Positions 1 to 64,000 of a stretch of DNA of 64,000 nt are shown here, in pieces. Positions within the stretch are counted from its first letter, which is position 1; each line of letters opens with the position of its first letter. Under the pieces are notes generated by a model. That model had not been told where the DNA came from and ran no database searches. It worked only from the letters and a program-made list of their open reading frames with translations. This stretch comes from Acidobacteriota bacterium. GTDB taxonomy: Bacteria > Acidobacteriota > UBA6911. Position numbers and translations under genes: made by a program. The DNA lies in contig OY761556.1 in NCBI GenBank assembly GCA_963664705.1, forward strand, positions 3,136,001-3,200,000, read 5' to 3'.

Positions 1-1365
1 TATGCCCGCGTCAATGATTTCTATCAGCAGTCGGAGGAGAACAAGAAATGGCGCAGCCTTACGCTGCAGTCCATTGAAGCCGGCAACAATGCAACGTCCG
101 AACTGGCAGAGCATGTCGCCATGCGCATCGTCAGGGCTCATCTCGCGACCATGGCACGCATCAACGTCCATTACGATCTTCTGCCGAGAGAAAGCGAGAT
201 CCTTCACCTTCATTTTTGGAATACCGCTTACGAGTTACTAAAGAAACGGCAGGCCATTTACTATGTGGATGAAGGAAAGAACCGCGGCTGCTGGGTTATG
301 ATGACAGGCAGCCAGCAGCAGGGCGAAGTCTCCCGCGAAGAAGCAGAGGACGACGAAAAAATTATCGTCCGGTCCGACGGAACGGTCACATATGTCGGGA
401 AAGACATCGCCTATCAATTATGGAAATTCGGACTTCTGGGGCTGGATTTCCAGTACAAACCCTACGAGACTGACGGCGGACAACAACTGTGGATCACCGC
501 GACGGAACCGGCTGTCGGGGCAACCGCTCCGCAGTTCGGGCATGCGCACCGAGTCTATAATGTAATCGACAGCCGGCAGGCCTACCTTCAGAATATCGTT
601 GTGCAGGGATTGCAGGCGCTCGGATTCAATGAACAGGCGGCCAACTCCATCCACTTCTCCTATGAAATGGTGGCGCTGACGCCGGCTTGCTGCGATGAAC
701 TCGGATTCCCGCTGACCGACCAGGATCGGAAAAGGCCCTATGTGGAGGTCTCGGGACGCAAAGGCCTCGGCGTAAAAGCGGATGACTTGCTGAACACGCT
801 TGAAGAAAAGGCCCTGGCGGAGGTGCGTGCCCGCCATTCACTGCCTGACGACGAAGCGATTCGAATCGCGCGTATGATCGCGGTGAGCGCCTTGCGCTAC
901 TTTCTACTGCGCTTCGCTCGCAATACGGTTATCGCGTTTGATCTGAAGGAAGCTCTCAGCTTTGACGGTGAAACAGGCCCCTATGTCCAGTACTCGGCGG
1001 TGCGTGCCAACAACATATTCAACAAGCTGGCCGAACAGGGAGACGCCCCACCGGATCTGACAAAATCCTACCCGGGCTTCGGAGAGTTTCTCGCTGCGGA
1101 TAATGAGATCTGGGAGATTGTTTACCAGGCGGCAAGGCTTCCGGAAATTGTCCGGCAGATCGGACAATCACTTGAACTGGGGCAGATCTGCAAATATGCC
1201 TTTTCGCTGGCAAAGAAATTTAATCTTTTCTATCACAACCATCACATTTTGTCGGAACCCGACGCTCAGAAAAAGCAGCATCTTCTCCTGGTGGCGGACA
1301 TTGTTCGCAAACAACTGACGCAGGCACTCTATTTGATTGGATGCGACGTCCCCCCCAAAATGTAG
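1..1365 (+). CDS. argS: Arginyl-tRNA synthetase (5' truncated by the window)
   Basis: Frame open from base 1; motifs RSDGTVTYVGKDIAY, VSGRKG, FDGETGPYVQY; C-terminal DALR-type anticodon domain. Confidence 0.95.
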   Translation, partial: YARVNDFYQQSEENKKWRSLTLQSIEAGNNATSELAEHVAMRIVRAHLATMARINVHYDLLPRESEILHLHFWNTAYELLKKRQAIYYVDEGKNRGCWVMMTGSQQQGEVSREEAEDDEKIIVRSDGTVTYVGKDIAYQLWKFGLLGLDFQYKPYETDGGQQLWITATEPAVGATAPQFGHAHRVYNVIDSRQAYLQNIVVQGLQALGFNEQAANSIHFSYEMVALTPACCDELGFPLTDQDRKRPYVEVSGRKGLGVKADDLLNTLEEKALAEVRARHSLPDDEAIRIARMIAVSALRYFLLRFARNTVIAFDLKEALSFDGETGPYVQYSAVRANNIFNKLAEQGDAPPDLTKSYPGFGEFLAADNEIWEIVYQAARLPEIVRQIGQSLELGQICKYAFSLAKKFNLFYHNHHILSEPDAQKKQHLLLVADIVRKQLTQALYLIGCDVPPKM

Positions 1366-1370
1366 GGGTT

Positions 1371-1832
1371 ATGCCTATCTACTATCTGCTTGTTTCTGCC
1401 TGGATGCTGTTCATTCAATCTGGAGGCAATGCAGCTGCTTTGGGTGATATCCTTTCCCCCGGCGAAAAGGCTCAGATGGAGAAGGCGGATACCATCGAGC
1501 GCCGGATCAAGGTGTATGATGCGGCTTCCCGGCGAATTGCGCAGGAACTCGAAGCCGCCGTGGTGAAAGACGATTCCCCGGCGGTCCCGCAAATTCTCCA
1601 CACGTGGAGTTCATTGCTGTCAAAATCTCTTGAAGATATCGAAGCGAACCTCAAATCAAAAAAGAAATCGCGCGCCCTCATCAACTACGAAATACAGTTG
1701 CGCAAATCCATCTCACGCTCGGAGAGCCTCAAAATCAGAGCCTCCGCCGACCTGCAGGATGCTTTCGATTCCTGCCTGGAGCAGGCGGAGAAAATACGAA
1801 AGCGGTTTGTTGAGATTCTTTTCCGACCCTAG
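1371..1832 (+). CDS. Hypothetical secreted helical protein
   Basis: Signal peptide-like N-terminus from ATG 1371; lies just after the argS stop; similar to the next gene. Confidence 0.75.
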   Translation: MPIYYLLVSAWMLFIQSGGNAAALGDILSPGEKAQMEKADTIERRIKVYDAASRRIAQELEAAVVKDDSPAVPQILHTWSSLLSKSLEDIEANLKSKKKSRALINYEIQLRKSISRSESLKIRASADLQDAFDSCLEQAEKIRKRFVEILFRP

Positions 1833-1842
1833 GATTATCAGC

Positions 1843-2382
1843 ATGCAGCACTCAAAACAGTTGTTACCGGTTATCTTTTTTGCAGCACTGCTAACATTGG
1901 TGTCAGCCAAGGAATTTCTGACCGACAAGGAAATTGAAAAGATCCAGGATGCCCAGGAAATTGACGCCAGGGTCAAAATATATCTCGAAGCCGCCACATT
2001 GCGCCTCAAGACCGCGGAAGACAGGCTGGTGGGCAAGGAATCTGTCGAAGGAGATCCGCTGGAATTTTTTACTCCAGAAGACATGCTGGACGGCTATTTT
2101 CGGATCATCAAAAGCGTGATGATGAACCTGGACGCAGCCGCTGAAAAGGGTGGACCCAATCATGCCCTTCTTGGGAAAGCGCTCAAAATGCTGAAATCGG
2201 CGACGGAAAAGAACTCCGGCCAGCTTCAAATCCTCAAAAAACTGGCGGAGGAGAAAAGAAAAGAGGAACTCTGGAACAGCATCAATAGCGCGATCGATAT
2301 AACAAACGGCGCACACGATGGCGCCGAATACGGTCTTACAAAACACCCGGCTCCGGCGGAAAAGGAAAAGAAAAACAAGTAA
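1843..2382 (+). CDS. Hypothetical secreted helical protein, likely paralog of the previous gene
   Basis: MQHSKQLLPVIFFAALLTLVSA signal peptide; LTDKEIEKIQDAQEIDARVKIY resembles the upstream protein. Confidence 0.75.
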   Translation: MQHSKQLLPVIFFAALLTLVSAKEFLTDKEIEKIQDAQEIDARVKIYLEAATLRLKTAEDRLVGKESVEGDPLEFFTPEDMLDGYFRIIKSVMMNLDAAAEKGGPNHALLGKALKMLKSATEKNSGQLQILKKLAEEKRKEELWNSINSAIDITNGAHDGAEYGLTKHPAPAEKEKKNK

Positions 2383-2391
2383 CCGGGCAAT

Positions 2392-3036
2392 CTACTCGTT
2401 CCAGAAATCAGGGGCGACCGTAATGATCCCCTGCTTCCACACAAGCTCTTTTCTCAATTTGAGGTCCTGAAGCAGGCGAGACAGCGTTTCGGGAGTAGCT
2501 CCAATAGCCGCCGCCAGTTGCTTCTTGTTGATCTCTATATTGATTTGCGAATGCTCTCCATACTGCTCGAGCAGGAAGGCGCGCAGACGCTGCTCGACAT
2601 CCTGGCTGGTCAACTGCTGTATTTTGTCGGCAAGATAGCGCTGCTTCCGCAAAAGCATCGCGATAAAATCATTGCGAAAATCTTCCTGCCGCAAAAGATT
2701 GAGCAGGTCGCGGCGCAGCAGTCTGAAAACAAGAACGCCGGTCAGCGTTACGGCGGTTACCGGATAAAACTTCTTCTCAAATAGAATCGCTTCGGCAAAC
2801 ACCTCGCCCGGTTTGATCACCTTGATCACGATTTCCCGTCCGTCCGGCGTAATCTTATGAAGAGATATGCGGCCGCGGGCAAGAAGGTACATTGCTTCCC
2901 CCGGCTCCCCTTCACGGAAGAGAGTCGCATGCTTCGGCTTCTCTGCCGGCATGCAGAATCTTGATAGGGCTTCCTTGCTTTCCTTCGAAATGCCCTCAAA
3001 AAAACGCGCCTGGTCAATTATTCGCGAAATATCCAT
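2392..3036 (-). CDS. Crp/Fnr family regulator (HcpR/Dnr type)
   Basis: cNMP-like domain (LFREGEPGEAMY, PGEVFAE); HTH with ATPETLSR; divergent from hcp; no N-terminal Cys cluster. Confidence 0.9.
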   Translation of the reverse strand: MDISRIIDQARFFEGISKESKEALSRFCMPAEKPKHATLFREGEPGEAMYLLARGRISLHKITPDGREIVIKVIKPGEVFAEAILFEKKFYPVTAVTLTGVLVFRLLRRDLLNLLRQEDFRNDFIAMLLRKQRYLADKIQQLTSQDVEQRLRAFLLEQYGEHSQINIEINKKQLAAAIGATPETLSRLLQDLKLRKELVWKQGIITVAPDFWNE

Positions 3037-3090
3037 CGTGACCCCTTGGAATCCCTTCATTTTTTTGATAATAAAAAATAATTCATTTTC

Positions 3091-3132
3091 TTGATATAAA
3101 TCAATTTTATCCGGAGTACTTGGGCATAAGAT
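3091..3132 (+). promoter_or_regulatory. FNR/Dnr-type box and putative -10 of the hcp promoter
   Basis: TTGAT-ATAA-ATCAA at 3091-3104 is a perfect consensus; TAAGAT at 3127-3132 gives class II (about -41.5) geometry. Confidence 0.8.
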
Positions 3133-3176
3133 TCTCGCGTTGTCAGCAATAACCACTATTCAAGGGGGCAATTGAG

Positions 3177-4829
3177 ATGAGCATGTTCTGTTATCAATGT
3201 GAACAGACGTCGGCAGGTAAGGGTTGTGAAAAAATGGGCGTTTGCGGGAAGGACCCGAAATGCGCGGCATTGCAGGATCTTCTGGTATACGCCACCAAAG
3301 GAATCAGCCAGTATGCGAACAAAGCCCGCCAATTGGGCGCGAAAAATCAGGATATTGACGTTTTTGTGGTCCATGCCTTGTTTACGACGGTAACTAACGT
3401 GAATTTCGATGCCGCCCGTGTAGAGGAAATGATTCGGGAAGCCGCCGTTCTCAAAAAGACCGCGCAGAGCCTTTATGAAGATGCCTGCCGGAAGGCCGGG
3501 AAAACACCCGAAGCTCTTCAGGGAGCAGTTCAGTGGGCTCCAGCCGCAACCCAGGAAGGCCTTCTGGAACAGGCTGACAAGGTAGGGATTCAAGCGGCAC
3601 GCGCCTCGCTGGGAGATGATCTGGCCGGATTGGCTGAACTCCTGGTTTACGGATTAAAGGGGACGGCCGCGTACATGGATCACGCTCGAATTTTGGGCAA
3701 GGAAGATGACAAGGCATATGCGTACATGCACGAAGCGCTCGACTATTTGGCGCAGCCGAACCCGGCGGTGGACGCACTCCTTGGCCTCAACCTGAAATGC
3801 GGCGAAATCAACCTGCTTGTCATGGAATTGCTGGATGCCGCCAACACAGGCGCTTACGGGCATCCGGTTCCGACAAGCGTGCGGATTACACCGGTAAAAG
3901 GCAAGGCGATCCTGGTTTCCGGCCACGATCTCAAAGATCTGGAAGTTCTGCTGGAACAGACCAAGGGCCTTGGAATCAATGTCTATACCCACGGTGAAAT
4001 GCTCCCAGCCCACGGCTATCCTGGACTGAAGAAATACAGCCACCTGGCCGGCAACTACGGCGGAGCATGGCAAGACCAGGCGAAGGAATTTGATGCCTTC
4101 CCCGGCTCGATCCTTATGACAACCAATTGCATTCAGGCCCCGAGGGAAAGCTATAAAGCCCGCATATTCACAACGGGACTGGTGGAATGGCCCGGAGTCA
4201 AGCACGTCAAGAATGGCGACTTCAAGCCGGTAATCGATGCGGCACTGGCGGCGCCGGGATTCGCGGCGGATGAAGCGGAGAAAAGCATTCTGGTCGGATT
4301 TGGCCACAATACAATTCTTGGAGTGGCAGACAAAGTGATTGGCGCCGTAAAGGGCGGCCAATTGAAGCACTTCTTCCTGATCGGTGGTTGCGACGGTGCG
4401 AAGTCGGGCCGCAACTACTACACAGAGTTTGCGCAGGCAGTCCCCAAGGATTGCGCCATTCTGACGCTGGCCTGCGGAAAGTATCGTTTCAATAAGCTTG
4501 AATTCGGCGACATCGGAGGGATACCACGCCTTCTGGATTGCGGACAGTGCAATGATGCCTACTCCGCCATCAAGGTAGCGGTAGCTCTTGCCCAGGCGTT
4601 CGGTTGCGGAGTCAACGACTTGCCGTTGTCCCTGATCCTCTCCTGGTACGAACAGAAGGCTTGCGCCATTCTGTTGACCTTGCTCCACCTTGGTATCAAG
4701 AACATTCGGCTCGGCCCATCTCTCCCGGCCTTCGTCACACCGAATGTATTGAATGTACTGGTGGAAAAATTCAATATCAAGCCGATCACGACTGCGGAAG
4801 CGGATCTGAAAGCCGCCCTGTCGGCATAA
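3177..4829 (+). CDS. hcp: Hybrid cluster protein (hydroxylamine/NO reductase)
   Basis: MFCYQCEQT...GC...GVCGK, SGHDL, THGEM, GGCDG, ACGKYR, GQCND, SWYEQKA motifs. Confidence 0.97.
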
Positions 4830-4834
4830 CAAAC

Positions 4835-4886
4835 AAGAACGCCACGAATTGCGGAGCCAACTGCAGTTCGTGGCGTTTTCTTTTTT
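4835..4886. terminator. Intrinsic terminator between convergent hcp and cytochrome c genes
   Basis: Stem AACGCCACGAATTGC / GCAGTTCGTGGCGTT followed by a T-tract. Confidence 0.8.
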
Positions 4887-5199
4887 AGCGCAGAGTCAGT
4901 AAAAATGAGGTGAGGTCGTTAATATCCTTTTCAGGCAGATTTGGATAGGGTTTCATCGTTGTAGCCGGTTTCATTTCTTTCGGAGTGCGAATCCACTTCC
5001 GGATATCCTCTGCTTTCAACCGCCCCCCGACGCCGTCCAACGCCAGTTTCTTGCCGCCGATCCCCGCAATAGAATGGCATAGAGCACATTTCTGCTCAGC
5101 AAACACTTCTCTTCCACGCTCCACCGAACTCTGAGGAGAAGCTGCGATTATGATCCCAACTATTACAAATGATCCGAATAGAATCAGCGTCGGTTTCAT
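4885..5199 (-). CDS. Small monoheme cytochrome c
   Basis: Signal peptide, CALCH heme motif, distal TTMKPY methionine. Confidence 0.88.
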   Translation of the reverse strand: MKPTLILFGSFVIVGIIIAASPQSSVERGREVFAEQKCALCHSIAGIGGKKLALDGVGGRLKAEDIRKWIRTPKEMKPATTMKPYPNLPEKDINDLTSFLLTLR

Positions 5200-5235
5200 C
5201 GTTTATATCCCCCACGAAAAATGGTCAGCCAATTA

Positions 5236-5961
5236 TTAAACACTATCATGGTACCATCCGGCAGGCGGCCGCGGAGGATTGAAAAAACGAACCTCCTTCT
5301 TCTTGAACAGGCCGACAAGAAGCACTCCCGCAATGAAGCCGCCGATGTGCGCGCCAAAAGCGATTCCGCCCGTATTCTGATTGCCTGCGGCGCTGCCACT
5401 GATCAACTGAAAAACAAACCAGAATGCGAGCATAAAGCCTGCCGGGATATACATCAGCCGAATGAAAAAGATCAGCATAACCAGCGTCAGCACGCGCGCG
5501 CGCGGATATAGCAAAAGATAAGCGCCAAGAACACCGGCAATGGCACCGCTGGCTCCGATGGTGGGAAGAATGGACCCGGCATCAGGCAGGATCTGACTTG
5601 CGCTGGCAAGCAATCCGCAGATCAGATAGAAGGCAATAAACCGCGCGGATCCCATGGCCTCTTCAATATTGTTGCCGAAGATCCAGAGGTACCACATGTT
5701 TCCAATCAGGTGCATCCAGCTACCATGAAGAAACATGCTGGTAAAAAGGCTCAGGAAAGGAGGGATCGTCGCCAGAGTGGCCGGCAGACTCTCCACGCCT
5801 GTCACTACTGCCGGGATGGCACCAAACCTGTACACAAAAATCTTCAAGGCATTGGGTGCCAGTGATGCCTGGTAGAGAAATACAGCCGCATTCACGGCGA
5901 TCAGTGCCCAGGTTACAACCGGCGTAATGGTAGTCGGGTTATCGTCTTTTAAGGGAAACAT
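5236..5961 (-). CDS. Rhomboid family intramembrane serine protease
   Basis: FLHGSWMHLIGNM, IGASGAI, AHIGGF motifs. Confidence 0.93.
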   Translation of the reverse strand: MFPLKDDNPTTITPVVTWALIAVNAAVFLYQASLAPNALKIFVYRFGAIPAVVTGVESLPATLATIPPFLSLFTSMFLHGSWMHLIGNMWYLWIFGNNIEEAMGSARFIAFYLICGLLASASQILPDAGSILPTIGASGAIAGVLGAYLLLYPRARVLTLVMLIFFIRLMYIPAGFMLAFWFVFQLISGSAAGNQNTGGIAFGAHIGGFIAGVLLVGLFKKKEVRFFNPPRPPAGWYHDSV

Positions 5962-5966
5962 AACCT

Positions 5967-6075
5967 AATTACGAATTGAGAATGGATACAAAAGCCCGCC
6001 TCTGTTGGCGGCAGTGCGCCAATTCAAACATGTCGCACTGCCCCGTCTTAGGGTTTCAATCCGTCATTCGTAATT
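5967..6075. repeat. Nested inverted-repeat intergenic element
   Basis: AATTACGAAT (5967-5976) / ATTCGTAATT (6066-6075) enclosing GGCAGTGCG / CGCACTGCC and CCGCC / GGCGG. Confidence 0.6.
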
Positions 6076-6077
6076 CG

Positions 6078-8156
6078 TCATTTTGACTCCAGTTCATCCG
6101 CGACAGCGCCGGCGTCGTATAGCTTTCGTAACGCTTCCGTCATCCCGGCTGTATCGACTGCCACTGACCGGTTATCCGCATCGTTATATATGTAATTTCC
6201 GACAAGACTCTCGATATTGCCGTCGAATATCACGCCCACGATCTCCCCCGCCTTGTTCACCACGGGAGAACCGGAGTTTCCCCCAATGGTATCGCACGTG
6301 CAAACGAAATTGAGGGTCTTGGCAAGATCGAGTTTATCGCGCCTCTCAGAATAGCGCGCGGGCAAATCAAAGGGCGATTTGCCATCAAAGCCAAGGCTGC
6401 GGTCATACAGGCCGAAGAAGGTAGTCTTGGGTGGAGCCTCCGTTCCATTCATCGGATATCCCTTGACGGCCCCAAAGGAGAGCCTCAGCGTGAAGGTGGC
6501 GTCGGGATAAACGGTTTTTCCGTAAATGGCAAAGCGCGCCTGGCCGATCTTCTCGCCTGCGGTGGTCAAAACGCTATCGATATTATCTTCAGTCCATTTT
6601 TGAGTTTCGCGAGTGAAGGGATCCACTTTCCGGGCAAGAACGATTGCCGGATCGTTGGAAGCGTCTACCGCAGACTGCCCGCCCTCTATGAGTTCCTTAC
6701 GGAAGGCCGGGTCGGTGAGCTTTGTCCCTTTCACAATCTGTTCGGCCAGCGTTCCGGGGCGCTGCCCATTCAATACAGCTTTCATAAATGTATCCTCCTG
6801 TCCCAATTGTTCGAAGGATTCCTGAAGGCTGTCCGTCAACAGAACGGTTTCCATTCCGGAATAGATGGGAGCGGGAGAGTAAATTCGGAAGCGCAAAGAT
6901 TCCAGCTGCGATTCATGAAAACCATCCAGTCGCTCACCATCAGGCTTTTTGACTTCAGCAACATACTGCACAATCTGAGACGCGAGGCTTGCGATCCTCG
7001 AACCACGAAGCGAGCGAAAGGTGGTTTCCTTATACCGATTCAACGCTTTCTTTTCAGCGGCGGCAATGGCATCCCAGGCGGCGCCATATTTCGAAGCCAG
7101 CTCCGGCCTGCGTGAAACCTGCATGCGGAAATCGGATTCCTCCTTCTGCTTCTTAGCCATGAGGCTCATGCCCGATAGCCCTTTGTATTCGCCGTCAAAC
7201 ACCTTCAGTGAGTTTTCAAGGCGCCGCACCTGCGACGTCGCCTGGCGCATTTCCTCCGGTCCCTTCGCCGCATACTTTCTCAAGACTTCCAGCCGCCGTT
7301 TGTACTGTTTGATTCTGCCGGGCAAATAGGTTTCCCGTTGCGCCTCGATCTGGGCGATCGTGCTGAGGCGGTCGGTCGATCCGGGATTGCCGGACACAAA
7401 CACCGGTTCACCGGCTTTGGCTCCCGCGGCATTCCATTTCAGATAGTTTTTGCTCTCTACCGGCTTCCCATCTTCATAGGCGCGGAACAGCGCCATATCC
7501 AAATCGTACCGGGGGTAGGTAAAATTGTCAGGGTCTCCCCCAAAGAATGCGATTCTTTCCTCCGGAGCGAACACCAGCCGGACATCGGTATATTTCTTGT
7601 ACCGGTACAACCAGTACTCGCCTCCTGAATACAGCGAAACCACATCGGAACGCAGGCTCGTTGAATCCTGGCTCTCTTTCTCAATCTTCGCCATCTCCGC
7701 CTTGCGGGCCTGTAAAGCCGCCTTCTCGGTCATTCCCGGTTTCACAGCGCCCTGCACCCGCCGAGTAACATCCTCCATGGAGATAAGAATATTCAGCTCG
7801 AGATCCGGGCATTTCATCTCTTCTTTTGCGTCGCGCGCATAAAAGCCGTTTTTCACATAATCGTTTGCGGCGGTTGACACTTTCTGCAACTGACCGAGCG
7901 CCACATGGTGGTTTGTCAGGATCAGACCGTGAGGGCTTACAAACGAACCGGATCCGCCATCGTTGAAGCGAACGCTGGCCAGTCGCACATGGTCCAGCCA
8001 CTCCTGGGTCAGGGCAAACCCGTATTTCTCCTGAATCTGCTTTTGGGGCGGATTGTCAAATGTCCACATCCCCTCGTCTCCCAGCGCGGGCACAGTGTAG
8101 GCGAAACAGCCTGCACAAATAAGTATCAGCATTAATGCACATTGATATTCTTTCAT
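6078..8156 (-). CDS. S46 family dipeptidyl peptidase
   Basis: DEGMW N-terminus after signal peptide, TNHH, FFGGDPDNFTYPR, PDATFTLR, GGNSGSP, FDGN. Confidence 0.93.
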   Translation of the reverse strand: MKEYQCALMLILICAGCFAYTVPALGDEGMWTFDNPPQKQIQEKYGFALTQEWLDHVRLASVRFNDGGSGSFVSPHGLILTNHHVALGQLQKVSTAANDYVKNGFYARDAKEEMKCPDLELNILISMEDVTRRVQGAVKPGMTEKAALQARKAEMAKIEKESQDSTSLRSDVVSLYSGGEYWLYRYKKYTDVRLVFAPEERIAFFGGDPDNFTYPRYDLDMALFRAYEDGKPVESKNYLKWNAAGAKAGEPVFVSGNPGSTDRLSTIAQIEAQRETYLPGRIKQYKRRLEVLRKYAAKGPEEMRQATSQVRRLENSLKVFDGEYKGLSGMSLMAKKQKEESDFRMQVSRRPELASKYGAAWDAIAAAEKKALNRYKETTFRSLRGSRIASLASQIVQYVAEVKKPDGERLDGFHESQLESLRFRIYSPAPIYSGMETVLLTDSLQESFEQLGQEDTFMKAVLNGQRPGTLAEQIVKGTKLTDPAFRKELIEGGQSAVDASNDPAIVLARKVDPFTRETQKWTEDNIDSVLTTAGEKIGQARFAIYGKTVYPDATFTLRLSFGAVKGYPMNGTEAPPKTTFFGLYDRSLGFDGKSPFDLPARYSERRDKLDLAKTLNFVCTCDTIGGNSGSPVVNKAGEIVGVIFDGNIESLVGNYIYNDADNRSVAVDTAGMTEALRKLYDAGAVADELESK

Positions 8157-8365
8157 TCGAGCCTCCCATCCAAATTATAGCCTATCAATCATACAGGATA
8201 CGAAATTCGAGTTGAATCCTGCAGGAGGACTGTGCCGGCGGGCAACTTGTGGTAACGTTTTGGTGGAGGATCCCGCGGGGAACGGCACCAATTTCGGGTC
8301 TCATTCCGATTATCCCAGCGGCGGGATCGACCCTATACTGCAACCGAATTGCCGAGGTGTGAGAA

Positions 8366-9133
8366 ATGGATGAAGTGCTCTTTTCCAGAGACTCCGGCAT
8401 TGGACGGATCACCATCAACCGGCCGGAAAAAAGTAATGCTCTAAACCGGAGTGTCATCAACCGGCTGCACGAAATCCTGAACGACGCGGCACACGATGAC
8501 GCAATCCGCGCGATCACCTTGACCGGAGCGGGAGAAAGGGCATTCTGTGCGGGCGCCGACTTGAAGGCGGCTTATTTGGCCGCAGCCGACGGAGAAGGTT
8601 TCAACCGTACGGAATTCCGGCAACTGCTCGTAGATCTGGTTCAGTTTCCCAAGCCGACCATCACGCTTGTACGCGGGCATGTCATGGGTGGGGGATTGGG
8701 ATTGGTGCTTGCCAGCGACCTTTCGCTCGCCTGCGAAGATGTTTATTTATCAACCCCTGAAATACAGGTCGGCATGTTCCCCATGATGATAATGGCATTG
8801 CTATATCGGAACGTGGGACGCAAAAAGGCCACGGAACTGATGTTTCTCGGCGAACGAATCACCGCGGGCCAAGCGGAAGCCTTTGGGATCATCAATCACG
8901 TGTTCCGCAGGGATTTGTTCGAGACGACCGCGGAGGAATTTGTTCAGAAAATCGCGGTCAAAAGTGCCGCTATCCTTCGCCTTGGAAAAGAAGCGTTATC
9001 CGGCCTTCTTGACGAGTCGTTAACAACTGAGGAAAAGTACCTGGAGGCCGCGCTGGCCGAAGTCATGTCCACAGAAGACAGCAAGGAAGGACTGCGCGCT
9101 TTCATTGAAAAACGGCCACCCCGGTGGAACTGA
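8366..9133 (+). CDS. Enoyl-CoA hydratase/isomerase (LiuC/AtuE-like)
   Basis: INRPEKSNAL, FCAGADL, GGGLGLVLASD, PEIQVG. Confidence 0.9.
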   Translation: MDEVLFSRDSGIGRITINRPEKSNALNRSVINRLHEILNDAAHDDAIRAITLTGAGERAFCAGADLKAAYLAAADGEGFNRTEFRQLLVDLVQFPKPTITLVRGHVMGGGLGLVLASDLSLACEDVYLSTPEIQVGMFPMMIMALLYRNVGRKKATELMFLGERITAGQAEAFGIINHVFRRDLFETTAEEFVQKIAVKSAAILRLGKEALSGLLDESLTTEEKYLEAALAEVMSTEDSKEGLRAFIEKRPPRWN

Positions 9134-9145
9134 GATCCTAAAATT

Positions 9146-10510
9146 ATGAAACAGATACGAATTGGTGGAGCATTGGGCTATTGGGGCGATCGCAATGACG
9201 CCTTGATCGATCTGCTTACAGGGGGCCCCCTGGACTACGTCATTATGGATTACCTGGCGGAAGTCACAATGTCGATCCTGCAGAAGCAGGTCGGCCGAAA
9301 GGGGGGACCCGGATATCCACACGATTTCATCCCGCTTATGCGGGAAGCGCTGCCTCTGCTGCACAAGCACCGGGTCCGCCTTATCACCGATGCCGGAGGG
9401 CTTGATCCACAGGGACTCGCGGAAGCCCTGCGATCCGAAGCAAAGGAATGCGGCTGGCCGGACATCAGGATCGGCGTTGTTTATGGCGACGACCTCATGC
9501 CCTGCCTGTCTGAGTTCTCCGACCAGGGAATCGAATTCCGGCATTTCGATAGGGGCGCTCCGCAAAACGAAATCCCTGGAAGGATAACCTCGGCGAATGC
9601 CTATTTTGGGGCATTTCCCATCGCAAACGCTTTGGCCATGGGTGCCGATCTGGTCGTTACCGGCCGCGTCAATGATGCAGCGCTTGCACTCGGCCCCCTG
9701 ATTCACGAATTCAAGTGGAAGCCGGACGATTACGATCTGCTGGCAAAAGGCACCATTGCGGGACACCTCCTTGAATGCGGAGGCCAGGCTTCCGGGGGCA
9801 ATTACAATAAAGCCTGGCAGGATGTTCCGGATCTGGACCGCCTTGCCTTCCCCATCGGCGAGATTAGTGAAGATGGCAGCCTGATCATGACGATACACCC
9901 GGGACAAGGCGGATGTATCACACCGGCTCTGCTCAAAGAGCAGCTTCTGTACGAAATCGGGGACCCGTCAGCCTATATTGTGGCCGATGTGGTCTGTGAT
10001 ATCACCGATTTGGAAATGGAGGATCTCGGGCAGAATCGAGTTCGAGTCATCGGAACGAAAGGACACCCGCCTACTTCCACCTATAAAGTGTCGATGAGCT
10101 ATGAAGGGGGATACCGGATTGCGGTCGGGCTCATCTACAGTTGGCCGGATTGCGTTGCGAAGGCAAAGGCAAGCTCCGAGATAGTATTGAAGCGGCTTGC
10201 GAAACTGGGAATCCGCTACCGGGACGTTCTGGTATCGATATTTGGCAGCAACGCCCTGCATGGCCATATGTCCCATGCCATCGATGATCCGAATGAGGTG
10301 TATCTGCGGATGGCTTTTGTTGTCGATGATGCGGACACGGCAGAACGAATCTCCCGCGAGATGATTACGCATGTGCTTTGCGGGATACCCACCAGTTGCC
10401 TGCCGGACATCGTGCGGCCCTCACCGCAGAAGCAAATCATTTACTGGCCCAGTTTGATTCCAAAATCGGCGGTAGGGCCGACAGTAAAAATCATCGGAGG
10501 TCCGCAATGA
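9146..10510 (+). CDS. AtuA family protein (DUF1446)
   Basis: GYWGD, DYLAEVTM, ANAYFGA, TGRVNDA, GHLLECGGQASGGN, EQLLYEI. Confidence 0.9.
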   Translation: MKQIRIGGALGYWGDRNDALIDLLTGGPLDYVIMDYLAEVTMSILQKQVGRKGGPGYPHDFIPLMREALPLLHKHRVRLITDAGGLDPQGLAEALRSEAKECGWPDIRIGVVYGDDLMPCLSEFSDQGIEFRHFDRGAPQNEIPGRITSANAYFGAFPIANALAMGADLVVTGRVNDAALALGPLIHEFKWKPDDYDLLAKGTIAGHLLECGGQASGGNYNKAWQDVPDLDRLAFPIGEISEDGSLIMTIHPGQGGCITPALLKEQLLYEIGDPSAYIVADVVCDITDLEMEDLGQNRVRVIGTKGHPPTSTYKVSMSYEGGYRIAVGLIYSWPDCVAKAKASSEIVLKRLAKLGIRYRDVLVSIFGSNALHGHMSHAIDDPNEVYLRMAFVVDDADTAERISREMITHVLCGIPTSCLPDIVRPSPQKQIIYWPSLIPKSAVGPTVKIIGGPQ

Positions 10511-10833
10511 AGGAAGTAGCTCTATTCAAGCTGGCTCACGGACGAAGCGGAGACAAAGGGGACACCGTCAACTGCGGCATCATTGCCAGAAGGCCTGAAT
10601 ACTACGACATCCTTGTCCACGAAGTTACGGCGGAACGCGTAAAAGCCCATTTTGGGAGTTTTTGCAAAGGAACAGTCACCCGATACGAACTGCCCAAAAT
10701 ACAAGCGCTCAATTTTGTTCTCACTCAAACGCTCGGCGGGGGAGGAACGGTATCCCTGCGTCTCGATCCTCAGGGAAAAACCTATGCGGCAGCCTTGATG
10801 CGTATGAAAGTGCGTATCCCGGACGAAAAATAA
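10507..10833 (+). CDS. Small protein resembling the AtuA C-terminal domain
   Basis: AHGRSGDKGD, LGGGG, LDPQGK; ATGA overlap with the upstream gene. Confidence 0.88.
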   Translation: MKEVALFKLAHGRSGDKGDTVNCGIIARRPEYYDILVHEVTAERVKAHFGSFCKGTVTRYELPKIQALNFVLTQTLGGGGTVSLRLDPQGKTYAAALMRMKVRIPDEK

Positions 10834-10880
10834 TTCGAAGGGAAAGCCGCCGCACCCGGTCCTCGGAAAAAAAATGGAGA

Positions 10881-12041
10881 TCATGCCTTCAAAAGCTTGG
10901 AGCGCAGGATCTCATCTTTTGCAATGTCGATGGCCGTCCAGGCCATGGCCAATGCACCGTCATTCACCGCTTTATCCGCCGACGCACTGATGCAGTGCGC
11001 GGTAAATTCCCGCTGATGATTGACGGCCGGCATGGAATCGATCCCGATCATCGGGTGAATGGATGGAATCACGAGCGATATATTCCCCATATCGGTGGAG
11101 GCAGCCGATTTTTGCGCTTCCGCTCCCAGGGGTGGGAACGCCCGGCCCAGGGCTTCGGAGTTGTTTCGATAGTAAGCCGCTATCTCCAGGTTGTGAATCA
11201 TATGGGAATACGGTTTGTCGCCTCCGATAATTCTCATCCTGGATCCCGTGGCCAGAGCTCCCGCTTCGAAACATTTGTAAACACGCGGCCGCAGCTTTTC
11301 CAGGTCCGCAGTCGTCTCACCGCGAACGATATAGCGCGCCCGCGTCAGCGCCGGTATCACGTTGGGAGCCTCTCCGCCGTTTGTGATGATTCCGTGAATC
11401 CTGTCCGTGGGCAGAATGTGCTGGCGCAACAGGCCGATTGCAGTTTGTGCAATGGTGAGTGCATCAGCGGCGTTGATGCCGTGCTCCGGGTAAGCGGATG
11501 CATGTGCCTCCTTTCCAACATATTCAACCTCAAACATGGACGCAGCGATCACCTTGGGGGTCAAAAGGTTAAAGGGTGAGGGATGAATCATCATGGCCGC
11601 ATGGATGCCGGCAAATCCACCTCTTTCGAGCAAAAGGATCTTTCCCCCGGCATTCCCCAGTTCCTCGGCAGGAGTTCCAATCACGGAAACTGTCATTCCG
11701 ACATCGTCGGCTGCGGCGGATGCGGCAATCCCGGCTCCAACGGCAGCCCCGGCGATGATGTTATGGCCACAGGCGTGCCCGATTGCGGGCAGCGCATCGT
11801 ATTCGGCACAAATCGCCACATGAAGAGGTCCTCTGCCTGCAGTCGCGATAAAGGCCGTCGGCAGATCGCAGATGCCTGTCTTCACGCTGAAACCCGCTTC
11901 GCGCAAAAGCTCGCAAATCCAGGCTGCCGACTTCACCTCTTCAAAGCCGATTTCGGGATTGCCGTGGATCCGGTGACTTAAATCGATGATGCGTTTCTGG
12001 AATTGATCGTACTTTGCCCGAGCTGCAGATTTTGCCTCCAC
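10881..12041 (-). CDS. M20 family amidohydrolase
   Basis: [37 protein letters not shown]. Confidence 0.92.
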
Positions 12042-12195
12042 TATCCACTCTCCTTTTCACTCCGACCTTCCCAATATTACTACAGGAATGCAAGGATTCT
12101 CTGCCGGAGCTTCAACCAATTTTGGCCAGGCATGTAAAGTCCCTCAAACTTTTCATTCCGTTGTATTAAAATGGTGCGTCTCAGGAGAGTACGCA

Positions 12196-13218
12196 ATGTT
12201 AGTGATAATGAAATCGCATGCTACAAAAGAAGAGGTTGACGCAGTCTGCCGTAAGATTGAGTCCTTGGGGTACAAACCGCATCCCATTCCCGGCAGCACC
12301 CGGACGGCAATCGGCATAACCGGGAACCAGGGACAGATTGAGGCGGCGGCGCTGGAATCCCTCTCGGGAGTCGGGGAGTGCGTTCCGGTTTCCAAGCCCT
12401 ACAAACTCGTTGGCCGCGAGCTGAAGGAAGACAAAACCATTGTTGATTTAGGAGATGGAGTACGCATCGGGGGCAGGGAGCTTGCGATTATCGCCGGGCC
12501 ATGCGCGGTGGAAAGCCGCGAGCAGACACGGGCGGTGGCGGAAAAGGTCGCGGCTGCAGGAGCAAAGCTCTTGCGCGGAGGCGCCTACAAGCCTCGCACA
12601 TCGCCGTACAGTTTTCAGGGCCTGGCAGAAGAGGGCTTGAAGATCCTTGCGGAAGTTCGTCGTGATTTCGGATTGAAGATCGTTACGGAAGCCATCGATG
12701 TTGAAAGCCTGGATCTGGTGGAGCGCTACAGCGATATGATCCAGATCGGGGCCAGGAATATGCAGAACTTTTCGCTTTTGAAGAGAGCCGGCCGATCGAA
12801 AACGCCCGTGCTTTTGAAGCGCGGGATTTCGGCTACCCTGGATGAGTTGCTGATGGCGGCGGAGTACATCCTTTCTGAGGGCAACTATAACGTGGTTCTG
12901 TGCGAGCGCGGCATCCGAACCTTCACGGATCATACTCGGAACACCCTGGATCTCAGCGTAATTCCAGCCGTCCAGCGGCTGAGCCATTTGCCAATCATCG
13001 TGGACCCCAGCCATGGCACAGGCCGCAGGGAGAAAGTCATCCCGCTCTCGCGCGCCGCCATTGCGGTGGGGGCGGACGGGCTGATGATCGAGGTGCACGA
13101 TCAGCCTGAAGAAGCCTTATCGGATGGCAACCAATCCATACAGCCGCCGGAATTCCGGCAGTTGATGTCCGAAATATCGCAGATTGCATCCGTCGTCGGC
13201 AGATCGATGATGCGCTGA
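12196..13218 (+). CDS. aroF: DAHP synthase (type I-beta, N-terminal regulatory domain)
   Basis: [42 protein letters not shown]. Confidence 0.95.
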
Positions 13219-13366
13219 TTGCGGAGCACTGCCGGCAGATTTTCCAGCAGTCAACAAGGGTACGGAATTGGCGCCGATAATGCGAAACGCCGGCAACAGC
13301 CAATACCCAAATATGTAAGCGGGCAGCTTGATCAGCCGCACCAAGGATTCGTATTGCGGAGCAGGC

Positions 13367-14272
13367 ATGAATATTCTGGTTTCCGGATCCACAGGGCTCA
13401 TCGGTTCCGAATTGGTTTCTTTTCTTTCCGCGAACCAGCACCAGGTGCTCCGGCTGGTTCGTCATCCCGACACTAGGCCGGGTGAAATTTACTGGGATCC
13501 GAATGCCGGAGTGCTGAATCCTCAATCGCTCGAAGGTATCGATGCCGTTGTTCATCTCGCCGGAGAAAATCTTGCAGCCGGGCGATGGACTGTTGAGAGA
13601 AAACGACGAATCCGGGAGAGCCGCATCAAAGGCACGCAACTCCTGGCTCAAACGATGGCTCGCCTTTTTGATCCCCCAAAGGTCCTGGTCAGTGTTTCAG
13701 CCGTCGGCTATTACGGCGACAGGGGTGACGAGCGACTGGATGAGGAAAGCGATCCGGGAACAGGTTTTCTTCCGGATCTATGCCGCCAGTGGGAAGCCGC
13801 AACACAAGCGGCGATGCTGCGGGGGATTCGCGTGGTCATCCCGAGAGTTGGAATGGTTCTGAGCCCCAAAGGAGGAGCCTTGCCATTGATGCTTCCGGTA
13901 TTCCGACTGGGAATCGGCGGCAGGCTCGGCTCGGGACGACAGTTCATGAGTTGGATTTCGCTGGAAGACATGGTGGGGGTAATTCATCACGTCATGAATA
14001 ATCATTTTCTGCAGGGCCCCGTTAATGCGGTATCGCCCAATCCTGTAACGAACCGCGAGTTCACACAAACGTTGGCCGCCGCTCTTTCACGGCCATCGCC
14101 GTTCGTGCTCCCCTCTTTCGCTGCACGACTCGCTTTTGGAGAAATGGCCGACGAGGCGCTTCTCGCAAGTACAAGAGTTTACCCGGAACGCTTAAAGCAA
14201 TCGGGCTTCAAGTTTCAATTTCCGGATCTGGACAGTGCCTTACGGCAAAGCCTGCAAAAAAAAACGGCGTGA
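13367..14272 (+). CDS. TIGR01777-type NAD-dependent epimerase family protein
   Basis: SGSTGLIG, HLAGE, SAVGYYG, GSGRQFMSWI, GPVNAVSP. Confidence 0.9.
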   Translation: MNILVSGSTGLIGSELVSFLSANQHQVLRLVRHPDTRPGEIYWDPNAGVLNPQSLEGIDAVVHLAGENLAAGRWTVERKRRIRESRIKGTQLLAQTMARLFDPPKVLVSVSAVGYYGDRGDERLDEESDPGTGFLPDLCRQWEAATQAAMLRGIRVVIPRVGMVLSPKGGALPLMLPVFRLGIGGRLGSGRQFMSWISLEDMVGVIHHVMNNHFLQGPVNAVSPNPVTNREFTQTLAAALSRPSPFVLPSFAARLAFGEMADEALLASTRVYPERLKQSGFKFQFPDLDSALRQSLQKKTA

Positions 14273-14284
14273 GGGATCCTACCA

Positions 14285-14956
14285 TTGGCTCGATTGCAAC
14301 GAACCCCTGCCTCCTCTTTGCCCGATGCCAGACTTTTGTTCGACCCGATCACTCTCGGCCTGCGTGAATTCCCACGAAAGTTTTTTCGTCAGGATACGGT
14401 AACGATTGCCAAAGCGCTTATCGGAACGCTGCTGGCCCGCAAACATGAAGGCCGCTGGTACGGCGCCCGCATTGTTGAAACCGAGGCCTATCTCGGCGCA
14501 GGTGATGCGGCGGCGCATTCCTGGAAGGGGCGCAGAACGCCGCGCGTCGAACCGATGTATATGGATGGAGGACATCTCTACGTCTTTCTCGTTTATGGAA
14601 TGCACTCCTGCGCAAATATTGTAACCAGGCCGGAAGGCATTGGTGAAGCCGTTCTGCTAAGGGCCGCAGAAGCTCCATTCGGGCCGCAGGGAAGACTTCT
14701 GAGCGGCCCGGGCAAGTTGTGCGCAGCGCTCGGCATCACGGTAGCCTATACAGGCATTGACCTGCTTGCGCCGGGAGACCTGCGACTGTTTCAGGGAGAT
14801 GGCAGGGATATAAAGATAGGAACATCGCGTCGAATCGGAGTCGAGTACGCAGGAGAAGCGGCTGATTGGCAATTGCGCTTTTATGACACTGATTCCGGTG
14901 CGGTTTCCGGACCGCGTCGTCTGCGCAGCAACCCTGATCCCTGCCGGGACGGCTAA
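14285..14956 (+). CDS. mpg: DNA-3-methyladenine glycosylase (MPG/AAG)
   Basis: IVETEAY, YVFLVYGMH, AVLLRA, GPGKLC, RIGV; start uncertain; stop TAA is the first three bases of the MITE. Confidence 0.9.
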   Translation: MARLQRTPASSLPDARLLFDPITLGLREFPRKFFRQDTVTIAKALIGTLLARKHEGRWYGARIVETEAYLGAGDAAAHSWKGRRTPRVEPMYMDGGHLYVFLVYGMHSCANIVTRPEGIGEAVLLRAAEAPFGPQGRLLSGPGKLCAALGITVAYTGIDLLAPGDLRLFQGDGRDIKIGTSRRIGVEYAGEAADWQLRFYDTDSGAVSGPRRLRSNPDPCRDG

Positions 14957-15244
14957 TGCTGCATGATATCTGCTCAAGGACAATGCATATCAGCCCCGAG
15001 GCCTGAAGGGGCGGCAGAATTCCCATCTTTCGCCCTTCATAGAAGGGCTCTTTCTCGCGCTTGTCTATACCAGGGGTTCGCTGCGCTTCACCCCTGGCCA
15101 CTTGCTGATCGCCCTGCCGGGGCTGGTTGCTGGCCTGATCCAATCCGGGCGGTCGCTTTAGCCCTGGGCTACTCTCTTTCGGCCTTCCAGAGCCTGGTGC
15201 CCCACTCGCGCCGCAGGGCTCAGAACAAATATTATGCAGCATTG
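14954..15244. mobile_element. Non-autonomous MITE with IS4-like ends and 11-bp target-site duplication
   Basis: Terminal inverted repeats TAATGCTGCATGATATCTGCTC and (reverse complement) CAATGCTGCATAATATTTGTTC, 18/22 match; flanking GCCGGGACGGC at 14943-14953 and 15245-15255; internal hairpins. Confidence 0.75.
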
Positions 15245-15291
15245 GCCGGGACGGCGGCGCTCCCTTTGTGGACTCGATTCGTTCGGTGGTT

Positions 15292-15735
15292 CTAAAGAGT
15301 GATTCTACCGTCGGAACGAAAAGCCGACTTGATATCCTCCATCAGTTCTTCCGCACTCCTGAATCCCAAAATCCGATCCACTTCACGACCGGAGGAATCC
15401 AGGAGAATCAGCGTGGGAAACCCATCGATCCCATATCGCCGAGCCAACCGGTTTCCCTGGGGATCCGTGTCTTGAAACACTCGGACCAATACATAGCTTT
15501 GTGAAAACTTGATGAACTCCCTATCCGGATAGACCTCACGGGCCATTCTTCGGCACTGCGGTCACCAGCTTGCCGAAATATCCAGGATAATGGACTTCTT
15601 TTCCCTGGCAGCCTGCTTCAGAGCATCGTCGAAATTCTTGACCCAGGCAACCTGAGCAACCGCTACTCCCTGGCACAATACCAGCAGCACGAATACAATC
15701 GAAAGCAACTGTCGGCTCCTGCAAAACGGATGCAT
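15292..15735 (-). CDS. Exported thioredoxin-family protein, probable selenoprotein (UxxC)
   Basis: RBS GGGAGG and ATG 15735; signal peptide; VAWVKNFDDALKQAAREKKSIILDISASW-TGA(15562-15564)-PQCRRM, continuing in frame to YGIDGFPTLILLD. Confidence 0.85.
15520..15561 (-). promoter_or_regulatory. Candidate bacterial SECIS hairpin
   Basis: 21 nt after the UGA a loop CGUGA is closed by AUGGCC/GGUCUAU (bulged U); the region also contains AGGUCU; folded by eye only. Confidence 0.5.
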
Positions 15736-15756
15736 CTTAACCTCCCACCGGCATTT

Positions 15757-17268
15757 CTATTTCGGGTACACCATTGTCAACGGGTCCGGAAGCGGAATAC
15801 GAGTGATCTTGCCTGTTGATATTTTCTGAAACGAATATTCCGGCTTGTCCGGATTGCCTTTGATCATGTCATCGACATTCCCGACCGCCAATATTACAAG
15901 CTTATCAGGATGCAGATACGCATTCGCGACCCTCTGGACATCCGCTATTGTAACAGCCTTCACCTTATCCCGGTATGTATCCCAATAATCAGGAGCACGT
16001 CCCGTGAACTCATCGCGCGCAAAGGTATCGGCTATGGCAGACGCGGATGCAAATAGCCTTGGAAAAACTTCGATCGCCTGATTCTTGACAATCTCCAGTT
16101 CCTCCGCGGAAACCTTTTCGTCGCGGATTTTTCGAATCTCCTCGAGGACAATCTGGGCAGCCTGGGCAGCGGTTGCACTTTTGCTTTGAAACGCGGCGCA
16201 GAATTGGCCTTCATAATAAACGCCGGCCGAATAGGCCGAACCAGCGTCATATGCCAGCCCCTCATCAGAGCGCACGCGGTTCATAATGCGGGAAGAAAAT
16301 CCGGATCCACCCAAAATTTCATTCATCATGTCGATGGCATATTCATCCGGATTGCCTCTCATGATCCCAAGGTGTCCGATCGATACGCGTCCCTGATTGA
16401 CATCCGGTTTGTTCACCATATAGATGCCGGGGACAGGGGTGAAGTCCGGTTTCGGCACTGCCGGCACAGAGCCGTTCGTGTTCGGCCATCCCGCCATGGC
16501 CTTTTCCAGCTTTGCCTTCATCTCGGCGGTTTTAAAATCCCCGGAGACAGCCAGAATCATATTGCCGGGGTGATAGTAGCGCTTGTGAAAGCTGATCAGA
16601 TCCTCCCTGGTCAGCGAAGAGATGGAGTTCTTTGTACTGTATCTGGTTGAGAAGTGCTTTTCTCCGCGAAGCAGGCGATTCCACTCCCGGAACTCAATAT
16701 CTTCGGTTCGATCATTGCGGCGCTCGATGGACTGGAGCACCTGGCTTTTATAAAGATCCAATCGGTCCTGCTGGAATGCAGGGTTTTGAAGCATATCAAA
16801 GAAAAGCGCCAGGGCTTTATCCGCGTCCTTTGCCATAAAGTTGATGGAAGCGTTGCCCGAAGTCGCACTAATGGAACTGGTAATTGTCGCGGCGAGAAAA
16901 TCAGTTTCTTCATCAAAGGCCGCGGCATCATATTTGGCAGTTCCTCCGGATCGCATCTGGTTGGCCGTTGTGGCACTCAGTCCTTCTTTCCCCGCCGGAT
17001 CCAGGTAACTGCCGGTGTGAAACATTACCAATACATTCACCAACGGCAGATCGTGATCTTCCACAAAGTAGCCAACCGCGCCGTTATTGAGCACCTGTCG
17101 AAAGGCGGATGCCTTTGGAGGCGTGTACGGTAAAGAGGGATATTTGAGTTCACGGGGATGGGCAGGGATTGGATTCCGGCGAACTGTCTGGCTGAGGCAG
17201 AGGGAACCGGCGATAAGACAGCAGACGATCAAAATAGAAACACCCTGGATTCTCGTATGCCGATGCAT
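15757..17268 (-). CDS. M16 (pitrilysin) family peptidase, non-catalytic subunit
   Basis: EDHDLPLV, ILGGSGFSSRIMNRVRSDEGLAY (R/Y pair); lacks HXXEH. Confidence 0.9.
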   Translation of the reverse strand: MHRHTRIQGVSILIVCCLIAGSLCLSQTVRRNPIPAHPRELKYPSLPYTPPKASAFRQVLNNGAVGYFVEDHDLPLVNVLVMFHTGSYLDPAGKEGLSATTANQMRSGGTAKYDAAAFDEETDFLAATITSSISATSGNASINFMAKDADKALALFFDMLQNPAFQQDRLDLYKSQVLQSIERRNDRTEDIEFREWNRLLRGEKHFSTRYSTKNSISSLTREDLISFHKRYYHPGNMILAVSGDFKTAEMKAKLEKAMAGWPNTNGSVPAVPKPDFTPVPGIYMVNKPDVNQGRVSIGHLGIMRGNPDEYAIDMMNEILGGSGFSSRIMNRVRSDEGLAYDAGSAYSAGVYYEGQFCAAFQSKSATAAQAAQIVLEEIRKIRDEKVSAEELEIVKNQAIEVFPRLFASASAIADTFARDEFTGRAPDYWDTYRDKVKAVTIADVQRVANAYLHPDKLVILAVGNVDDMIKGNPDKPEYSFQKISTGKITRIPLPDPLTMVYPK

Positions 17269-18992
17269 TATTTCCCTCCGTTCTGAATTTTTGCCTGCAG
17301 CAGTTTGGATAGAGCTTCCACAAAATTCTTCTTGTCGGGAGGTGCGGAGTCCCGCTGCGATTCCAGCTTTTGCAGGATCGCTTTTGCCTCATCCATGGGC
17401 ATCTGAGCCAGCGCCTGCTTAAGCTGACGGACTTGCACTTTTTCCTGTTCACTCAAACCCGTAAGCAGCGGATCCTCTCCTTCGCCGGACTCCGATTTCC
17501 TGGTGTAGTACAACGCCACCGTGCGATTTTCGGGCTTGAAGTACTGATTGGCGACTCGCTGAACGTCTTCTGCAGTAACGGCGGCCAGCTTTGGGGGATC
17601 CTCGTTAAAGCTCTGCCACCCTCGGTTGCTTTCGGCCAGAAGCATCTGCAACATCAGATAAAACCGGCTCTCCAGTTTCCGGTAGTTATCCGCCGCAAAC
17701 TGGTTTTTTACCTTCTGCAGTTCTCTCTCTCCCACCTTTTCTTTTTGAAGCTTTTCGATCTCCCGGTAAAGCGCCTGCTCCACGATTTCGGGAGTGCTCC
17801 CGGGCTTGGCCACTCCTCCGAGCGAAAAATAGCCTTCCCACTTCATTCCATTCTGGCCCGCCGAGGCGCTGTTGGCGATCTTCTGGTCAAGCACGAGAGA
17901 TTTGTACAGCCGTCCGGTTTTTCCATTCAACAAAGCGCCCAGCACAACCAGCGCCGGCTCATTAACATGACCATCCGCCACCGAGTGATATCGGATCTCG
18001 ACTTCCGGATTGGTTTCCGCATACGCGATCATTCGCTTTTCCGCCATCTGCTCTACTTCCCGAGTCCTCACGGGGGGCTGCGGTTGCGGGTTTCGCTTCA
18101 GCCGGCCGAAATATCGATCGGCCAATTGCCGGGCCCGGGCGGGGTCAAAATCCCCGACCAGACAAGCGCTGACGTTATTGGGAGCATAATTCAACGCGAA
18201 GTAATCAAGAGCTTCCTGCCGGGTCAAACCGCTCAGATCGCTGGGCCAACCCACCACAGGCCAGGAATAGGGCGACGATGTCCAGAAAAGCGCGTTAAAC
18301 TGCTCATCAAATTTGCCGGTGGGAGTGCTGTCGGTCCGCATCCGTCTCTCTTCGAATACAACATCCCGCTCGGAGTAGAATTCACGAAAAACGGGATTAA
18401 GCAGTCGGTCGGATTCCATCCAGAACCACAGCTCCAGTTTGTTGGCCGGAACATTTATGAAATAAACGGTGTAATCTTCAGATGTTCCCGCGTTCAGGCT
18501 GCTGGCTCCCGCATTCGTATAAATCCTGTCGAATTCGTTTTGTACGATCAGGCTTTTGCTTTCTTTTTCAATCTTGTCCAATTCCTGCAAAAGCTCATTG
18601 TGACGGGCAGTGCGGTTCTTCGGATCCTGCAGATCCGAAATTTCTCCGAGCCGCAGGCGTTTGATCTGCGCCTGCTCTTCTTTCCGAATCTCGGCCTTTA
18701 CGGAATCCATCTGCGCCATCAGCGCCAGGTCTTTTTGAATATCCCGCGTCCCGATGACATGAGTGCCTTTGAACATCATGTGTTCAAAGAGATGCGACAG
18801 CCCGGTTATCCCCGGACGTTCGTTGACCGAGCCGACCTTCGCCACCCAGCCCGCCGCAATATTGGGATCTCCCTTTTTAGGAATCATCAGCAGCTTCAGC
18901 CCGTTGGGCAGGACGTATTCCTGAACAGAGACCTGCTGCGCCCAAATCACCGGAGACAGAAGAAACACCCAGAGAACAACGAATCGCTTCAT
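17268..18992 (-). CDS. M16 family peptidase, catalytic subunit
   Basis: GLSHLFEHMMFKG (HXXEH), NAGTSEDYTVY, ESDR, EERRMR; start/stop overlap with partner. Confidence 0.93.
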   Translation of the reverse strand: MKRFVVLWVFLLSPVIWAQQVSVQEYVLPNGLKLLMIPKKGDPNIAAGWVAKVGSVNERPGITGLSHLFEHMMFKGTHVIGTRDIQKDLALMAQMDSVKAEIRKEEQAQIKRLRLGEISDLQDPKNRTARHNELLQELDKIEKESKSLIVQNEFDRIYTNAGASSLNAGTSEDYTVYFINVPANKLELWFWMESDRLLNPVFREFYSERDVVFEERRMRTDSTPTGKFDEQFNALFWTSSPYSWPVVGWPSDLSGLTRQEALDYFALNYAPNNVSACLVGDFDPARARQLADRYFGRLKRNPQPQPPVRTREVEQMAEKRMIAYAETNPEVEIRYHSVADGHVNEPALVVLGALLNGKTGRLYKSLVLDQKIANSASAGQNGMKWEGYFSLGGVAKPGSTPEIVEQALYREIEKLQKEKVGERELQKVKNQFAADNYRKLESRFYLMLQMLLAESNRGWQSFNEDPPKLAAVTAEDVQRVANQYFKPENRTVALYYTRKSESGEGEDPLLTGLSEQEKVQVRQLKQALAQMPMDEAKAILQKLESQRDSAPPDKKNFVEALSKLLQAKIQNGGK

Positions 18993-19054
18993 ATCTACTC
19001 TCCATACAGTTCACTTAAATTTACTTTAACTGCAGCAGGATACAAGGAGGTGTT

Positions 19055-19108
19055 GGCTTTCAGGCTGCCGGTCGCAAAAGCAACCGCTGCAATCGGCAGC
19101 CCGAAGCC
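19055..19108 (-). terminator. Hairpin downstream of aceE
   Basis: GGCTGCCG (19063-19070) / CGGCAGCC (19094-19101) with extended outer pairing. Confidence 0.5.
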
Positions 19109-19121
19109 GGAAAACCGGGCA

Positions 19122-21806
19122 TTAGCCGGCAAGAGGATGAAGCGGATCAAGCTTATCCGGATCAATTCCAAGTTCTCTGATAGCGCTGCCCACTTCCGAT
19201 GCAGAAAGCTGGCCATCCTGAAATAGGGCGTGCATGGCTGCAACGGCAATACTCTCCGCATCCACTTCAAAGAAACGGCGCAGTGCTTCGCGCGTGTCGC
19301 TGCGACCGAACCCATCCGTGCCCAGCACGACATAGCGTTGGTCCACCCATGGTCGGATGAAATCCGGAAGTGTCTTCACAAAATCGGTCGCCGCAATGAT
19401 CGGGCCGGAGACACCTTCCAATACCTGCCGGATGTACGGAACCGATGGCTGCGATTCTGGATGAAGCCGGTTCCATCGATCCGCACAGAGGGCCTCGTCG
19501 CGCAGCTGCTGATAGCTTGTCGCGCTCCAGACATCCGCAGAGATCTGGAATTTTTGCGCCAGCAATTCCTGCGCCTGAAGAACGCATTTCATAATGGAAC
19601 CGCTGCCAAAGAGCTGCACGTGATGGTTCAGCTTCTGCGGCGCCGGGCGAAACAGATATAGCCCTTTGATGATCCCTTCCTCGACCCCATCGGGCATAGG
19701 CGGATGATAAATATTTTCGTTATATACCGTGAGGTAGTAAAAAACATCCTCCCCCTTCTGATACATCCGGACAAGGCCGCTTTTTACGATCATGGCAACC
19801 TCGTAGGCAAAAGCCGGATCATAGGAAACGATATTGGGAATTACCGATGCAAGTACCTGGCTGTGGCCATCCTCGTGCTGCAACCCTTCGCCATTCAAAG
19901 TGGTACGTCCCGCTGTGGCGCCAATAGCGAATCCGCGTCCTCGAGCGTCGCCGAATGCCCAGAACAGATCTCCGGTTCTTTGAAATCCGAACATCGAATA
20001 AAAGAGGTAGATAGGAATCATGTACTCGCCGTGCGTGGCATAGCTCGTTCCCGCGGATGTAAAGCTGGCGGCACTGCCGGCTTCCGTGATGCCCTCTTCA
20101 AGGATTTGCCCTTCCTTCGACTCGTTATAGCTGAGGAGCATTCCGGCATCCACGGACTCATACAACTGCCCCACGGAAGAATAAATGCCAAATTCGTGAA
20201 AGAAGGAATCCATGCCGAACGTGCGAGCTTCATCAGGAATAATGGGTACAATGCGCTTCCCAATTTCCTTGTCACGCATCAACAGCCGCAGCAATCGAAC
20301 AAAAGCCATCGTCGTGGATACTTCACGGCTGCTCCCGGTTCCCGTTTTGAATTCATCATAAAGGTCAGGCTTCGGAATCTGGAGCGGCTTGGCGCGCACC
20401 ACCCGCTTGGGGAGAGACCCTCCAAGAGCATGCCTTCTTTCCCGGAGGTACTCGATCTCCGGACTCTTCGGTCCGGGATGATAATAGGGGGCATCCTCCA
20501 ACTGCCTGTCACTGATCGGCAGCTCCAGCAAATTTCGAAAATCGCGCAACTGATCCAGATTCATCTTCTTCAGTTGATGCGTGACATTCTTGCCCAGGAA
20601 TCCTTCTCCGAGAGCCCAACCCTTTACGGTCTTCGCAAGGATAACGGTAGGCGCCCCCTGATTCTCTGTTGCGAGTTTGTAGGCGGAATATAGTTTCCGA
20701 TAATCATGTCCTCCTCGACGGAGGTTTTGCAGATCCTGATCGCTCAAGTTCTCCACGAGTTTCTTGAGACCGGGCTCGGGACCAAAAAAGTGTTCCCGAA
20801 TATAATCCCCTTTGGCCGTTGCATACTTCTGGTAGGCCCCATCCACGGTTTCATTCATTCTTTCCAACAGCAGGCCCTGTTTGTCTTTGCGCAACAGTTC
20901 ATCCCACGCGCGCCCCCAGATGACCTTGATGACATTCCATCCGGCTCCACGAAAAACCATTTCCAGTTCCTGGATGATTTTGCCATTGCCGCGTACCGGG
21001 CCGTCCAATCGCTGCAGATTGCAGTTGATAACGAAAACGAGATTATCGAGTTTCTCCCGCGAAGCCAAAAACAGCGAACCCAGCGCTTCCGGCTCATCGC
21101 ACTCGCCGTCTCCGAGAAAAGCCCAGACACGCGATTGCTCTGTATTGGCAATGCCTCGCGCCTGCACGAAACGATTGAATCGCGCCTGATAGATGGCGGT
21201 CAGCGGTCCCAGTCCCATCGACACCGTTGGGAATTCCCAGAATTCCGGCATCAGGCGAGGATGTGGATACGAGGAAAGCCCGGCGCCGGGAATTGTTTCC
21301 CTGCGAAAATTATCCATCTGCGATTCCGTGATCCGCCCCTCCAGAAAGGCGCGCGCATAAATGCCCGGCGATGCATGCCCCTGGATAAAAATCTGATCCC
21401 CCGCCGTTCCGTTATCCTTCCCACGGAAAAAATGGTTAAATCCAACATCGTATAATCCCGCCGAAGAAGCATAGGTCGAAATGTGGCCGCCGATTCCGTC
21501 GTAGTGCTTGTTTGCCCGCGTCACCATAACCACGGAATTCCACCGCTCCAGCCTGCGGATCCGCTTCTCCAGCTTTTCATCCCCGGGAAAAACCGCCTCC
21601 TGCTCCGGCGGAATGGTATTGATGTAGGGGGTTTGAACCAGTTCCGGAATGCCCACGTTGAGAGAGCGTGCTTTTTGCAAAAGTGTTCGCACCAGATAAC
21701 CGGCACGGCTCGTTCCTCTGTCACGGACTACCGCTTGGAGCGAATCCTGCCATTCCTGCGTTTCGGCCGGATCACCATCGGGCAATTGCTGATTTAGGAT
21801 AATCAA
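19122..21806 (-). CDS. aceE: Pyruvate dehydrogenase E1, homodimeric type
   Basis: DPAETQEW, GGHISTY, QGHASPG, FPTVSMGLG, GDGECDE, NCNLQRLDGP, EEGITEAG; TTG start with GGAGGGGA RBS. Confidence 0.96.
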   Translation of the reverse strand: MIILNQQLPDGDPAETQEWQDSLQAVVRDRGTSRAGYLVRTLLQKARSLNVGIPELVQTPYINTIPPEQEAVFPGDEKLEKRIRRLERWNSVVMVTRANKHYDGIGGHISTYASSAGLYDVGFNHFFRGKDNGTAGDQIFIQGHASPGIYARAFLEGRITESQMDNFRRETIPGAGLSSYPHPRLMPEFWEFPTVSMGLGPLTAIYQARFNRFVQARGIANTEQSRVWAFLGDGECDEPEALGSLFLASREKLDNLVFVINCNLQRLDGPVRGNGKIIQELEMVFRGAGWNVIKVIWGRAWDELLRKDKQGLLLERMNETVDGAYQKYATAKGDYIREHFFGPEPGLKKLVENLSDQDLQNLRRGGHDYRKLYSAYKLATENQGAPTVILAKTVKGWALGEGFLGKNVTHQLKKMNLDQLRDFRNLLELPISDRQLEDAPYYHPGPKSPEIEYLRERRHALGGSLPKRVVRAKPLQIPKPDLYDEFKTGTGSSREVSTTMAFVRLLRLLMRDKEIGKRIVPIIPDEARTFGMDSFFHEFGIYSSVGQLYESVDAGMLLSYNESKEGQILEEGITEAGSAASFTSAGTSYATHGEYMIPIYLFYSMFGFQRTGDLFWAFGDARGRGFAIGATAGRTTLNGEGLQHEDGHSQVLASVIPNIVSYDPAFAYEVAMIVKSGLVRMYQKGEDVFYYLTVYNENIYHPPMPDGVEEGIIKGLYLFRPAPQKLNHHVQLFGSGSIMKCVLQAQELLAQKFQISADVWSATSYQQLRDEALCADRWNRLHPESQPSVPYIRQVLEGVSGPIIAATDFVKTLPDFIRPWVDQRYVVLGTDGFGRSDTREALRRFFEVDAESIAVAAMHALFQDGQLSASEVGSAIRELGIDPDKLDPLHPLAG

Positions 21807-22187
21807 TTCGTATTCCCCTCCATCATCCCTACTACTGAATTATGTTACCGAATCGGTCTCCGCTCCAGAAATCCATTTTCCCTGCCGGAATGCGCAAACC
21901 CTCAAGTTACATATCGCCCAATAAAGCAAGACTGTTTTCAAAGGAAATAGGAAAAATATTCCGGTTTGACATCCAATTGGAAATCAGGAACCAGATCAGG
22001 GAAATTTTACCCGATTCCCTTAACGGCCATCCCCTGGGGCAATCAGGCAAAACTCTTTTCTTTACAGCATTATACACCATTTTGCGCACCTGGCACACCG
22101 ATTGCACTTGAAGAGGCTGACAGCACTAAAAGGAGATCTCCTAAATTGGAGACACGTTTTGTACTCAAATAGGAACCAGGAGGATAT

Positions 22188-23267
22188 ATGAGCAGAACCC
22201 AATATCGGCGTTGGACACTTGTACTGTTTACGGCCTTCGCTTTGACGCTTGCTACGGTAAGCTTCGCTCAGGTCGAAGGGAAAGCGGCGCCCAACCAGGC
22301 TCAGACAAACACCCTGCAGGTTGCTGCCGGGCAGAAAATGAATATCGAGGGCGTTGTGTACGGCCAGCAGCAGGACAGTATCATAGTGCGGGCTACCGGT
22401 GGGGGGATATACAATGTCACCTTCTCCGCCAACCCCGAAGTAAAGGAAAAGAAAAGCAACCCATTCCGGTCTGCCCGCAAATATACCAAGGCTGACCTTG
22501 TACCTGGACTACATGTTGAGGTCAAAGGGACGGGCGACAATTCTGGAGGTATCGCGGCCAGGGAAATCCGCCTCACACAGGATGATTTCAAGGTAGCCCA
22601 GACGATTGACACGCGCGTCGTGCCGGTGGAAAACCGATTGTCGGATACGCAGGCACGACTTGGAGAGGCGGAGCAGAACGCACAGCGCTTGTCCGGTCAG
22701 GTTCAGGAAATTTCCATCATCTCCAATGCAGCGCGCACCGGGGCGAAAACCGCCCAGGATACGGCGGACAATGCCATGAGCACCGCGACGGATGCCCGAT
22801 CGCGCGCAGACAGTGCCAAGGTTGGCGTCCAGGCCGCCAACGAACGGATAACGTCACTGGATGACTATGCAGTGAAAAACTTGGCAACCGTTCATTTCAA
22901 GGTTGGCAGCTCGAATCTTTCCAAGGAAGACAGGGACGAACTGAGCAAATTTGCCGAGCAAATCAAAGAAGAGCGAGGCTACGTGATTGAAGTGGCCGGA
23001 TTTGCTTCATCGGATGGAGATGTTTCCGTCAACCGCAAGCTCAGCCAGCGACGCGCCGATGCCGTGATTCAATACCTGGCCGAGAACTACTCTATCCCGC
23101 TTCGAAGATTCATCACCCCGATGGGATATGGAGAGAGCCAGCCGGTAGGCGATAATAAAACGCACACCGGCCGTGTGGAAAATCGCCGGGTCGAAGTCCG
23201 GATTCTTGTCAGTAAAGGGCTGACGCCAACCGAAGGCCCAAGCACATCCATCCACGCTTCCAACTAG
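22188..23267 (+). CDS. OmpA-family peptidoglycan-binding protein with N-terminal beta domain and coiled coil
   Basis: Signal peptide; C-terminal NRKLSQRRADAV, GYGE, NRRVEV; central Ala-rich heptads. Confidence 0.88.
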   Translation: MSRTQYRRWTLVLFTAFALTLATVSFAQVEGKAAPNQAQTNTLQVAAGQKMNIEGVVYGQQQDSIIVRATGGGIYNVTFSANPEVKEKKSNPFRSARKYTKADLVPGLHVEVKGTGDNSGGIAAREIRLTQDDFKVAQTIDTRVVPVENRLSDTQARLGEAEQNAQRLSGQVQEISIISNAARTGAKTAQDTADNAMSTATDARSRADSAKVGVQAANERITSLDDYAVKNLATVHFKVGSSNLSKEDRDELSKFAEQIKEERGYVIEVAGFASSDGDVSVNRKLSQRRADAVIQYLAENYSIPLRRFITPMGYGESQPVGDNKTHTGRVENRRVEVRILVSKGLTPTEGPSTSIHASN

Positions 23268-23287
23268 CGGCACACTAACAGGCTTTG

Positions 23288-23336
23288 AAGCCCTGGAGTC
23301 TCCCGGACTTTTGTTCTCGGAGCTCCAGGGCTTTGT
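23288..23336 (+). terminator. Hairpin/terminator after the OmpA-family gene
   Basis: AAGCCCTGGAG / CTCCAGGGCTT perfect 11-bp stem. Confidence 0.6.
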
Positions 23337-23347
23337 AGCTGGAATTC

Positions 23348-24316
23348 ATGGAGTGGTCACCCCGCATGCGCGCCTATCCGGCCTTTTCATTGATTCTTGC
23401 CCTTGTCTTGGCATCGATCCCTTTCCTCAAGGGAATGGGGCAGGACACCCAAGGCGCCGCCGTCCAAGCTCCAACCGTCATTCGTGTCAGCACCAATCTT
23501 GTCATGGTTCCCGTCTCGGTTACCGACGCATCGGGGCGCACGATTGCCAATCTCGGCAAAGACGATTTTCAGATCGAGGAGGATGGAGTTATCGAAAGCA
23601 TTTCCAGGATAGCGGAAGCCGGACAATCGCCGCTGCAACTGGCTCTGCTTTTCGATGTATCTGGAAGTGTGAACAAGCGGTTTGATTTCGAGCAGCAGGC
23701 TGCGACCCGGTTCCTTCAAAAGATATGGAAACCAGGGGATGCCATCACCATAGTCTCGTTCAGCGAAGAACCGCACATCGGCATCCGCAATTCCAGATCG
23801 CTGACCGATGCGCTTCAGGACCTTCAGGGACTGCAGCCCACCGAGAGCGTGACCGCCCTGTACGACTCCGTAGTGGCGTCAGCCCGACTTCTGAAATCCT
23901 ATGCAACCTCCGAAAGTCGTCAGGCGGAGATTGTGATATCGGATGGAGAAGATAACCGAAGCGAAGCTTCCATGAAGGACGCGCTCCGGGAAATACAGCG
24001 CTGCGATACAATCTTTTACTCGATCAACCCGGGAGGCAATTCGATCCGGCTTAACGATATCAGCATCCGTGGACAGAAGGATCTTGTCCTGCTTGCGCGC
24101 GAAACCGGCGGAACCGCCTTCGTCTCCGACCGAGCCAGCGATTTGGATGAAATATTCGGGAGAATTGCCAACGAACTGCGGGCACAGTATCTTCTCGGCT
24201 ACTATTCCTCCAATCCGCGACTGGATGGACAATTCAGGCAGATTGCCGTCTCTATTCCGAAAAAGCCGGACCTCCGCGTCCGCTCACGACAGGGTTATTA
24301 CGCCGCCCGGAAATAA
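23348..24316 (+). CDS. Acidobacterial-type VWA domain protein
   Basis: IRVSTNLVMVPVSV, DVSGS MIDAS, TALYD, SDGEDN, ELRAQYLLGY, VRSRQGYYA. Confidence 0.9.
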   Translation: MEWSPRMRAYPAFSLILALVLASIPFLKGMGQDTQGAAVQAPTVIRVSTNLVMVPVSVTDASGRTIANLGKDDFQIEEDGVIESISRIAEAGQSPLQLALLFDVSGSVNKRFDFEQQAATRFLQKIWKPGDAITIVSFSEEPHIGIRNSRSLTDALQDLQGLQPTESVTALYDSVVASARLLKSYATSESRQAEIVISDGEDNRSEASMKDALREIQRCDTIFYSINPGGNSIRLNDISIRGQKDLVLLARETGGTAFVSDRASDLDEIFGRIANELRAQYLLGYYSSNPRLDGQFRQIAVSIPKKPDLRVRSRQGYYAARK

Positions 24317-24426
24317 TCTGCTCCTTCCGATCCAAACCAGTAAATCCAAGCATCTTTCTGTACTACCGGCAGTTTCGACATTTTATTTTGTTGAGCTTTT
24401 GCGGTTGCAAGCTACTATGGAAAGTT

Positions 24427-25152
24427 ATGTTCGGAAAACGATTTAAGACGGCGTTCATACTGGGAGCGGGGCTCGGGACCCGCCTCCGTCCCTTGACTGA
24501 GACGTGCCCGAAACCGCTTCTACCTCTCGGCGGTCGTCCCGTCATCACCTATGCGATGGATCACTTGCGGAGCGTCGGAATCGAGCGATTTATCATCAAC
24601 ACGCATCACCACGCAGAGGTATATTCGCAGCACTTCCCGGATGGTCAGTGGGAGGGAATCCCGATCATTTTTCGGCATGAGCCGGTATTGCTGGATACGG
24701 CCGGAGGGCTCAAGAATATCGAAGATCTGCTGGCCGAAGACGAAACGATCCTCTGCTATAACGGAGATATCCTGGCCGATTTTTCGCTGTCGAAATTGTT
24801 GAATCGCCACCAACACGGCAATCCTGAAGCCACCATGGTGCTGCGAAGCGATGGTTCATTGAAGAACGTCAATATCGACGAACAAGGCCGGATCTGTGAT
24901 ATCCGGAATACGCTGATGCAGCCGGGTGTTCAAAGCTGCCTCTTTGCAGGCATCTATGCAGTCGAAACGTCCCTGCTGCGGCACATTGAAAAAGGAAGGA
25001 TTGAAAGCATCGTCTCAACCTTTATCGATCGTATCCGGGAAAAACCGGGCAGTATTGCCGGCGTCCTTATCGATGAGGGAGATTGGCACGATATCGGCTC
25101 GATCGACGAATACCAGCTTCTAAGCAAAAAAATGACGGATCGGAAGGAGTAG
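24427..25152 (+). CDS. Nucleotidyltransferase, MurU-like
   Basis: GAGLGTRLRPLT..PKPL, NTHH, LDTAGGL, YNGD, WHDIG; paired with a phosphotransferase. Confidence 0.85.
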   Translation: MFGKRFKTAFILGAGLGTRLRPLTETCPKPLLPLGGRPVITYAMDHLRSVGIERFIINTHHHAEVYSQHFPDGQWEGIPIIFRHEPVLLDTAGGLKNIEDLLAEDETILCYNGDILADFSLSKLLNRHQHGNPEATMVLRSDGSLKNVNIDEQGRICDIRNTLMQPGVQSCLFAGIYAVETSLLRHIEKGRIESIVSTFIDRIREKPGSIAGVLIDEGDWHDIGSIDEYQLLSKKMTDRKE

Positions 25153-25157
25153 TCAGG

Positions 25158-26180
25158 ATGCAGGAGAAATTGGTCCGCTTTATACAGGAAGCCCTGGATG
25201 TTGCAGATGAATCTCGTTTCAAAATTATTCCATTTGAAGGGCGGGGATCCGATCGGGCCTATTTTCGAGTCCTTTGGGATCATCAATCTGCCATCCTTGT
25301 CCACTACCAGCCGAGCCGGACTGAAAATACCTATTTCGCCGATATAGCCCTTTTTCTTGCCAAACAAGGCATCCCCGTTCCCGAATTGCTAAAGCATGAT
25401 CCTGCAAAATGCCTCATTCTGATGAATGACTTGGGGGATGTAGACCTTTGGGCGCTTCGAAATGAACCCTGGCCTGTGCGAAAGACTCTGTACGAAAAAG
25501 CGTTGAGGGTTGCACACAGGCTTCATTCCCTGGCCGAAAAACAATTCCCCGCCGATCGGATACCTCTCGCCGAGGCTTTTGGCCCCGGATTGTATCGATG
25601 GGAACGCGGCTATTTCAGGGATAATTTCGTGGAAACCCTGTGTGGGCTGAAGCTCGGGCCAGACATGAGCCTTCGTCTGGAAGAAGAACTGTCCGGATTG
25701 GCTGAACGACTATCCTCGCGCAGACGATGCCTTGTCCACCGCGATCTGCAGTCGCAAAATGTAATGGTACACCGCGATCAGACTTACCTTATAGATTTTC
25801 AGGGGATGCGTTTTGGAACCTGCTTCTATGATTTGGGGTCCATTTTATGTGACCCGTATGTGGGCTTCGCCGCGCACGAACGGGAGGAATTGCTCGCTTT
25901 CTATTATGGGCTATCGGAGCAGGAGATTAGCTGGAGTGAATTTCAAATTGCCTTTTGGGAAGCTTCAGCGCAACGTCTGATGCAGGCACTGGGCGCCTAT
26001 GGTTTTCTGGGCACAAAGCGCGGATTAACCGGCTACCTGCGCCATGTCTCGCCCGGGATTCGAAATCTACACACGGCTGCCGAGAATGCAGCTTCTCTGC
26101 CTGCTCTTTTGGAAGTATGCATGCAATGCGAAAACACGGGAATTCCAAATTCCAGATTTCAAATTTCTGATCAGACCTAA
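25158..26180 (+). CDS. APH-family phosphotransferase, AmgK-like
   Basis: GSDRAYFR, NDLGD, HRDLQSQN, IDFQG, YDLGSIL.DPY, QRLMQALG. Confidence 0.85.
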   Translation: MQEKLVRFIQEALDVADESRFKIIPFEGRGSDRAYFRVLWDHQSAILVHYQPSRTENTYFADIALFLAKQGIPVPELLKHDPAKCLILMNDLGDVDLWALRNEPWPVRKTLYEKALRVAHRLHSLAEKQFPADRIPLAEAFGPGLYRWERGYFRDNFVETLCGLKLGPDMSLRLEEELSGLAERLSSRRRCLVHRDLQSQNVMVHRDQTYLIDFQGMRFGTCFYDLGSILCDPYVGFAAHEREELLAFYYGLSEQEISWSEFQIAFWEASAQRLMQALGAYGFLGTKRGLTGYLRHVSPGIRNLHTAAENAASLPALLEVCMQCENTGIPNSRFQISDQT

Positions 26181-26228
26181 CCCCATCTTTCGGGGATCTG
26201 AGATACGGAGTTTGAAAACTGAAGGAGT

Positions 26229-29200
26229 ATGCTGATGATCACCCGACGGTCCTGGCTCATTGTTGCGGTTGTCCTTTGCAGCTTCAGTCTCTCCTTGCTG
26301 GCTCAACAGCAGGCGCGCATTCAGGAATTCACTCCTCAAGGAACGGTTCGGACTATTCGCCAGGTGCGGGTACGGTTTTCCGAAGCAATGGTGGCTTTCG
26401 GAGACCCGCATGCCGCTTCATCGCCATTCAGCATAAGCTGCGATGAAAAGGGGGCAGGCCGATGGGCTGATTCTACAAACTGGGCCTATGATTTTGAGAG
26501 GGACCTGCCTGCGGGCATCCGTTGCGAATTCACAGTCCGGGATGATCTGAAAAGCCTGAACGGCAATGCCATCACCGGCCAGCGGCGCTTCCAGCTTTCA
26601 ACCGGAGGTCCCGCAATCCTCCGAACCACTCCCTACCAGGGCTCCGAATCCATCAGCGATGATCAGATCTTCATCCTCGAGCTCAATGGCCCCGCCGTAG
26701 AGTCCTCTGTCTTGTCTCACGTGTCCTTTACGGTTCAGGGTATTTCGGAAAAGGTAGGAATTCGCATCGTATCCGGACCACAGCGAGAGGAGATTATCAA
26801 TTCTCGCTATCCCGCGCGCTATTACGAGAAACGACCGGGCAATCTTCTGCTGATTCAGTCAAAGCAGCGATTCCCTGCCCGATCCCAGGTAAACCTTGTA
26901 TGGGGGGCGGGTGTCGCTTCCCCATCCGGTGTAGTGACCGGCCAGGATCAGGTAATTCCCTATAAAACCCAGGTACCATTCATCGCAACCTTTCATTGCC
27001 AGAGAGAGAACCCGCAATCGCAATGCGTTCCGGTCAGTACCATGCACCTCTCATTCTCGGCACCGGTATCCTGGAAAACCGCAAAAAACGTGATCCTGAA
27101 AGGACCGGCAGGAAAGGTTTGGAAGGCAAAAGCCCAATTCGAAGAAGATGCAGAGGAAGAATCCAAAGAAACTGGTGATCGCACTGTCAATGGCGTAACG
27201 TTCCAGCCTCCCTTTCCGGAGAGCGCAGCTTTCACGATTGAGATTCCCCAGGGCATTGAAGATGATGCGGGGCACAAGCTCACCAATACAGGAAGTTTTC
27301 CCCTGAAGGTGCGAACGGACGAATACCCGCCGCTTGCAAAGTTTGCCGCCGATTTTGGAATTCTCGAGCTGAATGCCGAGCCGGCCCTGCCTGTCACGTT
27401 GAGAAATATCGAATCGGAGTTATCCGGAAAGATTTTTGAGAATACGGGAGGGGCCGACGGCTTCGATCCCGTCGTCCAGGAACCTGGCGCACAAAGGATC
27501 ATCAGCGATCTGAAAGGGAAAGTCCTGAAGATCCCCGCAGACAAAGCAAACCAGATGCTGGGCTGGATCAACAAAGTATCCCAGCGCGGATGGGATGACC
27601 GCGACAAGTCGGTATTTGGCGCAGTAACCGCGCCCAGAACAAAAGCCTTCAAACTGCCCAGGCCTCAGGGTGGCAAGCCCTTTGAGGTCATTGGTATTCC
27701 ACTGAAAGACCCGGGCTTCTATGTGGTTGAGATCGAGAGCGGCATGCTTGGCGCGTCCCTTCTTGGCGCCTCCAAACCAATGTACGTCCCGACAACCGTG
27801 CTGGTCACGAATCTCTCGGTCCACTTCAAGTGGGGTGCCGAATCATCGCTGGTTTGGGTCACAACGCTGGATAAAGCCGAACCGGTCAAGCAGGCTAAAG
27901 TGGAAATCCTTGACTGCGAGGGAAAGCTCCGCGCGCAAGGAACAACGGATGCGAGCGGAATCCTGCGCATTCCTTCCCTTCCAACATCGCGTGAAGTACC
28001 CACCTGCCGCGAAAATCGCTATGCCCGAGAGGGATTGTTGGCAACAGCCCAGTCAAACAATGATATGGCTTTTGTGCACAGCGGCTGGAATGAGGGGATA
28101 GAAAGCTGGCGATACAACCTCCCGACCGAATGGCGCCCGAATCTGCTGGCGGTTCATACGATTCTGGACCGAAGCCTTTTCCGGGCCGGCGAGACCGTGC
28201 ATATGAAACATCTTTTCCGCAAAAAGGTGCTGGCTGGCTTCGCATTGAATCCGGCAGAGCCATTGCCAAAGAAGGCCGTCATCCAGCATCTGGGCACGGA
28301 CCAGAAATATGAATTCCCCCTGAAATGGGATGCCGCAGGAATCTCCGAAAGCACATGGAACATCCCCAAGGATGCCAAACTGGGAACATACCAGATCTAT
28401 TTCCACACTGGCGATGAAGCCAAAACCAATGAGGAAGAAGAATACGATTCTTATGGCGCGGCACCGGTTTCCGGCTATTTCCGGGTGGAGGAATATCGCG
28501 TCCCGCTGACGCGAGCCATCATTCGCCCGCCTTCGGAACCCCTTGTTGTCCCGGCTACGGTTCCAGTGGATCTGACCGTAAGCTATCTCAGCGGCGGGGG
28601 CGCTTCCGGACTGCCCGTTAAGTTCCGCTATGACGTGAAACCCCGCTATATTTCGGGAGTAGAGGGTTTCGAGGACTATCTCTTTTCCAACGGCAACGTG
28701 AAAGAAGGCATCGTTCGCCACGACCTGGAGGAGAGCGAAACTAGTGAACCGGCCTTGAAAAGCATTGACCTGAATCTGGACAAGACAGGATCGGCGCGCA
28801 CAACTATCACGGGGCTTGCGCCGGCCAATATTCCGACGCAGATCCTTGCGGAACTGGAATTCCGGGATCCGAATGGCGAAGTACAGACGGCAGCGTCCTC
28901 CATCCCCGTCTGGCCTGCTTCCCGCATGATCGGAATCCAACCGGATTCCTGGATGCAATCCAAGGGCTCTCTGAAATTTAAGGTGGCCGTTCTGGACTTG
29001 AAGCGCAAACCGGTGGCCAACGCCCCGGTTAGTGTTCTGCTCCTTCAACGCAAATCCTACTCCCACAGGAAACGTCTCGTGGGCGGATTTTATGCCTATG
29101 AAAATTATACGGAGACGAAGAGGATCGGTTCCGTGTGCAATGGGAAGACCGACAGCAAAGGTCTGCTGATCTGCGCATCATCGCAAACCGTTTCGGGAAA

Positions 29201-31952
29201 CCTCATCCTCCAGGCTTCAACAAAGGACGAGGCCGGACACGCAGCCATCGCAAACCGGGATATGTGGATTGCCGGAGACAACGATTGGTGGTTTGCGGCT
29301 CGGGACGACGACCGCATGGATCTTCTCCCTGAGAAAAAGCGTTATGAACCGGGGCAGAAGGCCAGATTCCAGGTTCGGATGCCTTTCCGCAAAGCAACCG
29401 CGCTTATCAGCATTGAACGAGAGGGCGTCGGCGAAACGTTTATCAAAGAGCTTTCCGGGAAAGAACCGGTCATCGAAATCCCGGTAAAGGGGAACTACTC
29501 GCCCAATGTATTTGTTTCAGCCCTTGTGGTGCGCGGCAGGGCCAACGATTCGCGGCCTACCTCCATGGTGGATCTTGGCCGGCCTGCATACAAGCTGGGC
29601 ATAGCAGAAATCAACGTGGGCTGGAGCGCGCATGAACTCAAAGTGAAGGTGTCTTCCGATCGTTCTCAATATACGATCCGTGAAAAAGCAAAGGTGCAGG
29701 TTGCCGTAACGACTCCGGATGGCACGCCGCCGCCCAAAGGCTCTGAAGTGGCAATAGCGGCAGTGGATGAGGGGTTACTTGAATTGATGCCTAATGCCAG
29801 TTGGCAATTGCTCGATTCCATGATGGGAAGGCGCAGCTACAACGTTCAAACTTCCACAGCCCAAATGCACGTGATCGGAAAACGCCATTTCGGCCTCAAA
29901 GCATTGCCACCCGGCGGTGGAGGAGGAAGCCAGGCTACGCGGGAATTGTTTGACACCCTGCTGCTATGGAAAGGCCGGGTCCCGCTGAGCGAAAAAGGAA
30001 TTGCCAATGTAGAGGTTCCGCTGAATGACTCCATCACCAGCTTCCGGATCGTGGCGGTCGCGACCGCAGGTGTGGACCGGTTCGGTACTGGCTCAACAAG
30101 CATACGGTCCAACCGGGATCTGATTTTACTCTCTGGCATCGCCCCCCTTGTGCGCCAGGGAGATACCTTCCGTTCGACCTTCACCGTGCGCAATACAACC
30201 GCACGCAGCCTGAATGTCCGAATCACCACGAATATTACCGGGATCAAGGAGTCGTTGAAACCGCACGCAATGGACATCGGATCCGGTGAATCCAAGGAAA
30301 TCTACTGGGATGTAACGGCACCCGCCGGTGTCGATTCGCTCCGCTACCAGATCGAGGCGGTAGCGGACGGAGGTATCAGGGACAGTCTTGCCGTATCCCA
30401 GAAGGTTGTTCCTCCTTTGCCCGTGCATGCGGTCCAGGCTACTTTGACTCAGCTTTCCGGCGACTATCGCATGGATGTCGATCGGCCCAAAGAGGCGCTT
30501 CCAGGTATGGGAGGAATTGATATTTCTCTCAAACCCAGGCTTGTCGATGGACTCACCGGTGTTTCGGATTACATGCGGCTATACCCGTACTCCTGTCTTG
30601 AGCAATTGGTTTCCAAATCGGTTGCCCTGCATGATCTTGCGCTCTGGAAAAGAATCGCAGCGGAACTCCCCGCCTATCTCGATGCGGATGGCTTGCTCAA
30701 GTACTTCCCGTCGATGAACAAAGGCAGCGATGTTCTGACTTCCTATGTCCTGTCCATCGCCCAGGAAGCAGGATTCGAGATTCCCGAAGGAACCAAACAG
30801 CGCCTCGTCGAAGGGTTGCGAGGTTTCGTCGAAGGCCGAATTGTCCGCTACTCTTCTCTTCCCACCGTCGACCTGTCGGTCCGGAAGTTGTCCGCCATCG
30901 CGGCATTGGCGAGAGTTGGACAGATGAATAGCGAACTGCTTTCGTCCATCACCATCGAGCCGAATCTGTGGCCGACATCGGCGCTCATCGACTGGCTGGA
31001 GATTCTCAAACGAGGCCAGTCCATCCGAAATCGCGACGCTCGGCTGCGTGAATCCCAGCAGATACTGCGCTCACGACTCAATTTCCAGGGAACAATCATG
31101 ACCTTCTCTACGGAGAAGACAGATTGTTTGTGGTGGCTTATGATTTCCCCGGATGAGAACTCCGTTCGGATGCTCCTGAATGCCCTGGATCTGTCCGACT
31201 GGAGACAGGACATTCCCAGGCTTGTTCGCGGCACCTTGGGAAGGCAGCACCGGGGGCATTGGGATACAACGGTTGCCAACGCATGGGGAGTGCTGGCGAT
31301 GAATAAGTTCTCGCGGCTATTTGAAAGTACGCCCGTAACAGGATCCAGCACAATCTCGCTTGCCGGAGCCAGCCAAAATCTGAATTGGTCGGAATCTCCT
31401 CAAGGCAAAAACCTGTCGTTTGCATGGCCTGCCCAGAAATCGGAGCTTGCCTTGCATATGGCCGGCACCGGCCAGCCCTGGGCAACCATCCGCAGCCTGG
31501 CCGCAATTCCTCTTAAGCAGCCGGTATCTACAGGATACAAAATCAAAAAGACCATGACGCCTGTTGAGCAAAAAGATCGCAGCAAATGGACACGGGGCGA
31601 CCTTCTGCGCGTGCGTCTCGAGATGGAGGCGCAATCGGACATGACATGGGTTATTGTCGACGATCCGATTCCCGCCGGAGCGGCTATCCTGGGAAGCGGG
31701 CTGGGACGCGATTCACAGCTGTTGACTCGAGGGGAAAAAAGAGAAGGCTGGGTTTGGCCGGCCTTTGAAGAACGATCCTTCGAAGCATTTCGTTCCTATT
31801 TTGAGTTCGTTCCTAAAGGGAATTGGGTTATCGAATACACGTTGCGGTTGAACAATGAAGGAACAATGCATATGCCTCCCACCAGAGTGGAGGCCATGTA
31901 TTCACCCGAAATGTTCGGAGAACTGCCGAATCAAGCCATGCAAATACAATGA
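26229..31952 (+). CDS. Bacterial alpha-2-macroglobulin
   Basis: 1907 aa; DRSLFRAGETVH, VEEYR, AAVDEG, YPYSCLEQ thioester motif, VEAMYSPE; overlaps pbpC. Confidence 0.95.
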   Translation: MLMITRRSWLIVAVVLCSFSLSLLAQQQARIQEFTPQGTVRTIRQVRVRFSEAMVAFGDPHAASSPFSISCDEKGAGRWADSTNWAYDFERDLPAGIRCEFTVRDDLKSLNGNAITGQRRFQLSTGGPAILRTTPYQGSESISDDQIFILELNGPAVESSVLSHVSFTVQGISEKVGIRIVSGPQREEIINSRYPARYYEKRPGNLLLIQSKQRFPARSQVNLVWGAGVASPSGVVTGQDQVIPYKTQVPFIATFHCQRENPQSQCVPVSTMHLSFSAPVSWKTAKNVILKGPAGKVWKAKAQFEEDAEEESKETGDRTVNGVTFQPPFPESAAFTIEIPQGIEDDAGHKLTNTGSFPLKVRTDEYPPLAKFAADFGILELNAEPALPVTLRNIESELSGKIFENTGGADGFDPVVQEPGAQRIISDLKGKVLKIPADKANQMLGWINKVSQRGWDDRDKSVFGAVTAPRTKAFKLPRPQGGKPFEVIGIPLKDPGFYVVEIESGMLGASLLGASKPMYVPTTVLVTNLSVHFKWGAESSLVWVTTLDKAEPVKQAKVEILDCEGKLRAQGTTDASGILRIPSLPTSREVPTCRENRYAREGLLATAQSNNDMAFVHSGWNEGIESWRYNLPTEWRPNLLAVHTILDRSLFRAGETVHMKHLFRKKVLAGFALNPAEPLPKKAVIQHLGTDQKYEFPLKWDAAGISESTWNIPKDAKLGTYQIYFHTGDEAKTNEEEEYDSYGAAPVSGYFRVEEYRVPLTRAIIRPPSEPLVVPATVPVDLTVSYLSGGGASGLPVKFRYDVKPRYISGVEGFEDYLFSNGNVKEGIVRHDLEESETSEPALKSIDLNLDKTGSARTTITGLAPANIPTQILAELEFRDPNGEVQTAASSIPVWPASRMIGIQPDSWMQSKGSLKFKVAVLDLKRKPVANAPVSVLLLQRKSYSHRKRLVGGFYAYENYTETKRIGSVCNGKTDSKGLLICASSQTVSGNLILQASTKDEAGHAAIANRDMWIAGDNDWWFAARDDDRMDLLPEKKRYEPGQKARFQVRMPFRKATALISIEREGVGETFIKELSGKEPVIEIPVKGNYSPNVFVSALVVRGRANDSRPTSMVDLGRPAYKLGIAEINVGWSAHELKVKVSSDRSQYTIREKAKVQVAVTTPDGTPPPKGSEVAIAAVDEGLLELMPNASWQLLDSMMGRRSYNVQTSTAQMHVIGKRHFGLKALPPGGGGGSQATRELFDTLLLWKGRVPLSEKGIANVEVPLNDSITSFRIVAVATAGVDRFGTGSTSIRSNRDLILLSGIAPLVRQGDTFRSTFTVRNTTARSLNVRITTNITGIKESLKPHAMDIGSGESKEIYWDVTAPAGVDSLRYQIEAVADGGIRDSLAVSQKVVPPLPVHAVQATLTQLSGDYRMDVDRPKEALPGMGGIDISLKPRLVDGLTGVSDYMRLYPYSCLEQLVSKSVALHDLALWKRIAAELPAYLDADGLLKYFPSMNKGSDVLTSYVLSIAQEAGFEIPEGTKQRLVEGLRGFVEGRIVRYSSLPTVDLSVRKLSAIAALARVGQMNSELLSSITIEPNLWPTSALIDWLEILKRGQSIRNRDARLRESQQILRSRLNFQGTIMTFSTEKTDCLWWLMISPDENSVRMLLNALDLSDWRQDIPRLVRGTLGRQHRGHWDTTVANAWGVLAMNKFSRLFESTPVTGSSTISLAGASQNLNWSESPQGKNLSFAWPAQKSELALHMAGTGQPWATIRSLAAIPLKQPVSTGYKIKKTMTPVEQKDRSKWTRGDLLRVRLEMEAQSDMTWVIVDDPIPAGAAILGSGLGRDSQLLTRGEKREGWVWPAFEERSFEAFRSYFEFVPKGNWVIEYTLRLNNEGTMHMPPTRVEAMYSPEMFGELPNQAMQIQ

Positions 31953-34120
31953 AAAGGTCAGGCTTCCGACTTCACATCTCAAAGGCGGGGTTCCTCATCC
32001 TGGTTCTTGTGTGCCTTGCGTGGGGAACCCTGGCTTATCTTTTCGCTCTCAGCCCATTGCCGGGGATTCCCTCCTTTGAAAAGGCGAAAGCCGAATATGT
32101 GAAATCGGAAGGAATTCTCCTGGACCGCAACGGCGAGATCATTCATGAATTGCGGATTCATGGGCACGGGCGCCGGTTGAGTTGGACCGCCCTGCGCGAT
32201 ATATCTCCCGCTCTCCAGTCAGCGGTTATTCTTGCCGAAGATCACAGGTTTTATCATCACAGCGGCATCGACTGGATTTCCGCAGGAAAGGCAATTACGG
32301 AGATCGTTCGCTCCGGGCACGGACGAGGCGCGAGCACCATCACAATGCAGTTGGCTGCCTTGCAGGACAACCACCTCAAGCCCAGCCAATCCCATCGTTC
32401 TTTTCTCCAAAAGATCCGCCAGGTGCGTTCCGCGCGCGCCTATGAAAAATCCTGGTCGAAGCAGCAGATACTGGAAGCCTACCTGAACCTGGCTACATTC
32501 CGCGGCGAACTCCAGGGCATCGGGGCTGCATCGAGAGGTTTGTTCTCGAAAGAACCGCAGGGATTGAATGACCTCGAGTCGGTACTTCTGACCGCGCTCC
32601 TGCGCGCTCCTAATGCGGACGCGGCATCGGTGGCGGCAAGAGCCTGTGTACTGGCGAAAGCACTGCGTCTCCCGCTCCAGCCGATGGGAATCCAGGCGGC
32701 CGCTCGAACCACGCTCGAAAAGCCGTACTACGTTCGCCCGCAAATGGCACTGGCTCCCCATATCGCACTCCAGCTCTTCCAGGAGGCACGGGATCACGGT
32801 GAGCTTCCGGCAAGTCTGGCCTGTACTTTGGATGGAACTCTTCAGTCATTCGCCGCTGAATCGCTTCGCAAACATGTCCTCTCCGCCCAATCAAGAAATA
32901 TGCACGACGGCTCGGCCCTTGTTGTGGACAATAGATCCGGAGAGGTTCTGGCTTATGTCGGCAATATTGGCGAGCAATCCAGTGCGCGGTATGTCGACGG
33001 CATTCGAGCCAGGAGACAAGCGGGCTCAACGCTAAAGCCTTTTGTCTATGGACTGGCATTCGATAAGAGAATACTGACGCCGGCCTCGCTGATGGAAGAC
33101 AGCCCGCTGGACATTCCCGCACCCGGAGGCGTGTACAGGCCCCGGAATTACGACAATGAGTTTCACGGCATGGTCACGGCAAGAATAGCCTTGGCCTCCT
33201 CCCTGAACGTGCCTGCCGTTAAAGCACTCAATCTGGTTGGCGTTGATGTTCTCGTCGACAGTTTGCGGCGATTTGGATTTGAGGGCACCCAATCCCCGGA
33301 TTTTTATGGATTGTCTCTCGCGCTGGGATCTGCCGATATTGCCCTGTGGGATCTGGTCAACGCCTATCGTGCCATTGCCAACCGTGGAGTATGGAGCCCG
33401 TTGCGCCTTGTTCCCGGCCAACGCTCCGATATTCAGAGGCGCGTCCTTAGCTCCGAAAGTGCATTCCTGCTTTCCGATATACTATCCGACAGGGAAAGCC
33501 GAAGCCGGACTTTTGATCTGGAAAGCCCTCTGTCGACGCGTTTCTGGACCGCAGTCAAAACAGGGACCAGCAAGGACATGCGCGACAACTGGTGTGTCGG
33601 TTATTCCGATCGTTATACCGTGGGAATTTGGGCGGGCAATTTTTCCGGCGAACCCATGTGGAATGTCAGCGGAATCACCGGGGCTGCACCGGTATGGATT
33701 GAGATCATGAATCAACTGCACAGAGGGCAATTGAGCCGGATGCCGCCTCCGCCCTCCGGCCTCGTAAAAAAGACCGTACATATTGAGGCTATTGCGCAAT
33801 CCAAACAGGAATGGTTCATGCGTGGAACGGAAACGGAATTGGTGCGAGAGGCTTCTGGCAATGCTATCCCCAAAATCGCCTACCCGACATCCGGAACCAT
33901 CATCGCCCTGGACCCGGATATACCGCCGGATGCACAGCAGGTTTTCTTTGAAGCAAAGCCCGATGGAAACGGACTGGAATGGGTACTGGATGGCGAAAAA
34001 CTGGGCGGAGGTGCGGACCTGATTCCATGGCTCCCCAAAAACGGAAGACATCTTTTGAAACTGGTAGACAACCGCGGGAAGGAACTGGATACGGTCCGTT
34101 TTGAAGTTCGCGGCAACTGA
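31949..34120 (+). CDS. pbpC: Penicillin-binding protein 1C
   Basis: EDHRFY, GASTITMQ, GSTLKP, SLN, KTGT; canonical partner of alpha-2-macroglobulin. Confidence 0.95.
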   Translation: MKRSGFRLHISKAGFLILVLVCLAWGTLAYLFALSPLPGIPSFEKAKAEYVKSEGILLDRNGEIIHELRIHGHGRRLSWTALRDISPALQSAVILAEDHRFYHHSGIDWISAGKAITEIVRSGHGRGASTITMQLAALQDNHLKPSQSHRSFLQKIRQVRSARAYEKSWSKQQILEAYLNLATFRGELQGIGAASRGLFSKEPQGLNDLESVLLTALLRAPNADAASVAARACVLAKALRLPLQPMGIQAAARTTLEKPYYVRPQMALAPHIALQLFQEARDHGELPASLACTLDGTLQSFAAESLRKHVLSAQSRNMHDGSALVVDNRSGEVLAYVGNIGEQSSARYVDGIRARRQAGSTLKPFVYGLAFDKRILTPASLMEDSPLDIPAPGGVYRPRNYDNEFHGMVTARIALASSLNVPAVKALNLVGVDVLVDSLRRFGFEGTQSPDFYGLSLALGSADIALWDLVNAYRAIANRGVWSPLRLVPGQRSDIQRRVLSSESAFLLSDILSDRESRSRTFDLESPLSTRFWTAVKTGTSKDMRDNWCVGYSDRYTVGIWAGNFSGEPMWNVSGITGAAPVWIEIMNQLHRGQLSRMPPPPSGLVKKTVHIEAIAQSKQEWFMRGTETELVREASGNAIPKIAYPTSGTIIALDPDIPPDAQQVFFEAKPDGNGLEWVLDGEKLGGGADLIPWLPKNGRHLLKLVDNRGKELDTVRFEVRGN

Positions 34121-34188
34121 AGGGCCCTAACGGAGTTCTGCCGCTCATTGGAATTTTTTGATTGGAAATCCTGAGTCGAGGAAAGCTA

Positions 34189-35043
34189 ATGCACCGTCTC
34201 ACTGCAACAATCGCTGTCCTTCTAATCATGCTTGGAACTGGTTTGCACGCCCAAAGGATAACCCCGGTTGTTCGACAGGTGGATCACGTTCTAGTCGAAT
34301 GCGCGGATCCCGAAAAGACTTTCTCGCTTTTTGCCGATACCTTGCAGCTACCGGTTGCCTGGCCGATGAATCGCAACCAGAACTACATTACCGGAGGAAT
34401 TGGGGCTGGAAGCGTTAATATTGAATTCTTTGCCTACGCCGGTGCGGCGGCCCCCAAAAGTACACGCTATTATGGAATTGCATTTGAGCCCTATCCACTC
34501 GCGGACGCGCTCAGGCGTTTGCAATCCCTTTCGATACAATACGGCAAGCCGGAATCTGTTGTATCAACCCTTCCAAATGGATCCACCGGAGTCGCATGGA
34601 CTACGGTTGCGTTGCCGTCACTCTCGCGGCCGGGCATGTCGATTTTCCTTTACGAATACAGTCCTTCCTTTCTGAAAGTGGATGTGCGCAGGAAACAGAT
34701 GGGAAATCGTCTGACGCTGAATCATGGCGGTCCGCTGGGGCTGCAATCGGTAGACGAGATCATCATTGGCAGCACGGCGCTAAAGAAAGACCAGGAATCC
34801 TGGACCCTGACCGTAGGAAAGCCCACGCCCACGGGTGGCATACGTCCTATCAATGGTCCCACCCTGCGGATTGTGCAAGATGACAAAGATCAAATCAGGG
34901 AATTGGTCTTCAAGGTTGAGTCTCTCGAGCGCGCAAAAGCCTTCCTCACCAAAAGTCAGCTTTTGGGATCCATATCCGGTCGTAGAATTTTCCTGGCCCC
35001 GTCAAAGGTGCAGGGATTGAGAATTTCGCTAACGGATAAATAG
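34189..35043 (+). CDS. Secreted VOC/glyoxalase-like hypothetical protein
   Basis: Signal peptide; VDHVLV, LQLPVAWP, VNIEF, GIAFEP; two beta-alpha-beta-beta-beta-like halves. Confidence 0.65.
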   Translation: MHRLTATIAVLLIMLGTGLHAQRITPVVRQVDHVLVECADPEKTFSLFADTLQLPVAWPMNRNQNYITGGIGAGSVNIEFFAYAGAAAPKSTRYYGIAFEPYPLADALRRLQSLSIQYGKPESVVSTLPNGSTGVAWTTVALPSLSRPGMSIFLYEYSPSFLKVDVRRKQMGNRLTLNHGGPLGLQSVDEIIIGSTALKKDQESWTLTVGKPTPTGGIRPINGPTLRIVQDDKDQIRELVFKVESLERAKAFLTKSQLLGSISGRRIFLAPSKVQGLRISLTDK

Positions 35044-35177
35044 AGGCTATTTTGCGCGCCAGACTGCAGTCATCGGTTGGCAAATATTTCCCTCCTTGCT
35101 GAAACCATGGCGGACGACTACATTTACTAAGGAAGCAGTTCGGGTGATTCGCCTTTCACCGCTGACGGAGATGCGAG

Positions 35178-35549
35178 ATGAGGCCCGACGTGGATTCACG
35201 CGTAATCGACCGGCTCCGGAGGCTGGGGGGAAAAGAACTGCTATCGGAAATGATTGACCTGTTTACATCTCATGCCGAATTGGCAATCCGTGATGCCTCT
35301 TCCGCGTGGGCGCAGCATAATCTCGATGCAATCCGGCGAGCAGCTCATTCGCTGAAATCGAGCGCGGGGAATCTGGGAGCCACTGAGGTTCGGATACTCG
35401 CGGATGAAATAGAACAGTTGGCTGAGCACGGAGCCAACGACTTCCAACCGCTCCTGTCAGATCTCGAAAAAGCATATATCCGGGCAAAGGAACGTCTGGC
35501 GGAAGTGCGCGACAAGGAAACGCAAGGCCTTGAAAATTCTGGTCGTTGA
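35178..35549 (+). CDS. Hpt phosphotransfer protein
   Basis: RAAHSLKSSAGNLGA. Confidence 0.92.
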   Translation: MRPDVDSRVIDRLRRLGGKELLSEMIDLFTSHAELAIRDASSAWAQHNLDAIRRAAHSLKSSAGNLGATEVRILADEIEQLAEHGANDFQPLLSDLEKAYIRAKERLAEVRDKETQGLENSGR

Positions 35550-35931
35550 TGATGATCCGGCAACGCTGCTTGTGGCTTCCATGGCCCTTCAATACTCAGG
35601 CGGCTACGAAGTGCTGTTGGCCAGCAACGGCACTGATGCGATTGAGTGCGCGAAGCAGAACCGGCCGGATGCCATCCTGATGGATATCGTGATGAATGAT
35701 CTGGATGGGCTGGCCGTGTTGCGGCGACTGCACAGCCACACGGAAACGGACTCCATTCCAATCATTTTTCACACCGCCCGAACAAACCCGACCGAAATCA
35801 GCCAGCTATTGTCTTCAGGGGCAAAGGGTGTAATCGGCAAACCGGCAGATCCACTTGAGCTGGGAAATGAAATCAAGCGGATCCTCGCCATAGTGAGGAG
35901 ACCGGAGCCGGAAGACAGGAGTCAGGAATGA
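35530..35931 (+). CDS. Single-domain response regulator
   Basis: ILVVDDD, ILMDIVM, FHTA, GKP; TTG start overlapping the Hpt gene. Confidence 0.9.
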   Translation: MKILVVDDDPATLLVASMALQYSGGYEVLLASNGTDAIECAKQNRPDAILMDIVMNDLDGLAVLRRLHSHTETDSIPIIFHTARTNPTEISQLLSSGAKGVIGKPADPLELGNEIKRILAIVRRPEPEDRSQE

Positions 35932-35968
35932 AAACTGTCTCCTGTCTCCTGTCTCCTATCTCCTTCTC

Positions 35969-38638
35969 CTATTTCGCTAAAACCTGTCGAAGAACATACT
36001 GCAGAATACCGCCGTGTTTGTAGTAATCAACTTCGGCAGGAGTATCAATTCTCAGGATCACAGGCACCGAGTCGGTTTTCCCATTAGCCCTGTGGACAAC
36101 AAGTGTCAGTTCCTGGCGAGGCTTCAAATCGTCCGCAACTCCCAAAACATCGAATACCTCACTGCCGTCTAACCCAAGGGATTGCGCATTGGTTCCATCC
36201 TTGAATTGACAGGGCAGCACGCCCATCCCGACCAGATTGCTTCGATGAATGCGTTCAAAGCTGCGGGCAATCACCGCGCGAACACCCAACAGGAGCGTTC
36301 CTTTGGCGGCCCAATCCCGCGAACTGCCGGTACCGTATTCCTGACCGGCAATGACGACCAGTGGCGTGCCAGCTTCTTTATACAGACATGCCGCGTCGTA
36401 AATGCTCATCCGGTCTCCGCCGGGATAAAAGGCGGTCATCCCGCCTTCGACGCCAGGCACCATCAGGTTTCGAATGCGAACGTTGGCAAAGGTACCGCGA
36501 ACCATGACTTCATGATTTCCCCGACGGGAACCATAGCTGTTGAAGTCCTCCGGCAAGACTCCTTTCTGCTGCAGATAAATGCCGGCAGGAGAAGCTTGTT
36601 TGATCGCACCGGCCGGGCTGATGTGGTCCGTAGTCACGGAATCGCCCAAGATCGCAAGGGGGCGCGCCCCGCGGACTTCGCCAATGGTTCCGGGAAGGAC
36701 TGTGAAGCCATCAAAATAGGGCGGTTCCTGCACATAGGTTGATTCACGGTCCCAGGCATATACATCTCCGGTACTCTCCGGAATGGCGTCCCATAAAGGG
36801 TTGTCCTGTACAAACCCGGCATACAGTCGGCGATAGGTCTCCGGATCAAAAGCAGCGCGCATATGCTCCTGGATCTCCTCCAATGTAGGCCAAAGCTCGC
36901 GCAGATAAACGGCTTCACCGCGGGCATTTGTTCCCAGGGGTTCGCGGTTCAGATCAATATCGACCCGACCCGCCAATGCGAAAGCGACCACCAGCGGAGG
37001 GCTCATCAGAAAGTTTGCCTTCAGTGACTGGTGGACTCTGGCCTCAAAATTCCGGTTTCCGCTAAGAACGCTGGCGAGGACAAGATCCTTCTCCGCTATC
37101 ACGCTTTCAATGGCGGGATCCAGCGGGCCTGAATTGCCGATGCAGGTCATACATCCATAGCCGACCAGACCGAACCCGATTTTGTTCAGGTATTCCTGTA
37201 GACCTGTCTTCTCCAGATATTGGCTGACGGCGCGAGATCCTGGGGCCAGGGACGTTTTTACATAGGATGGAGGTGCGATCCCTTTCTCCACCGCCTTCTT
37301 GGCCAGTATGCCGGCCGCTATCATTACGCTCGGATTGGATGTATTCGTGCAGGAAGTGATCGAAGCGATCGCGACCGACCCATTGCCAAAAACTCCCGTC
37401 CCCGGCATTGAATCTTCAGCCTTTCCATATCCCCCCTCATTCAACGGTTTTGCGAAAATGCGGAGAAGGTCCTCCTTCAAATGGGACACCGGTATGCGAT
37501 CCTGCGGGCGCTTGGGTCCGGCTACGCTGGGTTCGATTTCGGCAAGATCCAGCTCCAGCACTTCGCTGTACTGGATTCGGCTATCATCGCTTGTTCCAAA
37601 CATCCCTTGCGCCTTGAAATAGCCACGCACAGCGTTGACAAGGGTTTCCGGCCTTCCGGTGTCCCTCAAATAAGTGCAGCTTTCCTCATCTACCGGAAAT
37701 AAGCCGGCCGTGGCTCCATACTCCGGAGCCATGTTGCTGATGGTAGCCCGGTCGGGAACAGGCAGCGCGGCAACTCCCGGACCGTAAAACTCCACAATTT
37801 TCCCGACAACCTTTGCCTTGCGCAGCATTTCGGTAACACGAAGGACAAGATCGGTAGCCGTTGCGCCTGGCTGTAACTTGCCACTGATCCGGACACCCAC
37901 CACATCCGGTGTGAGCATATATACCGGCTGCCCAAGCATCCCTGCTTCCGCTTCGATTCCTCCAACGCCCCATCCGAGGACGCCTAGTCCATTGATCATG
38001 GTCGTATGCGAATCCGTGCCGACCAGCGTATCCGGAAAGTAGAGGCCATCCCTCTCATAAACAACTCTGGCAAGATGCTCCAGATTAACCTGGTGGCAGA
38101 TTCCGATCCCCGGAGGAACGACATTGAAACCATTGAATGCCTGTCTGCCCCACTTCAGAAACTGGTACCGGGCATTATTGCGCTGAAATTCCATCTCCAT
38201 GTTGAGCTTCAAGGCATCCGAACGGCCAAAATAATCCACCTGGACGGAGTGGTCTATCACAAGGTCAACGGGAACGAGCGGCTCAATCATGCCGGCCTTT
38301 TTCCCGAGCCGACCCACAGCAGATCGCATGGCAGCCAGATCCACGAGCAACGGAACGCCTGTAAAATCCTGCAGCAATATGCGCGCCACAACGAAAGGTA
38401 TTTCCTCGGTGCGGTCGGCCCGGGGACTCCAGTTGGCGAGTTTTGCAATCTCTGTCTCAGTTATCTTCCCGCCGTCATAGTTGCGCAGCACCGATTCAAG
38501 AAGGATGCGGATGCTAAAGGGCAAGGTGGAAACCGGGCCTACTCCTTTTGCCTCCAGTTGTGGCAGTGAATAAAACTCTCCCGTTCGTTTGCTGTCGATG
38601 CGAAATTCCTGCAGTGTCTGAAATAAGCTGTGTCTCAT
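35969..38638 (-). CDS. acnA: Aconitate hydratase A
   Basis: [59 protein letters not shown]. Confidence 0.97.
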
Positions 38639-38737
38639 ATCCCACTCCTTAAAGTGATGATACCCCGGCACGATTGCGACTTCGAGACAGTAACCCTCGG
38701 TGCCCGACTTCCTCAGGGCGCGCCGCTGAACCGACCT

Positions 38738-39715
38738 TCAGTTTCCTGCCCGAAAGTTTCTTCGGCTTCGAACGACAGTATCCGGAACCGACACATGGAC
38801 TTCAAGTGTATGGCTGCGGCCGTCGAGTTTTGATTTCTCAGGATAATATCCTAACAGGTACTGCGATCGTAATTCCTCCAGTATCTGTTTGAATGCTTTA
38901 TCGAACTCCGTAACCTCGCTTCGATAAAATCTGCCTGCTGACGCCTCCGAAATGCGGCGGAGGTATTCCGCGGCCTGATCTTCCCGCTGCTGCCACGGAT
39001 CTTTTGTCCCTTCTCTCGGTTTGGACGGTTTTGGTAAACGCACGGAGGATCCGATGATTTCCTTCATCAGTTCGCGGGGGTCTACATGATAGAAAATCGA
39101 GTAGATCATCGTGCCTGAAGCGGCAATACCATCAAGAAGGCCATCCGCCGAGATGGCACTGCCATGATCCTGCCCATCTGACAGCAGCACAATTGCCTTT
39201 CGTCCGGACACGGTCCGGAAGCGTCCCTGAACAGTCTCAATGATGGCATCCCTCATTCGAGTGCCGGATCCGCCAGCCCTGGCCTGCTCGATGGCAGAAC
39301 TCAGTTGCTGTATATCGGAAGTAAAGGGACAGAGAGTATTCACATCCGAATCAAAGCTCAAAATTGCAGCCTGATCCCGGGAACGCATCTGTTGAAGGAA
39401 TTTGGAAGCTGATTTTTTTATCTGATCCAGGACGGTTGTAGTGCTGCGACTGGTATCGAGCAGCAGGACGATTTTAAGCGGATCCTCGGATGTTAAAAAC
39501 AGCGAGACGGGCACCTGAATACCATCTTCGAACAGCTGGAAATCTCCGGATTTCAAATCGGGCACAAATTTCCCTCGCTGGTCATTGATCAGGACCGGGA
39601 CTGTTACAAGCGCGCTCTCCACCTGGATCCTTGGAGAATCGCTTGATACCTGTCCCCGCAGCCCGAACGGCATGAAAAGTAAAACTAGAATCACGGAAAG
39701 AACCGATCTTCTCAT
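38738..39715 (-). CDS. Acidobacterial-type VWA domain protein
   Basis: VESALVTVPV, DTSRS MIDAS, GRKAIVLLSDGQD, ELRSQYLLGY. Confidence 0.9.
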   Translation of the reverse strand: MRRSVLSVILVLLFMPFGLRGQVSSDSPRIQVESALVTVPVLINDQRGKFVPDLKSGDFQLFEDGIQVPVSLFLTSEDPLKIVLLLDTSRSTTTVLDQIKKSASKFLQQMRSRDQAAILSFDSDVNTLCPFTSDIQQLSSAIEQARAGGSGTRMRDAIIETVQGRFRTVSGRKAIVLLSDGQDHGSAISADGLLDGIAASGTMIYSIFYHVDPRELMKEIIGSSVRLPKPSKPREGTKDPWQQREDQAAEYLRRISEASAGRFYRSEVTEFDKAFKQILEELRSQYLLGYYPEKSKLDGRSHTLEVHVSVPDTVVRSRRNFRAGN

Positions 39716-39886
39716 CGGGCAAAAATAACACATTACAGGCGACAATTGCACATTGCTCTATTCACTGGGAGCGCAAACACTGAATCCGGAATCAGAACCA
39801 ATGTCACTTCTCCGGCATATGCCTGCGTGATTCTTCTTTCACTCTATGGGATAATGGAAATTCTTGCTCAAATATGTGTGAAAAAT

Positions 39887-40621
39887 ATGAAACCACATCC
39901 AAAAGTAATCGGCGTAATTCCAGCCCGCTTTGACTCTCAGCGCCTTCCGGGAAAGGTCCTGCTTCCGATCGGAGGCAAGGCAATGATCCATTGGGTCTAT
40001 GAGAGAGCTCGAAAATCTCCGCTGCTGACTCAACTGGTAATTGCCACGGACAGTGAGAAGGTCCGGCAGTACTGCAATGAACAAGCGATTCCAGTGATGT
40101 TCACGCTGAAGCACTCATCGGGAACGGATCGGTTGAACGAAATCATGTTGCGCACCGATGCGGAGATATACGTCAACATTCAGGGGGACGAACCCACGAT
40201 CCGCACCGAACACATCGACCTGCTGCTGAAACCGCTTCTGGCGAAGCAGGGCGAAGTTTCTACCCTGAAGGTAGCGATCGATATCGAAGCCGCACAGGAC
40301 CCTAATGTGGTAAAGGTTGTAACCGATAACCGAAACCGCGCGCTTTACTTCTCGCGTTTTCCTATTCCGTTTGACAGGAATGCACAGGGCGGGGCTCAGT
40401 TTTTCAAGCACATAGGACTGTATGGCTATACACGGTCGGCTTTGGGGCTTTTTCACAGCCTGCCGCAATCCACGCTTGAACTCAGCGAAAAACTCGAGCA
40501 ATTGAGATACCTGGAAAACGGGATTCCTATCGTGGTCTCCGAGACAATGCACGACACGGTGGGCGTCGATACAGAGGCAGATCTGGAACGAGCCGCCGAG
40601 TTTCTGAAGTCTGAACAATAA
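39887..40621 (+). CDS. kdsB: CMP-KDO synthetase
   Basis: IPARFDSQRLPGK, SGTDR, NIQGDEP, ALYFSR, KHIGLY, LEQLR. Confidence 0.95.
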   Translation: MKPHPKVIGVIPARFDSQRLPGKVLLPIGGKAMIHWVYERARKSPLLTQLVIATDSEKVRQYCNEQAIPVMFTLKHSSGTDRLNEIMLRTDAEIYVNIQGDEPTIRTEHIDLLLKPLLAKQGEVSTLKVAIDIEAAQDPNVVKVVTDNRNRALYFSRFPIPFDRNAQGGAQFFKHIGLYGYTRSALGLFHSLPQSTLELSEKLEQLRYLENGIPIVVSETMHDTVGVDTEADLERAAEFLKSEQ

Positions 40622-40631
40622 AGGTTGTTTC

Positions 40632-42002
40632 ATGTATCTGCTGTATAGCATTGTACTGGTGACATGGGGGCTTCTGCTGATTCCCCTTGCCCTTTACAGG
40701 GTGTGGTTCCGGAAGAAGCGTTTCCCCGGCATGCGACAACGTTTCGGACGCCTGCCCGAAGCCCTGAAAGCCGACAGCCGCCCTACCCTATGGTTTCATG
40801 CCTGTTCGGTTGGCGAAACGCTGAGCCTGCCGCCGTTGGTTCAGGCGCTGCAGCAACGCTTTCCGAATGCCCGCTTCGTGTTTTCAACCATCACGCAGAC
40901 GGGCCAGATGATGGCAGTACAGCACTTCAAAGCCTATGGAGTCGGCAATACCTTCTATTTTCCCATCGATCTTGCATCCGTAATCAGGCGCGTGCTGAAC
41001 TGGATTCAGCCCGCGATGATCGTGATCATTGACACCGAGATCTGGCCTAACCTGATCCATCAGGCACATCTGCGCAAGATCCCGATAGTTCTTGCCAACG
41101 GGCGCATTTCGGCTTCCTCATTTCCCTACTACCGTCTTGCCCGTCCGGTACTGTCACGGGTTCTTTGGCAATACGGCCTGCTGCTGATGCAATCCGATGA
41201 GGATGCCCGCCGAATCACGGCAATCGGCGCGCCTCGGGAAAAAGTATCCGTTTCCGGAAACATCAAATTCGACAAGAACCAGGTTGAAAAAACGGTTGCG
41301 GGAAAAAAGGATCTTGATGCTGTTTTTCTGTCCGGGCTGGAAGGCGCGCCGCTCATTGTCGCCGGAAGCACGCATCCGGGGGAAGAACAGATTCTGCTGG
41401 AGTCCTTCCGTCGCATCCGGCTGATGCCGGAATTCTCCCAAACTCGACTTCTTCTCGCTCCCCGTCATCCGGAACGCTTCAGCGAGGTAGCCGATTTGCT
41501 AATGAACAGCGGATTCAGCCTGCAACGTCGCACGGATTCGAAAGCGCCTTCGAGCCCCGCCGACATCCTGCTGCTCGATACCCTGGGAGAGCTTGCGGAA
41601 GCTTACCGCTATGCCACAATTGCATTCGTCGGAGGAAGCCTTATCCGGCGTGGCGGACACAGCATTATGGAACCCGCGCTATATTCCAAGGCCATCGTCA
41701 CAGGACCATCCATGGAGAATTTCCGCGCAATTATCGAGGAATTCAGAAAACACGACGGCATCCGGCAGATCGCGGCGGGCCAGGAGGCGCGCGATTTGCA
41801 GGTTGAACAATTGGTCCGGGAAATGGCAAATCTGCTCCGGGATGCAAACCTGCGCGAAAGGCTTGGGAAGAACGCATTTTCGATTCTGGAGAAAAATCGG
41901 GGCGCAACCCAGATAACCGCGGATCGGATTGCCACGTATTTCCAGGAGGCGCAAAAATTGCCTCAAGATACGACATCACGGATTGGCGCTGAATCCGTGT
42001 AA
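40632..42002 (+). CDS. waaA: KDO transferase
   Basis: WFHACSVGE, TEIWPN, GNIKFD, AGSTHPGE, APRHPER, DTLGEL, GGHSIMEP. Confidence 0.95.
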   Translation: MYLLYSIVLVTWGLLLIPLALYRVWFRKKRFPGMRQRFGRLPEALKADSRPTLWFHACSVGETLSLPPLVQALQQRFPNARFVFSTITQTGQMMAVQHFKAYGVGNTFYFPIDLASVIRRVLNWIQPAMIVIIDTEIWPNLIHQAHLRKIPIVLANGRISASSFPYYRLARPVLSRVLWQYGLLLMQSDEDARRITAIGAPREKVSVSGNIKFDKNQVEKTVAGKKDLDAVFLSGLEGAPLIVAGSTHPGEEQILLESFRRIRLMPEFSQTRLLLAPRHPERFSEVADLLMNSGFSLQRRTDSKAPSSPADILLLDTLGELAEAYRYATIAFVGGSLIRRGGHSIMEPALYSKAIVTGPSMENFRAIIEEFRKHDGIRQIAAGQEARDLQVEQLVREMANLLRDANLRERLGKNAFSILEKNRGATQITADRIATYFQEAQKLPQDTTSRIGAESV

Positions 42003-42088
42003 TTAAGCTAACCATAGAGCCTGCCGGGAATCGGAATTTTGTCGCGAATTCCCGAACAGGCCCCTGACCTTGGTATATATTAGAGCCG

Positions 42089-42655
42089 ATGAAAGACCTC
42101 ATTCAAAACTGCCTTGCCGCACTGAATCCGCGGACGCTCACGGACGGATTTGTCCGTGAGGCGGCCGTATTGATGCCTATCTTCGAATGGGAGAATGAAT
42201 ACCACTTTCTTCTGACACGCCGAACGGAGGAGGTGCAAACGCACAAAGGACAAATCTCATTCCCCGGCGGCATGCGGGAGAGCGGTGAGGACCTGTTCAC
42301 CACCGCCCTGCGCGAAACATACGAAGAGGTCGGCATCGAGGAACACAGAATTGAACCGCTGGGCAGGTTCCACGACTATATTTCCATTACCTATTTTCGA
42401 GTGACTCCTTTCGCGGGGTTTATCGACGGCCCCTTCCAGACGGTCCCGCAGGTCCACGAAGTAGCTGAAATCCTGCAGGTCCCGTTCCGGGTCTTTCTGG
42501 ATCCGGCAAGGCTTCGGACTGAAAGGCGCATCGTGATGGATAAGGAAGAGACCGTATATTTTTATTCCTACGGGACCCATGAAATATGGGGATTAACGGC
42601 CCGCATCATTCATGATTTTATGGAGACGCTGAATCTGCAGCACTGCAATTTGTGA
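42089..42655 (+). CDS. CoA pyrophosphatase (Nudix, NudL-like)
   Basis: AAVL, LLTRR, HKGQISFPGG, ALRETYEEVG, IWGLTA. Confidence 0.92.
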   Translation: MKDLIQNCLAALNPRTLTDGFVREAAVLMPIFEWENEYHFLLTRRTEEVQTHKGQISFPGGMRESGEDLFTTALRETYEEVGIEEHRIEPLGRFHDYISITYFRVTPFAGFIDGPFQTVPQVHEVAEILQVPFRVFLDPARLRTERRIVMDKEETVYFYSYGTHEIWGLTARIIHDFMETLNLQHCNL

Positions 42656-42679
42656 CGCCGGTTCAGCGGGGAGCAATGG

Positions 42680-43525
42680 GTGTACCAGCCGATAGGCATC
42701 TTTGATTCCGGTTTCGGTGGTTTGACGGTCCTAAGGGAAATCGAGCAGATTCTACCCGGCTACGATTACCTTTACCTGGGCGATAATGCACGTGCGCCTT
42801 ACGGCAACCGCTCTTTCGAGACGGTATATGCCTATACGCTGGAGGCCGTTCGCTGGCTGTTTGACAGGGGATGCCATCTGGTCGTCCTTGCCTGCAACAC
42901 ATCTTCAGCAAAAGCCCTCCGCACCATACAGCAGCGGGATTTGCCCCACATAGCACCGAGGAGACGAGTGCTCGGCGTTATCCGGCCAGTCACAGAATCG
43001 GTAGGCAAGATCACTCGCTCGGGCCATGTCGGAATCCTCGCGACGGCAGGAACCGTTGCGTCTCAATCCTATGTCATTGAGGTAAAGAAATATTTTCCTG
43101 AAGTGACGGTGGTCCAGGAAGCCTGTCCGATGTGGGTGCCGCTCGTTGAAAACAATGAATTTGAAAGTGACGGGGCCGATTTCTTTGTTCGCCAACACAT
43201 AAACCGTATTCTCGCAGCCGATCCCCTCATCGACACCATGGTTCTCGGATGTACGCACTACCCGCTATTGCGACAGAAGATTGCCACGTTTCTTCCGTCC
43301 GAAATTGCGGTTGTATCCCAGGGAGCCATCGTCGCGGTAAGTCTCGCCGATTATCTCGAGCGCCACCCCGAAATCGAGAGGCAGTGTTCAAAGCAGAGAC
43401 GGAGAGATTTCTTCACCACAGAAAAAGCCGAGTTTTTTAATCAATCCGCAACACTGTTCTATGGCCGGGAAATCCGATGCAACGAGAACCGTGAGATGGC
43501 TGGCGTTCCCGGGTTTCGGCAATAG
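42680..43525 (+). CDS. murI: Glutamate racemase
   Basis: FDSGFGG, APYGNR, ACNT, GCTHYP. Confidence 0.96.
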   Translation: MYQPIGIFDSGFGGLTVLREIEQILPGYDYLYLGDNARAPYGNRSFETVYAYTLEAVRWLFDRGCHLVVLACNTSSAKALRTIQQRDLPHIAPRRRVLGVIRPVTESVGKITRSGHVGILATAGTVASQSYVIEVKKYFPEVTVVQEACPMWVPLVENNEFESDGADFFVRQHINRILAADPLIDTMVLGCTHYPLLRQKIATFLPSEIAVVSQGAIVAVSLADYLERHPEIERQCSKQRRRDFFTTEKAEFFNQSATLFYGREIRCNENREMAGVPGFRQ

Positions 43526-43575
43526 CTGAAATCAACAGGATCCGGGCTTGTCCACCGATAAAGTCGTAGCAAAGC

Positions 43576-43591
43576 TTAATCGCTTGATTAA
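43576..43591. promoter_or_regulatory. Palindromic candidate operator upstream of the acyl-CoA dehydrogenase pair
   Basis: TTAATC-GCTT-GATTAA, 54 bp before the ATG. Confidence 0.45.
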
Positions 43592-43645
43592 TGCGAGTGG
43601 TTACGATAGAAAAGCTGTTCGCAATAATACCTTAAGGGGATTTTT

Positions 43646-44737
43646 ATGTATTCGTTTGAACCTACGGATGAACAGAAAATAGTCGTAAATGCCGCGAAAA
43701 AGCTGGCGGTCAAGGAATTTCGCAATCGAATGCGCGATGCGGATGAGGCTGGAGAACCAGCCGCCGAATGGACTCAGGCGGGATGGGAACTGGGGCTGCT
43801 TCCGGCCAGCATTCCAGAGGAATATGGTGGGTTTGGAGAGCACTCCGCAATGACGTGGACTTTGGCTGCCGAGGAACTGGCATGGGGCGATCTCAGCGCT
43901 ACATTGGTCCTGGCATCCCCCAACCTGGTGGCAATCCCCATTTTCCTGTGCGGGACAGAGGAACAGAAAAAAGAACTTCTCCCCCTCTTCTGCGGAGATG
44001 CCTTTGCCTGCGGTTCGGCAGCACTCATGGAGCCCCATTTTGGCTTTGACCCCAATAGCCCCAAAACAACCGCAATCCTAAAGGATGGAAACTATATTCT
44101 GTCCGGTAACAAATGCAATGTGCCGTTTGCAGCCGAATCCGAATGGATGCTGGTTTATGCCTCTCTCGAGGGGCAATGCCAGGCATTCCTGGTCCCCAAG
44201 GGAACCCCAGGACTCACAATCAAAGAACGCGAAAGCAGTATGGGAATGAAAGCATTACCCATGTATTCCATAGAGCTGAATGAATGCTGCGTGCCCGCGG
44301 CGCGTCGCCTGGGCGGTGCAGCCGGATGCGACTTCCAGCTTCTATTGAGTTCCTCGCGCGTAGCCCTTGCCTCCATGGCGGTGGGCGTTGCCCGGGCGGC
44401 CCATGAGTTTGCGGTCGACTATGCAAAGAACAGAAAGGCCTTTGGGGAAGCGATTGCGCAACGTCAGTCTATCGCATTCACGCTGGCGGAAATCATCACC
44501 GATATTGACGCCGCTCGATTACTGGTCTGGGAGGCCGCATGGCGGCTGGACAATCATCAGGACGCAACCAAGGAAGCTTACCTGGCTATGAACTTTGTCA
44601 GCGACGTCGCGCTTCAGGCGTGCGATCGCGCGGTTCAGATTCTTGGCGGGTACGGATATACTCGAGATTTCCCGGTTGAGCTCTTTCTACGCAACGCGCG
44701 CGGTTTCGGAGTCATGGAAGGCATTGCCATCGTGTAG
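43646..44737 (+). CDS. Acyl-CoA dehydrogenase (FadE24-like subunit)
   Basis: IPEEYGG, RKAFG, VQILGGYGYTRDFPVE. Confidence 0.9.
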   Translation: MYSFEPTDEQKIVVNAAKKLAVKEFRNRMRDADEAGEPAAEWTQAGWELGLLPASIPEEYGGFGEHSAMTWTLAAEELAWGDLSATLVLASPNLVAIPIFLCGTEEQKKELLPLFCGDAFACGSAALMEPHFGFDPNSPKTTAILKDGNYILSGNKCNVPFAAESEWMLVYASLEGQCQAFLVPKGTPGLTIKERESSMGMKALPMYSIELNECCVPAARRLGGAAGCDFQLLLSSSRVALASMAVGVARAAHEFAVDYAKNRKAFGEAIAQRQSIAFTLAEIITDIDAARLLVWEAAWRLDNHQDATKEAYLAMNFVSDVALQACDRAVQILGGYGYTRDFPVELFLRNARGFGVMEGIAIV

Positions 44738-44755
44738 TTGTCTGGAGATATTTGA

Positions 44756-45952
44756 ATGATCAGCTTTGAAAATTCGCCAAAAATTAAGGAACAAACCGAA
44801 TACGCGGAATCAATCGCCCGGGACATTATCCGGCCGCAGGCACGATTCTTTGATGAGAATGAACACGAAGAACCCTGGGAGTTTGCAAAATATATCTGGA
44901 ATACCGCCCGCAAAAAGCTGGAAAGTCTGGATCCGTCGGTGGTCGTTCCGGAAGAACCATTCATGCTGCAGCTCCACATGATAGAAATGATCTCCTGGGG
45001 CGATGCAGGATTTTTTATGTGCCTTCCCTGGCCCGCGCTTGGGGGCAACGCCATTTTCACTACCGGAACGAAAGAACAAAAGGACAACCTCGCCAAACGA
45101 TTCCAGGGCAGCGAACCGACATGGACGTGCATGGCTCTGACCGAGGCCCACTGCGGATCCGACTCTTCCGCTATCCGGACGCGTGCCGTGCGCGACGGAA
45201 ACAACTGGGTTCTGAACGGAGAGAAGCTGTTTGTCTCGAGCGCGAGAAAGGCAATGATTGATTCCCATGGCGTCATGGTTGTCTGGGCGACGGTGGATCC
45301 CAAAGCCGGTCGCGCCGGCATTAAGCCTTTCATGGTGGAATCGGGAACTCCCGGCGTCAAGATATTCAAACTTGAAAAGAAGTTGGGATTCCGATCCAGT
45401 GATACGGCGGTGGTGATTCTGGAGGATTGTCGTATCCCGCTGGAAAACCTGCTGGGTGGAGAGGAAGGCAAAGGCTTCAAGGGAGCGATGAAAACCTTCG
45501 ATTCGGCCAGGCCCGCAGCGGCCGCCAACGGAATGGGAATCGCGCGTGCCACTCTGGACTTCCTGAAAGAACAGCTCGCCGAGCAGGGCATCAAAATACG
45601 GTACGGTGTCCCCCGTCATCTCCTCACCGCCATCGAGCGCGACATCATTGATATGGAAGCACAGCTGAGGGCGGCATGGCTTCTCGTTGTGCGGGCGGGA
45701 TGGCTTGTTGATCAAGACCGGCGCAACACACTGGAATCATCCATGAGCAAAGTGAAGGCCGGAGAGGTTATCACCAGGATTACCCAAAAGGGAATCGAGC
45801 TTATGGGTCCGTTGGGATATTCCCGACGCCTGCTGCTTGAAAAATGGATGCGCGACGGCAAGGTCATTGATCTGTTTGAAGGAACGGGGCAGGTCAACCG
45901 GCTGGTCATAGCGCGGCAGATTCTCGGCTATTCCAACAAGGAACTGAAATAG
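44756..45952 (+). CDS. Acyl-CoA dehydrogenase (FadE23-like subunit)
   Basis: SWGDAG, ALTEAHCGSD, KLGFRSSDT, FDSARP, LEKWMRD, DLFEGT. Confidence 0.9.
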   Translation: MISFENSPKIKEQTEYAESIARDIIRPQARFFDENEHEEPWEFAKYIWNTARKKLESLDPSVVVPEEPFMLQLHMIEMISWGDAGFFMCLPWPALGGNAIFTTGTKEQKDNLAKRFQGSEPTWTCMALTEAHCGSDSSAIRTRAVRDGNNWVLNGEKLFVSSARKAMIDSHGVMVVWATVDPKAGRAGIKPFMVESGTPGVKIFKLEKKLGFRSSDTAVVILEDCRIPLENLLGGEEGKGFKGAMKTFDSARPAAAANGMGIARATLDFLKEQLAEQGIKIRYGVPRHLLTAIERDIIDMEAQLRAAWLLVVRAGWLVDQDRRNTLESSMSKVKAGEVITRITQKGIELMGPLGYSRRLLLEKWMRDGKVIDLFEGTGQVNRLVIARQILGYSNKELK

Positions 45953-45997
45953 CCGGGGGCTACCCGGCCTCCCGCGCCGGGATCAAAGGAGCACTAC

Positions 45998-47014
45998 GTG
46001 TACCCGCTCGTTGTGATTGGGCTGAATGCGGTCATCGTAGCTGTCACGGAGGAAACGCCTCGAATCCTGACCGTAAAGCGGGCGGAGCATTCACTGGCAG
46101 GCGGCTTGATGCTCGAGCAGGAAACATCCCCCCTCGAGCCCTTCGATGCAATACCCTTTGGGCCGTTCGACCCATCCACCGATCGAACACTCGAGATTGG
46201 CCTGCGCCGCTGGGTCCGGGAACAAACAGGACTCGAGTTGGGCTATGTCGAACAGTTGTACACCTTCGGTGACCGCAACAGAGATCCGTCGGAGGAAGCG
46301 GGCGGCCCCAGGGTGATTTCGGTGGCCTACCTTGCATTGGTTCGCGAAGGAAAACCTTCCGGCACCGCCGGAGCCCACTGGAAGGAATGCTATCGATTCT
46401 TTCCGTGGGAGGACTGGCGCGCGGGGCGGCCAGACATCATCGAAAAACACATAGCGCCGGTACTCGATCAATGGGTTCATACCGCCGCGGATCCCCGGAC
46501 ACGCCAGGAGCGGCGCGAGCGCATTGATATCAATTTTGGCCTGGGTGGAGCGCCCTGGGTTCCGGAGCGAGTGCTGGAGCGTTATGAATTGGTTTATGAG
46601 GTCGATCTTGCCGCGGAAGCGCTGCGGAACCGGGGAATCATCGGCGATGCTTCCGGAGAGGACTGGAAACAGCGCCTCGGCCGGCCCATGGCCTTGGATC
46701 ACCGGCGGATTCTGGCAACCGCACTGGGACGTCTCCGCGGAAAACTGAAATACCGACCTGTTGTTTTCGAACTCCTGCCATCGGCCTTCACATTATTGCA
46801 GCTTCAACGCGTTGTGGAAGCACTCGCGGGAGTCCGGCTACATAAGCAGAATCTTCGCAGGCTGGTAGAAAACGGCGGGCTGGTCGAAGGCACCGCACGC
46901 TTCGATCAACAAACCGGAGGTCGGCCGGCTGAACTGTTCCGATTTCGACGGGACGTCCTCCGTGAACGCCCGGCTCCCGGAGTTGGTTTGCCAGGAATCA
47001 GGCATGCAGGATAA
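45998..47014 (+). CDS. Nudix-fold/wHTH NAD-metabolism regulator (NadQ/NrtR-like)
   Basis: PFGPFDP, YVEQLYTFGD, FPWEDWR, DHRRILATALGRLRGKLKYRP, HKQNLRR, GGRPAELFRF. Confidence 0.85.
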   Translation: MYPLVVIGLNAVIVAVTEETPRILTVKRAEHSLAGGLMLEQETSPLEPFDAIPFGPFDPSTDRTLEIGLRRWVREQTGLELGYVEQLYTFGDRNRDPSEEAGGPRVISVAYLALVREGKPSGTAGAHWKECYRFFPWEDWRAGRPDIIEKHIAPVLDQWVHTAADPRTRQERRERIDINFGLGGAPWVPERVLERYELVYEVDLAAEALRNRGIIGDASGEDWKQRLGRPMALDHRRILATALGRLRGKLKYRPVVFELLPSAFTLLQLQRVVEALAGVRLHKQNLRRLVENGGLVEGTARFDQQTGGRPAELFRFRRDVLRERPAPGVGLPGIRHAG

Positions 47015-47082
47015 AATAGAGCCGTTATCAAAACTCAGGATGTTGCCGGGTTAAACGTAGCAGCTTTCAGGACGAGGAGATC

Positions 47083-47718
47083 ATGAAATATCGGGTTTTG
47101 ACCGTTGCGCGAGAGTATGGAAGCGGTGGGGGCGAAATCGCCGCCGTCATAGCAAATGAACTCGGATGGAGACTGGTGGATAAGGACCTGATTACGGATA
47201 TCAGCCATGTGGAAAAAGTGCCACCCAGTGAAGTCGAAGCTTTTGATGAAAAGGTCGACCCCTGGATCCACCGAATCACTCGCTCAGTGTGGGGAGTTGG
47301 AGCGGATGGAATCTCTCCTGTCGCCCCCGTCGATATGTTTGATGCTCAAAAGACGGCTGCGATGGCAAAGCGCACGATTCATGAAGCCTACAAGATGGGG
47401 CAGTGCGTCATCGTGGGACGCGGATCCCAATGTGTCCTGCGGAACAAGGAAGATGTATTTCACGTCTTTGTCTATGCCAATTGGGAAGAGCGTGTCCGCA
47501 AAATTCGCGAGCGCAAAGGACCGGGAAAGGACATTGAAGGGATGATCCGATCCATCGATGCGGAACGCTCCGAATATGTCCGGCTGCATTACCGGCAAAA
47601 CTGGCTGAATCCCTATCTCTACGACATGATGATCAATTCCAAAGGCCAAAATGAGCAGGTCGCGCGGCTTATCATTGGCGCCATGAAAATGGTCCCGGAG
47701 TCAGCGCCCAAAGCCTGA
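47083..47718 (+). CDS. Cytidylate kinase-like family protein
   Basis: TVAREYGSGG, CVIVGRG, HVFVYA, YDMMINS. Confidence 0.88.
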   Translation: MKYRVLTVAREYGSGGGEIAAVIANELGWRLVDKDLITDISHVEKVPPSEVEAFDEKVDPWIHRITRSVWGVGADGISPVAPVDMFDAQKTAAMAKRTIHEAYKMGQCVIVGRGSQCVLRNKEDVFHVFVYANWEERVRKIRERKGPGKDIEGMIRSIDAERSEYVRLHYRQNWLNPYLYDMMINSKGQNEQVARLIIGAMKMVPESAPKA

Positions 47719-47749
47719 TTCGACCGATTCGTAAGTACCGACCATCCGA

Positions 47750-47777
47750 CGCAGCCGTCGCGGCGGCAACGGCTGCG
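47750..47777. terminator. Hairpin between convergent genes
   Basis: CGCAGCCGT / ACGGCTGCG stem. Confidence 0.5.
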
Positions 47778-47833
47778 CTGGATTCAGATTTGCTCTTGCC
47801 GGAGGAACACCAGGGCTCCCCAGTGGGAGTCCA

Positions 47834-49885
47834 TTACCGGCGAAGCCACTGATTCAGCCATCCCAGCACCGTTTCATGCCACTGAATGCTGTTTTGCGGT
47901 TTGACCACCCAGTGATTCTCATCCGGGAAATATAAAAGCTTCGAGGGAATCCCCTTACGCTGCAGCAGCGTGAATGTCGACAGACCCTGCGTCGCGACGA
48001 CGCGGAAGTCCTTGCCTCCGTGAACCACCAGCATCGGAGTTTTCCAGTTCCGCACGAAATTCAGAGGACTGTCCTTCGTGTATCCGGCCGGGTTGTCATA
48101 AGCCGGCCCGCCATGCTCCCATTCCGGGAACCAGAGTTCTTCCGTATCATAGTAAGCCGTAAGCTCATCGAGATTCCCGTCATGGCAGACAAGGGTTTTG
48201 AACCGGTCCGTGTGCCCTTCAATCCAGTTGATCATATACCCGCCATAGGAGGCACCCAGTGCCGCCATCCTGCCGCTGTCAAGAAAGGGATATTTTTGCA
48301 GGGCGAAGTCGAGCCCTTTCATCAGGTCGTCGTAAGGTGCACCGCCCCAGTCATTATTGATCGCATCGGTAAATGCCTGTCCGTAGCCGGTGGAACCATG
48401 AAAGTCTATCATCACGGCGGCATAGCCTGCTCCGGCATAAGCCTGCGGATTCCATCGATAGTGAAAGTCATTCCCGAATGAACCCTGAGGCCCGCCATGA
48501 ATTAAAAACGCGACGGGATATTTCTTCGCAGGATCGAAGTCAACCGGGTGAACGATATAGCCGTACACGGTATCCCCTTTTGCCCCTTTGAATGCAAATT
48601 GCTCCGGGCTCCCGAATTTCACGGCAGCCACCCGAGCATCATTTACGTGCGTAATGCGTCGCAGATCCTTCCCGCTCAGGCCAATGGAGTAGAGTTCCGT
48701 AGGGTTGAGCAGAGAATGCATGCCAAAGAGAATACGACCTCCGGGGAGGAGTTGTGGGCTCGAAGTCGTCCCCTTTTCAAGAATGATGCGGGCTTTCCCG
48801 CTCGCTGCATCGATAGAAAAAATCGAGTGCTGCCCAAGATGATCAGCAGTACAGAGTATTTCCTTGCCGTCCGCAGTCCACTTCAATTCGCCGGCAGAAC
48901 GATCGCCACGATCCGAATCATCCGCTCGCACCACGATTTTGCGCTCCCGGCCGCCTTGCCAGTCCCGCAGGATAATATCAAAGCGATCGGCCTCATAGCC
49001 CGATCGAGTCATCGCCAGGTAAGCGAGAGTCTTTCCATCAGGTGAAAATGCCGGCTGGCCGTCCCAAGCGGGATTGGAGGTGATCCTTTCGGGCTTTGCG
49101 GATCCGTCCGCCTGCGCGGCAAATAAATCATAGTTGGTAGACCACGCCTCCTCGCGCCCAACATCTTTGGTACTGAAAACAATCACGCGGCTGTCGGGAG
49201 AGATAGCGACGTCCTCAGCTCCACCGAAGGGCTTTTGCGGACAGTCCGCCGACATATCCGCCATGATGTCCCGGGCAGGCCCGGCCGGCAGCGGATAGAC
49301 AAAAAGGTGATTGCGGGTGCCATCCTCCCAGTTATCCCAGTGGCGAATAAACAGGCGGTCGTATGTCAGCCCGCTGGCCTTGGATGCCTCCTTGTCGCCC
49401 AATATCTTTTTTGTTTCCTCCGGCGATTTCCCGGGGAAAACCGGCATGGAAAAAACCAGGTATTTTCCGTTTGGCGCAACCTGAAGAGCGTCCGCATCCA
49501 GGGGAAGGCTGGTAACCGGCTCCGCTTCACCACCGTTCAATGACAGACGCCACACCTGCTGCGAACCCGACCGCGTTGAAAGGAAATAGAGGCTTTTGCC
49601 ATCGGGACTCCAGCGCGGCTGGCCGTCGCTGGACGGATTATTCGTCAACTTGCGGATTTCGGATCCGTCAATCCGGGCCACATAAACATCGGTTCGGCGC
49701 CGGTTTGCATCAAGATCGGTCACGCTGATGGAAAATGCGACTTTGTCTCCATCCGGCGAAACCTGCCAGTCGGAAATCCGATCCATTGCAAGCATGTCCC
49801 GAATAGAAAAGGGATGGGGATCCGCGGCCAGGGATGGCAAAACAAAAATAAGATAAGACATCGACCATAATGCAAGACGACGCAT
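47834..49885 (-). CDS. S9 family peptidase (DPP5-like)
   Basis: Signal peptide, beta-propeller SPDG repeats, IHGGPQ, GASYGG, DFRV, DENH. Confidence 0.93.
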   Translation of the reverse strand: MRRLALWSMSYLIFVLPSLAADPHPFSIRDMLAMDRISDWQVSPDGDKVAFSISVTDLDANRRRTDVYVARIDGSEIRKLTNNPSSDGQPRWSPDGKSLYFLSTRSGSQQVWRLSLNGGEAEPVTSLPLDADALQVAPNGKYLVFSMPVFPGKSPEETKKILGDKEASKASGLTYDRLFIRHWDNWEDGTRNHLFVYPLPAGPARDIMADMSADCPQKPFGGAEDVAISPDSRVIVFSTKDVGREEAWSTNYDLFAAQADGSAKPERITSNPAWDGQPAFSPDGKTLAYLAMTRSGYEADRFDIILRDWQGGRERKIVVRADDSDRGDRSAGELKWTADGKEILCTADHLGQHSIFSIDAASGKARIILEKGTTSSPQLLPGGRILFGMHSLLNPTELYSIGLSGKDLRRITHVNDARVAAVKFGSPEQFAFKGAKGDTVYGYIVHPVDFDPAKKYPVAFLIHGGPQGSFGNDFHYRWNPQAYAGAGYAAVMIDFHGSTGYGQAFTDAINNDWGGAPYDDLMKGLDFALQKYPFLDSGRMAALGASYGGYMINWIEGHTDRFKTLVCHDGNLDELTAYYDTEELWFPEWEHGGPAYDNPAGYTKDSPLNFVRNWKTPMLVVHGGKDFRVVATQGLSTFTLLQRKGIPSKLLYFPDENHWVVKPQNSIQWHETVLGWLNQWLRR

Positions 49886-50075
49886 GGTACCTCCTCTGCT
49901 ATCGCTGCATTCTAAAGCAGGGAGGAAAAAACAGCCAGTGGCCCCGCGGAAAAATTATCCCAAAGCGCCTGGCAATTATTCCATGGATAGATATCCTGTC
50001 TTTTCCACAAATTTCCTTTATCCGAAAAAAAAGATTCAAGCATAGAATGCAGGAATCGGGATCAGGGAGGAATCC

Positions 50076-50708
50076 ATGGCAGAGGACCCATCGATTAAAA
50101 TCAGGCTGCAGGAACTAGTGGATCGAAGCTGGCCTATCGCGAGCATTCGAGCCCATTGCGATGCGCTCACCGCGGAAGGTATGCCCACAAAAATTCTCGA
50201 TCGGGATCTAATTCTGGCGGAAAAGGATGCGATTCTGAATCGTGTACAACGGAGAGCGGAAGAATATAACTTTGTTGCAGGCAACTGTGCTCGAAGCTCT
50301 GCTCTGGCCGTCATGGAGGAATTCGGCCTGGGCAATATGCAAATCATCAAAGCGCTCTCTCCGTTTCCCGGGTTTGGCGGCACCGGGTGGATGTGCGGAG
50401 GCGTAAGCGGCGGACTCATTGCAATCGGATTGTACCTGGGCAGCGATGATCTGCAGAATCACGCGGCCGTCGCGGCTACGATGGTGGCGGGCAGGCAATT
50501 CATGGCCCGGTTTGAATCTGAAGTTGGCGTCGTAACATGCCGGCGGATCCAGGAGGATGTTGTCTTCGGCCGCTTTATGGATCCGGGAGCCAGCCCTGAA
50601 AACATGGAGGCCTTTGCCAAGGCGCATGGCTTTGAGAAATGCAGCCTGATTGCAGGTATCGGAGCCAGGATCGCAGCCGGAATCATCATTGAAAACCTGA
50701 AATCTTGA
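50076..50708 (+). CDS. C-GCAxxG-C-C family putative redox protein
   Basis: NCARSS, MCGGVSGG, TCRRI, KCS cysteine pattern. Confidence 0.8.
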   Translation: MAEDPSIKIRLQELVDRSWPIASIRAHCDALTAEGMPTKILDRDLILAEKDAILNRVQRRAEEYNFVAGNCARSSALAVMEEFGLGNMQIIKALSPFPGFGGTGWMCGGVSGGLIAIGLYLGSDDLQNHAAVAATMVAGRQFMARFESEVGVVTCRRIQEDVVFGRFMDPGASPENMEAFAKAHGFEKCSLIAGIGARIAAGIIIENLKS

Positions 50709-50799
50709 CTCCGTTCCGGAGGGCTCAGGGGTAGGCGACCTCCATTCGAAAACTTCAAAGCGGTCTTTACGCAGAGTTGCAGGGATACCAGGAGCGGGA

Positions 50800-53016
50800 A
50801 TGGCATCGGAAGGAACTTCAAAAGACTGGCTGACCGCATTGGCTTCCGCCGAAGTCGGGGATAAGGTCATTCCTACTTTCTGCGCCATGTGCGGACCGGG
50901 TCTGGGCTGCGGGATATATGCCTACGTGAAGAAAGGCAGATTCACGCGAGTGGAGGGGATGAAGGAATCGCCGGTAAATGAAGGACGGCTATGTGCGAAA
51001 GCGCATGCGGCCCCACAGTGGGTTTACTCCCCTCAACGGCTGCTCTTTCCAATGAAGCGGATCGGGAGGAAAGGAGATGGGAAATTTGCGCGAATTTCCT
51101 GGAATGAGGCACTAGATCTCATTTCGACAAAGCTAAAGGAGCAGAAAGAACAATATGGCCCGGAGTCATTGGCAATACTCTCGCCCGCCCGCCGGTCCTA
51201 CAGCGAATTTCTTTATCGGTTCCTGATCGCGCACGGCAGTCCCAACTATGGTCACAGCGGCATTTGTGCCATGCAAAAAACTTTCGCCTTCACCTACACG
51301 CTGGGTGCAGCGCCTGTTCCGGACATTCCAAACAGTAAACTCATCCTTATCTGGGGCAAGCAGCCGGTTTACTCCGGCAGCACAAGAGGTAATCTCAAAC
51401 AGATACTGGACGCGAAGGCACGCGGGGCAAAAATAATATCTATCAAACCGACCATGGAGCCGGATGTTGCGATTTCCGATGCGTGGATTCCTATCAGGCC
51501 GGGAACGGATGCGGCACTTGCCCTCGCAATGCTCCATGTCATCATCAGGGAAAAACTGTATGACGCCTCGTTCGTGGCTCAATGGGCCTATGGATTCGAT
51601 CGGCTTGAACAGCATATTGTCGGCTATACACCAAGATGGGCAGAAGAGATAACCGGAATTCCCGCGAATAAGATCATTGATATTGCACGGTCCTATGCCA
51701 CGGAAAAACCCGCCTGCATTGACCATGGCAATGGCCTTGAACATGCTCCATCATCCAACCATGCGGTTCGTGCCATCGCTATCCTTATGGCGATTACTGG
51801 TAATCTGGACAAGCCCGGCGGCGATATTTTCCCGGGGGCACCCGCCCTGCCTATGCCCAAAAGCGTCCATCTGCGCGAACGCTATACGCAGGAATGGGTG
51901 GATAAGCTGGCCGGGGAAGAGTTCCCCAAGGCCTTTCAGCCCTGGGTTGAAGGAACCTCCGCCGCATATTACCGCCTGTTCGATAGCATTCTTACAGAGA
52001 AACCCTATCCACTGAGAACGCTAATTGCCCCCGGCACTCAGCCGACTGTCAGCACGCGCGGATCGAAAAATGTCATTGCGGCTCTGCAAAAACTCGATTT
52101 CTATGTCGTGATCGATGTCATGCGCACCGCTGAAATCAACTATGCCGATGTGGTGATCCCCGTGGCAACAATGTACGAAACGGATCATCCCTTTGAATAT
52201 TCCGGCAACTGGATCATGGCTCGCAACAAGGTGATCGAGCCCCTGGGAGACTATAAGTCCGACTATGAGTTCTGGATCGAGCTCGGGATGAAGATGGGTT
52301 ATGGGCAAGATTTCTGGAACGGCAGCATGGAGGAGTGCATCAAGGACCAGCTCAGCCCGTTGGGAATATCCATGGAGGAATTGCGGGCCAGACCCACAGG
52401 CATGACATCACCCCCCAAGCCGATGGAGTATGAAAAATATGCCGGGATCTTCAGCCGGCTCAGCACGCGCTTTTCGAAGGCCCCATACCTGCCGCAAGGC
52501 AAGGTTGCAATCTATAATACGACCTTTGAGGAAAACGGTTTCAGCCCCCTCCCCATCTGGGTTGAACCGCCAGAAAGCATAACCGGCACACCCGACCTGC
52601 GGAATAAATATCCGCTGATCTTTTCCGATTTTCACACATCAAAAGTATATAACGCCTCCTGGCTGCGCAACATACCCTGCCTGCGAGAGATTCTCCCTTA
52701 CCCAACATTGCAGATGCATCCTTGCACCGCACGCGAAAGAGGCATTGATGATGGGGACTGGGTCGTCGTTGAATCGCCCCACGGGCGCCTTAAAATCAAA
52801 GCTCAGGTCAATCCGGGAATCAGGCCTGACACGGTTATGGCGCTGCATGGATGGTGGCAGGGATGCGAAGCGCTAAACCTGTCAGACTATCCACTTCTCG
52901 AAGGCGGGGCTAACACCAATACCATGTACAGCGTTGATTTCAACAAAGCCTTCGACCCGATCGTCACCGCCATGTCGAGTCAGACTCTTGTACAGGTAAC
53001 AAAGGCGTTAGCCTGA
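50800..53016 (+). CDS. Molybdopterin oxidoreductase (DMSO reductase superfamily), cytoplasmic
   Basis: CAMC...C...LCAK 4Fe-4S motif, ISWNEALD, IRPGTDAALA, ADVVIP, HGWW; no Tat signal. Confidence 0.92.
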   Translation: MASEGTSKDWLTALASAEVGDKVIPTFCAMCGPGLGCGIYAYVKKGRFTRVEGMKESPVNEGRLCAKAHAAPQWVYSPQRLLFPMKRIGRKGDGKFARISWNEALDLISTKLKEQKEQYGPESLAILSPARRSYSEFLYRFLIAHGSPNYGHSGICAMQKTFAFTYTLGAAPVPDIPNSKLILIWGKQPVYSGSTRGNLKQILDAKARGAKIISIKPTMEPDVAISDAWIPIRPGTDAALALAMLHVIIREKLYDASFVAQWAYGFDRLEQHIVGYTPRWAEEITGIPANKIIDIARSYATEKPACIDHGNGLEHAPSSNHAVRAIAILMAITGNLDKPGGDIFPGAPALPMPKSVHLRERYTQEWVDKLAGEEFPKAFQPWVEGTSAAYYRLFDSILTEKPYPLRTLIAPGTQPTVSTRGSKNVIAALQKLDFYVVIDVMRTAEINYADVVIPVATMYETDHPFEYSGNWIMARNKVIEPLGDYKSDYEFWIELGMKMGYGQDFWNGSMEECIKDQLSPLGISMEELRARPTGMTSPPKPMEYEKYAGIFSRLSTRFSKAPYLPQGKVAIYNTTFEENGFSPLPIWVEPPESITGTPDLRNKYPLIFSDFHTSKVYNASWLRNIPCLREILPYPTLQMHPCTARERGIDDGDWVVVESPHGRLKIKAQVNPGIRPDTVMALHGWWQGCEALNLSDYPLLEGGANTNTMYSVDFNKAFDPIVTAMSSQTLVQVTKALA

Positions 53017-53027
53017 AGGGAGCCCCC

Positions 53028-53609
53028 ATGCAGAGGCAGCTTGGATTTTTCTTCAACAGTGATCGATGTGTTCAATGCCATGCATGCGAAGTGGCATGTA
53101 AATCCTGGGATGAGCTGGAGCCCGGTATTGCATGGAGAAAAGTGAGGGACGTCTGGGCCGGGACCTTTCCCGATGTTACAAATAAAACGCTTTCCTTCGC
53201 CTGCATGCACTGTGCACAGCCCGCCTGCATCCGTGTGTGCAAAGCCAAAGCAATTTCGAAGCGTCCCGAGAACGGAATCGTTGTGGTGGAGCAGGAGAAG
53301 TGCGTTCATTGTCATTCCTGCCTCACCGCCTGTCCGTTTCACATACCGCAATATGGGCAATCAGGATCCATGCAAAAATGCAATTTTTGCATGGAAAAAC
53401 TGGCTCAGGGGAAGCAGCCGTCCTGTGTGGCTACCTGCCCGGGGGAAGCCCTGAAATGCGGAACAATGGAGGATCCGGTCAGGACTGCCGAGAACGGGGC
53501 CCAGACGGGATTCTTATTCAAGACGGGTGCATCCATGCTCGTATCAGGAAGACTGACGGAAAAGGAATTCTGGGCATTGATAAACCGGGACCAAGGCGAG
53601 GAGAGATGA
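53028..53609 (+). CDS. 4Fe-4S dicluster protein (DmsB-like)
   Basis: CVQCHACEVAC, CMHCAQPAC, CVHCHSCLTACP, KCNFC, CVATCP. Confidence 0.92.
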   Translation: MQRQLGFFFNSDRCVQCHACEVACKSWDELEPGIAWRKVRDVWAGTFPDVTNKTLSFACMHCAQPACIRVCKAKAISKRPENGIVVVEQEKCVHCHSCLTACPFHIPQYGQSGSMQKCNFCMEKLAQGKQPSCVATCPGEALKCGTMEDPVRTAENGAQTGFLFKTGASMLVSGRLTEKEFWALINRDQGEER

Positions 53610-53640
53610 AGGTGGCGGCGAATTCCCCGCCGCCTTCATC
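53605..53640. terminator. Hairpin between convergent operons
   Basis: GATGAAGGTGGCGG / CCGCCGCCTTCATC. Confidence 0.65.
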
Positions 53641-53662
53641 CTCTCTCGTTCCACGCGATTTC

Positions 53663-54616
53663 CTATAACCGATTTTTGATCTTGGAGCGCACATACCCTT
53701 CCGGAAAGGGCTCGACTTTGTGCCCTACAATCGTGTATTCCTTGTCCTTCTGAGTAAAGGAGCCTTCCAGTTCCATATATCCCTGCGGATCGAACATAGG
53801 CGTGGCGCTGAAACCCATAATGCCGGTTGCCGGTGCGTGGGTGAATGTATAGGCGACGCTCTGATCCTTGAAGTTCGCCAGGCCATGCTCGAGCATTCCT
53901 TCCATGGCAGCTTTCAGCGTGTAATGCGTCGATGCACACTTGAAGCCGAGTTCGGTCATCTGCTCCATCGTAACGTTGGGAGTTCCGTTATCGGCGCGAA
54001 CATCAGCAAAGATCTTCCATCCGGGCACACGGGCAGACATAAACTTCGCCTGGTCATAGGTTCCAACCTTGACAATCATTGCCATATCCGCACCCATTTC
54101 CATTGCTTCCCGCATGCGGGTGCAGCCCTCTTCAAATTCCTCAAGATCATCCGGATCGGCATTGGACCTGGCAATCAAAAGGCAGTTGCTCCCCTGAAGC
54201 GCTTCCACTGCGGCGCGGATCTTGGCATAGTACATTTCCCTGGGCAGCAGCCGCGTTGTGTTTTCCATATCTCCGGCATCTTCCAACTGAACTGCCGCCG
54301 CGCCGGCAGCCGCCAGCCGCCTAGCCGACCGGAATACAGCCAACGGGCCGCCAAAACCGTCCTCGATATCAGCGATAAGCGGGATGGAACAGGTCTGGGA
54401 AACACGGCTGACAACCCATTCCAGATCGGTAAGGTTCGTAAAGCCGTAGTCAATCACTCCATTCATGGCGATCGACGTTTCGCCGCCACTTAACAGCATA
54501 ACCGGAAAGCCGCACATCTCCACGGCTCTTGCCGAGGCACAGTCATACACACATGGCACCAGAAAGCATTTCGTGCTCGTTTCGAGGATCTTACGAAGCG
54601 TGATTTTGCTGGACAT
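53663..54616 (-). CDS. Isocitrate lyase/PEP mutase superfamily protein
   Basis: VPCVYDCASA, LSGG, DYG, ADIEDGFG, QLED, IARSNA. Confidence 0.85.
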   Translation of the reverse strand: MSSKITLRKILETSTKCFLVPCVYDCASARAVEMCGFPVMLLSGGETSIAMNGVIDYGFTNLTDLEWVVSRVSQTCSIPLIADIEDGFGGPLAVFRSARRLAAAGAAAVQLEDAGDMENTTRLLPREMYYAKIRAAVEALQGSNCLLIARSNADPDDLEEFEEGCTRMREAMEMGADMAMIVKVGTYDQAKFMSARVPGWKIFADVRADNGTPNVTMEQMTELGFKCASTHYTLKAAMEGMLEHGLANFKDQSVAYTFTHAPATGIMGFSATPMFDPQGYMELEGSFTQKDKEYTIVGHKVEPFPEGYVRSKIKNRL

Positions 54617-54644
54617 AATCCCATTCCCTTCCCTGTGATTGGAT

Positions 54645-55331
54645 CTATTGCGAAAATTCCGCAAGGCCTTCAATGGCGTATGCCCGAACCGGGGATGAAT
54701 CGAGCCCCTTGATAGGCAATGGCGAATACGACATGAAAAATATATCGGTGGACAAACGATCGAGATTTTTGAGCACTTCGAGAAAAACTATGTTCCTGGC
54801 CATCAGAACATCGTGAAATGCAGATACATCCTCATTGTTGTTCTCAATCGACACACCATCTCCGAACCCCACGCACTTAACGCGCATTTCGGCAAACCAC
54901 TCCGCAACTTCGCGGCCAATAAACAGCCTTTTGTCTTCGACCGTATTGGTCTTTTTCGTGAACGGCTCAATCCCGTAGGGCGAATCGATAAGCACAATAT
55001 CGTCAGCCTGTATTCTACCGGCAGAGGCCTTTTCCATATCCGCGGGCATAATGTGACTGTTGGGGTTCAGATGAATCAGCTTCACGTAGACCGCCCGCCC
55101 CATAAAACTGGTCAGCGGCAGGGCCTGCACGTCCGGCCAGCTGTCGTTGTGATGGTATGGACATTCCACGTGGGTTCCCAGGTGACTCATCAGGTCCATA
55201 TGGGTGTGGAAGTCCGGAATCGGGCCGCCAGTATTAAAGCGAAATAAATGACAGCGCCGTGTCTCCGTTTGCGGGTCCAGACTTTTGGAGAGATCAATGA
55301 CTCTCAGTTTCCCCATTTGATAGACGCTCAT
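54645..55331 (-). CDS. Cyclase family protein (kynurenine formamidase-like)
   Basis: IDLS, SHLGTHVECPYH, FLEVL.NL, PLPIKGLDSSPVRA. Confidence 0.85.
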   Translation of the reverse strand: MSVYQMGKLRVIDLSKSLDPQTETRRCHLFRFNTGGPIPDFHTHMDLMSHLGTHVECPYHHNDSWPDVQALPLTSFMGRAVYVKLIHLNPNSHIMPADMEKASAGRIQADDIVLIDSPYGIEPFTKKTNTVEDKRLFIGREVAEWFAEMRVKCVGFGDGVSIENNNEDVSAFHDVLMARNIVFLEVLKNLDRLSTDIFFMSYSPLPIKGLDSSPVRAYAIEGLAEFSQ

Positions 55332-55495
55332 ATTTTCGCCTCGCAGTATAAATATTCGCTGATTTACGATGGCCAGCTTAAATGGAAGAGCGAAATAGGG
55401 CAATTCCTATTTCCCGCCCAATGCCTTGGACGATTATTAAAACTTGTGGCCGGCCCCGCAAGCCGATTATCCCGGTCTCAACAAAACAGAGGACA

Positions 55496-55900
55496 TCAGG
55501 GGGTTACCATGACCATCCACGACACGCCAAATCGATCCCGGACCATTCCAAAATGCGGAGAATAGAAAGTTCGGCTCAAAGGCATCTGCACTTCACCTCC
55601 CTCGGCCAATGCGTCGAACATCTGTTTTGCTCTGTCTCCATCCGGGGGCAGGAGGCATAAGGAAAAACCCTGGAATTTCGGCTCTCCGCTGCAGAGACCA
55701 TCGGAAACCATTACGGTCACGTCGCCCACTCTCAGGCTTGCGTGCATTATTTTGTCGCCGGCGCCATGTGCATTCGGCCCCTGGTCCGGTCCATCCTGGT
55801 ACCGCATTAATGAGGTTAATTCCGCCCCAATTGCCGTTTGGTAAAATTCAATCGCCTCATCACAGCGCCCTTCGAAAAACAGGTATGGTTCTATTTTCAT
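55496..55900 (-). CDS. VOC family protein (PhnB-like)
   Basis: PYLFFEGRCDEAIEFY, IMHA, FDALAEGG, DRFGVSW. Confidence 0.9.
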   Translation of the reverse strand: MKIEPYLFFEGRCDEAIEFYQTAIGAELTSLMRYQDGPDQGPNAHGAGDKIMHASLRVGDVTVMVSDGLCSGEPKFQGFSLCLLPPDGDRAKQMFDALAEGGEVQMPLSRTFYSPHFGMVRDRFGVSWMVMVTP

Positions 55901-56059
55901 GTCTGTCGATCCTCTCCGCGAGACTATGCCAACATGGTATCCAGAGCACATGCGCAGAGTCAATTCTCGACACTGTCTCGCGTTGGCGGGACTCCCTTTC
56001 TTGTAGATCCAGCAAATTCCCTATAGAATCCGAATAGATTAAGAAGCAGGAGGACGCAA

Positions 56060-56116
56060 ATGAAACCGGCAGCCGGGCGGAAGTCCTTCTCGAAGCATAA
56101 TCTCTATTGCCTGTGA
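56060..56116 (+). CDS. Possible 18-aa upstream peptide MKPAAGRKSFSKHNLYCL
   Basis: AGGAGG 6 nt before ATG; its stop overlaps the RBS of the TolC-family gene. Confidence 0.3.
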   Translation: MKPAAGRKSFSKHNLYCL

Positions 56117-56124
56117 GGAGAGCG

Positions 56125-57390
56125 ATGAGTTCCCAAATATTCAATCCGCATAGACTCGGGCTAGGCATCGCGGGCTTGCTGGCCTTCCTGCTGAGCAGTT
56201 TTGTTTTGCAGGCACAAGATCTGGATTCCCTTGTGAATGTGCTACTGGAGAGAAATCCTTCAATCCTTGCCGCGCGCAGAGCCGCGGATGCCAGTCGCGC
56301 CAGGATCACACCGGCCCGTACACTCCCTGAACCCACCGTCAGTTTTGAGACCATGGGAGACCTGCTTCCGCCTGTGCTCATGGCAGGGGATGCCTCGAGC
56401 GCTCGTGTGCTGCGGTTTTCCCAGGAATTTCCTTTCCCCGGAAAACTGAAGCTGCAGGGACAGGCCGCTTCCGCCGAAGCATCCGCGCAGATGTGGAAGT
56501 ATGAAGAGGCACGGCGCGATGCCGTTGCCGAATTGAAGTCTGCGTATTATGACCTGTTTCTTGCCCAAAAACTGACTGCCGTCATTGAAAATTCGAAAAG
56601 ACTTCTTCAGCAGTTTACGGAAATCAGCGAGTCGCAGTACAAAGTCGGGAAAGGAGCGCAGCAGGACATTTTGAAGGCAGAGGTCGAAGCTGCCAAGCTA
56701 ATCGATCGTCTGGCCGGGCTCGAGCGGGAGCAGGGATCCGCACAGGCAAAAATCAACACTTTGCTTTATCGATCCCCGGAAACCCCGGTGATGGCACCGA
56801 CAGATCTGCCGCCGCCAAAACTCGCGCATACCTTGGACGAATTATATAAGAAAGCCGAGAGCAATAATCCGCAGGTGCGGGTAAATCAGAAGGAAATTGA
56901 GCGCAGCGAATACAATGTCGCCCTGGCTAAGAAATCATTCTACCCCGATTTTGAAGGGGAGTTTTCCTATTTCAACAGACGCGATATGCCGGAAATGTAC
57001 GGATTGATGTTCAAAGCCAAGGTGCCGATCTATTTCTGGCGCAGGCAGCGCCCCGAGCTGGAAGCCGCCACATCCAGCCTGCTCGAGCAGCGCCGATCCT
57101 ATGAAAGTACCCTTTCGACGCTATATTTCAGGCTGAAGGACCCGTTTCTAAAAATTACCGCCGACACGAAACTGCTGGAACTCTATGGCAAAACCATCAT
57201 CCCCCAATCCACCCTTGCCCTGGAATCTTCGATTTCAAGCTATCGAACCGGGACGGTCGATTTCCTGTCGCTCTTAAGCAATCAGCAGACGGTGCTGGAA
57301 TTTGAAATGAAGTATTATGAAGTCATGGTCGACTATTATAAATCTTTGATCGCGATTGAATCCCTGATAGGCGAAAAGCTGACTCCCTGA
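56125..57390 (+). CDS. TolC-family outer-membrane efflux protein (CusC/CzcC-like)
   Basis: NPSILAAR, TLPEP, SQEFPFPGKL, YKVGKG.QQD, YRTG.VDF. Confidence 0.9.
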   Translation: MSSQIFNPHRLGLGIAGLLAFLLSSFVLQAQDLDSLVNVLLERNPSILAARRAADASRARITPARTLPEPTVSFETMGDLLPPVLMAGDASSARVLRFSQEFPFPGKLKLQGQAASAEASAQMWKYEEARRDAVAELKSAYYDLFLAQKLTAVIENSKRLLQQFTEISESQYKVGKGAQQDILKAEVEAAKLIDRLAGLEREQGSAQAKINTLLYRSPETPVMAPTDLPPPKLAHTLDELYKKAESNNPQVRVNQKEIERSEYNVALAKKSFYPDFEGEFSYFNRRDMPEMYGLMFKAKVPIYFWRRQRPELEAATSSLLEQRRSYESTLSTLYFRLKDPFLKITADTKLLELYGKTIIPQSTLALESSISSYRTGTVDFLSLLSNQQTVLEFEMKYYEVMVDYYKSLIAIESLIGEKLTP

Positions 57391-57425
57391 GCATTGCGCT
57401 GACTGCCGATAAAAGGAGCTCCAGA

Positions 57426-58127
57426 ATGCTGCGGACTGTATCTCTACTCCTGATAGCTTTACTCTCCGGCCCTGTTGCCTCGGCGCAGGACTTTCAATAC
57501 TCCGTTCGACATCGTCATACGCTCAAGGATTGCCGGGGGCTGCTGAAAATAAACGCCGAAGGAATTTCATTTACCGCAACAAAGGGCAAAGACAGTCGCA
57601 AGTGGACGTTTAATGATATTCGCATATTGGAAATCCAGTCCCCTTCCAGCCTGGCGATTGTGTCCTATGAAGATCAAAAACGCTGGCTGGGCAAAGACAA
57701 GGTCTTTGAATTCGATATTGTCGATAAAAGGCTGACGGCGGACTTAAGCGTGTTTCTGCTAAACAGGGTGAAACGCCCCATGAGAATTGCGGTAATTCCC
57801 GACATTGCGGAAAAACCTGCCTATGAATTTGCGGTCAAGCACCTGCATCCGGTTTCGGGCACCCGCGGAGTTTTGCAGATCTATTCGGACAAGATCATTT
57901 ACCGGACGCAGATATCAGGAGACTCCCGCTACTGGCGCATCCAGGATATAGAACGGTTCAGCCAACCCGACCGGTTCCGTTTCCAGATTGTCAGTTTTCT
58001 GGAAAAAGCCGGAGGCCCGCATGAAAGCTACGATTTTCAGTTGATAGAGGATCTGCCTGATGGGGTGTACGATTTCCTCTGGGTGCACCTGCATCCGTCT
58101 TCCTACTATTCCGGCAATGGAAACTAA
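57426..58127 (+). CDS. Secreted hypothetical protein with internal tandem duplication
   Basis: Signal peptide; two repeats V.H.H....G.L.I....I......DSR.W...DI. Confidence 0.75.
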   Translation: MLRTVSLLLIALLSGPVASAQDFQYSVRHRHTLKDCRGLLKINAEGISFTATKGKDSRKWTFNDIRILEIQSPSSLAIVSYEDQKRWLGKDKVFEFDIVDKRLTADLSVFLLNRVKRPMRIAVIPDIAEKPAYEFAVKHLHPVSGTRGVLQIYSDKIIYRTQISGDSRYWRIQDIERFSQPDRFRFQIVSFLEKAGGPHESYDFQLIEDLPDGVYDFLWVHLHPSSYYSGNGN

Positions 58128-58140
58128 ACACCCGCCCACC

Positions 58141-58284
58141 GGGAGCGATGCCGTCCCGGCTAATGCTGCATGAGGGCGAAGCCCTTCGGAGTGACGTGGC
58201 TTGCCACCGTCTTCGGCTTTTATGGTTTTCAAAGGAGAGCAGCAAGCGGCCGCACTCCACAGTGCTCATTCGGGCGCGGCATTG
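58141..58284. repeat. REP-like motif, MITE-type end and hairpin (second copy or remnant)
   Basis: GGGAGCGATGCCGTCCCGGCTAATGCTGCATGA nearly equals the reverse complement of 15232-15264; GGAGTG (58188) / CACTCC (58253) hairpin. Confidence 0.65.
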
Positions 58285-58316
58285 ACCAAGGTTCATTATG
58301 GAGATGCGAATGCGAA

Positions 58317-61300
58317 TTATGCCTCGAGCGCGAGATGGCGCACTTCCGATCGCCATTTCCAGAGGTAATAGATGGCCGGATAAACGAGCAATTCCATCAG
58401 GAAAGATGTAGCAAGACCGCCAACCATAGGAGCTACCACGCGTTTCATCATGTCCGAACCAGTTCCGATGGACCACATGATCGGCATCAACCCCATGAAC
58501 GCTGCCGCGACCGTCATCATCTTCGGCCGGACTCGCTTCACAGCCCCGTGAATAACGGCTTCAACCAGGTCCGATTTACTTTTAAGCTCCCCCTTGCGCC
58601 TGGCTTCTTCATACGACAGATCCAGGAACAGCAGCATGAACACGCCCGTTTCCGCATCGAGCCCCATCAGAGCGATCATGCCGACCCACGCCGCAATGGA
58701 GATGTTATAGCCGAGAATCCACATCAGCCACAGTGCCCCGATGAGGGAAAATGGGACCGCGAGCATCACGATCGACGCTTTCATCGCCGACTTCGTGTTC
58801 ATATACAACAGCGCAAAGATCAGAAAGAGGGTAATGGGGACTACGATCTTGAGCCGCTCGCGCACGCGGAGCATGTTCTCATATTGCCCGCTCCAAACGA
58901 GCGAATAGCCGGCCGGGATTGCGAGCTTTTCGCGCACAACCTGCTTGGCCCGTTCAACGTATCCTCCGATGTCCTTGGACGCCAGGTCGATGAAAACATA
59001 GCCTGCAAGCATGCCGTTTTCATCGCGGATCATGGAAGGTCCGCTGACACGCTTGATCTCGGCAATTTCCGAAATGGGAATCTGAGCTCCGCCCGGAATT
59101 GGAACCAGCACCTGCCGCAGCCGTTCCATATTGTCCCGCAACTCGCGCGGATAGCGAACGTTCACGGGGTAGCGGGCACGCCCCTCAATTGTCGTGGTGA
59201 CATTCTCGCCGCCAATGGCGGAGGTAACCACATTCTGGGCATCGGCCACAGACAGTCCGTACCGCGCCAGCTGGTCGCGCTTTAAGGTAAAATCGACAAA
59301 ATATCCACCCGCAACGCGTTCAGCATAAACCGATCGCGTCCCGGGCACATTTCTCATGATCGACTCCAGGCTGGAGCCAATCTTCTCGATCTCAGCGAGA
59401 TCCGAACCGAATATCTTAATTCCTATGGGCGTTCGGACTCCCGTGGTCAGCATGTCGATTCGAGCGCGAATCGGCATTGTCCACGCATTGGTGACGCCCG
59501 GTATCTGAACCGTGGTATCCAACTCCGAAATGAGTTCATCCCATGAAATCCTGTCAGGCCAGATACGCCGGAATACAAGATTCTTCAGCCATTCCGGAGA
59601 CCACCGCGAATACCATTGGTCTTTATGTCGCCACTCCGAAACTGGTTTGAGGAGAATGGTGGTTTCCATCATTGAAAAGGGCGCGGGATCGGTCGAGGTT
59701 TCCGCACGGCCCGCCTTTCCAAATACCCTTTCCACCTCGGGAATGCGCATGATCAAGCGGTCCTGCACCTGCAATACGCGCTGGGCCTCAGACACGGATA
59801 TGCCGGGCAGAGTGGTGGGCATGTACAGAATCGTCCCCTCATTCAGCGGAGGCATGAATTCGCTTCCCAACTGGAAATAAACCGGAATCGTGACCAGGAC
59901 CAGGAGAAGAGCGACGACGATAGTTGTTTTCGGGTGTCGGAGCACAAATCGAGCCGGAGGATCATAAATCCTGAACAGGATTCTGCTGATCGGATGTTTC
60001 TCTTCTTTGTAGTATTTGCCCACCAGCACCTGATTCACCACCCACGCAACAGGTTTTGGACGGAAGCGAAAATAGTCCATCCGCGCAAACAGCATGCGCA
60101 TGGCCGGATCCAGAGTCACGGCCAGGATGGCCGCAATGGCCATCGCAAAATTTTTGGTAAATGCCAGTGGCTTGAAAAGCCGCCCCTCCTGATCCACCAG
60201 GGTGAAGATTGGAAGGAACGCGATGGCAATCACGAGGAGTGAGAAGAACACCGAAGGCCCTACCTCTTTGAGTGCCTCCAGGCGGATTTCGTGAAAATCG
60301 CCCTGCCTTCCCCCCTCGACCCAAAGCTCCAGCTTCTTATATGCGTTCTCGACTTCAACAATGGCGCCATCAACAAGGACGCCGATGGAAATGGCAATCC
60401 CGGCTAAAGACATGATGTTGGAATTGAGTCCCAGCATATACATCGGAATGAAAGACAGCAGCACGGAGACAGGGATGGTAACAATCGGAATCAATGCCGA
60501 AGGAATATGCCAAAGAAATATCAGGATAACGAGGCTTACAATAACGATTTCTACGATGAGTTCATGCTTTAGCGTATCGATGGATCGTTCGATTAATTCC
60601 GACCGATCGTAGGTGGGAATGGCCTTTACTCCATGCGGAAAAGATGGCTCCAGTTCCCTCAGCCGTTCCTTGACTCGCGCGATGACCTTATCTGCATTTT
60701 CACTATGGCGCATCACCACGATGCCGCCAACGACATCGCCGATCCCATCCAGATCTGCGACTCCCCGGCGAATCTCGGGACCTCGCTCAATACGCGCGAC
60801 ATCTCTCAACAGGACTGGCGTGCCGGCATTGTTTGTTTTTAGAACGACCTGTTCGAGATCCCGTTCTGACTTGACATAGCCGTGGCCGCGAACCATGTAT
60901 TCGCGTCCGGAAAATTCGATCAGCCTCCCACCGCTTTCCTGGTTCGCATTGCGAACAGCCTCGCTGACCTCCATGATAGGAATGCTGTAGGCTTTCAGTT
61001 TATCCGGATCGACCACCACCTGATACTGATTCTGAAATCCTCCGACCGTGGCCACCTCCGCAACCCCCGGGACAGACTGCAGCGCATACCGCAGGTTCCA
61101 ATCCTGGTAGGAGCGAAGTTCTGCAAGGCTGTGCGTACCGCTTTTGTCGACCAGCGCATACTGGTAGATCCACCCCACACCGGTTGCATCGGGCCCGATC
61201 TCAGTTTTTACCTCCGGCGGTAGCGACGAGATTACTTTGCTGAGATACTCCAGCACTCGGCTTCGCGCCCAATATATGTCGGTACCATCTTCAAAAATGA

Positions 61301-61580
61301 TGTAGACGTAAGAAAACCCGAAATCGGAATAGCCGCGGATCGCCTTGACTTTTGGAGCACCCAGCAGCGCAGTGGTGATCGGGTAGGTTACCTGGTCTTC
61401 GATAATGTCCGGAGATCGGTCCCAGCGGGAATAGACAATGACCTGCGTATCGGAAAGATCAGGGATCGCGTCAACAGGCTGGTTATAAAGCGTCCAGATT
61501 CCAACCGCAACAGCCGCGGCTGCAAATACAAGAACGACAAATTTCTGCCGGGCGCACCACTCAATAATTCTTTCGATCAT
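58317..61580 (-). CDS. cusA: Cu/Ag RND efflux permease
   Basis: DAIPDLSDTQVI, GPDATGVGW, GSEFMPPLNEG.ILYMP, FSMMET, RVRPKMMT. Confidence 0.93.
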   Translation of the reverse strand: MIERIIEWCARQKFVVLVFAAAAVAVGIWTLYNQPVDAIPDLSDTQVIVYSRWDRSPDIIEDQVTYPITTALLGAPKVKAIRGYSDFGFSYVYIIFEDGTDIYWARSRVLEYLSKVISSLPPEVKTEIGPDATGVGWIYQYALVDKSGTHSLAELRSYQDWNLRYALQSVPGVAEVATVGGFQNQYQVVVDPDKLKAYSIPIMEVSEAVRNANQESGGRLIEFSGREYMVRGHGYVKSERDLEQVVLKTNNAGTPVLLRDVARIERGPEIRRGVADLDGIGDVVGGIVVMRHSENADKVIARVKERLRELEPSFPHGVKAIPTYDRSELIERSIDTLKHELIVEIVIVSLVILIFLWHIPSALIPIVTIPVSVLLSFIPMYMLGLNSNIMSLAGIAISIGVLVDGAIVEVENAYKKLELWVEGGRQGDFHEIRLEALKEVGPSVFFSLLVIAIAFLPIFTLVDQEGRLFKPLAFTKNFAMAIAAILAVTLDPAMRMLFARMDYFRFRPKPVAWVVNQVLVGKYYKEEKHPISRILFRIYDPPARFVLRHPKTTIVVALLLVLVTIPVYFQLGSEFMPPLNEGTILYMPTTLPGISVSEAQRVLQVQDRLIMRIPEVERVFGKAGRAETSTDPAPFSMMETTILLKPVSEWRHKDQWYSRWSPEWLKNLVFRRIWPDRISWDELISELDTTVQIPGVTNAWTMPIRARIDMLTTGVRTPIGIKIFGSDLAEIEKIGSSLESIMRNVPGTRSVYAERVAGGYFVDFTLKRDQLARYGLSVADAQNVVTSAIGGENVTTTIEGRARYPVNVRYPRELRDNMERLRQVLVPIPGGAQIPISEIAEIKRVSGPSMIRDENGMLAGYVFIDLASKDIGGYVERAKQVVREKLAIPAGYSLVWSGQYENMLRVRERLKIVVPITLFLIFALLYMNTKSAMKASIVMLAVPFSLIGALWLMWILGYNISIAAWVGMIALMGLDAETGVFMLLFLDLSYEEARRKGELKSKSDLVEAVIHGAVKRVRPKMMTVAAAFMGLMPIMWSIGTGSDMMKRVVAPMVGGLATSFLMELLVYPAIYYLWKWRSEVRHLALEA

Positions 61581-61608
61581 AGTCTGGATTGGATGGAATA
61601 CCGGGACA

Positions 61609-62901
61609 CTAGCTTCCGGCCGATACCGCCGCCTTCAGCTTTGATTCGGAATCCAGAAGAAAGCTTGCCCCAGTCACAACCTTTTCGCCTTCCGCAATGC
61701 CCTGCTTGACTTCATACATGTTGCGAACGCGCGCTCCAAGCACAACTTCGCGCGGTTCAAATTCCCCTTCTCCCTTCGCGACAAAGACAATATACCGCTC
61801 TCCGGTAGCAATGACGGCGCTGTCCGGAATCGCAATTCCGGTCGCCCTGGCTCCCCCAAGAACAATATGGACATACATCTCCGGCTTCAGTTCGCCATCC
61901 GGGTTTGCAAATTCGAGGCGTGCCTTCACGGTTCGCGTCACCGGATCCACCGTGGGATCCATGAAACTTACGCGTCCTCGCCAAGTCCTTCCTGGCTTGT
62001 AATCCAAGGTCATGGCCGCAGGTTGCCCGATTCGCACAAAAGGAAGATTGACTTCGTAAATGTCCGCAAGGACCCACACTGTGGACAGGTCGACAATATC
62101 GTACAGGTTATCGGCGGGCGTCACTTTCAGCCCATGCACTGCAAGCTTGCCCGTCACATAGCCCGAAACCGGGGATGAGATGACCAGATCACGCGACGCC
62201 TTTCGTGTCTGCTCAAGGTCGTTCAGTTCCGCATCGCCAATTCCCCAAAGCGCAAGCCGCTCTCGCGCGGCCGCTACCAGATCAATGGAGCTTCCCGGAG
62301 CAACGGATTTTGCACCGGTCGGGTCTCTCTGATCGCGAGCCCGAAGAGCCAATAGATACTCGTTCTGCGTCGCATAAAGATCCGGAGAATATACGCTGAA
62401 CAGGGGTTGCCCCGCCTTCACATATTGTCCCGTATAATTCACAAACAAATGCTCAATATACCCGTCGAATCTCGTATGCACGTGATGCACTCTGGTTTCG
62501 TCGTAGGCAACCTTTCCAAATGTGCGAAAACTCTGATCCAACTCAACCCGGGAGGCTTCCGTGACGGTGATCCCCATAGTCTGAATCCGCTCAGGCGAAA
62601 TAGTCACAGGAGCATATCCGGAAACTCCGGACGATGCAGTGGTTCCCTGAGCTGCATCCGGCATATTGGCGTGAGCGCCATGTGCCTCAGACGCACCTGG
62701 CTGATCTATCGGGACAAGCTTCATTCCACAGATAGGACAATCGCCGGGCTTGTCGGAAATATAGGTGGGATGCATGGGGCAGTGATACATCACTTTGGGG
62801 GCTGCCGTGGTTGCGGCATTCCCCCTCCAGTGCATATAGGCAAAATAGCCACCGGCGCACAAAACAGCCGCCAGCAAAAAACCCAATATGAAATTCTTCA
62901 T
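61609..62901 (-). CDS. cusB: RND periplasmic adaptor, CusB-like, with heavy-metal-binding domain
   Basis: YHCPMHP...PGDCPICGMKL, YSPDL, LKPEMY, FLLDSES. Confidence 0.9.
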   Translation of the reverse strand: MKNFILGFLLAAVLCAGGYFAYMHWRGNAATTAAPKVMYHCPMHPTYISDKPGDCPICGMKLVPIDQPGASEAHGAHANMPDAAQGTTASSGVSGYAPVTISPERIQTMGITVTEASRVELDQSFRTFGKVAYDETRVHHVHTRFDGYIEHLFVNYTGQYVKAGQPLFSVYSPDLYATQNEYLLALRARDQRDPTGAKSVAPGSSIDLVAAARERLALWGIGDAELNDLEQTRKASRDLVISSPVSGYVTGKLAVHGLKVTPADNLYDIVDLSTVWVLADIYEVNLPFVRIGQPAAMTLDYKPGRTWRGRVSFMDPTVDPVTRTVKARLEFANPDGELKPEMYVHIVLGGARATGIAIPDSAVIATGERYIVFVAKGEGEFEPREVVLGARVRNMYEVKQGIAEGEKVVTGASFLLDSESKLKAAVSAGS

Positions 62902-62928
62902 AAATCCTGATCCGAGCGAGTCCGGGAA

Positions 62929-63390
62929 TTAGGGGACCAACTCGCCGCAAGTCAGCATGGAACTGCCGTAATAGGGATTACGCGTCCCCTTGTCCGGTTG
63001 CAGCCAGTTTTTCTTCACCATCGAACAATAGTACTGGTACGGAGGATTTTTGGGTGTACTGGATGCTTTCACAAAGGCAATCATCTTGTCGCTGAGATCA
63101 CCGAATGCCCCACGCGCAGATTTCAGATCGGTCGAGTTAAATTTGGCGGCCGCCTCGGCGAGTGCTTGCAGTTCGGCCTTTCCTGCCTGCTGCGTCGCGG
63201 AGGCCTGTTTGCTGACCTTGGCCAACTCTGCAGCAGCGGCAGCTACTCCCGTAACGGAGTCAGAAGCCAGGCTTTTTTGGATTGTGTAGTACGGGCCGAG
63301 TATCTGGCCGGTTATGGAAGCGACGGGACTCGCCATCGCGATACCGAGGATGGCAACGCCAAGAACACAAAATAGCGTAATCGATCTCAT
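62929..63390 (-). CDS. DUF3347-like periplasmic metal-binding protein
   Basis: Signal peptide; YCSM...WLQ....RNPYYGSSMLTCG. Confidence 0.82.
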   Translation of the reverse strand: MRSITLFCVLGVAILGIAMASPVASITGQILGPYYTIQKSLASDSVTGVAAAAAELAKVSKQASATQQAGKAELQALAEAAAKFNSTDLKSARGAFGDLSDKMIAFVKASSTPKNPPYQYYCSMVKKNWLQPDKGTRNPYYGSSMLTCGELVP

Positions 63391-63562
63391 CAAAACTCCT
63401 CCTGATAGCATGGTTCAACCATTGCCTTTATAATGGAAATCCTGACCCAACAAGAATATAGCGCGCAACGCAACTAGACAACATTTCCTTTTCAAATCGT
63501 ATTCGCGACAATTTCGCAGCCGCCCACCTACCACATTGTGGCATATTTTCTAAGATTTTATG

Positions 63563-63592
63563 TTGACATTCGAAAATGCAAATGTCTACAAT
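63563..63592 (+). promoter_or_regulatory. Sigma70 promoter of the cysK leader
   Basis: TTGACA (63563-63568), 18 bp spacer, TACAAT (63587-63592); expected start about 63599-63600. Confidence 0.7.
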
Positions 63593-63599
63593 CACACCC

Positions 63600-63704
63600 A
63601 TGAGTTCATATCGCATAAGCAGAATGGAAATGGGGACCGGTTCCGGATGCTGTTGTAGCCTGCCGGCTGCCCGCTTTGCGGCATGGGCTCGAAACGCCTC
63701 TTAG
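63600..63704 (+). CDS. Putative Cys-rich leader peptide (34 aa)
   Basis: MSSYRISRMEMGTGSGCCCSLPAARFAAWARNAS; TGC-TGT-TGT at 63648-63656; directly upstream of cysK. Confidence 0.6.
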   Translation: MSSYRISRMEMGTGSGCCCSLPAARFAAWARNAS

Positions 63705-63822
63705 CCACAAAGCGTGCCGGTCGGCACATCCTCCTATACAGGCAGATCTCAAACAGTGATTCGTCCCATTCATGGGACACAGCACAACCCAGTTATTCAG
63801 CTATCAAACGAACGGAGAGGCT

Positions 63823-64000
63823 ATGGCACGCATTTACGAAGACAATTCACTATCGATAGGCAACACACCCCTTGTCCGATTCAACCGCATCGCCGCAGGA
63901 TTGCCGGCAACAGTGTTAGGAAAGATAGAGGGGCGGAACCCGTCCTATTCCGTCAAATGCCGGATCGGATCGGCACTGATCTGGGATGCGGAAAGCAAAG
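63823..64000 (+). CDS. cysK: Cysteine synthase A (3' truncated by the window)
   Basis: [18 protein letters not shown]...[16 protein letters not shown] (PLP-lysine motif); RBS GGAGAGG; absent from the ORF track. Confidence 0.93.

Follow-up and report, generated by a model that had tools for sequence, protein, structure and literature searches.

A minus-strand reading frame at positions 15292..15735 of the window (the whole 64,000-nucleotide stretch of DNA that was analysed) raises the question of whether its single internal TGA codon ends a short protein or specifies selenocysteine (Sec) in a longer one and, if the latter, what the longer protein does. The frame runs from an ATG at 15735 to a TAG at 15294-15292, and its sole internal stop is the TGA at 15564-15562, codon 58. 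A ribosome-binding site, GGGAGG (15741..15746, minus strand), precedes the ATG with a 5-nt spacer, and start codons occupy matching places in most congeners. The sequence-only reading had described the ATG, the ribosome-binding site and the lone TGA in the same way, and had noted that the standard open reading frame list holds only an 84-aa piece; both points were borne out. This piece extends from 15546 to 15292, is present in the protein database (P0002), and contains neither the active site nor the signal peptide.

When the TGA is read through, the gene has 147 codons, with UGA as Sec58 in the active site W57-U58-P59-Q60-C61 (15553..15567, minus strand). Two Pfam domains span the TGA: Thioredoxin_7 (PF13899; residues 30-113, E 5.6e-16), the best Pfam match of the protein, and Thioredoxin_2 (PF13098; residues 42-131, E 8.1e-15; 55.5 bits against a cut-off of 27). 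Among 61 database matches, 54 were fragments beginning just past the active site and the other seven were full-length Cys forms. Recognition of the complete gene corrects this systematic annotation error, in which the fragments miss the active site. On the evidence of the frame, the Pfam matches and the TGA codons of congeners, the locus is almost certainly a real hidden selenoprotein gene that encodes a predicted exported thioredoxin-like protein and is cut short by gene callers. The earlier proposal of a 147-aa Sec thiol oxidoreductase truncated by such programs is supported, its periplasmic location and Sec incorporation being predictions.

We searched 60 related genomes, including 29 congeners, using E<=1e-41 as the ortholog threshold. 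Orthologs were found in 19 of the 29 congeners, and every one carries TGA at the equivalent codon (20/20 with the query); the Pro and Cys of the active site are likewise present in all 20 Sec genes. No ortholog was found at this threshold in the other 10 congeners, and the gene is therefore dispensable. At 10 further loci extracted from outside the genus the codon is TGC or TGT. An alignment of Cys with TGA at codon 58 between conserved flanks, which had been proposed as a check on the sequence-only reading, was thus obtained, with TGA in the 19 congeners and Cys in distant homologs. A search of the phylum (401 genomes) gave matches in 69 at E<=1e-25. Inspection of 30 more loci, some of them already in the earlier set, revealed one with TGA (L162, from another class), one without the first Cys, and Cys in the rest. 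Among the genomes searched, the stand-alone Sec thioredoxin appears to occur in this genus only. A search for related loci in genome contigs gave 15 distant ones with 24-39% identity over long matches, and among protein representatives there were 58,559 matches, with mostly multi-domain proteins on top. Because the pattern used in the metagenome search required Cys, TGA forms could not be found there; one of its 80 loci (L052) was used. A match in relative G052 (E 3.8e-19) was flagged for TGA in the relatives search (flag only), and a flagged TGA in G178 was rejected as the normal stop codon of its gene.

Residues 1-27 (15655..15735, minus strand) form a predicted cleavable signal peptide, recognized by eye and from hydropathy, with a basic n-region, a hydrophobic core and A-V-A before Q28, an A-x-A/Q junction in the query. 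The best 11-residue hydropathy was 3.46 in the query and 1.8-3.4 in the congeners, and a hydrophobic stretch was present in 20/20 Sec genes. A lipoprotein lipobox was considered and rejected, as Cys21 does not fit one and is not conserved. Asp52 (15580..15582, minus strand), six residues before U58, is found in all 20 Sec genes, and we take its position to be that of the buried acid of thioredoxin and DsbD-gamma. Pro107 of G-F-P-T (15415..15417, minus strand) is invariant in 27/27 aligned rows and presumably belongs to the thioredoxin cis-Pro loop. The AlphaFold model, with a pLDDT of 93.4, consists of one thioredoxin domain. It matched the structures of DsbH (TM 0.83), 2lst (0.83), 2kuc (0.81) and DsbD-gamma (about 0.75), the TM values of this group spanning 0.72-0.83. 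Among solved structures the best sequence match was 2kuc, with an E value of 1.3e-16.

The source genome, a single contig of 6.89 Mb that is 98% complete, encodes a full-length DsbD as a separate gene. Searches of this genome found neither DsbB nor VKOR, whereas among 14 control genomes 6 gave DsbB and 3 gave VKOR. As the fold matches, the presence of DsbD and the failure to find DsbB or VKOR all point in the same direction, we consider a periplasmic reductant to be the most likely role. Our preferred reading, to which we assign a probability of roughly 0.6, is that UGA encodes Sec in a predicted exported single-domain thioredoxin, which would reduce disulfides in the periplasm and be recycled by DsbD. 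The signal peptide would very probably be cleaved after A27, with the protein passing to the periplasm. In the catalytic step, which we regard as reasonably probable, the Sec58 selenolate would attack an envelope disulfide or selenenyl-sulfide, Cys61 would resolve the intermediate, and DsbD would re-reduce the Se-S bond.

The same exported selenoprotein might instead isomerise or oxidise disulfides, or supply electrons to a periplasmic enzyme that reduces peroxides or sulfoxides. Structure 2kuc, its closest solved relative in sequence, is titled 'putative disulphide-isomerase', the x-x dipeptide of UxxC varies among the Sec genes (PQ, PY, PH, PM, PA and PV), and many Cys homologs have long C-terminal tails, of the TPR type in P0007, that could bind substrates. 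However, the DsbB or VKOR to which an oxidase would look for re-oxidation was not found in the genome, and the model, a single domain, has no DsbC-type dimerisation domain. The top fold matches are DsbD-gamma and DsbH, and we consider this set of roles rather unlikely.

The reductant proposed here belongs to a recognized kind of selenoprotein. Table 1 of PMC13188914 lists a UxxC class of PF13098 proteins, named 'Thiol:disulfide interchange protein', with one Sec and WP_011366075.1 as exemplar, and the account in PMC1794560 gives a thiol:disulfide interchange selenoprotein class of three members, including Geobacter species. Like the class as tabulated in PMC13188914, the window protein scores over the PF13098 cut-off and has UxxC, one Sec and an in-frame SECIS-like hairpin; it is placed there by domain and motif, the exemplar having been compared by description only. 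Unlike that class, the present lineage comes from one genus, Acidobacteriota by database label (P0058), and has Thioredoxin_7 as its best Pfam match. It is a new lineage of a known selenoprotein kind. A literature search found no title or abstract on this lineage, and supplementary tables of selenoproteome surveys may list it.

The protein shares its fold, the W-x-x-x-C site and the cis-Pro loop with DsbD-gamma, DsbH and the 2kuc and 2lst thioredoxins, whereas it differs from this group in being a stand-alone, predicted exported domain with Sec. No NCBIfam model reaches its cut-off on the Sec thioredoxin, and the lineage is not covered by NCBIfam. The DsbD model (NF001419) gave 54.8 bits against a cut-off of 330, the protein being 147 aa long compared with a three-domain DsbD that includes a transmembrane domain, and the DsbH model (NF043050) gave 53 against 190. 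TsoB (NF045694; E 6e-20) and Trx7/PDZ (NF041199; E 5e-5) are related through the thioredoxin domain, but the scores fell below their cut-offs (70.8 against 805 and 22.4 against 300) and the window protein contains no rhodanese or PDZ domain. The Sec motifs of these two families in Table 1 of PMC13188914 are UxxxxU and CxxU, unlike the UxxC found here.

The flanks of the 20 Sec loci name no substrate. In the source genome two M16 peptidase-family genes (15757..18992, minus strand) end 21 nt before the ATG, and aceE, encoding pyruvate dehydrogenase E1 (19122-21806), lies upstream of the M16 pair. The M16 genes are likely to be co-transcribed with the Sec thioredoxin in this genome, and from the arrangement of the other loci they do not appear to be a conserved partner. 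The gene directly upstream is aceE at 11 of the 20 Sec loci and neither aceE nor M16 at four; functional coupling to M16 peptidases was rejected because an M16 gene adjoins only 5/20. The adjacency of aceE is probably inherited synteny.

Genes of about 600 aa with a UGSC domain are expanded in the source genome (contig G000:C1, for example at 381682, 769201 and 6765277). Model NF041046 gave 31 matches, 27 of them with an in-frame TGA and none over the cut-off of the model, and a local profile recognized 31 UxxC UGSC genes. Every one of 30 genomes of the genus had 7-46 UGSC-like matches, compared with 0-2 for each of 31 genomes from beyond the genus. The Sec thioredoxin could thus be envisaged as a dedicated recycler of these expanded exported UGSC-domain selenoproteins, since both traits are concentrated in the genus and the median number of UGSC matches was 19.5 in genomes with the gene compared to 11.5 in genomes without it. 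However, this difference is gone when expressed per megabase (3.63 versus 3.69, p 0.69), ten congeners with 7-17 UGSC matches are without the Sec-thioredoxin gene, and no UGSC gene was recognized by eye in flanks of approximately 1.5 kb. We consider a dedicated recycler improbable. The same low standing applies to its broader form, in which the genus would run a selenium-based periplasmic redox network and the Sec thioredoxin, converted within the genus from a Cys ancestor, would pass electrons from DsbD to the UGSC proteins, most of whose genes have an in-frame TGA. Conversion would be cheap in such a network because the A-R-E-V helix already encodes a near-SECIS. If true, UGSC, an orphan selenoprotein family, would gain its first redox partner.

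Other candidate selenoproteins on contig G000:C1 are SelD (2046822), a protein disulfide oxidoreductase (TIGR02187; 4261972), a UshA-like protein (NF041198; 2412510), formate dehydrogenase alpha (within 4400076-4402112), a DedA-rhodanese fusion with C-T-U (4666877; below the NF041203 cut-off) and two OS_HP2/DUF1573-like proteins (3616594 and 6757229; below cut-off). Together with the UGSC genes and the Sec thioredoxin, the genome has at least 39 candidate selenoprotein genes. This count is a lower bound because the dicodon scan misses real cases; the downstream half of the Sec thioredoxin scored -1.1. One Acidobacteriota genome is tabulated with three selenoprotein genes in PMC12013277, and the bacterial maxima given in PMC13188914 are 57-63. 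That a single genome combines at least 39 candidates with two Sec-decoding sets may be of wider importance than the Sec thioredoxin itself.

The sequence-only reading had predicted that the genome would encode selA, selB, selC and selD, and selA, selB, selD and tRNA-Sec were each found twice. All copies of the three protein-coding genes scored over curated cut-offs in a profile search, and one selD carries an in-frame TGA itself. Two full-length tRNAs with a TCA anticodon match Rfam tRNA-Sec (70.6 bits, the gathering score being 47) and both end in G-CCA. Two tRNA-Sec genes within one bacterium have been reported before (PMC5330540). selB was present in 58/61 related genomes and in 18/19 TGA-bearing congeners, the exception being a genome that is 71% complete.

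The second Sec-decoding cluster (G000:C1:3072596-3078309), situated approximately 60 kb before the window, consists of selB, selA, selD and tRNA-Sec and lies beside corrinoid/methyltransferase-like genes. Its selD is divergent, of the Cys type, and fused to an AhpD-like domain. As close copies of this selD recur in only 3/29 congeners, the cluster is probably mobile.

ARAGORN made a third TCA call, a degenerate 72-nt tRNA-like element with a TCA loop and a broken acceptor stem (G000:C1:1625651-1625722; Rfam tRNA score 43 bits). It appears to be flanked by a band-7-like gene and an RtcR-like regulator, with RtcA/RtcB-like genes alongside, and may be a tRNA-like RNA that belongs to an RNA-repair locus.

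This third call, together with the patchy distribution of the second cluster and its Cys-type SelD, is what could be cited for an alternative code or a non-canonical tRNA by which UGA would specify Cys or Trp. Such decoding is very improbable, however, as both full-length TCA tRNAs are of the tRNA-Sec type, the third call is degenerate, and TGA is otherwise an ordinary stop that terminates 443 of 1,480 long open reading frames, some of them possibly spurious. Furthermore, most TGA-bearing congeners gave only a single selB match.

The initial view that both halves of the gene are intact agrees with purifying selection on each side of the TGA and no sign of decay: pN was 0.18 and pS 0.78 upstream, and omega was approximately 0.17 downstream. 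The 20 Sec genes, which are related and not independent, have 52-69% protein identity (18 aligned) with synonymous sites near saturation. Contigs of runs X1 and X3 were identical to the window over 15235-15900, both runs being from one sample that is possibly the source of the window, and the contig of run X5 ended just short of the TGA codon. An in-frame ATG six codons past the TGA and the many such fragments in databases notwithstanding, we can virtually discount a nonsense mutation, a sequencing error or the 84-aa piece as the real product, because the identical TGA is retained under selection in 20 species this diverged, with no second stop in the aligned region, and conservation refutes a product that lacks the active site and signal peptide.

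Having considered these alternatives, we turn to the RNA that would allow Sec insertion in the proposed exported selenoprotein. A likely SECIS at 15529..15546 (minus strand), to which the sequence-only reading had not pointed, was recognized from conservation, RNAalifold and a dip in pS. RNAalifold predicted a 4-bp stem, G-R-C-C/G-G-U-C, pairing 15544-15541 with 15535-15532, and a CGUGA loop (15540-15536) that starts 21 nt after the UGA. The lower stem could contain AU/AU pairs around a bulged U. Among 39 conserved degenerate columns, codons +8, +9 and +10 (CGT GAG GTC) were the only ones with a single codon in 20/20 genes, whereas the majority codon averaged 58% in the remaining columns. The pS value over codons +6 to +11 was 0.022, and CGT accounts for 12% of the Arg codons in the long open reading frames of the genome. 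The one variable upper-stem position alternates between A-U and G-U (12/8).

The bacterial SECIS model quoted in PMC13188914 has a loop of 3-9 nt with G in loop positions 1-2, a stem of at least 4 bp and a distance of 16-37 nt from the UGA; with its CGUGA loop, 4-6 bp and 21-nt distance, the hairpin fits this geometry. The quoted model also has a free-energy threshold of -7.5 kcal/mol, and according to the same source some bacterial SECIS elements do not conform to the model. The hairpin is weaker than this threshold, at -3.8 kcal/mol alone (z -0.94) and -4.4 kcal/mol as a consensus. Longer segments reached -14 kcal/mol in a different fold, and none of five segments 3' of the UGA surpassed its shuffled versions in folding energy. 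Two-sided compensatory change was seen in 0/6 pairs, pair counts did not beat the shuffle control, and a strict hairpin pattern applied genome-wide gave 58 matches that were nearly all noise. As energy-based SECIS detection failed, the case for the hairpin rests on conservation.

The CCGTGAG core was found 3' of the UGA in 4/31 UGSC-type genes compared to 23/45,756 in-frame TGAs genome-wide. Where Cys homologs have an R-E-V or R-E-A peptide, the Arg is encoded differently (AGG in L019, CGA in L029 and CGG in L052), although one counter-example, L031 (D-R-E-T), also has CGT GAG. From its conservation, the hairpin is likely to be a SECIS that helps UGA decoding. With near certainty, SelB acting on the CGUGA hairpin would deliver Sec-tRNA at codon 58.

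The Cys relatives bear on how the Sec form arose. Exported Thioredoxin_7 proteins with Cys (P0003-P0005, P0007, L019 and L028-L030) are 40-58% identical to the Sec protein, have a signal peptide and often share the M-A-R-E-V-Y helix. They differ in their active-site codon, which is TGC or TGT wherever a DNA locus was available, and in using mixed codons at the positions that do not vary among the Sec genes; many also have a C-terminal tail of 110-500 residues. Because the Sec genes sit inside this wider Cys family, the direction of change was likely from Cys to Sec, the direction that PMC1794560 reports for most thiol oxidoreductases. The Sec group had a support of 82 in a quick 52-row tree from which six long-branch or motif-less rows had been dropped, but it was unresolved in the 58-row tree, and in a tree of 49 rows, made by removing 17 and adding 8, the Sec rows stayed together in 40% of the bootstrap replicates. 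Thus, the trees give mixed support for a single origin of Sec, while the identical hairpin argues for one.

Three sequences are informative in this respect. P0212, known as protein only, has Cys yet branches within the Sec sequences in the tree (100/97). It reads M-D-R-T-V-Y, having lost the [AT]-R-E-V peptide that the hairpin encodes, and is a probable revertant to Cys. In the Cys homolog L029 a single synonymous change in the Arg codon would turn the stretch at 1663-1701 into the Sec hairpin. This stretch has a folding energy of -7.1 kcal/mol and may be either a forerunner of a SECIS or what is left of one. L162:514, from genome G324 in another class of the phylum, encodes a distant thioredoxin with a signal peptide, a long helical tail and W-U-G-G-C, and its hairpin, GGAC-CGUGAC-GUCC, lies at the same 21-nt distance from the UGA. 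This gene would have arisen by its own Cys-to-Sec conversion or else by an ancient, shared one. L029 and L162 suggest that the helix following the active site may readily come to encode a SECIS. The short, sharply bounded SECIS, the one-base-away L029 and the probable revertant P0212 make this a clean example of Cys-to-Sec conversion, and through L029 and P0212 the origin of bacterial SECIS elements becomes directly testable.

Just 3' of the gene, window positions 15151-15290 contain a dispersed intergenic repeat with 55 blastn matches at E<=1e-4, including itself, and one copy of this repeat shows a weak match to Rfam Acido-Lenti-1 (23 bits, below the gathering score of 37).

Follow-up and report, generated by a model that had tools for sequence, protein, structure and literature searches.

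A leaderless-type short open reading frame with consecutive cysteine codons, followed at a fixed distance by a strong hairpin, lies upstream of cysK in a bacterium of the phylum Acidobacteriota. Fifteen distinct copies of this leader element were found: three in the source genome (G000), six in five relatives of one family and six on metagenome contigs, with pairwise identities of 47-89%. The element is real and conserved, and it is very probably a cysteine-sensing ribosome attenuator. With modest confidence, folding predictions favor hairpin-gated occlusion of the downstream start as its best mechanism.

The window is the whole 64,000-nt stretch that was analyzed (G000:C1:3136001-3200000). 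Its phylum is read from the label Acidobacteriota on a protein (P0004) identical to the cysK product of the congener G009. The cysK leader at its 3' end has the following parts.

63563..63568, + strand: -35 hexamer TTGACA, read from the window sequence
63587..63592, + strand: -10 hexamer TACAAT, 7 nt 5' of the ATG of the leader ORF (uORF); the transcription start is placed by promoter spacing
63600..63704, + strand: leader ORF of 34 codons, leaderless-type, with its stop near the hairpin apex
63648..63656, + strand: Cys-Cys-Cys sensor codons TGC TGT TGT, codons 17-19
63662..63693, + strand: 5' arm of the switch hairpin, starting GCCGGC 5 nt past the last Cys codon
63694..63725, + strand: C-rich 3' arm of the hairpin, ending GTCGGC; predicted anti-start strand once freed
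63696..63702, + strand: GCCUCUU, predicted partner of GAGAGGC at 63815-63821 when the 5' arm is melted (p 0.46)
63712..63719, + strand: GCGUGCCG, predicted partner of UGGCACGC at 63824-63831 (cysK codons 1-3) when the uORF is occupied (p 0.98)
63729..63735, + strand: pyrimidine tract directly 3' of the hairpin, anti-SD-like or part of a Rho loading site
63814..63819, + strand: cysK Shine-Dalgarno (SD) sequence GGAGAG, -6.6 kcal/mol with the 16S 3' end
63823..64000, + strand: start of cysK (322 aa), which continues beyond the window; cysE is next

All of the anatomy in the original prediction is borne out at the positions given. The promoter that it called near-consensus matches 11 of 12 consensus positions, with 18 nt between the hexamers. 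Promoter-like sites near the leader number 2, against 1.2 +/- 1.0 in shuffles, so that the promoter alone is weak evidence. The ATG at 63600 was said to lack an SD sequence, and the 13 nt upstream of it indeed give +1.0 kcal/mol, that is no pairing, with the 16S 3' end. Also as described, the 34-aa frame contains three consecutive Cys codons, and its TAG stop codon (63702-63704) lies 118 nt before the cysK ATG. Both proposed anti-SD tracts, GCCUCU (63696-63701) and CCUCCU (63730-63735), are present. The long hairpin that it foresaw spans 63662-63725 with a folding energy of -34.8 kcal/mol (z -3.5), and the whole-leader fold of the window copy has a z of -1.9.

No known RNA or protein family accounts for the leader in the searches made. 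An Rfam scan of window positions 63300-64000 gave one chance-level match only (18 bits, with 48.6 required), a scan of the three-gene region gave no leader match and only a downstream SAM riboswitch, and a Pfam search with the 34-codon leader peptide returned no family. Zero intrinsic terminators were found in the window region. Downstream of the leader, cysK (scoring above the TIGR01139 cut-off) and cysE both exceed NCBIfam cut-offs, and the order continues with the SAM riboswitch and a cystathionine gamma-synthase-like gene. That S-box riboswitch (L001:2600-2725, 77 bits) follows cysE, has its own promoter-like site and precedes the cystathionine gamma-synthase-like gene. On the other side, the - strand genes at 58317-63411 of the window, divergent from cysK, encode a DUF3347 protein, a CusB-like membrane-fusion protein with a heavy-metal-binding domain and an AcrB-family efflux pump, and are likely a copper/silver efflux operon.

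A survey of the family identified 28 cysK copies in 26 of 51 genomes, five of which are preceded by the leader. These five are in G000, G007, G002, G009 and G034, the last of which belongs to another genus. A promoter scan of G000 revealed two further copies, one before metY and one before the operon cysG-cysH-cysD-cysN-sbp-cysT, which includes sulfate-transport genes. Covariance models added a copy in G013, upstream of DUF2325, DUF2292 and a PhsA-like gene, and a second copy in G009, upstream of a ferredoxin-like ORF. Metagenomes contributed nine matches among 80 cysK loci kept of 133 confirmed, and after removal of three duplicates these yielded the six metagenomic copies. Overall, the downstream gene is cysK in 11 copies, and single copies precede metY, the cysG operon, DUF2325-DUF2292-PhsA-like and the ferredoxin-like ORF of unclear role. 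DUF2325, DUF2292 and the ferredoxin-like ORF are probable sulfur genes.

Searching G000 from the peptide side leads to the same loci. Its intergenic short ORFs with a Cys-Cys run comprise 36 entries, of which four are promoter-proximal and three of these four precede sulfur genes. The fourth (G000:C1:5001141, + strand; L155:11087-11167) is divergent from the metY/Rrf2 region and precedes a gene for a secreted-looking protein; the GCCGRC hairpin was not seen there.

Wider searches gave no copy outside the family among the candidates examined. A class-wide model scan of 116 genomes, in which part of the candidates were scored, gave strong matches only in six genomes of the family itself. Weak matches in five other genomes were rejected, four being antisense to a gene and one lacking a Cys run. 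Scanning the genus at E values up to 1 gave 21 weak matches beyond the known copies and no new member. In a phylum-wide pattern scan, 50 of 401 genomes have a match, and the 30 loci examined include no promoter-linked start outside the family. A loose pattern applied to all genome contigs found at least 120 loci; model scanning of 100 of them gave two weak matches, and none of these loci had a promoter-linked start. Altogether, 115 motif matches were examined and such a start occurs in the nine known genomic copies only. Pattern matches within the family in G066, G068, G072, G021 and G010 were discarded as lying inside genes.

Two further loci resemble the element in part. About 130 nt upstream of cysK in L007, inspection by eye shows a promoter, a GTG-started short ORF with a single Cys codon and a GC hairpin; this ORF, which was not counted, may be a decayed copy. 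L289, at a contig end (G009:C189) with the upstream sequence missing, has a GCCGGC hairpin and the same pyrimidine tract as the G009 copy, with no visible Cys run.

The copies share a consistent promoter layout of TTGAC, 17-18 nt, a -10 box, 6-10 nt and an ATG without an SD sequence. TTGAC is present in 14 of 15, the fifteenth being interrupted by a contig end, and the SD-free ATG follows the -10 box by 6-10 nt in all 15, with start sites placed from promoter spacing. Across the genome, ATGs located 6-9 nt after -10 boxes are barely commoner than those at other offsets (6-8 of 324 per offset). A second cysK of G000 (C1:364188-365153, - strand; L034) appears by eye to have an ATG about 7 nt after a TTGAC-N18-TAAAYA-like promoter and no SD sequence, and the same arrangement is seen by eye in L013, L190, L194, L195 and L201. 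This second cysK is apparently translated leaderless. Leaderless initiation in the genus is supported because its ATG abuts promoter-like sequence without an SD in G000 and L013.

The sensor codons and the hairpin are similarly constant. Every copy has at least two (two or three) consecutive in-frame Cys codons, the last two of which are always TGT TGT, an identity partly imposed by the search motif. The last Cys codon falls at codon 16, 17, 18, 19 or 21, in frame with the promoter-proximal ATG, so that length changes are whole codons. As the original prediction had asked of related cysK leaders, the Cys run is kept, and with it the frame, promoter spacing and hairpin in all 15 copies. All 15 copies have the hairpin, GCCGRC...RYCGGC, at a distance of 5 nt from the last Cys codon, a spacing that was part of the extraction motif. 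The stop codon lies within the hairpin, 40 nt from its start in eight of the first 14 copies. Hairpin energies range from -20 to -37 kcal/mol, and the mean z of -3.3 (below -1.64 in 14 of 15) is inflated because the hairpin ends were chosen by motif; several pair types occur per position in the single folds. Covariation in the outer stem is weak (two of eight pairs change on both sides, and 29 of 500 shuffles reach the score) because the base is nearly invariant. In most copies a pyrimidine tract follows the hairpin at a fixed position, whereas the start codon lies 76 to 370 nt away, depending on the copy.

Other candidate features were set aside. Intrinsic terminators are missing from 13 of 15 copies, the exceptions being metY, where one follows a second leader ORF, and G034, which has one weak candidate. 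An intrinsic terminator was rejected as the output of the element. Considered as a general terminator type, the hairpin-plus-tract motif has 43 matches in G000, most of which seem by eye to be chance pairings. The peptides have nothing in common beyond the Cys run, a few codons at the N terminus and those residues that the hairpin base imposes, and the peptide was therefore rejected as a conserved product. A tiny hairpin formed by the Cys codons themselves (four pairs, 3-nt loop) is too weak to build on.

In the proposed mechanism, translation of the uORF would begin at the ATG next to the promoter. A shortage of charged tRNA-Cys would hold the ribosome at the first or second Cys codon (Cys1 or Cys2), immediately 5' of the hairpin, so that the hairpin would remain closed and its C-rich 3' arm would be kept off the cysK start. 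With ample cysteine, the ribosome would instead continue across the 5' arm and reach the stop codon, which lies near the hairpin apex. This would release the 3' arm, which together with the pyrimidine tract would pair with cysK codons 1-3 and the SD sequence and so prevent initiation; cysE would be repressed along with cysK by polarity. Such a switch would have the classical trp-type geometry, in which stalling favors the helix just downstream, with ribosome-binding-site occlusion as its output and not a terminator.

For folding predictions, the ribosome was modeled as a hard mask in equilibrium folding, with its usual footprint of 8 nt beyond the A-site codon. With the mask at Cys1 or Cys2, the hairpin base has a p of at least 0.95 in 14 of 15 copies; with the uORF occupied, it is lost in all 15. 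Stalling at the last Cys codon (Cys3) disrupts the hairpin base in the model, so the direction of the switch depends on footprint length. In the window copy, opening the SD sequence is predicted to cost 5.3-5.9 kcal/mol in three stalled states, 8.2 with the ORF occupied, 9.9 with the ribosome at the stop codon and 11.2 in free RNA. The stalled states thus have the most open SD of all.

The match between hairpins and their own genes provides a second line of evidence. A swap control with 14 copies (metY was left out) compared own and foreign downstream parts for the rise in SD opening cost on melting. Matched combinations rise by 1.20 kcal/mol versus 0.36 for mismatched ones (p 0.006; 0.058, 0.023 and 0.0003 in three other settings), although the copies are kin, so that these and the following p values overstate the significance. 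For 11 of 15 copies, one or more of the predicted melted folds place the freed 3' arm on the start codon or on codons 1-3, through sequences that differ by copy; some of these helices are only 3-4 bp long. In direct tests the 3' arm pairs better with its own start region than with those of others in nine of nine variants (p 0.0002-0.025), using an arm segment selected partly post hoc, after the folds had been inspected. Controls with the 5' arm and uORF pass in one of 18 pairing tests. Removal of two close kin leaves p values of 0.005 and 0.016, and the fit stems from about half the copies.

Other predictions fit hairpin-gated occlusion less well. Helices between the arm and the start are absent from the predicted folds of L180, L183, L186 and the second G009 copy. 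The tract is predicted to lie on the SD sequence even when the ribosome is stalled in G002, G009, G013 and L184, with several copies showing this in every state, and only six of 15 copies gain more than 1 kcal/mol in SD opening cost on melting. The first pairing tests were negative for the tract against the SD (p 0.51), the arm end plus tract (p 0.32) and the inner 3' part (p 0.46), and other ribosome masks gave no consistent switch in SD opening among the results listed. Against control starts, the tract has a 6-bp match to its SD in eight of 15 copies (z -2.5, with the tract placed by hand for G034 and the second G009 copy); tract:SD covariation alone is not significant. Hairpins of -20 to -37 kcal/mol are far stronger than the helix between arm and start and should re-form once ribosomes leave, a prediction that counts against the model. 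The distance from hairpin to start (76-370 nt) also requires a long reach at metY and cysG.

Cysteine leaders of a different type occur close to the element. Behind the leaderless copy in the metY 5' region (L155:9833-10007, - strand), a second ORF, of 35 codons and with an SD sequence, contains Cys-Cys-Cys and precedes a long hairpin and a terminator with a U tail, and metY is accordingly predicted from its sequence to be preceded by two cysteine attenuators in tandem. In L178, about 180 nt upstream of a cysK at position 1501, there is a different Cys leader with a TCCC run, a competing hairpin and an intrinsic terminator. This cysK is 83% identical and its leader is a terminator-type counterpart of the element. 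In both the second metY leader and L178, a long hairpin forms around the stop codon in the nascent, stalled fold, and its base takes part of the 5' strand of the terminator; in full-length folds the terminator still wins. These models suggest, short of proof, that the closed hairpin is the on state of the element.

Termination by Rho is the leading alternative, in itself rather unlikely, for the output of the same sensor working in the same direction. Once melted, the hairpin would offer Rho a loading site in its C-rich 3' arm and in the tract. The 5' arm has a C/G ratio of 0.72, whereas the ratio reaches 1.56 in the 3' arm and 2.86 over the 20 nt that follow the hairpin, and the C-minus-G excess is in the top 10% of control leader windows for nine of 15 copies over 20 nt and 10 of 15 over 45 nt. 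However, a C-rich strand is equally expected of an anti-SD strand, and the C excess of the window copy is unremarkable (P 0.12 and 0.22). The constant position of the tract despite start codon distances of 76-370 nt would suit Rho, as would the failure to find an intrinsic terminator in 13 of 15 copies. G000 also encodes two Rho proteins above the TIGR00767 cut-off, from full-length genes at C1:643143-644378 (-) and C1:3893937-3895178 (+). Precedents exist in the Rho mechanism suggested for actinobacterial cys leaders in the accessible part of PMC1262725, and in the comparable Rho logic of Salmonella mgtL/mgtA and corL/corA, as far as the available text of PMC12360218 describes it. Against this, melting is predicted to add few unpaired C residues to the nascent RNA (11.3 compared with 9.4 before) and does not lengthen the longest single-stranded run, and the fit of the 3' arm to its own start region is left unexplained. 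Start occlusion and Rho output can coexist because blocked translation invites polarity.

Distinctly unlikely as the shared mechanism is the one put forward by the original prediction, in which, as in mycobacterial Ms5788A, the Cys codons pair with the cysK SD and start and a stalled ribosome covers them. In the window copy the proposed pairing of UGUAGCCU (63654-63661) with AGGCUAUG (63818-63825) is found in the minimum-energy fold. The helix 63651-63661:63818-63828 has p 0.97 in free RNA, and SD opening costs 11.2 kcal/mol there versus 5.9 with a stall on Cys3. G034 has an 8-bp Watson-Crick match between the Cys segment and the SD region. These two helices are strong (-13.8 kcal/mol in the window copy, -16.0 in G034), whereas the other 12 of 14 copies have energies of -3.6 to -10.3, including -7.8 in the closest relative, L176. 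Being strong in just two of 14 copies, the Cys:SD helix is not a shared mechanism, and matched and mismatched combinations do not differ (p 0.52). By helix length the Cys segment somewhat prefers its own SD region over control starts (z -2.3), yet by energy the mean percentile against 600 control starts is 0.49, and the swap test in this direction gives p 0.11. The UGU UGU of the last two Cys codons in every copy hints at nucleotide constraint, but the invariant hairpin base and fixed 5-nt spacing would go unexplained. Perhaps the Cys:SD helix of the window copy serves as an extra lock on ribosome-free RNA, a role that its predicted fold would allow. Of the ribosome-stalling switch foreseen for a new phylum, then, the leaderless-type poly-Cys uORF as cysteine sensor is supported and the Cys-codon:SD helix as family mechanism is not; translational output is the best-supported reading of the models.

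It is highly improbable that the uORF and hairpin are real and do not sense cysteine through stalling, for instance because they stabilize the 5' end or bind a protein, while cysteine control is exerted by a repressor of the Rrf2 type acting on the promoter. In favor of this reading, an Rrf2 gene lies directly upstream of the metY copy (G000:C1:5000423-5000824, - strand), and the leader is dispensable, given its presence before only five of 28 family cysK copies. Against it, the Cys run keeps its frame in all five length classes and is associated with sulfur genes, at three loci in G000 alone, and only the nine known genomic copies among the 115 motif matches have a promoter-linked start. Repressors may act at some of these loci. 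By eye, an inverted repeat ATCTA-N9-TAGAT overlaps the -35 box of the metY copy, a possible repressor site layered on the attenuator, and similar CTAT...ATAG repeats overlap the L184 and L007 promoters. Genes for cysK that do not have the leaderless element lie directly behind an Rrf2 gene in L011, L023 and L027 (Pfam-confirmed), and L017 looks alike by eye. At such copies repressor control may replace the attenuator.

The broader picture that hairpin-gated occlusion of the start would complete is plausible and offered tentatively. The element would be a portable, homologous cysteine-sensing module that has been copied before sulfur operons, with its 3' arm re-tuned to the start codons of each gene. 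It would combine trp-type geometry with a translational output, define a cysteine 'ribulon' in this Acidobacteriota family and stand in tandem with a terminator-type Cys attenuator at metY. In the literature found, as far as the accessible texts go, leader-peptide cysteine control is shown experimentally only in mycobacteria and its mechanism is resolved for one locus. The principle is thus already known, and the lineage range found here is narrow. Cysteine leader-peptide control would nevertheless extend to another phylum with a different switch design, and the three homologous copies in G000 would represent a regulon built by copying of an RNA module rather than by a transcription factor. 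Fifteen natural variants with a fixed distance from stall to hairpin are also ready tests of how a stalled ribosome sets an RNA fold.

The trpL and hisL leaders are the classical leader-peptide transcription attenuators. Like them, the element has regulatory codons followed by a helix that is formed, here by prediction, only under a stalled ribosome. Another example is uORFC-8-2, which precedes cysS in Rhodobacterales and has tandem Cys codons (PMC8632094, accessible portion). The element differs from trpL, hisL and, to the extent that this source describes it, uORFC-8-2 in having no U-tailed terminator in 13 of 15 copies, a leaderless-type start and a predicted ribosome-binding-site output.

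Rho-dependent attenuators controlled by uORFs, namely mgtL/mgtA, corL/corA and tnaC, are covered in the available sections of a review (PMC12360218). In these systems, as is predicted for the element, full translation of the uORF brings about an off refold; a C-rich stretch past the stop codon and the lack of an intrinsic terminator are also shared. The signal in the element is instead its Cys codons, and the predicted exposure of C residues is small. The element is not described in the accessible parts of PMC13236596, PMC2965389, PMC4833913 or PMC11109978. The literature searched on cysteine leaders contains no report of it or of Acidobacteriota cysteine attenuators, and an entry in a comparative-genomics table is possible.

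Actinobacterial cys/cbs leader peptides without terminators were described by Seliverstov et al. (2005, PMC1262725). From the accessible text, they share with the element a Cys-run ORF before cys operons, the lack of an intrinsic terminator and a pyrimidine-rich stretch, and Rho was suggested to act there. Their polyY motifs are given as non-conserved and no conserved hairpin able to act as a terminator is reported in that text. In the element, by contrast, no part is better conserved than the hairpin, and the Cys run lies away from the stop codon.

The closest counterparts are the mycobacterial polycysteine leaderless sORF attenuators of the 'Cys ribulon' (Canestrari et al., bioRxiv 10.1101/834739), which in the accessible portion of that report include Ms5788A and Rv2334A, the latter before cysK1-cysE and listed also in the available text of PMC13096801. 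Both systems place a short ORF of leaderless type, with Cys codons in a row, before several sulfur operons per genome, cysK-cysE among them, and have a probable translational output with polarity. In Ms5788A, as far as it is described there, the ORF finishes with its Cys tract, and this tract is the strand that pairs with the SD, an interaction that is strong among 14 copies of the element only in the window copy and G034. The element instead carries its Cys run in mid-ORF and has a separate conserved hairpin at fixed spacing, whose 3' arm is the predicted anti-SD strand. Whereas the mycobacterial loci are, by the same partial account (bioRxiv 10.1101/834739), mostly independently evolved, copies of the element are homologous to one another.
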